DNA of 25,738 bases from positions 1-25,738 of the forward strand of contig CAXXHG010000044.1 in assembly GCA_963666315.2 (NCBI GenBank), written 5' to 3'. The notes beneath the pieces were generated by a model. That model saw only the letters and a list, made by a program, of their open reading frames with translations, had not been told where the DNA came from and did no database searches. Position numbers and translations under genes: made by a program. Every line of letters starts with the position of its first letter. Within the stretch, counting starts at the first letter, position 1. Positions 1-25,738 of this stretch are shown piece by piece. This DNA comes from Candidatus Binatia bacterium (lineage in GTDB: Bacteria; Desulfobacterota; Binatia; Bin18).

Positions 1-21
1 AGTAAAGGTGACTATACGCAT
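1..21 (-). CDS. 5' start of a gene running off the left edge (MRIVTFT...), possibly fumarylacetoacetate hydrolase family
   Basis: ATG at 21-19 on the minus strand, GGAGG RBS (27-31) 5 nt upstream, and a matching promoter. Only 7 codons are visible, so the product is a guess. Confidence 0.55.
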
Positions 22-51
22 GGCAGCCTCCGGCGGACGGGAATGCGGATA

Positions 52-96
52 AGTATAGCCGTATCTATCGACATGTTCAACTAGTTGGACATGTCG
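52..96 (-). promoter_or_regulatory. sigma70-type promoter with overlapping 28-bp palindromic operator
   Basis: Minus strand TTGAAC (80-75), 17 nt, TATACT (57-52). Palindrome CGACATGTTCAACT/AGTTGGACATGTCG at 69-96 has one mismatch. Confidence 0.6.
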
Positions 97-238
97 TGGT
101 GCTGCTGAGGTGAGGGCCGGCCGTCAGATTGGATCTGTTCTGATTCTAGAGAGTCGATGGCCTTTCGGATCCATTCCTCTTTGATCGAAACTCTAACTGT
201 CCTGGTTTGTATTGGCGGAAGTGTTCAGTGGACTTCAT

Positions 239-1207
239 CTAAACCTTCGGCTGAACTTCCGGATTCGCGCAATTCAGCGGTGCTTCGCCATTCCGCAGCC
301 GGTTCACATTCTCCGCAACACGTTTGGCGATGCCTTGGAGGCTGACGTCGGTCGCGCCGCCGATGTGGGGGGTGGCCAGGACGTTGTAAGAAAAGATCTC
401 GTCGTCCGGGTCAAACGGCTCATACCAAAACACATCCAAGCCGGCGCCTGCGATACGGCCTTCTTTGAGAGCGGTCAGCAGGGCATCGTAATCCAGCACT
501 GGGCCGCGGGCCACGTTGATCACAAATGCCTCTGGTTTCATGCAGGCAAACTCAGCCTGACCCATGAGGCTACGGGTTTCGTCATTGAGAGGCGGGGCGG
601 TGATGACAAAATCAGCCTCTCGCAGTACATCGTGGAGCCCGTCTTGAGCAACATGGCGACTGATAGGAATGTCATCGTCCGGCTTGTCTGTCGCAGGACC
701 ACGGCGGGAGACGGCGAGGACATTCATCTCAAAGCCGGATAAGCGTTCGGCGAGCGCCCGCCCGATCCCACCATACCCAATAATGGCTGCTGTTTTGCCT
801 TTGAGGGCCTGACCCATAGGCGAACCCAGGACTTTGTTCCGGATGCTCTCTTGGGTCTGCCGATATTTTCTGGCTAAACCGAGCATAAAAAGCAGGGCGA
901 GTTCGGCAACGGATTCGGCATTGCCGGTTCCCGCCGTCGGCACATTGGCAACATAGATGCCCGCGGCCGTGGCCGCCGGAATATCGACCGTGTCCAAACC
1001 TGCGCCGTACTGCTGAATAAGCTTCAGTCGAGGCGAGCGCATAGCGTCCGCCGCAATTGGTGAGACAGTGGGGATTAAGACATCTGCATCTTGGGCGGCT
1101 TCTGATACGTGGTCTGGCAGGCAATCCAGGATTTCATCATCAGGAAGCTCATTTTCGAGGATGTTGCAAATATAAGTCAGACCCTGTCGGCAAAAGTAAA
1201 TCCGCAT
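239..1207 (-). CDS. D-isomer-specific 2-hydroxyacid dehydrogenase
   Basis: GYGGIG Rossmann motif, NVARG, DVFWYEP and TPHIGG catalytic motifs. Start moved to MRIYF (1207), which avoids overlap with the divergent gene's leader. Confidence 0.9.
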   Translation of the reverse strand: MRIYFCRQGLTYICNILENELPDDEILDCLPDHVSEAAQDADVLIPTVSPIAADAMRSPRLKLIQQYGAGLDTVDIPAATAAGIYVANVPTAGTGNAESVAELALLFMLGLARKYRQTQESIRNKVLGSPMGQALKGKTAAIIGYGGIGRALAERLSGFEMNVLAVSRRGPATDKPDDDIPISRHVAQDGLHDVLREADFVITAPPLNDETRSLMGQAEFACMKPEAFVINVARGPVLDYDALLTALKEGRIAGAGLDVFWYEPFDPDDEIFSYNVLATPHIGGATDVSLQGIAKRVAENVNRLRNGEAPLNCANPEVQPKV

Positions 1208-1310
1208 AACATCTTCCCCAGCCATTCCCTTGATCGTTGGCGCCGCCTGGTCGATAATAGGCCGCCCTGATAATAGATCGCCCGAGTTCGGAAGAAAAGG
1301 AGGGAGCAGC

Positions 1311-2099
1311 ATGGACTATAGCCGTTATGAGTGTCTGAGCGCTGAGCGCACAGGAAAGGTTTTGACCGTGTCGTTCAACCGGCCGCAAGCCCTCAACGCA
1401 ATCAACGCCCAGTTGCATACTGAGTTGTCGCACATCTTTGCTGACATTGCGCAGGATGATGAAACTGAGGCCGTAGTCTTGACCGGCAAGGGGCGAGCGT
1501 TTTGCGCTGGGGGTGACATTAAATGGTTTCAGGACATGACGTCAGGTCAGTTGGATGATCTCTTTCGCGAGGCACGTAAGATTATTATCGACATGCTGGA
1601 AGTTGAACAGCCGATCATTGCGGCGGTCAATGGAGCAGCGACTGGTTTAGGGGCCACGCTGGCACTGTTTTCCGATGTCATTTATGCGGCGGATAACGCC
1701 AAGATCGGCGACCCGCATGTGCGCGTTGGCGTCGTGGCCGGAGACGGCGGGGCGATCATTTGGCCGTGGTTGATTGGTACGGCTAAAGCCAAAGAGTTCC
1801 TGATGACGGGCGACTTAGTGCAAGCTGAGGAAGCCGAACGCATAGGCCTGGTGAATCATGTTGTCCCGGCCGATCAGCTCATGGAAAAAGCCACGGCGTT
1901 CGCCACGCGTATGGCGAATGGTCCACGTATGGCCATTCGGGGGACCAAAGCTGCAGTGAATAAAATATTGCGCGATACCGTAAATCTGGTCCTCGATACG
2001 TCCTTAGCCATAGAAAAGCAGTGTTTTCATACTGAGGATCACAAAGAAGCAATCCGGTCTTTTGTGGAAAAGCGCGCGCCGAAATTTACCGGAAAATAA
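1311..2099 (+). CDS. Enoyl-CoA hydratase/isomerase (crotonase) family protein with non-canonical active site
   Basis: [43 protein letters not shown] before ATG 1311. Confidence 0.92.
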
Positions 2100-2113
2100 A
2101 CTGCTCAATATTC

Positions 2114-2530
2114 ATGGCGACTACGGCTTCTCCGGGACTACGCCCGCTGAGTGTGGCAATTGCCGCCTGCTTGGTAGCGGGCTATGCTGCCATGTTTATT
2201 GTCTGGGACATTATTGCCCCGTTTGAGCGGCCGTATGCCGAAGGTCCAGTGAGTGTCGTTTTAGGAATTCGGGTGTTCGGACTTTCGGCGCAACTCATGC
2301 ACGCTTTGCAGCTCATGGTTGCGCTCAGTATGGCGTTTCGTCTGTGGAAGATGCAGCGCTTGGGGTGGCAGTTGGTCCTGTTTAGTGTCGGGTATATGGT
2401 TGCCTCATTCACGATATGGGTGCTGGCGTACCAGGAATCTGGCCTGATTGGTGGCTTTGGTCTTTTCTATACGGTGATACTCGTTGTGCTGCTCGTGTTC
2501 ACATATCCGCACCGAAAGAAATTTGTGTGA
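2114..2530 (+). CDS. Hypothetical membrane protein (about 4 TM helices)
   Basis: Four hydrophobic stretches. Fills the gap between two co-oriented genes. Confidence 0.7.
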   Translation: MATTASPGLRPLSVAIAACLVAGYAAMFIVWDIIAPFERPYAEGPVSVVLGIRVFGLSAQLMHALQLMVALSMAFRLWKMQRLGWQLVLFSVGYMVASFTIWVLAYQESGLIGGFGLFYTVILVVLLVFTYPHRKKFV

Positions 2531-2573
2531 AGCCAAGACAGCGAGAGGACAATACAGGGCGAACGGAGGAAAA

Positions 2574-3401
2574 ATGTCTGATCAACAAGAGAATATTCGG
2601 AATCTTCTTGATTTCACTGGGAAAACCGCACTGGTGGCAGGCGTCCTGGACGAAAATTCCATAGGCTGGCCCATTGCGAAGATGCTCAATGATGGGGGCG
2701 CCCGGATTGCGCTGTCTATCCAGCGGAAGGCCGTCCGTCGCATGATGGGGAGCATCCCGGACCAACTCAATAATCCCCTGATTGCTGAGTGCGATGTGGG
2801 TAAAGACGATCAGGTTGAACGTCTCTTCTCGCAGGTCAAGCAAGAGTTTGGTCACCTGGACTATCTTATTCACTCCATTGCGTATGCTCCTCCGTCCTCT
2901 TTTGGGCAACGTTTCATGAACATCTCGCGTTCAGATTTCGCTTTGGCCATGGAGGTCAGCGCGTATTCCCTTATCACGTTGGCAAACGGCGCTTTCCCGC
3001 TGATGAAGGACCGCGGGGGATGCATTCTGGCCATGACCTATTACGCGGGCGAGAAGGTCATTCCTGGTTACCAGTTAATGAGTATTACCAAGGCCGCGCT
3101 CGATAATATTATCAAGAACCTAGCCTTCGACCTGGCGCCTCATCGCATCCGGGTGAATGGCCTTTCCCCTGGTCCGACCTCAACGAGGGCGGGAACCAGT
3201 ATCCCTGGTTTTAAGATCATGCAGGATCACATGCGCGAGTATGCACCGTTGCGAGAGGAAATTCTGAACACTGACGCCGGCAAAGCCGCGCTCTTTTTAT
3301 GCAGTCCCTTGGCCGAGAAAATCACGGGCGAGATCGTCCATATTGACGGCGGCTATAATATTATGGGCATGACGATTAAGCCGCCCGAGGGCATGGGGTA
3401 A
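2574..3401 (+). CDS. fabI: Enoyl-ACP reductase (FabI-like)
   Basis: HSIAYAP, SAYSL, YYAGEKVIPGYQLMSITK (Yx6K), RVNGLSPGP, TGEIVHIDGG. GGAGG RBS before ATG 2574. Confidence 0.85.
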   Translation: MSDQQENIRNLLDFTGKTALVAGVLDENSIGWPIAKMLNDGGARIALSIQRKAVRRMMGSIPDQLNNPLIAECDVGKDDQVERLFSQVKQEFGHLDYLIHSIAYAPPSSFGQRFMNISRSDFALAMEVSAYSLITLANGAFPLMKDRGGCILAMTYYAGEKVIPGYQLMSITKAALDNIIKNLAFDLAPHRIRVNGLSPGPTSTRAGTSIPGFKIMQDHMREYAPLREEILNTDAGKAALFLCSPLAEKITGEIVHIDGGYNIMGMTIKPPEGMG

Positions 3402-3404
3402 CAG

Positions 3405-4103
3405 ATGAGACCTAGACTGGCTCCAGTCGCCTTTATCGTCATTATTCTGCTGATAGGAGTATTGGCGGCTGGGAATTATCTTGTTCTTCAAGCTGGGCCT
3501 ATTGCTCAGGCTATCCTTGGCCAGCTCAGCGCCTTGAGCGGCGACGGAGCCGCCGCTTCCCGGGCCTATTTTGTTGGGGCTCCGCTTGTAGTGGGCGTGC
3601 TGCTGTTACTGATTGTGCCGCGTTGTGTGACAGCTGGAGCGGACTCCGAAACAGCGGTTCCGGTACCTGATCCGTCGGAGGAGCAAGCGCAGCCGAAGAA
3701 ACCCACGGCTCCAGGCCGGCCAAATTCTGATGCCGCGATTCAGCTGTTGGCTTTATTGCAACGGGAAGGACGGCTGGTAGATTTTCTGCGCGAAGATATC
3801 GACTCGTATGATGACGCCCAGGTAGGGGCAGCGGTACGCAGCATTCATGCATCGTGTCGCCAAGTTTTGGCCGAGTATCTCAGCATTGAGCCGGTGTTGG
3901 GCGGCGCGGAAGGCGATGCGGTCACCGTTCCCGAGGATTGTGACCCCTCCACCATTCGTCTGACCGGCAATGTCAGTGGAGAAGCACCGTTTCGGGGTGC
4001 ATTGCGACATGCCGGCTGGTGGGTTGCCTCTGTCGCGCTGCCCGAACAGCCCCGGGGGCAGAACCTGCAAGTCATTGCCCCGGCAGAAGTGGAAATTCCG
4101 TAA
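3405..4103 (+). CDS. DUF2760-domain protein with two N-terminal TM segments
   Basis: LLALLQREGRLVDFLREDI...QVGAAVRSIH...IRLTGNV...GALRHAGW...VIAPAEVE matches DUF2760 as recalled. Adjacent to an Hsp70 gene. Confidence 0.8.
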   Translation: MRPRLAPVAFIVIILLIGVLAAGNYLVLQAGPIAQAILGQLSALSGDGAAASRAYFVGAPLVVGVLLLLIVPRCVTAGADSETAVPVPDPSEEQAQPKKPTAPGRPNSDAAIQLLALLQREGRLVDFLREDIDSYDDAQVGAAVRSIHASCRQVLAEYLSIEPVLGGAEGDAVTVPEDCDPSTIRLTGNVSGEAPFRGALRHAGWWVASVALPEQPRGQNLQVIAPAEVEIP

Positions 4104-4143
4104 TAGAGGTACAGTCTTCGGGGGCGACGTCTGATTACGAAAT

Positions 4144-4189
4144 GTAGGGGCGATTCACGAGTTGCCCGGGCGAGGTGACCTCGCCCGGG
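4144..4189 (+). repeat. GTAG-type REP-like palindromes
   Basis: GTAGGGGCGATTCACGAGTTGCCC overlapping the perfect inverted repeat CCCGGGCGAGGT-G-ACCTCGCCCGGG (4165-4189). Confidence 0.65.
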
Positions 4190-4227
4190 TACGGCGCTGC
4201 AGCGCATCCCCTGTTTCGATATACATT

Positions 4228-7104
4228 ATGCCTATGACAACTGCGCCGTCATCATTACGTCGTTACATCGTCGGCATTGATCTGGGTACAACAAACTGTG
4301 CCGTTGCCTATATCGATACCACTCGCTCGGCTGAAGTGCAGCACTTCCCCATCCCTCAGCTCGTCAACGAAGCCACAGTTGCGCACCAGCCGACCCTGCC
4401 GTCGTTTCTGTATCTGCCGGGTCCCCGCGATTTACCGCTAGGCAGTCTCGCTCTACCGTGGGATCGTGAGCCGTCCTTTGCTGTCGGCCAATTCGCGCGT
4501 ATCCAAGGCGCACGCATTCCCGGCCGGTTAGTGTCTTCGGCCAAGTCGTGGTTGTGTCATGCAGGGGTAGATCGTGCAGCCGATATCCTGCCCTGGGACG
4601 GTCTGTCCGAAGTGAAAAAACTGTCTCCGGTTGCGGTCACTGCACGCTATCTGCAGCACCTGCGTGATGCCTGGCGGCAAGAAATGGGGAAGGCCCAGCC
4701 GCTTGAGGCCCAGCAAATCGTTCTCACCGTTCCTGCCTCGTTTGACGAGGTTGCCCGCGAGCTCACCGTGCAAGCTGCCGAACAGGCCGGCCTGTCGCAG
4801 CTGACGCTCTTAGAAGAACCCCAGGCTGCCTTGTACGCCTGGCTGGCCGCCCACGCTGACACCTGGCAGACTCAGCTCAAACCAGGCAGTGTGATCTTCG
4901 TGTGTGATGTCGGTGGCGGGACAACGGACCTCAGTTTGATCACGGTCACGCAAGGCAAGACCCAGCTTGGTTTAGAACGTATAGCCGTGGGCGACCACCT
5001 GCTGCTGGGCGGTGACAATATGGATGTAGCGCTGGCACGAAGGGTGGAGGCGCGTATGAGCACCGGCCAGCGGCTGGATACCCAACGCTGGCATCTGCTG
5101 TGTCAGTCATGTCGTATAGCCAAGGAAGATCTCTTTGCCGACGCGTTACAGGAAAAGGCGACGCTGACCCTACCTGGAAGAGGGAGTTCGGTTATTGGTG
5201 GAACCTTAACCGACAGCCTCTCCCGGCAAGATATTGAGCAAGTGATACTCGATGGGTTTTTCCCCAGCGTGGAAGCCGACGCGCGGCCGCGCCGGGGAGG
5301 ACAGGCTGGACTCCAAGAGTTTGGACTTCCTTATGAAACGGAGCCTGAAATTTTACGCCATGTCTCCCTTTTTCTCAGCCGGCATGCCGACGCTGTCGCG
5401 CCTTCGTCGCACGGATTAGCTCAGCCTGATGCCATACTCTTTAACGGCGGAGCCCTGACTCCGCTCGCAATCCGTGAACGCATTGCCCAGACGCTGGCAG
5501 CCTGGTTTCAGACCGATGGACAAGAAGACTGGCAGCCGGCAGTTCTGTCTCATACGAATCTTGATCTGGCCGTTGCATATGGGGCTGCTTACTACGGGAT
5601 GGTCCGCCGTGGCCAAGGCGTACGCATAGGTGGAGGCAGCGCCCGTTCGTACTATATAGGCGTTGGAGGGACCGCGCAGAATATGAATGGGGAATCGACT
5701 GAGCAACCTGAGGGTTCGATGTCGGCTGTGTGTCTTGTACGCAGAGGGATGGAAGAGGGCGAAGAGGTCCATCTGACGGAGCAGGAATTTGAGGTGCTGG
5801 CCAATCGGCCGGTCAGCTTTCCGCTCTATGCCTCAAGTACAAGAAGTGCTGATCAGCCGGGTGAACTCCTGACCCTCGAAATCGAGCAGATTTCTCTTTT
5901 GCCTCCGATACGGACGGTCTTACGCTTCGGTAAAAAAGCTCGTGTGACCAAAATTCCGGTCCACGTATCCGCCCGCTTTACCGAAGTCGGCACTCTCGAA
6001 CTGTGGTGTGAAGCCCGGCAAACCGACCACCGCTGGCGGCTCCAGTTTCAACTGCGTGGCGAAGGCCGGTCTATCCCCGCGTCCACCGCGTCTTCTTCAG
6101 CCGTTGTGGGCGAAGAACAGGTGATAGATGAGAGCCGTTTGGATGAAGCTGCCCAGCTCATCCATGCCGTATTTTCCAAGAGCGCAGATGCTGGAGAAAA
6201 AGTCGAGCCGCAGACGTTGGCCCGTCAGCTCGAAACCGCGCTCGGTACCACCCGCGACAGTTGGCCGCTGAGCGCTATTCGGTGCGTGTGGGACGTGCTG
6301 TGGGAAGATCAAAAAGGGCGCGCACTCGACCCTGAACATGAGGCCCGCTGGCTCAACTTAGCCGGCTTTTTGCTCAGACCAGGGTTCGGTCATCCAACAG
6401 ATGAATGGCGCATGCAGCAGTTGTGGAAGATGTATGGCTGGGGGCTGCTGCATGCACAGGCGACCCAGTGCCGGGCGGAGTGGTGGAATATGTGGAAGCG
6501 GGTAGCAGGCGGTCTGAGCCGACAGCAGCAGACGGTCCTATACACTGAAATTGCCCCGTGTATCCTGCCGCAGGCAAAGAATCAAAAAAAGTCCGGCGGT
6601 CGGAAAGTCGGCCCGCAAGAAATACGTGAGATGTGGCAGGTCGCCGGCAGCTGTGAGCGGCTGAATGTCGAGGCTAAATACAGTCTGGCTGAAGCCTTAG
6701 TCCGGCTGGTCGAAAAAGCCAAGGTTTCAGACCAAGAGCTGTGGGCGCTCGCGCGGCTCGGCGCGCGCGCGTTGATCTACGGTCCTGCCAACTGTGTGGT
6801 GCAAAAAGAAAAAGCCTCACGCTGGGTCGAACGGCTGCTCAAGACCGACTGGCGCAAATCGGAAGCCACTGCCTTTGCGGTTACTCAGATTGCCCGCTGC
6901 ACGGGCGACCGAAGCCGTGACCTGGATGAGAGCTTGCGTGAACCGGTAGCTGAACGAGTTGCGAGTTTTCCGTCCGGCCAACGCTGGGCGCGGCAGGTCC
7001 GAGAGGTGGTGAGACTTGAGGCCAAAGAACAGGCCCGGATTCTGGACGAGTCTTTGCCGGTTGGGTTGCAGATCCGAAGTGGAGAGGACTCTGCAGCATC
7101 GTAA
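4228..7104 (+). CDS. Atypical Hsp70-family protein with long C-terminal DUF3731-like region
   Basis: GIDLGTTNC, TVPASFD, LLEEPQAA, DVGGGTTD, LLGGDNMD, LFNGG. C-terminal WLNLAGFLLRPGFG and WALARLGAR. No recognisable DnaK linker or substrate-binding domain. Start at 4228 or 4234. Confidence 0.88.
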   Translation: MPMTTAPSSLRRYIVGIDLGTTNCAVAYIDTTRSAEVQHFPIPQLVNEATVAHQPTLPSFLYLPGPRDLPLGSLALPWDREPSFAVGQFARIQGARIPGRLVSSAKSWLCHAGVDRAADILPWDGLSEVKKLSPVAVTARYLQHLRDAWRQEMGKAQPLEAQQIVLTVPASFDEVARELTVQAAEQAGLSQLTLLEEPQAALYAWLAAHADTWQTQLKPGSVIFVCDVGGGTTDLSLITVTQGKTQLGLERIAVGDHLLLGGDNMDVALARRVEARMSTGQRLDTQRWHLLCQSCRIAKEDLFADALQEKATLTLPGRGSSVIGGTLTDSLSRQDIEQVILDGFFPSVEADARPRRGGQAGLQEFGLPYETEPEILRHVSLFLSRHADAVAPSSHGLAQPDAILFNGGALTPLAIRERIAQTLAAWFQTDGQEDWQPAVLSHTNLDLAVAYGAAYYGMVRRGQGVRIGGGSARSYYIGVGGTAQNMNGESTEQPEGSMSAVCLVRRGMEEGEEVHLTEQEFEVLANRPVSFPLYASSTRSADQPGELLTLEIEQISLLPPIRTVLRFGKKARVTKIPVHVSARFTEVGTLELWCEARQTDHRWRLQFQLRGEGRSIPASTASSSAVVGEEQVIDESRLDEAAQLIHAVFSKSADAGEKVEPQTLARQLETALGTTRDSWPLSAIRCVWDVLWEDQKGRALDPEHEARWLNLAGFLLRPGFGHPTDEWRMQQLWKMYGWGLLHAQATQCRAEWWNMWKRVAGGLSRQQQTVLYTEIAPCILPQAKNQKKSGGRKVGPQEIREMWQVAGSCERLNVEAKYSLAEALVRLVEKAKVSDQELWALARLGARALIYGPANCVVQKEKASRWVERLLKTDWRKSEATAFAVTQIARCTGDRSRDLDESLREPVAERVASFPSGQRWARQVREVVRLEAKEQARILDESLPVGLQIRSGEDSAAS

Positions 7105-7286
7105 AAGAAGGCTGGAAGACCAGAACAGCGATCCAGGGAGTCTATAGTGTTGTCTCTGGCTGTCAAGGAAAAGAAAGATCATTCGGTCGTTTGACGAATG
7201 TCAATAGGAGGTTGTACAAGAATAGATAAGATTGGCCAAAACCAGGTCTCAAGCTGGTAGTGAAGACTTGGAAGGGGACGCTTAGT

Positions 7287-7514
7287 ATGACCGAGATTGC
7301 GCCGCGAATCGTAGTGGATGAGAAAGTCCGCTTTGGCCGACCCGTCATTCAAGGGACACGCGTTCCTGTGGACCTCGTAGTAGGAAAGCGCGCCGGTGGG
7401 ATGTCGATTGAAGCAACCTGTGAGGAATACGAGCTAACGCGTGAGGATATCCTTGCCGCTCTTGCATATGCTGCCCGCATAGTTGCAGATGAGCAGGTGC
7501 GCGCAGTGAGATAG
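7287..7514 (+). CDS. DUF433 antitoxin
   Basis: RIVVDEKVRFGRPVIQGTRVPV...EEYELTREDILAALAYA is the typical DUF433 pattern. Confidence 0.88.
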   Translation: MTEIAPRIVVDEKVRFGRPVIQGTRVPVDLVVGKRAGGMSIEATCEEYELTREDILAALAYAARIVADEQVRAVR

Positions 7515-7515
7515 G

Positions 7516-7884
7516 ATGACGCGTTTCCTCGTGGATGCGGACCTTCCTCGTTCGCTTGCCCGATATCTTCGGACGGCCAACCGCTAGGCCGAGGATGTCC
7601 GAGATCTCGGTTTCCGAACAAGTCCCGACGAGGAGATCTTCGCATATGCCGTTTCGCACCATTTTGTCCTTCTCAGTGGAGACTTGGGATTTGGCAACAT
7701 CCTCCGTTTCCCTCTCGGATCTCACCCGGGCATTGTCGTTGCTCGATTCCCCAACGAGGTGTCGACTGACAAACTCAATAATGAAATCCTCGGGGCTTTG
7801 CAAAGTCTAACGGATGAGGATCTCGCTGGAAATCTTATCATTATTGAGCCTGGAAGAATCCGTCTGCGCAAACAGACCCATTGA
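7516..7884 (+). pseudogene. DUF5615/VapC45-like PIN toxin with in-frame TAG at codon 24
   Basis: MTRFLVDADLPRSLARYLRTANR*AEDVRDLG...DEEIFAYA...SGDLGFG...HPGIVV. TAG at 7585-7587; the frame continues to TGA at 7884. Confidence 0.85.
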
Positions 7885-8016
7885 CACAAGTTACCTTTCT
7901 CCCTTTTAGGACCACTTGCGGGGGAGCAGACGAGAAAGGCCCGAAGGGCCGTATCGAGCCGTAGGGGGCTGCTGCATGCTTGTCGCCTCGGCTCACGATC
8001 ACGCCGGCCACCGAAA

Positions 8017-8073
8017 AAAAATACCCACAAATAATGTGTTCGTATTTTTCTCTAGCACTATATATGGTATAAT
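8017..8073 (+). promoter_or_regulatory. Extended -10 promoter with NrdR-box-like site and upstream imperfect palindrome
   Basis: TGGTATAAT at 8065-8073, GCACTATATATGGTAT at 8055-8070, AAAAATAC...GTATTTTT at 8017-8049. Confidence 0.4.
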
Positions 8074-8222
8074 CGCAGGAAATCTTTGCCTGTAGGAAAG
8101 GGGTTGAAAATGTCGATGCGAAAAGTAGCTAACGCCAATCCTTATCGCTCATTATCGACGATGAAGATTTGGTAGAACGCTATAAGAACAAGACGCCTCT
8201 TGTGGCGGGCTAACGAGACCGC

Positions 8223-8468
8223 CTACAGCTCATCGCCCTCACGCGGCTTCTCGCCGCGCTTGCGGCGCATGATCTTGTCAAATGCTTTGAAGTTGGCCCG
8301 GGCTTTGCGCTCTTCAAAAAAAGTTGCCGTCTTCAACGTCGAGAGTTTCTCGACCACCGCCATCACCACAAACTGATTAATACTGGTGCCTTCATTTTTG
8401 GCAACGCGCGTCACTGCCTCTTTGACTGACCGTGGTAAACGTAACGGAAAAGTCGATGTCTGTTTCAT
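8223..8468 (-). CDS. RHH/HicB-like antitoxin
   Basis: MKQTSTFPLRLPRSVKEAVTRVAKNEGTSINQFVVMAVVEKLS...GEKPREGDEL. ATG at 8468. Confidence 0.8.
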   Translation of the reverse strand: MKQTSTFPLRLPRSVKEAVTRVAKNEGTSINQFVVMAVVEKLSTLKTATFFEERKARANFKAFDKIMRRKRGEKPREGDEL

Positions 8469-8804
8469 TGACGATCGCCTCTGCCCCACCGTTGATTGCG
8501 GTCTCCAAGACCATTTCATCGTCCGGTTTTTAAGTAAGGGACGCCAGAGATAATACCTTTCTACCGGCTCCATCAGCGCAATCAGTGCATCCAGAAACAC
8601 GCGGGTTTCCTTCGCCGTGAACCCTGCCGCCCGTCTATGCTTGGGCAACGTGCAGACAGCTTCATATTCCATTGCCAAAGGGAGGCTGGCTAAAAGCGTT
8701 ACCTGCTGGTTACGTGCGGCCATCATGAGCGCCGCCGACGCGCCTACCGGGCTTCGCATCCCCGCGACTACCATATTTGTATCCAACACCAGCCGCCTCA
8801 CCAT
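8469..8804 (-). pseudogene. PIN-domain toxin, frameshifted and apparently 3'-truncated
   Basis: RLVLDTN...EYEAV...WRPLLKN, then the conserved PDDEMVLETAINGGAEAIV lies in another frame (shift near 8525-8531) and runs directly into the antitoxin ATG. Confidence 0.8.
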
Positions 8805-8836
8805 GACATCTTATATGATGTCATGCCAATCGTCTA
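8802..8836 (-). promoter_or_regulatory. TA promoter with palindromic operator
   Basis: TAGACG (8836-8831), 17 nt, TAAGAT (8813-8808). Perfect 9-bp inverted repeat CATGACATC-N6-GATGTCATG (8802-8825). Confidence 0.65.
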
Positions 8837-9021
8837 CGAAAAAGTGGTGTAGGCGGCTGGTGAGTGTGTGCGCTTCCAGCCAGCGAAAAAAACGAATTGA
8901 TATCTTCGCTGATAAGCTCAAAACGCCTTCGCTTGGACAAAAAAATCTAAAACATCCGACTTGCTGCACCGGAGGCCGGATTTCTCCTTGCCATTTGACC
9001 CTTCATAAAAGACGTTGAGGT

Positions 9022-9152
9022 ATGCCCTCCTAACGCCCAGCCGCCAGACTTAACCCCCACGCTGAAACTATCCGCTCAATGGAAGCAGGAAAGTCTTTCG
9101 GACCGTGAGATTGCGGCTAGGCTCGAAGAAGAATACGACCTCAAAGTCTCCT
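9022..9152 (+). pseudogene. Decayed HTH-like gene remnant
   Basis: GAGGT-ATG, then MPS*RPAARLNPHAETIR / frameshift / QWKQESLSDREIAARLEEEYDLKVS, which resembles an HTH. Confidence 0.4.
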
Positions 9153-9180
9153 GTCGCCCTTGGGAGAGAGAAAAGAACGG

Positions 9181-9579
9181 TCAGCCCATGGTTGAGACGC
9201 GTTCGGCCTCAATCTTGTAAATCACCCGGACTTCGCCTGGTTGGCGATTCGGGTATTTGTCTTGATCTAGGTATTTCTTGGCGAGTGTGTCAATGTGGTC
9301 GTCCGCACCGTCTTCTGTGATCTGTACAATCGTTCCACGGATTTGCATAAAACGATACGGATTGTCCGGATCGTGGATTTCGAGCGCGACCTTCGGCCGG
9401 GCACGCATATTCTTGTCTTTCCTGCGTCCTTTGGCAGAATTGATGCAGAAATGTGTCCCGTCGTAGTCAAACCAAATCGGGGTGACCTGCGGACTGCCGT
9501 CGGCCATGACTGTACCCAGATGGGCAAACGCCTTTTTGTGTAAAAGGTCTTGATATTCTACCGGTATTTCTGCTGCCAT
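9181..9579 (-). CDS. PPOX-class, probably F420-dependent, oxidoreductase
   Basis: AHLGTVMADGSPQVTPIWF, GRRKDKNMRARPKVAL, DPDNPYR, LAKKYL. Confidence 0.88.
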   Translation of the reverse strand: MAAEIPVEYQDLLHKKAFAHLGTVMADGSPQVTPIWFDYDGTHFCINSAKGRRKDKNMRARPKVALEIHDPDNPYRFMQIRGTIVQITEDGADDHIDTLAKKYLDQDKYPNRQPGEVRVIYKIEAERVSTMG

Positions 9580-9696
9580 CAGTCGTTCTCCTTTCGCATT
9601 CGAGGATGCTTGTGCGATGCTTGTATGGTGCGCTTACAAGACTCTTGCCCGAATTGTATTGAGCCGCAGGGACAGAGTCGAGCCCGGGGGAAACGG

Positions 9697-12045
9697 TTAC
9701 TCCGCCTGCTTAATAGCTCCTGCCCGGAGTAAGTGGTCTAGCTGCTCCTCACTATATCCGACAACCTGGTGCAGAACCTCGCGGGTATGTTGCCCAAGAA
9801 TCGGGGCCACACGTGGAATGGCTGTTGGCGTACGTGAGAATGTGCCCAACAAACCGGTCTGTCGTACCTCTCCCCATTCGGGATGTCTATGCGTGGCAAT
9901 CAGGTTGTTTGCCGCAATATGTTCATCCGCAAAGAGTTCGGCGATCGATACAATCGGAGCGCAGGGAACGCCGGCTTGATCGAGCCGGGCTATCCATTCC
10001 GCCGTTGGGTGCGTCTGGAATAGGTCTGCAAGGCTCAGGCCCAGGGTGCCGTCAGCGTCTTCCTCTGAAGCCGTTTGCAAAGAATAGTTTTGGAGCACGT
10101 TCGGGCGGTTTACTATCTGCCCCAGTGCCTGCCAGTGTGCCTCGTCTACAACCGCTAAGGAGAGGGATGAATCAGCTGTCGGATAAATACGGTAGAGTGG
10201 GCTCGTTCCCCAGAGATCAGCTGCGCCGTTTTCAAGGTCGGGTCGATCCGGATAGAAAATAAAATCCCCTGCTTGGACGGCCATGGCTGCATTAGCCAAT
10301 GACGTTTCGACATGTTGGCCTTTGCCGGTCCCATTACGCACGTACAGGGCGGCACTCACTCCGTAAGCGGTCAACGTTGCAGCGGTGTAGTCGCATACCC
10401 CACACGTCAGATAGAACGGCGGCTGAGCATGTCCGCCCTGGGCCTGCATGACACCGGAGCGTGCTTGGAGTAATGGATCAAAGCCAGGTTGATTATAGTC
10501 CGGACCGTCGGCGCCAAAACCCGTTACCGAGGCGTGAATAATGCGTGGATTGACGGCGTTCAGCGTCGCGTAATCGATACCATAGCGCTGGGTTGCACCG
10601 GGGCGTAGGTTTTCGACCACAACGTCAGCGTTGCGGACCAGGTCATATACGACTTCTTTTCCTTCGGGAGTACTGAGATTCACACAAATCCCCCGTTTGC
10701 CTTGATTCCAGCCTAAGAATCCAAAACCAAAGGTGCGGAATGCGTCGCCGGAGAAGGTCTCGACTTTGATCACATCCGCGCCAAGCTGGGCCAGGATCAT
10801 CGGTCCCAAAGTGCCGGCGATATAACTGGAGAAGTCGAGCACGCGAACGCCTGCGAGCGGAGGGGTGGGGGAATGCGTTGGGTGCGAATCTAAGGCGCTG
10901 CGTTCGGAAGGTCTTACTTGCGAACCCCACGGCGGGTCGGATTGGATCTCGGCCGAGTGCTGGCCTAAAAGCGGTGCTGGTCCGCTCATGCTTCCTGGAG
11001 TGTCGGACATACGTAAGGGCACGCCCATTTGTACGGTCGGGCCGAGTTCCGGGTCTTCGACTTCAACCCGCATGCCGTTGTGGATAATCTGTGGAAGTGC
11101 GATAAATTCTTGACGACTGGTGACGGGGGCAGCCGGGACATCGTTCTCACGCAGAATACGCAACCACTCCTCACGTGGTTTTGTGACCATGACGGTGGCG
11201 ATAGTATCAATAAGCTCCCGGCGATCTTCCGGCAGGATGCCCCAGGGAGCTTTGCCATAGCGTGGGTCTGCCGTCCATTCTGGATGTTCTAAGGCCAGAC
11301 AGAATTTATTCCAAAACGTGGCATTGCCACAGGCGACAAACAGCCAGTCGTCCGAGGCTTGATACAGCCGGTAGGCGGGTATGGGTCCGAGCGGGTCTTG
11401 GCGACTGCTGAAAAAGCGTAACATGTCCGGGTGATCGAGGGTTGCGCCGGTCTGCATGGCAAACATGCCGGCTAGCCAGGATACTTCGAGCCGCTGTCCT
11501 TGCTGACTCTGGTCGCGCTCGAATAATGCCGCGGAAATCGCACCTGAGGCGATAAAGGCTGCTCCGTAGCTGGCAATAGGAATGACGAGATACACGCCGC
11601 CGTCGCGGTGTGACCACTGGCTGCCGTGGAGTCCGCCTAGTGCGGCCACAAGAGCATCGTCCGGATAGCGATTGGCCTGCGGACCTGTGCTGCCGAAGGC
11701 CGGCATGTGGCAGTAAATCGGTCTAGGGTTGACCGTCCGCAGCTCCGTATACGCGAGGCCCAATTCGTCTTCGGTTCCGGGCTGGTGATCTGTAATGAGG
11801 ACATCCGCCTCGGCAGCGAGCCGACCAATACTAGCGCGACCTTCTTGTGAAGTCAGGTCGATGGTGATGCTGCGTTTACTGCGATTCCAAACATGAAAGC
11901 CGGGCGTGCCGCGCATGGCATCGCCTTGTGGGGGCTCGATTTTGATCACATCGGCGCCCTGTTCAGCCAGCAGCATGCCGGTGTATGGCCCGGCGATGCC
12001 TTGGGCAACTTCAAGAATCCGCACTCCGACTAATGCGCCTGGCAT
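9697..12045 (-). CDS. Family III CoA-transferase (CaiB/BaiF) with two tandem domains
   Basis: Two copies of LxGVRxLx...AGP/AGT...GADVIKxE...WNxxKRxI, each ending in an APxLGQH-like motif. AAGGA RBS before ATG 12045. Confidence 0.92.
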   Translation of the reverse strand: MPGALVGVRILEVAQGIAGPYTGMLLAEQGADVIKIEPPQGDAMRGTPGFHVWNRSKRSITIDLTSQEGRASIGRLAAEADVLITDHQPGTEDELGLAYTELRTVNPRPIYCHMPAFGSTGPQANRYPDDALVAALGGLHGSQWSHRDGGVYLVIPIASYGAAFIASGAISAALFERDQSQQGQRLEVSWLAGMFAMQTGATLDHPDMLRFFSSRQDPLGPIPAYRLYQASDDWLFVACGNATFWNKFCLALEHPEWTADPRYGKAPWGILPEDRRELIDTIATVMVTKPREEWLRILRENDVPAAPVTSRQEFIALPQIIHNGMRVEVEDPELGPTVQMGVPLRMSDTPGSMSGPAPLLGQHSAEIQSDPPWGSQVRPSERSALDSHPTHSPTPPLAGVRVLDFSSYIAGTLGPMILAQLGADVIKVETFSGDAFRTFGFGFLGWNQGKRGICVNLSTPEGKEVVYDLVRNADVVVENLRPGATQRYGIDYATLNAVNPRIIHASVTGFGADGPDYNQPGFDPLLQARSGVMQAQGGHAQPPFYLTCGVCDYTAATLTAYGVSAALYVRNGTGKGQHVETSLANAAMAVQAGDFIFYPDRPDLENGAADLWGTSPLYRIYPTADSSLSLAVVDEAHWQALGQIVNRPNVLQNYSLQTASEEDADGTLGLSLADLFQTHPTAEWIARLDQAGVPCAPIVSIAELFADEHIAANNLIATHRHPEWGEVRQTGLLGTFSRTPTAIPRVAPILGQHTREVLHQVVGYSEEQLDHLLRAGAIKQAE

Positions 12046-12071
12046 AGGGTATTCCTTCATCACACAAATCA

Positions 12072-13154
12072 TCACACACTTTTGCCGACTATTTGACTCA
12101 TGTGACTAACGCCGTCTCTCTCCAAGATGCGTACCAAGCCACGAACAATCCGCTTTGCGAGGAAGGGACCGGCATAAATCATCCCGGTATAAATCTGGAC
12201 TACTGATGCGCCGGCACACATTCTCTCATATGCATCTTCAGCCGAGAATATCCCGCCGACACCAATGAGCGGGAGCTGTCCTTCGACTGCGCGGTAGAGA
12301 GTAGACAACACTTCGCTTGCTGTACTCGCGAGTGGGCGACCACTCAGTCCGCCCGTTTCATTTGATGCTGAGCGGAGTCCAGAGTGTTCGACGGTGGTAT
12401 TTGTCGCAATTAACCCCGAGACGCCGACAGAGAGAGCAAGCTGAGCGATTTCTCCAATTTCAGTTTCACTGAGGTCGGGCGCGATCTTGACCAAGAGTGG
12501 CTTTGGCGACGCGTCTGATGTTCTGGCGAACTGTCGAATGTACGTAAGGAGTGCCTCCAATAATTTGCTTAAGCGTTCAGGCTCTTGCAGTTTGCGCAGT
12601 TCCGCCGTGTTCGGGGAACTGACATTCACCACAAGATAGTCGGCAAACGGCAGCAGCTTTTCGCAACTCTCAAGATAGTCGTCTACGGCTTCTTCGAGCG
12701 GAGTGACTTTTGATTTGCCGATATTGAATCCGAGCGGAACGGGGCGAGGATGCTGGGAGGACAAAAGTCCGGGCAGGCGCTGGGCAACTACTGCCGCTCC
12801 GTCGTTGTTAAAGCCTAGACGGTTAATCAGAGCGCTGTCTTGAGCAAGGCGAAAAATACGTGGCTTAGGGTTGCCTGGCTGGGCCTTGGCGGTAATGGTT
12901 CCGAGTTCGGCAAAGCCGAATCCCAGCGACGACCAGACTCGGGGGACCTGTGCGTTTTTGTCGTATCCGGCGGCAAGTCCGACTGGATTGGGGAAACGTA
13001 ATCCCCACAGGTCCTGGCTGAGGCGTGGATGGCTGAGTGCCGGCGTGAGTCTGACTTGGGATGCCTGCAGCAGTTTCAGCGCATTGATCGAAAGATGGTG
13101 GGCTTGCTCGGGGTCGAGAGAAAAAAAGAAAGGACGGAGGAGAGGGTAGAGCAT
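12072..13154 (-). CDS. pyrD: Quinone-dependent dihydroorotate dehydrogenase
   Basis: NPVGLAAGYDK, QPGNPKPR, INRLGFN, NVSSPNT, LVKIAPD, GGLSG. Confidence 0.96.
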   Translation of the reverse strand: MLYPLLRPFFFSLDPEQAHHLSINALKLLQASQVRLTPALSHPRLSQDLWGLRFPNPVGLAAGYDKNAQVPRVWSSLGFGFAELGTITAKAQPGNPKPRIFRLAQDSALINRLGFNNDGAAVVAQRLPGLLSSQHPRPVPLGFNIGKSKVTPLEEAVDDYLESCEKLLPFADYLVVNVSSPNTAELRKLQEPERLSKLLEALLTYIRQFARTSDASPKPLLVKIAPDLSETEIGEIAQLALSVGVSGLIATNTTVEHSGLRSASNETGGLSGRPLASTASEVLSTLYRAVEGQLPLIGVGGIFSAEDAYERMCAGASVVQIYTGMIYAGPFLAKRIVRGLVRILERDGVSHMSQIVGKSV

Positions 13155-13177
13155 GAATCGTTCAATCCGCTCCGTCT

Positions 13178-13897
13178 TTATTCAATCTCTCCAACAGCAG
13201 GGGCCAGATCCTCTTGCTCTAGCATTTCGAGTGTCTGGAATGCGGCCGCCTGATGGGCGCTTTTTTTGCTGCGTCCTTCACCGCTGCCATAGGTTTTTCC
13301 GGCAATCGAGACTTGGCTGACGAAACGCTTCTGATGGTCGGGGCCGTGAACTTCGATGACCTCGTAGTCAGGCGTTTCCTTGAATATTTTTTGGGTTAGT
13401 TCTTGGAGACGGGTTTTACTGTCAAACTCGGCGATGCGACCCGTTTGGCGCAGATCTTCCTCAAAATGGCGGGCAACTAACTGGGCCGCTGGAGTGTATC
13501 CGCCATCAAGATAGACCGCGCCCAACACGGCTTCGTAGGCCGCAGCCAGAATGGACGACTTCTGGCGACCGCCACTGTGCTCTTCCCCCCAGCCCATGCG
13601 CAGCCACGAACCCAAGGCCAGGGATTCGGCTTTCAGCGCAAGAACCTGGGCGTTGACAAGAGAGGCCCGCATTTTTGATAGATCGCCCTCACGATACTGG
13701 GGATAGTGACAAAAGAGCAGCGCACTAATGGCGAGTCCTAGAACTGCATCCCCCAGGAATTCGATCTTTTCGTTATGATCTTCTCCTTCATGCAGCTGAG
13801 AGGAGCAGTGGGTCAATGCCAGCCGGAGGAGGGCAGGGTCGCTAAACGTATAGCCCAGAGTGGATTCGAGGTCTGCGATGTCCGTGACTTCAGGCAT
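13178..13897 (-). CDS. rnc: Ribonuclease III
   Basis: NEKIEFLGDAVL signature, EAVLGAVYLD, dsRBD (KTRLQE...GRSKKSAHQAAA). Confidence 0.96.
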   Translation of the reverse strand: MPEVTDIADLESTLGYTFSDPALLRLALTHCSSQLHEGEDHNEKIEFLGDAVLGLAISALLFCHYPQYREGDLSKMRASLVNAQVLALKAESLALGSWLRMGWGEEHSGGRQKSSILAAAYEAVLGAVYLDGGYTPAAQLVARHFEEDLRQTGRIAEFDSKTRLQELTQKIFKETPDYEVIEVHGPDHQKRFVSQVSIAGKTYGSGEGRSKKSAHQAAAFQTLEMLEQEDLAPAVGEIE

Positions 13898-13933
13898 ACA
13901 GCTTCTCAACCGATCGGATTGCAGCTCGCTCAG

Positions 13934-15334
13934 TTATGACTCTTGCGCATATGCCCTGGGGACGACGGCCTGTTCGACAATATTGCCCCATAGTAGGCCG
14001 TCACTCGTCCGCGTGATGCTGACGGGAACTTCGCGATTCATGTCTGCGTCGCTACCCTCTGCCAAGACGCGCAGGTAGTTGCGACTGTAGCCTTTGAGGA
14101 GACCGCTGGCTTTATCCCGCGTATGCTCAAACAGCACGGGTAAGGTCGCGCTGACAAACTGACGAGTAAAGTCTGCTTTCTTGCGCTCGCCGAGCGTGCG
14201 CACCTGACGTGCGCGTGTCGTGATGATGGCTGGCGGCACCTGGTCGGAAAACTTCGCCGCTGTTGTTCCGCTCCGGACTGAGTAGGGGAATACGTGAAAA
14301 TAGGTAAACGGGCTTGCTTCCAAGAAGTCCATGCCGCAGGCAAACTCTTCTTCTCCTTCGCCTGGAAAACCCACGATAAGATCCGTACCCAGCGCGGCAG
14401 TGGGTAAACGTTCACGCAGCCGGCTTAAGACCTCACGCGCGAGCGTGGTATCATAGCGCCGGCGCATGCGGGCCAAGACGGAATCCTCGCCCCACTGCAA
14501 GGGAATATGCAAATGCGGACACAGCAGCTTAGATCCGGACAGGAGCTGCATGAGCGGCTCGCTAATCTCGTGCGGGTCGAGTGAACTCAGACGGATGCGC
14601 GGCACAGGTCTGCGTTCTTCGATCGCTTCCAGCAGCCAGATCAAATCGACCGTAGGATCGAGGTCTTCTCCGTATCCACCTAGATGGATGCCGGTCAGCA
14701 CGACCTCCTGAAAGCCTTGAGCCGCCAGGCGATCGAGCGAGTCCAAAATCTTACGTGGCTCGACGCTGCGGCTTTTACCGCGTGACATGGGCACAATACA
14801 AAACGTACAGAACAGGTCACAGCCTTCTTGAATCTTGAGAAAGGCGCGGGTCTGGCGCTGAAACGTGACCGCGCCAAACGTGTCGATCCGCGGTGGCGTC
14901 CCGTGCTCGGATTTGCGCAAATTGCTGACAAAGATATTGTGGGCCGGCTTGTGGTATGCCGGGCTTTCGTCTGACACAAGACGGACAAGATCGTCCAGCC
15001 TGTTCAGTCCTACGACAAAGTCCACCTCAGGGAGGGTGGCGACTGCGGTTGGATTCACTTGGGCATAGCAGCCGGTCATAATCACTCGGGCGTCTGGGTT
15101 GCGCCGTTTTGCCCGCCGGGCAAGCTGACGGCTCTCGGCATCGGCCTGATTGGTCACAGTACAGCTGTTGACAATATACACGTCGGCAAACTCGCTAAAG
15201 GGAACACACTGGTGTCCCTCTGCGCTCAGCCGCTCCTGAATGCTGGCCGTGTCATACTGGTTGACCTTGCAGCCCAAGGTGGTGAGGGCAACCCGGCGCG
15301 AGGTGTGGGGTGAAGGGGCGGCTGCGAGTGACAT
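13934..15334 (-). CDS. mtaB: tRNA t6A37 methylthiotransferase
   Basis: TLGCKVNQYD, VNSCTVT, RAFLKIQEGCDLFCTFC radical SAM motif, HVFPYS. Confidence 0.93.
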   Translation of the reverse strand: MSLAAAPSPHTSRRVALTTLGCKVNQYDTASIQERLSAEGHQCVPFSEFADVYIVNSCTVTNQADAESRQLARRAKRRNPDARVIMTGCYAQVNPTAVATLPEVDFVVGLNRLDDLVRLVSDESPAYHKPAHNIFVSNLRKSEHGTPPRIDTFGAVTFQRQTRAFLKIQEGCDLFCTFCIVPMSRGKSRSVEPRKILDSLDRLAAQGFQEVVLTGIHLGGYGEDLDPTVDLIWLLEAIEERRPVPRIRLSSLDPHEISEPLMQLLSGSKLLCPHLHIPLQWGEDSVLARMRRRYDTTLAREVLSRLRERLPTAALGTDLIVGFPGEGEEEFACGMDFLEASPFTYFHVFPYSVRSGTTAAKFSDQVPPAIITTRARQVRTLGERKKADFTRQFVSATLPVLFEHTRDKASGLLKGYSRNYLRVLAEGSDADMNREVPVSITRTSDGLLWGNIVEQAVVPRAYAQES

Positions 15335-15345
15335 GAATCTCCCTT

Positions 15346-16446
15346 CTAGAGCGGCTCTTCAATCCAGCCACCGCCTAACACCTGGTTATCGTCGTAAAAA
15401 ACGACCGCCTGGCCAGGGGTGACAGCTGGATGTTTGTCTTGAAACCAGACGTCGGCTGTCGCGTTCGGTCGGGTGACGACCGTGGCAGCAATCGGCGTGT
15501 GGCGATAGCGAATCTTCACAGCAACCTGGACTTCAGCCGGCTGCTCGCCGGATACCCAGCTGATCTCTTTCGCCCGCAGACCGCGCATGTTGAGCTGGTC
15601 TTGAGTCCCGACAGTCACGCGGCCGGACGGTGCGTCAATCTGGGTCACATAGCGAGGTTCGGAAAGCCCACCGAGCCCAAGACCGCGCCGCTGGCCAACG
15701 GTGAAACGATGGATGCCATGGTGCGTGCCAAGAACCTGGCCGGCCTGATCAACCACTTCACCCGGCGTCATTTGGTCGGGATCTAAACGCTGCTCTAGGA
15801 AGCGGGCATAATTCCCGTCCGGAACAAAGCAGATATCCTGACTTTCCGGCTTTTCTGCTACGCGCAGATCCAGTGCGCGGGCTTTTTCACGCACCTGCTC
15901 TTTGGTCAGATGTCCCACCGGAAAGAGGGTGCGCATCAGCTGCGGCTGGCTCAAAGTAAATAAGAAATACGACTGGTCTTTGTACGGATCGGCCCCGCGC
16001 AGGAGTTGGGCTTTCTGCGTTTCGTCATCCCAGGCGATCTGGGCGTAATGACCGGTGGCGACAAATTCCGCATCGAGTTCGCGCGCGCGCTGCCACAGCA
16101 CATCAAACTTGAGGTCTCGATTGCACAAGAGGCATGGATTTGGGGTGCGACCGTGCTGATATTCACGCGTAAACACATCAATAACGCGGGTCTGAAAGGC
16201 ATCTTTCAGATTGAGTACGTAGTAGGGAATGCCGAGCTGTTCGGCAACCCGGCGTGCGTCCTGAAAGTCATCAATCGAGCAGCAACTGCCTGCATGGCCT
16301 TCGGCCGAACCCGCCAGCAACATGGAGATGGCAATCACGTCATAGCCGGCCTCAACCAGCAGGGCTGTCGCGACCGCGCTATCGACCCCGCCGCTCAGGG
16401 CGGACAGCACGCGTTTGCCTCGGTTTTTGGGCATGGAGTTTACCAT
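15346..16446 (-). CDS. mnmA: tRNA 2-thiouridine(34) synthase
   Basis: SGGVDS PP-loop, TPNPCLLCN, ATGHYA, KDQSYFL, SQDICF, TPGQ. Start may be 16434. Confidence 0.96.
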   Translation of the reverse strand: MVNSMPKNRGKRVLSALSGGVDSAVATALLVEAGYDVIAISMLLAGSAEGHAGSCCSIDDFQDARRVAEQLGIPYYVLNLKDAFQTRVIDVFTREYQHGRTPNPCLLCNRDLKFDVLWQRARELDAEFVATGHYAQIAWDDETQKAQLLRGADPYKDQSYFLFTLSQPQLMRTLFPVGHLTKEQVREKARALDLRVAEKPESQDICFVPDGNYARFLEQRLDPDQMTPGEVVDQAGQVLGTHHGIHRFTVGQRRGLGLGGLSEPRYVTQIDAPSGRVTVGTQDQLNMRGLRAKEISWVSGEQPAEVQVAVKIRYRHTPIAATVVTRPNATADVWFQDKHPAVTPGQAVVFYDDNQVLGGGWIEEPL

Positions 16447-16475
16447 ATGTCAAAATCTAACAAAATTGTCGGATG

Positions 16476-16584
16476 CTGTCGTGGGCGCAGCAGTTGTCTT
16501 CGTACGGTACTGTCGTAGGGGCGCAGCGTTTGTCTTCGTATGGCAGCGGCATGTCTCATATTCGTTTCAAATCTACGCCCCTAC
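16476..16584. repeat. Degenerate tandem duplication and inverted GTAGGGGCG REP-like ends
   Basis: CTGTCGT(AG)GGGCGCAGC..TTGTCTTCGTA.GG occurs twice (16476-16507, 16510-16543). GTAGGGGCG at 16515 and CGCCCCTAC at 16576-16584. Confidence 0.55.
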
Positions 16585-17765
16585 ATTGTTCTTGATGCTT
16601 TGCGCACTCGCTCGACAATCTGCGGCAGGACTTCAAGAACCTGGGCGATCTCTTCCTCCGTGGTATGGATACCGGCACTGAACCGAATCGCACTTTTGGC
16701 TCCCGCTTCGTCACAGCCCAGCGCTTGGAGGACGTGGGATGGTTCGACTGAACCCGCAGCGCAGGCAGACCCGGTGGAGACGGCAATACCGGCCAGATCA
16801 AGACCCATCATCAAGCCTTCACCCGATGCCCCCATAAACCCAACGTTCAGCGTATTGGGTAGGCAGGTCTGCATGGGCGTGTGGCGGACCACCTCAGGGA
16901 TATGGCTCTGAATACCGTTCCACAGCAGGGCTATGAGATGTATCAGCCGGGCGGCCTGCGTTTCAATATCTTGGCCGGCCAAGCTGGCTGCAGTCCCAAA
17001 GCCGACGGCTGCGGCAACGTTCTCTGTGCCTGGGCGCTTTTCACGTTCCTGGGGCCCGCCCCGAAAAACCGGGTGCAGTGCCGTGCCGGTGCGTATATAC
17101 AGCGCGCCTATGCCTTTTGGGCCATAGATTTTATGCGCCGAGAGGGACAATGCGTCCACACCGAGCTGATCGACATCAAGCGGCAGCTTACCTGCGGCCT
17201 GAACGGCGTCCACATGCAGCGGGACACCGTGGGCGTGGGTGATGTGGCTGAGTTCTCGAATCGGTTGCAGGGTACCGATCTCATGATTGGCCAGCCCGAT
17301 GCTGACCACTACCGTGTCGGGTGTGAGGGCTGCTTCAAGATCGCCAGGACTGAGCCGGCCGGCGGCATCGACTGGCAGCGTGGTGAGCGTGACTTCCTGG
17401 CTGCCCAGGATCTTTTGGCTGCTCAGGACTGTGGCCGTTTCCAAGACGGACGAATGCTCGATGCCGGTTGTGATGATGTGTGCGTTCTTACCTTCGCGTG
17501 TCTGCCGCCTGCCCTCAGAAATACCACGTAAAGCAAGATTATTGCTTTCCGTACCACCGCTGGTGAACAGGACTTCAGCCGGTTTGGCATGAATCAGGCC
17601 AGCCACCTGCTCACGTGCCTCCTCCAGGGCTTGTTTGGCTCGGCGGCCAACCTGGTGCAGGCTGGACGGATTGCCAAAATGCGTTTGTAAGCAGGGCACC
17701 ATGGCCTCTAATACTTCCGGCCGTATGGGAGTTGTGGCGTTATAATCGAGGTAGATAGGCGGCAT
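16581..17765 (-). CDS. iscS: Cysteine desulfurase, class I (IscS/NifS)
   Basis: IYLDYNATT, TSGGTESNN, HVDAVQ, SAHKIYGPKG, STGSAC. Confidence 0.93.
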   Translation of the reverse strand: MPPIYLDYNATTPIRPEVLEAMVPCLQTHFGNPSSLHQVGRRAKQALEEAREQVAGLIHAKPAEVLFTSGGTESNNLALRGISEGRRQTREGKNAHIITTGIEHSSVLETATVLSSQKILGSQEVTLTTLPVDAAGRLSPGDLEAALTPDTVVVSIGLANHEIGTLQPIRELSHITHAHGVPLHVDAVQAAGKLPLDVDQLGVDALSLSAHKIYGPKGIGALYIRTGTALHPVFRGGPQEREKRPGTENVAAAVGFGTAASLAGQDIETQAARLIHLIALLWNGIQSHIPEVVRHTPMQTCLPNTLNVGFMGASGEGLMMGLDLAGIAVSTGSACAAGSVEPSHVLQALGCDEAGAKSAIRFSAGIHTTEEEIAQVLEVLPQIVERVRKASRTM

Positions 17766-17773
17766 GATTATAT

Positions 17774-18421
17774 TCAGTCTTCCCAGCCGTACTGTCCGCG
17801 GAGTTTGACAAAGCGACATTCGCCGAAATATTCTTCGCGCAGGCCGCTGGGTTCTTTGCTGACCTTGACCAAGGTTTGGAGTTCTTCTTCACCCATAGGC
17901 AGCACCAGGCGTCCGCCTGGTATGAGCTGCGAGAGCAAAGGGCGAGGCAGACAGGGTGCGGCTGAGCCCACAACGACGGCGTCAAACGGAGCGTGATCCG
18001 GCCACCCCAGGCTGCCGTCGCCAACGTCGATCAAAACATTGTGATAGCCCAGGGTGTGCAGGGTTGCTTGGGCACGGCTGGCAAGCGATTCGAGACGTTC
18101 AACCGAGTAGACCATAGCCCCCAGCTCGGCAAGAATGGCGCTGAAATAGCCCGAGCCGGTGCCGATCTCAAGAATGCGTTCCGTCTGCTCAAGCTGCAGA
18201 ACCTGGGCCATTATGGCAATCATATAGGGCTGAGAGATGGTTTGGTTCTCCCCAATGGGGAGGGGATAATCTTCGTACGCTTGATCCCTCAAGTAATTTT
18301 CAACAAAAGCATGGCGCGGCACCTGGCGCATGACGGCCAGCACGCGGGCATCCGTAATGCCCCGGGCCGCCAGCTGGTCTTGGACCATGCGTTCTCGGGC
18401 TTGTGTATATGCTAGGGCCAT
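17774..18421 (-). CDS. pcm: Protein-L-isoaspartate O-methyltransferase
   Basis: VPRHAFV, AYEDYPLPIG, QTISQPY, LEIGTGSGY, GDGSLGW. Confidence 0.96.
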   Translation of the reverse strand: MALAYTQARERMVQDQLAARGITDARVLAVMRQVPRHAFVENYLRDQAYEDYPLPIGENQTISQPYMIAIMAQVLQLEQTERILEIGTGSGYFSAILAELGAMVYSVERLESLASRAQATLHTLGYHNVLIDVGDGSLGWPDHAPFDAVVVGSAAPCLPRPLLSQLIPGGRLVLPMGEEELQTLVKVSKEPSGLREEYFGECRFVKLRGQYGWED

Positions 18422-19164
18422 GGGAGCTGCATGTCTTGCAGTTCTGTGAGTACACGTTGGTGGGTTAAATCTGTGCGTACAGGCGTGACTGAGATATACC
18501 CGTCGTGAACCGCCACGCAGTCCGAGCCTTCAATAGGATCAAAACCCAGGTTATCCCCGCTGATCCAGTAATATTTTTTCCCGCGCGGATCGGTCCGCAC
18601 GTCTATGCTTTCCCCGTAGCGCCGTTTTCCCTGTCGGGTAAAACGGTAGCCTTTAATCTGTTCGAGTGGCAGGTTTGGGACATTGACGTTCAGTAAGCTG
18701 TCTGCCGGAAATTTGGGCGTCAGAATCTCAGCCGCAAGCATCGCCGAAAATGTGGCGGCTGTTTGGAAATGGTAGGGCGCGGTGAACGTCACGAGCGAAA
18801 CCGCAAAGGCTGGGATGCCTAATAACGCGCCTTCTAGGGCAGCCGCGACCGTGCCGGAATATGTGATATCGTCCCCCATATTGGGGCCTTTGTTGATGCC
18901 GGATACCACCAGGTCGGGACGCACAGGCAGAAACCCTTTGAGTGCAAGATTGACACAATCGGTGGGCGTTCCATTGACTGCAAATCGCCGTGGTGCAATC
19001 CCTTCGATGCGCAGCGGGCGGTGCAGCGTAAGCGAATGACTCACCGCACTCTGTTCCCGGTCCGGCGCGACCGTATACACCTCGGCTATGCGAGACAGCG
19101 CCTCTTCAAGGCGACGGATCCCCTCGGACTGAATACCGTCGTCGTTCGACACCAGGATAACCAT
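18412..19164 (-). CDS. surE: 5'/3'-nucleotidase SurE
   Basis: ILVSNDDG, GTPTDCV, VSGINKGPNMG, YSGTVAAALEG. Confidence 0.96.
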   Translation of the reverse strand: MVILVSNDDGIQSEGIRRLEEALSRIAEVYTVAPDREQSAVSHSLTLHRPLRIEGIAPRRFAVNGTPTDCVNLALKGFLPVRPDLVVSGINKGPNMGDDITYSGTVAAALEGALLGIPAFAVSLVTFTAPYHFQTAATFSAMLAAEILTPKFPADSLLNVNVPNLPLEQIKGYRFTRQGKRRYGESIDVRTDPRGKKYYWISGDNLGFDPIEGSDCVAVHDGYISVTPVRTDLTHQRVLTELQDMQLPWP

Positions 19165-19187
19165 AACAATATTTCACCAGAAAGCCG

Positions 19188-19269
19188 AAAAAAAGGAAAG
19201 GCGACCACGTCCAGCCATGACCTACCATAGCTATGGTGGGTCTATGAGTGGCCTATAATCGCCTCCTTT
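19188..19269 (-). terminator. Long stem-loop with U-tract between tRNA and surE
   Basis: Minus strand AAAGGAGGCGA...TCGCCTTTCCTTTTTTT encloses a 24-bp near-perfect palindrome at 19219-19242. Confidence 0.45.
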
Positions 19270-19274
19270 ATGCA

Positions 19275-19351
19275 TGGTCGGGGTGAGCCGATTCGAACGG
19301 CCGACCTCTCGCACCCCAAGCGAGTGCGCTACCAGGCTGCGCCACACCCCG
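19275..19351 (-). tRNA. tRNA-Pro(GGG)
   Basis: 77-nt cloverleaf CGGGGTG...CTCGC-TTGGGGT-GCGAG...TTCGAAT...CACCCCG-ACCA with encoded CCA. Confidence 0.97.
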
Positions 19352-19490
19352 ATCTGTTTCCTCATATCGCTTGGGTGACAACAGGGTCAAGGGCCTTTCC
19401 CCGATCGTCTGATTCCCTGTTTCCTTGTTTCTTGATATTTGAAACGAGAAAGAACGGCTATACAGAACTGCGCGGCAAGGAGATGACCGT

Positions 19491-19865
19491 ATGCCGACCT
19501 ACACCGGCGGGTGTCACTGCGGGAGCATCCGATTTGAGGTTGCTGGTCAGATCGATCAGGTGCTGGACTGTAATTGTTCCATGTGTACCAAGAAGGGCTT
19601 TCTGCACTGGATAGTCGCGCCGGAGCAGTTCCGGCTGCTGACTTCCCCGGACGCGGCTGCGCTCTACCAGTTCAACACCAAAATGGCCCAGCATTATTTC
19701 TGTCCGGTATGCGGGATTGCCTCGTATTATGTCCCGCGCTCCCATCCGGACAAGATCGATGTCAATGTGCGCTGTTTGGATAACGTCAATCTACACGATC
19801 TCACCATTGAGCCTTTTAATGGCCGAGACTGGGAGCAGGCGCGGGCCGCTCTGGGTGACGAGTAG
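19491..19865 (+). CDS. GFA / CENP-V family Zn-binding protein
   Basis: GGCHCG, CNCSMC, HYFCPVCG, PRSHPD, NVRCLD. AAGGAG RBS. Confidence 0.92.
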   Translation: MPTYTGGCHCGSIRFEVAGQIDQVLDCNCSMCTKKGFLHWIVAPEQFRLLTSPDAAALYQFNTKMAQHYFCPVCGIASYYVPRSHPDKIDVNVRCLDNVNLHDLTIEPFNGRDWEQARAALGDE

Positions 19866-19875
19866 AGTAGTCGCA

Positions 19876-20136
19876 TCAATCCACGAAATGTCCGATATCG
19901 AGTGTAATAAACCGGTAACCCAGTGCTTTGCCGTGTGCGATCAATCGCTCGCGCACATCCTCTTCGAGCAAACGCTGGCAGTCTTCTGCTGGAGCCATGA
20001 TACAGACCGTTTCGTCCTCAACCCGAACTAGGTAAGCTGGAAAACCAAGATCGAGAAAGATGGGTACCCAGGCTGCAGACGGGTCGTCAGCTGGGAGATG
20101 CTGGGCAGGCGGGGGCTTTATTGGTTTCATAAGCAT
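19876..20136 (-). CDS. Small protein resembling the LarE C-terminal domain
   Basis: LGFPAYLVRVEDETVCI...RLLEEDVRERLIAHGKALGYRFITLDI resembles the LarE C-terminus. TATAGT lies 7 nt upstream of ATG 20136; alternative start 20130. Confidence 0.6.
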   Translation of the reverse strand: MLMKPIKPPPAQHLPADDPSAAWVPIFLDLGFPAYLVRVEDETVCIMAPAEDCQRLLEEDVRERLIAHGKALGYRFITLDIGHFVD

Positions 20137-20176
20137 GCAGTGTACTATAAAAATTTGCTTCACTAAATCAGAGCTC

Positions 20177-20228
20177 CGCCGGGCCATGAAGTGGCCCGGC
20201 TAGCGTACAGCGCCGGATCAAGCCGGCT
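20177..20228 (-). repeat. 52-nt double-hairpin element, copy A (solo)
   Basis: + strand CGCCGGGCCA-TGAAG-TGGCCCGGCT-AGCGTACAGC-GCCGGA-TCAA-GCCGGCT. Confidence 0.8.
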
Positions 20229-20252
20229 AAGCCCCATTGGAAAGGGGAAGGA

Positions 20253-20922
20253 ATGAGCGTTCAAGAACTCAACCAAGGCGTAATCTTTGACCTGGACGGT
20301 GTTCTCATAGACTCCGAGGGCTTGTACTACCGAGCCTATGGCGCAGTGCTCAAGCCGTATGGCGTCAGCGTGACCCAGCGCGAATACGAAGAGGAGTGGA
20401 TCGCTAAGGGGACCGGACCGGAGTATATCGTTGAAAAACACAATCTGCCGATGGCCCCGGATGAGTTACGCAAGCTGCGCTCGCCCATTTTCCTCAAACT
20501 TTTTAGAAACAGAAGTTACCCTCATGCCGCATGTCGAAACAACCCTCACGCATCTTGCTCCCCACTTCGGCCTGACAGTGGCGACCAACAGCAACCGGAA
20601 TCATTTGGACTTTGTGCTCCAGCGCTTTGGAATAGAGCATTTTTTCCCACAGACTATTGCGCGCCAGGACTACGACAAAGCCAAGCCCGAGCCCGACGCG
20701 TTCTTAGCCGCAGCACAAAAACTAGGACTGGCACGGGACCAGTGTGTTGTTATTGAAGATACGTATCGCGGTGTCACGGCCGCCACCAAAGCCGGCATCG
20801 CCTGCATTGCTGTGCCGAATGAATACACGCTGCACAACGACTTCAGCCAGGCGAAACTGGTCTTGTCCGATCTGGGGGAATTGACGCCTGAGGTTGTGCG
20901 CTCGGTGCTGGAGGGGGATTAG
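20253..20922 (+). pseudogene. HAD-family phosphatase (beta-PGM/CbbY-like) with a +1 frameshift
   Basis: FDLDGVLIDSE is in one frame; VATNS, KPEPD and IEDT are in another. Removing one T from the T5 run at 20500-20504 joins them. Confidence 0.88.
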
Positions 20923-21003
20923 GTGTTGGGGAATGGGGGCTAGGAGTCCGGGTTGGGCGGTGACGTAGCGCTAAGAGTTTATGTAGGAGCTGACTCCCAG
21001 CGC

Positions 21004-21055
21004 CGCCCGGCGATGAAGTCGCCGGGCTACTATACAGCGCCGGCTCAAGCCGGCT
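21004..21055 (-). repeat. 52-nt double-hairpin element, copy B (downstream of tnpA)
   Basis: + strand CGCCCGGCGA-TGAAG-TCGCCGGGCT-ACTATACAGC-GCCGGC-TCAA-GCCGGCT. GTAG sits at the hairpin foot on the minus strand. Confidence 0.85.
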
Positions 21056-21131
21056 TAACAGCCCCGTCTGGTGATGTATCGCCGGGCGAAGTGGGCTGTA
21101 CGGAATATGCTTTGGCACTCGATAAGCCGGC

Positions 21132-21597
21132 TTACTTTGCTGGTTGTTTCGCTCGTTGGGGGGGGGCTGATGCGCTGACTCATGGATAGGCCTGCCCGCG
21201 CTGTCACCATTACGTTCCAAGGTGGCTATTACGGTGCCGTGCGCATGGTGCTCTTGCTGCCGTTCAACATAGGCGACATATCGAGGCAAACGTTTGCTAT
21301 CGAAAGAGAAAACCCCATATTCGTTTTGCCAGGCAAAAGACGGTGACAATTTGTTGAGCCTCGCAGATGTTGCTCCTTTGACCTGGCCGATGAACTTGGC
21401 CACAGCAATTTGAGGAGGAATAGTAGCTACCAAGTGGATGTGGTCAGGAAGACCGTTTAACGCGAAGACTGTGGCACCGAGCCCGATGGCCTTGGTGCGT
21501 ACCAACTCGAAAACGTCCGGTGCAAGATCAGGATGAGCAATGGCTCTCGGTTCTTGGTGGACCAGACAATATGGTAAAAGAGCTGTGAGTAAGGCAT
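21132..21597 (-). mobile_element. tnpA: IS200/IS605-type Y1 HUH transposase (REP-associated), frameshifted
   Basis: MPYSQLFYHIVWSTKNREP / 1-nt shift near 21532 / DHIH (HUH), KGATS, FAWQNEYGVFS, YVERQQEHH (catalytic Tyr). The 3' end is uncertain because of a G9 run at 21158-21166. No tnpB present. Confidence 0.88.
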
Positions 21598-21632
21598 AGC
21601 TGTCTTCGCGTGCAATCCCACCGAGGTCTTGG

Positions 21633-21684
21633 AGCCCTCTTCAGAGGGCGTTGTTTCGTAGCCTGGCGAGTTTATCGCCGGGCG
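21633..21684 (+). repeat. 52-nt double-hairpin element, copy C (upstream of tnpA, inverted relative to B)
   Basis: AGCCCTC-TTCA-GAGGGC-GTTGTTTC-GTAGCCTGGCGA-GTTTA-TCGCCGGGCG. Confidence 0.85.
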
Positions 21685-21796
21685 AAGGTTGTGCCAAGTC
21701 GCGCCGCTTGCGCTGCCCCGGCTATGGTCACTGTGGGAATGGAAGGCTACCGTCATCAGCGCGCCCCTCATTCCGCTGTCCGCCCGGCGATGAAGT

Positions 21797-21907
21797 GACG
21801 CTGTTGCAAAACTCATAACCCGTCTCTTCTGAGCCAAGCAGTAATGGTGCAGAGGCTGCACCCTACGGGAAGAAGAGCGTGAGAGAGAGGCATTGTGCAA
21901 CAGGATC
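21797..21907. mobile_element. 111-bp MITE-like element
   Basis: Imperfect terminal inverted repeats GACGCTGTTGCAAAA / TTGTGCAACAGGATC, flanked by ATGAAGT at 21790-21796 and 21908-21914. Internal REP at 21846-21866. Confidence 0.65.
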
Positions 21908-21957
21908 ATGAAGTTATCCCGTCGCATAACGTGAAGGCTGTTGCTGGAAGCCACCCC

Positions 21958-22077
21958 CACTTGGCGCTAAAGCACCAAGCTCAATATACAAAGGGAGCTA
22001 AAGCCCCCTCAAAGGCAGGGTGGGGAGCCTGGTTTACCGGGCTTGGTAGGCTGGGCCTGAGGCTTTAGCCTCGGGCG
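21958..22077. repeat. Inverted pair of 52-nt double-hairpin elements (copies E and F), REPIN-like
   Basis: E 21958-22009 and F 22026-22077 have the same architecture as A-C, are inverted, and are 16 nt apart. Confidence 0.75.
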
Positions 22078-22098
22078 GACGTGGGGAAAACAGATTGC

Positions 22099-22395
22099 TC
22101 AGTCGGCGAGACGTAGAAGGGCCTTTTCTACAACCGCACTGAGCGTTGTATTCCCGGATTTTGCCAGTTTCTGGGCTTTCTCCCGAACAGAGGCGGAAAC
22201 ATACACCTGAAGGCGTACGTGTTGCTGGGTTTTTCTTCCGGCACCACGGCGTGCGCCACCACGTTGGTTAGAACGGGTGGCCTGAGACGCATCGAAATAG
22301 TCAAGGACATTTTCCCCCGCGTCAAATTTTTCTTCAAGATTTGTTGCGTTTGTCGATTTTGCCGATTTCCTCTTCGTAGAGTGTTCGTTCTTCAT
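22099..22395 (-). CDS. BrnA/CopG-like antitoxin
   Basis: EEKFDAGENVLDYFD, RGGARRGAGRK, C-terminal RHH-like segment. GGAGG RBS; overlaps the brnT 3' end. Confidence 0.75.
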   Translation of the reverse strand: MKNEHSTKRKSAKSTNATNLEEKFDAGENVLDYFDASQATRSNQRGGARRGAGRKTQQHVRLQVYVSASVREKAQKLAKSGNTTLSAVVEKALLRLAD

Positions 22396-22627
22396 ATCGA
22401 GCCCTCCTGACCCTAATAATACGAATGGTCTGTTTGCGTACCGTATATATTGCTGTCCAATACTTATCGCGGATTTTTCCAATGGCGAGTCGGGGAGATT
22501 CGTGCGGGTATTTTGAGGGAAGATCGAGGAGATCTTCATCTTGCCACAATCCTTGAGCCGCCTCGAAACCAATTCCATGTTTTTCTTTATTCGCTACACT
22601 CTTGGTTGCATCCCATTCAAAGGTCAC
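22334..22627 (-). CDS. brnT: BrnT-family ribonuclease toxin
   Basis: FEWDATKSVANKEKHGIGFEAA...IRIIRVRRAR..E...Y. GTG start at 22627. Confidence 0.88.
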   Translation of the reverse strand: MTFEWDATKSVANKEKHGIGFEAAQGLWQDEDLLDLPSKYPHESPRLAIGKIRDKYWTAIYTVRKQTIRIIRVRRARYEERTLYEEEIGKIDKRNKS

Positions 22628-22633
22628 CTGGGC

Positions 22634-22675
22634 ATTATACGATTTTTTGTTTGAAATATGTAGGTGCTTTTCAAA
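22634..22675 (-). promoter_or_regulatory. -10 box and candidate operator of brnTA
   Basis: TATAAT (22639-22634) lies 6 nt before the GTG. Inverted repeat TTTGAAA-N12-TTTCAAA (22650-22675). Confidence 0.55.
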
Positions 22676-22823
22676 TGGAATTTTATGATGCGTTAGCCAT
22701 GGGAGCGAATCCACCCGCTAGGGTAAAGCCGAGAGCGGAAAACGTCTTTCCCCTACGCACGTTTTCCTTTATGCTGGCCCCCGCAACAGCGCCGGGGAGA
22801 GCGCTGTAAAAGGAGGGCGATGC

Positions 22824-23699
22824 ATGACGGCGCAAGAATCAAATCAGGACCCGAAGCAGTTCACTGATAAATATGTACACGCAAACGGCCTGAAGTTTCA
22901 TTACTTGGATTGGGGCCGCCCGGACAATCCGTCCTTAGTGTTGCTGCACGGGGTAGGCCAGACGTGTCATACCTGGGATCTGTTTGCTGCGGCTATGGCT
23001 GAGCATTTTCATGTCATGGCCTTTGACCAACGCGGTCACGGGGACACGGATTGGGCTCCGGATAAGGACTACTCACGCTCCACCATGGTCAAAGACGCCA
23101 ATGCGTTCACCGACGAGTTGGGGCTGGATCGGTTTCTCTTAACCGGCATGTCGATGGGTGGTGCAAATTCTCTGGCATTTACTGCGCATTATCCGGACAA
23201 GGTTGAGGCGCTGGTGGTGGTTGATGTTGGGCCGCGTGTGGAGCCGAAAGGTGTGAAGCATATTCGGGATTTTATGAAGAATTATCGCGACTTTGACTCG
23301 CTGGATGAGGCTGCGGCCGTTATCCATAAGTTTAACCCGCGTCGGTCCCTTGACATCATCCGCAAATACACCGTGGTGTATAACTTGAAGCAGCTGCCCA
23401 GCGGGAAGTGGACCTGGAAGTATGACACCTATTTTAGCGACGGCCATCGCACGGTTGATATCAAACAGATGCAAGATGAGCTGTCTGTCGTGGTAAAGAA
23501 GATACAGTGTCCGACCTTGTTGGTCAGAGGTGGGGAGAGTGATGTGTTCTCGCTGGATGGAGCGCGCGATCTGCAAGAAAATATTCCCGGTTCGGAGTTT
23601 GCCTTAGTCGAGAAAGCCGGCCATTCGGTGATGGGCGATAATCCCGCAGGCTTCGAGTCGGCCGTGCGCGGCTTCTATGAGAAAAAGGGCTATCTGTAG
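22824..23699 (+). CDS. Alpha/beta hydrolase
   Basis: LLHG, DQRGHGD, GMSMGG nucleophile elbow, AGHSV. AAGGAGG RBS. Confidence 0.92.
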   Translation: MTAQESNQDPKQFTDKYVHANGLKFHYLDWGRPDNPSLVLLHGVGQTCHTWDLFAAAMAEHFHVMAFDQRGHGDTDWAPDKDYSRSTMVKDANAFTDELGLDRFLLTGMSMGGANSLAFTAHYPDKVEALVVVDVGPRVEPKGVKHIRDFMKNYRDFDSLDEAAAVIHKFNPRRSLDIIRKYTVVYNLKQLPSGKWTWKYDTYFSDGHRTVDIKQMQDELSVVVKKIQCPTLLVRGGESDVFSLDGARDLQENIPGSEFALVEKAGHSVMGDNPAGFESAVRGFYEKKGYL

Positions 23700-23749
23700 G
23701 CGCTGCGTTTGTGGCGCGTGTAGCGGGTGTGCATTGAGGAGATACACAT

Positions 23750-24541
23750 ATGGATCTTGGTCTCACCGATAAAATCGTCATCGTCGGCGGTGCAAGCAAA
23801 GGCATAGGCAGAGCGACCGCGCTCGCGTTCGCCCAGGAAGGGGCCAAGGTCGTGATCTGTGCCCGGCACCCGGAGTTGCTGGAAAAAACTGCGGGGGAGA
23901 TTCGGAGCGAAACCGGGGCTGAGGTGCTGCCGGTCGCCGGAGACCTGTCACAAGCCGCTGCGACTGAGAAGCTGGTCGATGCGACAATAACGAAATTCGG
24001 GACGGTGCATGTGCTGGTGGCGAATACGGGTGGCCCGCCGATGGGCGGTTTTGGCGATATGGACGACGCGGCCTGGGAAAGCGCTTTTGCGCTCAATTTT
24101 CTCAGCACGGTCCGGCTTATTCGGAAAGTGCTGCCGTATATGGAAAAACAGCGCTGGGGGCGCATCGTCAGCGTGATGTCGATGTCGGTCAAAGAGCCGA
24201 TAGACGGACTCATCTTGTCCAACGGCGTGCGCCCGGCCGTGATCGGTATGGCAAAAACGCTGTCGCGTGAGATCGGCAAGCATAACATCACGATCAACAC
24301 GGTCTTACCCGGCCGTATTCTGACCGACCGACTCAAGGGCGGGCTGGCCGCGCGGGCGGCGAAAACCGGAAAAACCTTGCAGCAAGCGCTGGAGGCTAGT
24401 GCCCGAGATGTTCCCTTGGGACGCATCGGTGATCCATCCGAAATGGCAAGCGGCATTGTCTTTCTCGCCTCAGCAGCGGCCAGTTATATCACCGGCGTGA
24501 GTCTGCAGATTGACGGTGGGGCGATACGGGGACTATTGTAG
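23750..24541 (+). CDS. SDR-family oxidoreductase (atypical, no YxxxK)
   Basis: GASKGIG, NTGGPP, LSNGVR, PGRILT, ITGVSLQIDGG. Confidence 0.9.
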   Translation: MDLGLTDKIVIVGGASKGIGRATALAFAQEGAKVVICARHPELLEKTAGEIRSETGAEVLPVAGDLSQAAATEKLVDATITKFGTVHVLVANTGGPPMGGFGDMDDAAWESAFALNFLSTVRLIRKVLPYMEKQRWGRIVSVMSMSVKEPIDGLILSNGVRPAVIGMAKTLSREIGKHNITINTVLPGRILTDRLKGGLAARAAKTGKTLQQALEASARDVPLGRIGDPSEMASGIVFLASAAASYITGVSLQIDGGAIRGLL

Positions 24542-24587
24542 AGAAGCTGAATCGGGGAAACGGAGTCGGTTTGAAGACTTAGACGTT

Positions 24588-25346
24588 ATGAATACAGTCC
24601 TCCGAGCCGCGACAGATGCCGCGAAAGCCGCGGGAGTAATCGCCCTTCAGTATTTCAAGACAAACCTAAGTGTTGAACTCAAAGCCGACCGCACGCCGGT
24701 GACCAAAGCCGACCGAGAGTGCGAAACGCGCATTGTCGCCATACTGCGCGCGCAGTTTCCCGACTATGGTGTTCTGGGTGAAGAGTTCGGCGAGCAGCCG
24801 GGTAAGGGCGCAGCGCGCTGGATTATCGATCCGATCGACGGCACCAAGAATTTTATTCGAGGCATTCCGTTTTTTGCGACGCTGATTGCCTTAGAAGAAG
24901 ACGGCGAGATTACCGCCGGGGTGATGTATGCCCCGGCGATCGGCGAGCTGCTGTACGCTCAAAAAGGGCAGGGCGCGTTTGCCAATGGCCAACGGGTACA
25001 TGTCTCGGGTATCGCCGAGCTCGGAGACGCGATGCTGATTCACGGTGGCCTGCATGATTTGAAAGTCCGGCCGTGTTGGCAGCCGTTCCTGCGTTTGGTG
25101 GATGGGTCTGCTCGTCAACGTGGTTTCGGTGATGCCCTGGGGCATAGCCTAGTGATGCAAGGGCTGGCCGAGGTGGCCTTAGAGCCTGAGGTCAAGCCTT
25201 GGGATGTGGCCGCGAGCAAGATTATCGTCACCGAGGCGGGTGGCCGGTTTTCTGATTTTGCCGGGAGCCGGTCGATCTATTCAGGCGATGCGGTGATATC
25301 AAACGGCCGGGTGCATGACGAGGTGCTGCGCATTCTGGAGGGCTGA
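24588..25346 (+). CDS. hisN: Inositol monophosphatase family, HisN-like histidinol-phosphatase
   Basis: TPVTKAD, LGEEFG, WIIDPIDGTKNF, RGFGD, PWDVAA. Confidence 0.75.
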   Translation: MNTVLRAATDAAKAAGVIALQYFKTNLSVELKADRTPVTKADRECETRIVAILRAQFPDYGVLGEEFGEQPGKGAARWIIDPIDGTKNFIRGIPFFATLIALEEDGEITAGVMYAPAIGELLYAQKGQGAFANGQRVHVSGIAELGDAMLIHGGLHDLKVRPCWQPFLRLVDGSARQRGFGDALGHSLVMQGLAEVALEPEVKPWDVAASKIIVTEAGGRFSDFAGSRSIYSGDAVISNGRVHDEVLRILEG

Positions 25347-25401
25347 AAAAGTGTGGTTGACCATGCCTGACCGCTGCCAGAAATTGGTCCAGCCTTGTGG
25401 T

Positions 25402-25507
25402 GTCGGGTTACGTTTCGCTAACCCGACCTACGGGATTTGTTTTAGGAGCGGAGGGTAGGGCGGGCCACGACCCGCCGACAAAGGGGTGGACCGTTGGTCC
25501 ACCCAAC
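25402..25507. repeat. Cluster of three different GTAG-type REPs
   Basis: GTAGGTCGGGTTAGCGAAACGTAACCCGAC (minus, 25402-25431), GTAGGGCGGGCCACGACCCGCC (plus, 25455-25476), GTTGGGTGGACCAACGGTCCACCC (minus, 25484-25507). Confidence 0.75.
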
Positions 25508-25517
25508 CAATGCAGAC

Positions 25518-25738
25518 TTAAATGCCGTAGAACTTTGCGGCATTTGTTCCCAAGATTTTATCGACAGAGGCCGCGGGTAAAGAGGCCAGCACCTCGCGTG
25601 CTTTTTGCACTGGGGCAACAAATCCCTCTGCGTGTGGGTAGTCGGAGCCGATAAAGAAGCGATCGTCGCCGACAAACTGGACCATAAGCGGGAACATCTT
25701 CTCTTCCGGATCACCATTGACCCAGATATTACGCGCAA
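25518..25738 (-). CDS. Amidohydrolase_2 family protein, 3' part (not in the ORF track)
   Basis: Manual translation ARNIWVNGDPEE...VGDDRFFIGSDYPHAEG...KILGTNAAKFYGI*. TAA at 25520-25518. Confidence 0.88.
   Translation of the reverse strand, partial: ARNIWVNGDPEEKMFPLMVQFVGDDRFFIGSDYPHAEGFVAPVQKAREVLASLPAASVDKILGTNAAKFYGI

Follow-up and report, generated by a model that had tools for sequence, protein, structure and literature searches.

The window, that is the whole stretch of 25,738 nt that was analysed, comes from an Anaerolineae genome and contains a broken gene for an IS200-like Y1 transposase (tnpA), which is accompanied by several short repeats folding into two hairpins each (Table 1). 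The reading frame of tnpA is interrupted by a frameshift: codons 1–19 (21541–21597) are read in a different frame from the remainder, which starts at 21547 and continues downwards. Its first in-frame stop comes only at 20843, beyond nine consecutive C (gene strand) at about 21159–21167. The same frameshift is present in near-identical contigs from the sequencing runs X1, X2 and X3; a variant contig from run X4 has one extra letter after 21533 along with 31 other differing letters over 620 nt. The neighbours of tnpA are a HAD hydrolase and BrnT/BrnA, and no tnpB was found beside it. Unit A is located between divergent genes, 25 nt upstream of the start of the HAD hydrolase.

Table 1. Features around tnpA (positions in the window; R1, covariance model for the 52-nt units).
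Feature	Position	Strand	Description
Unit A	20177–20228	−	Complete, 52 nt; CTAG replaces GTAG before hairpin 2; R1 63.1 bits
Possible hairpin-1 remnant of a head-to-head partner of A	20230–20247	+	Putative, recognised by eye; unscored
Unit B	21004–21055	−	Complete; downstream of the 3′ end of tnpA, hairpin 1 towards the gene; R1 74.6 bits
Unit B′	21036–21088	+	Truncated partner; R1 17.2 bits, E = 9.3e-4
tnpA	21158–21597	−	IS200-like Y1 transposase gene, broken; HUH motif DHIH, tyrosine motif Y---Q--HH
Unit C	21633–21684	+	Complete; 36 nt upstream of the tnpA start codon, hairpin 1 towards the gene; R1 70.4 bits
5′ arm of a small hairpin-2-like palindrome	21778–21795		Partner arm 22063–22080; inverted pair from repeat search
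MITE-like insert	21797–21907		Terminal inverted repeats of about 15 nt; ATGAAGT duplicated on the flanks
Family-2 doublet	21950–22085		E and F, head to head, 16-nt spacer
E	21958–22009	−	Full-length R1 match, 12.6 bits, E = 0.023
F	22026–22077	+	Full-length R1 match, 20.5 bits, E = 9e-5

The 52-nt units follow one design, in which AG and a first hairpin with a TTNA loop are followed by a linker, the tetranucleotide GTAG and a second hairpin with a TTNA loop, with CG at the end. The original prediction had listed five such copies. Searches with R1, which were run with filters off, unite A, B and C as one family (63–75 bits), and an independent repeat search recovered A and B as a 66-nt direct repeat (80%) and B and C as a 52-nt inverted repeat (79% complementary). 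E and F do have the two-hairpin layout at exactly the predicted coordinates, but their low full-length scores (Table 1) show that they fit it only weakly. In sequence each is one half of another repeat, 136 nt long, which constitutes a separate family. Two partial copies had also been proposed. The one at 21066–21088 is, according to the R1 alignment, hairpin 2 of B′, which re-uses the palindromic hairpin 1 of B; the one at 21781–21796 is not a truncated unit but the 5′ arm of the small palindrome. Of the 136-nt repeat (family 2), blastn and nhmmer found four copies in the genome of the window (G000; other G numbers denote related genomes) and further copies in G009, G020 and G024. No partner enzyme for this family was found in G000, where the broken tnpA is the sole gene of its type (TnpA-Y1 subclass 1.2, see below). 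The two palindrome arms are parted by 278 nt of inserted repeats and are adjacent and uninterrupted in the relative G024. The heptanucleotide duplicated around the MITE-like insert represents the loop region of a hairpin-2-type palindrome, and the same element splits hairpin 2 of a doublet at C46:80298–80505, there with a reverse-complement duplication. C22 and C35 likewise have it inside hairpin-2-like palindromes, though with less clean junctions.

The product of the window gene matches Pfam PF01797 with 51.8 bits. On the NCBIfam model NF033573 (cut-off 55 bits) the fragment itself reaches 41.2 bits, and three orthologues score 64, 65.7 and 71.2 bits. The RAYT model NF047646 (cut-off 80 bits) gives only 21 bits for the fragment and 18.5 bits for the orthologue L002, and no match for the orthologues L001 and L005, and instead of the RAYT motif Y---NP the enzyme has Y---Q--HH. 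The enzyme is IS200-like, as originally proposed. Its motifs DHIH, WQ and YVERQQEHH, which recur in eight orthologues as DH[IV]H, WQ and YVERQKEHH, are those by which Table 1 of Quentin et al. (2018; PMC6006769) defines TnpA-Y1 subclass 1.2 (DH[IV]H, WQ, Y---Q--HH). The same article describes a conserved, subclass-specific C-terminal domain of about 30 aa. In the canonical branch of the subclass this tail reads FQEE...YDERYLW, whereas the clade of the window ends in a different one. Orthologues of 155–175 aa have 53–63% identity; over the orthologous loci, which stem from different MAGs, identity is 53–65%. According to tblastn, the clade has one copy in G000, and G036 and G044 also have one each; matches number 1–8 per relative and are mostly 26–35% identical to the query. 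Such a low number of dissimilar copies is typical of subclass 1.2; several near-identical copies with non-inverted ends and hairpins on one strand, as expected of IS200/IS605 elements (subclass 1.1), were not found, the gene being single-copy with inverted flanks. The broken tnpA is not the sole Y1 gene of its genome, as PF01797 also matches a class-2.1-like gene (C32:28361–28900) and two fragments.

The fold of the units is strongly conserved. Pairing holds in 95.9% of the stem cells across 80 distinct units, compared with 74.6% after shuffling. Both sides have changed in 212 cells (68 after shuffling), compensatory change is seen in 11 of 15 pairs, and the covariation score is 0.481 (at most 0.093 in slid controls). 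An alignment of 30 units made with MAFFT, and hence not fitted to the structure, gave the same picture, with 94.4% of stem cells paired versus 74.9% after shuffling, a level reached by none of 500 shuffles, and a covariation score of 0.49 versus a maximum of 0.115 with slid partners. That the stems vary and yet keep pairing, as had been noted for the few copies in the window, holds far above chance. Outside the stems, TTNA occurs in both loops with its fixed positions conserved to 97–100%, the first A of the unit is conserved to 99%, and the tag before hairpin 2 is conserved to 86% (G), 96% (T), 99% (A) and 99% (G). Such conservation of unpaired letters is what recognition by a protein, rather than a bare stem, predicts. 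Like classical REPtron repeats, the units have GT[AG]G 0–2 nt 5′ of a G+C-rich hairpin. Read on the GTAG strand, the stem mismatches of the 80 units comprise 30 G·T and 11 A·C pairs, a strand bias that speaks for the substrate reading given below; the excess originates from hairpin 2 (26 versus 6) and is missing in hairpin 1 (4 versus 5), which speaks against that reading. In DNA folding both hairpins form in A, B, C, E and F, with the GTAG strand being more stable by 3.4–3.9 kcal/mol in C, E and F; in A and B the two strands hardly differ. A single long hairpin, as in REPINs, was obtained in 0 of 14 doublet folds (seven doublets, both strands); most folds consist of four local hairpins, with C36a and one strand of C35 also exhibiting other pairings.

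The covariance-model scan for further copies, as suggested with the original prediction, yielded 16 credible copies at eight loci in G000, seven of these loci being doublets, and also found matches in 25 of the 101 relatives. Most often two units stand head to head with their hairpin-1 ends touching and so form a doublet of about 105 nt. G036 contains 45 units, of which 36 form 18 head-to-head doublets with short spacers and two flank the gene, and the unit flanks are unrelated among the 20 loci listed. A Y1 gene flanked by repeats that are also dispersed without a gene, as in these seven doublet loci of G000 and 18 doublets of G036, is the arrangement known as a REPtron. The genomes G028, G036, G038, G041 and G044 contain at least 40–58 units each, compared with usually more than 100 for classical REPs; the 16 copies of G000 are far below classical REP loads, which counts against this assignment. 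The distribution is patchy even inside one genus, where 3 of 27 genomes have units.

Units adjoin the gene at all nine orthologous loci, and at eight of them they are found on both sides with at least 50 bits; locus L004 has them upstream of the gene only. The association with the TnpA clade of the window, on which the original prediction depended, holds, with gene orientation and unit arrangement varying between the loci. More distant genes of the subclass 1.2 type (L008, L027, L028, L031 and L032) are accompanied by their own variants of the two-hairpin layout. At 11 of 18 more distant Y1 loci (L027–L044) neither of two covariance models found a match beside the gene, which counts against a general association; two of these 11 loci, L030 and L044, exhibited two-hairpin inverted arms of 50–55 nt in the repeat search. 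Among the 101 relatives, which are kin and thus not independent, units are present in 17 of 18 Y1-positive genomes and in 8 of 83 Y1-negative ones. These eight genomes, including G041 with at least 50 units, count against the association as well, although incompleteness of the MAGs may explain them.

A comparison of site A and the loci C21, C47, C36 and C35 with related genomes revealed no clean pair of a filled and an empty doublet site. In G024 and G020 the syntenic site has no unit A, but as the surrounding sequence differs on both sides too this is not a clean empty site. Around C21 only the right flank is matched, by G009, G024 and G020, and contig ends intervene; C47 has a synteny match on one side only and C36 a match through the repeat only. 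The C35 doublet is common to G009 and G020 at the same site, where G024 holds 843 nt of other sequence; this sharing points to inheritance rather than movement and counts against mobility. A contig of run X4 skips 20154–20276, a segment that spans unit A. An apparent excision joint between 21055 and 21658 in run contigs was rejected, as it represents the paralogous C21 doublet, whose flanks match the loose ends, and stretches that contigs of some runs leave uncovered were excluded from the evidence. G020 has kept a degenerate B and a 3′ remnant of tnpA, and G024 lacks 20999–21746. With a frameshifted gene, a small number of diverged copies and loss of the gene from the closest relatives, the best reading is that a REPtron-like system is decaying in the genome of the window. 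The interest lies in the family.

A further covariance model bears on the identity of these units, namely that of Acido-Lenti-1 (Rfam RF01687, gathering cut-off 37 bits), an "orphan" motif which Weinberg et al. (2010; PMC2864571) rated as a probable RNA. Its best match in the window (24.8 bits, 21006–21045, + strand, over unit B) is below the cut-off, no match in G000 has E ≤ 0.01, and loci of G000 score 22 bits and loci of relatives up to 35.6 bits. Some sibling copies in relatives do pass with 38–40 bits; among them G044:C32:7109–7157 (40.2 bits) and G030:C82:8461–8509 (39.1 bits) reach 59–61 bits on R1 at the same places. On the complementary strand the units have the Acido-Lenti-1 layout, in which an 8–9-bp hairpin and CTA(C) are separated by a linker of about 9 nt from a 5–6-bp hairpin and CU, and reverse-complemented seed rows of RF01687 read A-GCC-hairpin, linker, GTAG and hairpin. 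The differences are the TTNA loops of the window units and the scores of the window copies below the cut-off. Among 40 genes of subclass 1.2 from Acidobacteriota, Planctomycetota, Verrucomicrobiota and others (the first 40 of 80 loci), 26 have a canonical Acido-Lenti-1 at or above the cut-off within 700 nt, and 34 have one at E ≤ 0.01. Typically one copy lies about 45–100 nt from each end of the gene, in inverted orientation. This suggests that the window units belong with Acido-Lenti-1 and hint at what that motif is, and the stereotyped position on both sides of Y1 genes at 26 of 40 loci suggests that a transposase recognises this motif as DNA and that its annotation is on the wrong strand. 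The Rfam entry places a small RNA on the opposite strand and makes no link to a transposase. Among the open-access article texts covered, no report linking Acido-Lenti-1 or subclass 1.2 to REP-like repeats was found. The fold class is thus already catalogued, as the original prediction had allowed for, but as a candidate small RNA and not as a REP.

Taken together, we consider it probable (roughly 70%) that the 52-nt units are REP-like DNA elements and, through their hairpins, the cognate substrates of an HUH/Y1 enzyme that is IS200-like, of low copy number and of the TnpA-Y1 subclass 1.2 type. The dispersed copies, their association with the gene clade and the class of the enzyme support the predicted bipartite, structure-defined REP class; that an IS200-like TnpA serves it, by binding, cleaving and mobilising the units on a particular strand, is what we infer from these observations. 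A unit comprises two like modules, each consisting of AG, a G+C-rich stem with a TTNA loop and CG, of which the second bears its GTAG directly 5′ of the stem. In classical REPs and IS608, this position is held by a tetranucleotide which the enzyme reads as a guide. In single-stranded DNA of the GTAG strand the hairpins would fold locally and be bound by the enzyme, which would cut and rejoin near the unit ends. The gene lies inside or beside doublets, as in a REPtron, and gene-less doublets might be copied or moved in trans by that cutting and rejoining. One point against this model is that the units of a doublet lie on opposite strands, so that on either strand a single-strand enzyme would see no more than one GTAG hairpin, the same difficulty as in the REPIN problem.

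The same observations have to be weighed against three other explanations. If the units were genes for, or parts of, small structured RNAs, their proximity to Y1 genes would be secondary, for example because they are RNA regulators of the transposase. The rating of Acido-Lenti-1 by Weinberg et al. fits with this, and the one-strand excess of G·T (G·U) pairs suits RNA as well as single-stranded DNA. Yet the Rfam strand is opposite to the G·T-favoured one, the units abut as doublets in both orientations amid unrelated flanks, so that half of them would be antisense in any transcript, and inverted flanking on both sides of a gene is the signature of transposase substrates. Together with the patchy occurrence in one genus, this makes an RNA origin improbable. 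We regard it as similarly unlikely that the hairpins serve the host as structural elements, such as terminators, mRNA stabilisers or protein-binding sites, or are merely preferred targets at which the Y1 gene lands. The MITE-like element in hairpin-2 loops of the window and of C46 does indicate that such hairpins are insertion targets for something, and Di Nocera et al. describe REPs that are inserted in small palindromes of another Chloroflexi species. However, several of the listed G036 copies have A-runs rather than T-runs after hairpin 2, unlike intrinsic terminators, the gene-to-unit distances are stereotyped across phyla, and the fact that each TnpA clade has its own unit variant fits co-evolution better than a common host target.

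It could also be argued that an ordinary autonomous insertion sequence of the IS200/IS605 type, selfish and short-lived rather than REP/RAYT-like, has B and C as its left and right ends and the doublets as its MITE- or PATE-like deletion derivatives. The orthologues pass the NCBI IS200/IS605 model, the closest structures by sequence are solved transposases of this family (2ec2, ISDra2 2xm3 and ISHp608 2a6m), a doublet equals unit-gene-unit minus the gene, and the distribution is patchy. Nevertheless, this origin has little probability. The ends of IS200/IS605 elements are not known to be inverted repeats, whereas the ends here are inverted. Moreover, G000, G036 and G044 have one clade copy each, the orthologues of different MAGs are far from near-identical, no tnpB lies beside the gene, and gene orientation and unit arrangement change from one orthologous locus to another.

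The units matter in several respects. The article by Quentin et al. (2018), the only systematic classification of Y1 enzymes, leaves the function of subclass 1.2 blank, as its text lists no REPs or end structures, and a conserved, covarying and clade-specific partner with two hairpins is a candidate DNA substrate for this subclass. A wrong-strand annotation of Acido-Lenti-1, if true, matters for genome annotation, and the question of how HUH enzymes handle inverted REP pairs can be approached anew with a unit whose two hairpins have like loops. More tentatively, and with odds that we place somewhat below even, Acido-Lenti-1 and its relatives might not be small RNAs at all. They would then constitute a third great class among REP-like DNA elements, with bipartite units of two hairpins serving as substrates for TnpA-Y1 subclass 1.2 in at least four phyla. 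As both hairpins share a loop motif (here TTNA), a single unit may occupy the two DNA-binding sites of an IS200-type TnpA dimer in cis and thereby form a self-contained synaptic substrate. If true, this would differ mechanistically from the ends of IS608 and from the single-hairpin REPs of E. coli.

Among known systems, REPtrons, in which GTAG-tagged REPs accompany a RAYT/TnpA-REP enzyme (Nunvar, 2010; Ton-Hoang/Messing, 2012; Di Nocera, 2013, PMC3733652; class 2 in the text of Quentin, 2018), share with the units described here GTAG directly 5′ of a G+C-rich hairpin, dispersed copies mostly in inverted pairs, a low-copy Y1 gene flanked by repeats, and clade-specific variants. They differ in that the present enzyme is not a class-2 RAYT (Y---Q--HH, not Y---NP; at most 21 bits against the cut-off of 80), that a unit has two hairpins and not one, and that the copies counted are in the tens, not hundreds. 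As in REPINs (Bertels and Rainey, 2011), the inverted doublet is the predominant and presumably mobile form and the transposase is single-copy, but here the doublet halves differ in their stems and no doublet folds as one long hairpin. The enzyme resembles subclass 1.2 in its DH[IV]H, WQ and Y---Q--HH motifs, its low copy number and the lack of IS200-type ends. As far as the article text of Quentin et al. goes, members of this subclass are low-copy and not IS-like, have neither REPs nor end structures and are mostly cyanobacterial or from Bacteroidetes. In contrast, REP-like flanks are found here in Chloroflexota and, around genes of the canonical branch, in several other phyla, and the C-terminal tail of the window clade does not have the usual YDERYLW ending. 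Section 16 of PMC3733652 (Di Nocera, 2013) had already described, for Pseudomonas and others, inverted repeats of two palindromes beside tyrosine transposase genes. According to that section, the double palindromes of P. putida and P. fluorescens combine a degenerate GTAG REP with a second, unrelated stem-loop, form inverted repeats around a Y1 gene and reach hundreds of genomic copies. Their enzymes belong to class 2 (subclass 2.5 in the article of Quentin et al.), to which the window enzyme does not belong, and unlike these double palindromes both modules of the window units follow one design with one loop motif.

The original prediction of a two-hairpin REP class served by an IS200-like TnpA could be confirmed as an observation, and its interpretation is supported by the dispersal of the units, by covariation and by nine of nine gene loci. 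The evidence supports a REPtron-like system in which an IS200-like enzyme of the subclass-1.2 type is the base and the unit has two hairpins and a GTAG tag. Judging from the anatomy of the system and from the way in which relatives (IS608, the E. coli RAYT) work, the enzyme presumably binds, cuts and moves these units. The window is an entire 25.7-kb contig of a genome (G000; 4.99 Mb, 47 contigs, 55% G+C), and the relatives of its genes are found in Anaerolineae MAGs.

On the GTAG strand, on which the tetranucleotide before hairpin 2 reads GTAG, a unit consists of A-G, hairpin 1 (6-bp stem, T-T-N-A loop), C-G, ~9-10 nt of linker, G-T-A-G, hairpin 2 (9-bp stem, (N)T-T-N-A loop), and C-G. As both halves share the A-G/stem/loop/C-G layout, they are modules of one design. 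A covariance model built from 30 units (R1) gave 63-75 bits for the 52-nt units A, B and C, which are a genuine family. For E and F, which had been assigned to the same family, the layout held, as R1 matched both over their full length exactly where they had been placed. These matches, obtained with search filters off, were however weak (F 20.5, E 12.6 bits), and E and F together make up a distinct 136-nt repeat (family 2), one half each, with four copies in the genome. One presumed partial copy was located by R1 as hairpin 2 of a shortened unit, B′. The other is instead one arm of a small palindrome with 278 nt of inserted repeats between its arms, which is unbroken in the related genome G024. 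A part of unit F also occurs on contigs of depth 81 and 38 in the public sequencing runs X1 and X2, as compared to a depth of 2 for the window-matching contig; an F-related repeat is therefore far more abundant elsewhere in those samples.

In a MAFFT alignment of 30 units, which was not fitted to the structure, 94.4% of stem cells were paired, a level which none of 500 shuffles reached (74.9% paired in shuffles). Nine of 15 pairs were changed on both sides, as were 73 cells (22 in shuffles), and the covariation score was 0.49, with slid partners reaching at most 0.115. A model-fitted alignment of 80 distinct units from four genomes and six MAG loci, which is biased towards the structure, gave 95.9% vs. 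74.6%, 11 of 15 pairs, 212 vs. 68 cells and a score of 0.481 (slid partners ≤0.093). Stem mismatches on the GTAG strand were more often G.T (30) than A.C (11), an excess confined to hairpin 2 (26 vs. 6; hairpin 1, 4 vs. 5), which lends moderate support to the strand-specific fold suggested earlier. None of 14 doublet folds formed a single long hairpin; most formed four local hairpins.

Scanning genomes with a covariance model of the copies, the check proposed at the outset, yielded further copies. R1 found 16 credible ones at eight loci of G000 and matches in 25 of 101 related genomes (same family, 22 of 54; same genus, only three of 27), with per-genome unit counts being lower bounds. Seven of the eight loci are head-to-head doublets with their hairpin-1 ends in contact, some truncated and one split by a MITE. 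Because B and C flank tnpA in the same relative orientation, a doublet resembles unit-gene-unit minus the gene. In the 50-contig relative G036, 45 units were found, of which 36 are paired as 18 short-spacer doublets and two flank the gene. Among the 20 G036 loci listed the flanks are unrelated, and the repeated unit therefore ends where the two hairpin-2 stems have their outer feet.

Around five family-1 doublets ~60 nt on either side are also conserved, giving a composite of ~225 nt. On contig C22 the same outer flanks surround a single hairpin-2 palindrome, split by an insert which has similar terminal repeats and carries a family-2 doublet; composite flanks and nesting together form a BIME-like mosaic of nested repeats. 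A MITE-like element with ~15-nt terminal inverted repeats occupies the loop of palindromes of the hairpin-2 type. In the window and on C46, 7 nt of the loop region are duplicated on its flanks, and its junctions on C22 and C35 are less clean. Insertion sequences targeting REPs are known (IS1397, ISKpn1). Beside the C35 doublet lies a different GTAG-tagged palindrome with a single hairpin, to which numerous G009, G020 and G024 contigs have ~30-nt matches of 87-97% identity; it may represent a second, classical REP family in the genus.

Positions of features in the window and in related genomes
Feature	Location	Strand	Remarks
tnpA, Y1 (HUH) transposase gene	window 21597 down to ~21160	minus	HAD hydrolase gene on one side, BrnT/BrnA pair on the other
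Run of nine G (nine C on gene strand), 3′ part of tnpA	window 21159-21167		
HAD hydrolase gene	window 20253-20922		reads as frameshifted, break near 20500
BrnT toxin gene with BrnA-like antitoxin gene	window 22099-22714		BrnT, Pfam 67.9 bits; antitoxin matches weakly
Hairpin 2 of B′	window 21066-21088		
Arm of small palindrome	window 21781-21796		
Part of unit F on X1, X2 contigs	window 22039-22089		
Missing in G020	window 21179-22710		includes BrnT/BrnA pair
Missing in G024	window 20999-21746, 21794-22071		
MITE-like element	window 21797-21907; G000 C46:80342-80497, C22:66067-66265, C35:11064-11220		
Composite flanks or mosaic	G000 C21:118495-118720, C36:123648-123869, C36:116218-116370, C21:75942-76077, C46:80186-80560, C22:65992-66332		
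Single-hairpin GTAG palindrome	L018:238-268 (G000 C35:70434-70464)		
Second Y1 gene	G000 C32:28361-28900		other class; NHVH and YIELNP motifs
Y1 gene in unit array (L027)	G068:C3:3202700-3206100		

The tnpA gene is broken, with codons 1-19 in one frame and the remainder in another, which stays open through the downstream repeats. The frameshift is identical in near-identical contigs of three public runs, and a related variant from a fourth run (31 differences in 620 nt) has one additional letter after 21533. At the G run, variant contigs in runs X3 and X4 have two letters fewer, and the orthologues of G036 and G044 stop shortly past a QPP(P)S stretch like that encoded here; the absent stop codon may be due to the run having changed in length. 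The break in the neighbouring HAD hydrolase gene is probably an assembly error and not a pseudogene, since X1, X3 and X4 contigs omit one letter at 20500, within a T and A run. G020 still has B, in degenerate form, and a remnant of the tnpA 3′ end. As G020 and G024 show such remnants and losses, and the C35 doublet occupies one site common to G000, G009 and G020, the system is older than these species and decaying here. A clean insertion polymorphism was looked for and not found.

TnpA is IS200-like, as predicted: its orthologues reach 64-71 bits on the NCBI IS200/IS605 model (cut-off 55) and at most 18.5 bits on the RAYT model (cut-off 80). By sequence, its closest solved structures are IS200/IS605-family transposases (2ec2, ISDra2 2xm3, ISHp608 2a6m), and none of the nine matches listed is a RAYT structure. 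Its motifs DHIH, WQ and Y---Q--HH are those given for TnpA-Y1 subclass 1.2 in excerpts of Quentin et al. (PMC6006769), which describe this subclass as low-copy, without IS200-type ends and "REP: no", and as first characterised there "to our knowledge". The canonical subclass-1.2 branch has the usual C-terminal tail, whereas the clade of the window lacks it. In G000, tnpA is the sole gene of its clade; the other Y1 genes are one class-2.1-like gene and two fragments. The motifs of the second Y1 gene resemble Quentin's subclass 2.1, and its listed flanks showed no two-hairpin units.

Read on the complement of the GTAG strand, the units match Rfam RF01687 (Acido-Lenti-1), with 24.8 bits in the window and up to 35.6 in copies of relatives (cut-off 37), and some sibling copies with 59-61 bits on R1 exceed the cut-off (38-40 bits). 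The seed rows in Weinberg's supplement show, when reverse-complemented, the same layout (A-GCC-hairpin, linker, GTAG, hairpin). RF01687 exceeds its cut-off in 15 of the 101 related genomes and beside canonical subclass-1.2-type genes at five of the 15 Y1 loci scanned in the relatives (L032, L035, L037, L038, L043). In other phyla, 80 loci with a canonical subclass-1.2 enzyme were taken; among the best 40, matches within 700 nt of the gene were at or above cut-off at 26, below it with E ≤ 0.01 at eight and absent at six. The usual arrangement is a copy ~45-100 nt away from either end of the gene, in inverted orientation.

Units of at least 50 bits adjoin the gene at all nine orthologous loci examined (the window, six public MAG loci with 53-63% identity, G036 and G044), on both sides at eight and only upstream at L004. 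The gene lies either inside a doublet or between whole doublets. In relatives, less closely related Y1 genes (L008, L027, L028, L031, L032) have weaker-scoring units of the same layout, and L030 and L044 have two-hairpin inverted arms of 50-55 nt which both models missed. Weighing against the association, neither model matched a unit beside the gene at 11 of 18 such distant loci (L027-L044). The 34%-identical Y1 gene of L027 lies inside an array of two-hairpin units with a ~285-nt period on both sides, which carry TTCAG in place of GTAG. Among the 101 relatives, units occur in 17 of 18 Y1-positive genomes vs. eight of 83 Y1-negative ones (G041 with at least 50); related genomes do not count independently, and MAGs lose genes that are flanked by repeats. 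Most homologues in the protein database lie on ~1 kb contigs.

A literature search found no work tying Acido-Lenti-1 or subclass 1.2 to REP-like repeats. Novelty is nevertheless limited by earlier GTAG REPs in Chloroflexi and two-stem-loop repeats in Pseudomonas. Excerpts of PMC3733652 report GTAG REPs in Chloroflexi, with the GTAG-23 family of Thermomicrobium roseum described as inserted in small palindromes, and in Pseudomonas a degenerate GTAG REP which, together with a second stem-loop, forms the inverted repeats flanking class-2 tyrosine transposase genes. Among known families, the two-hairpin unit is a sister of Rfam Acido-Lenti-1, with which it partially overlaps.
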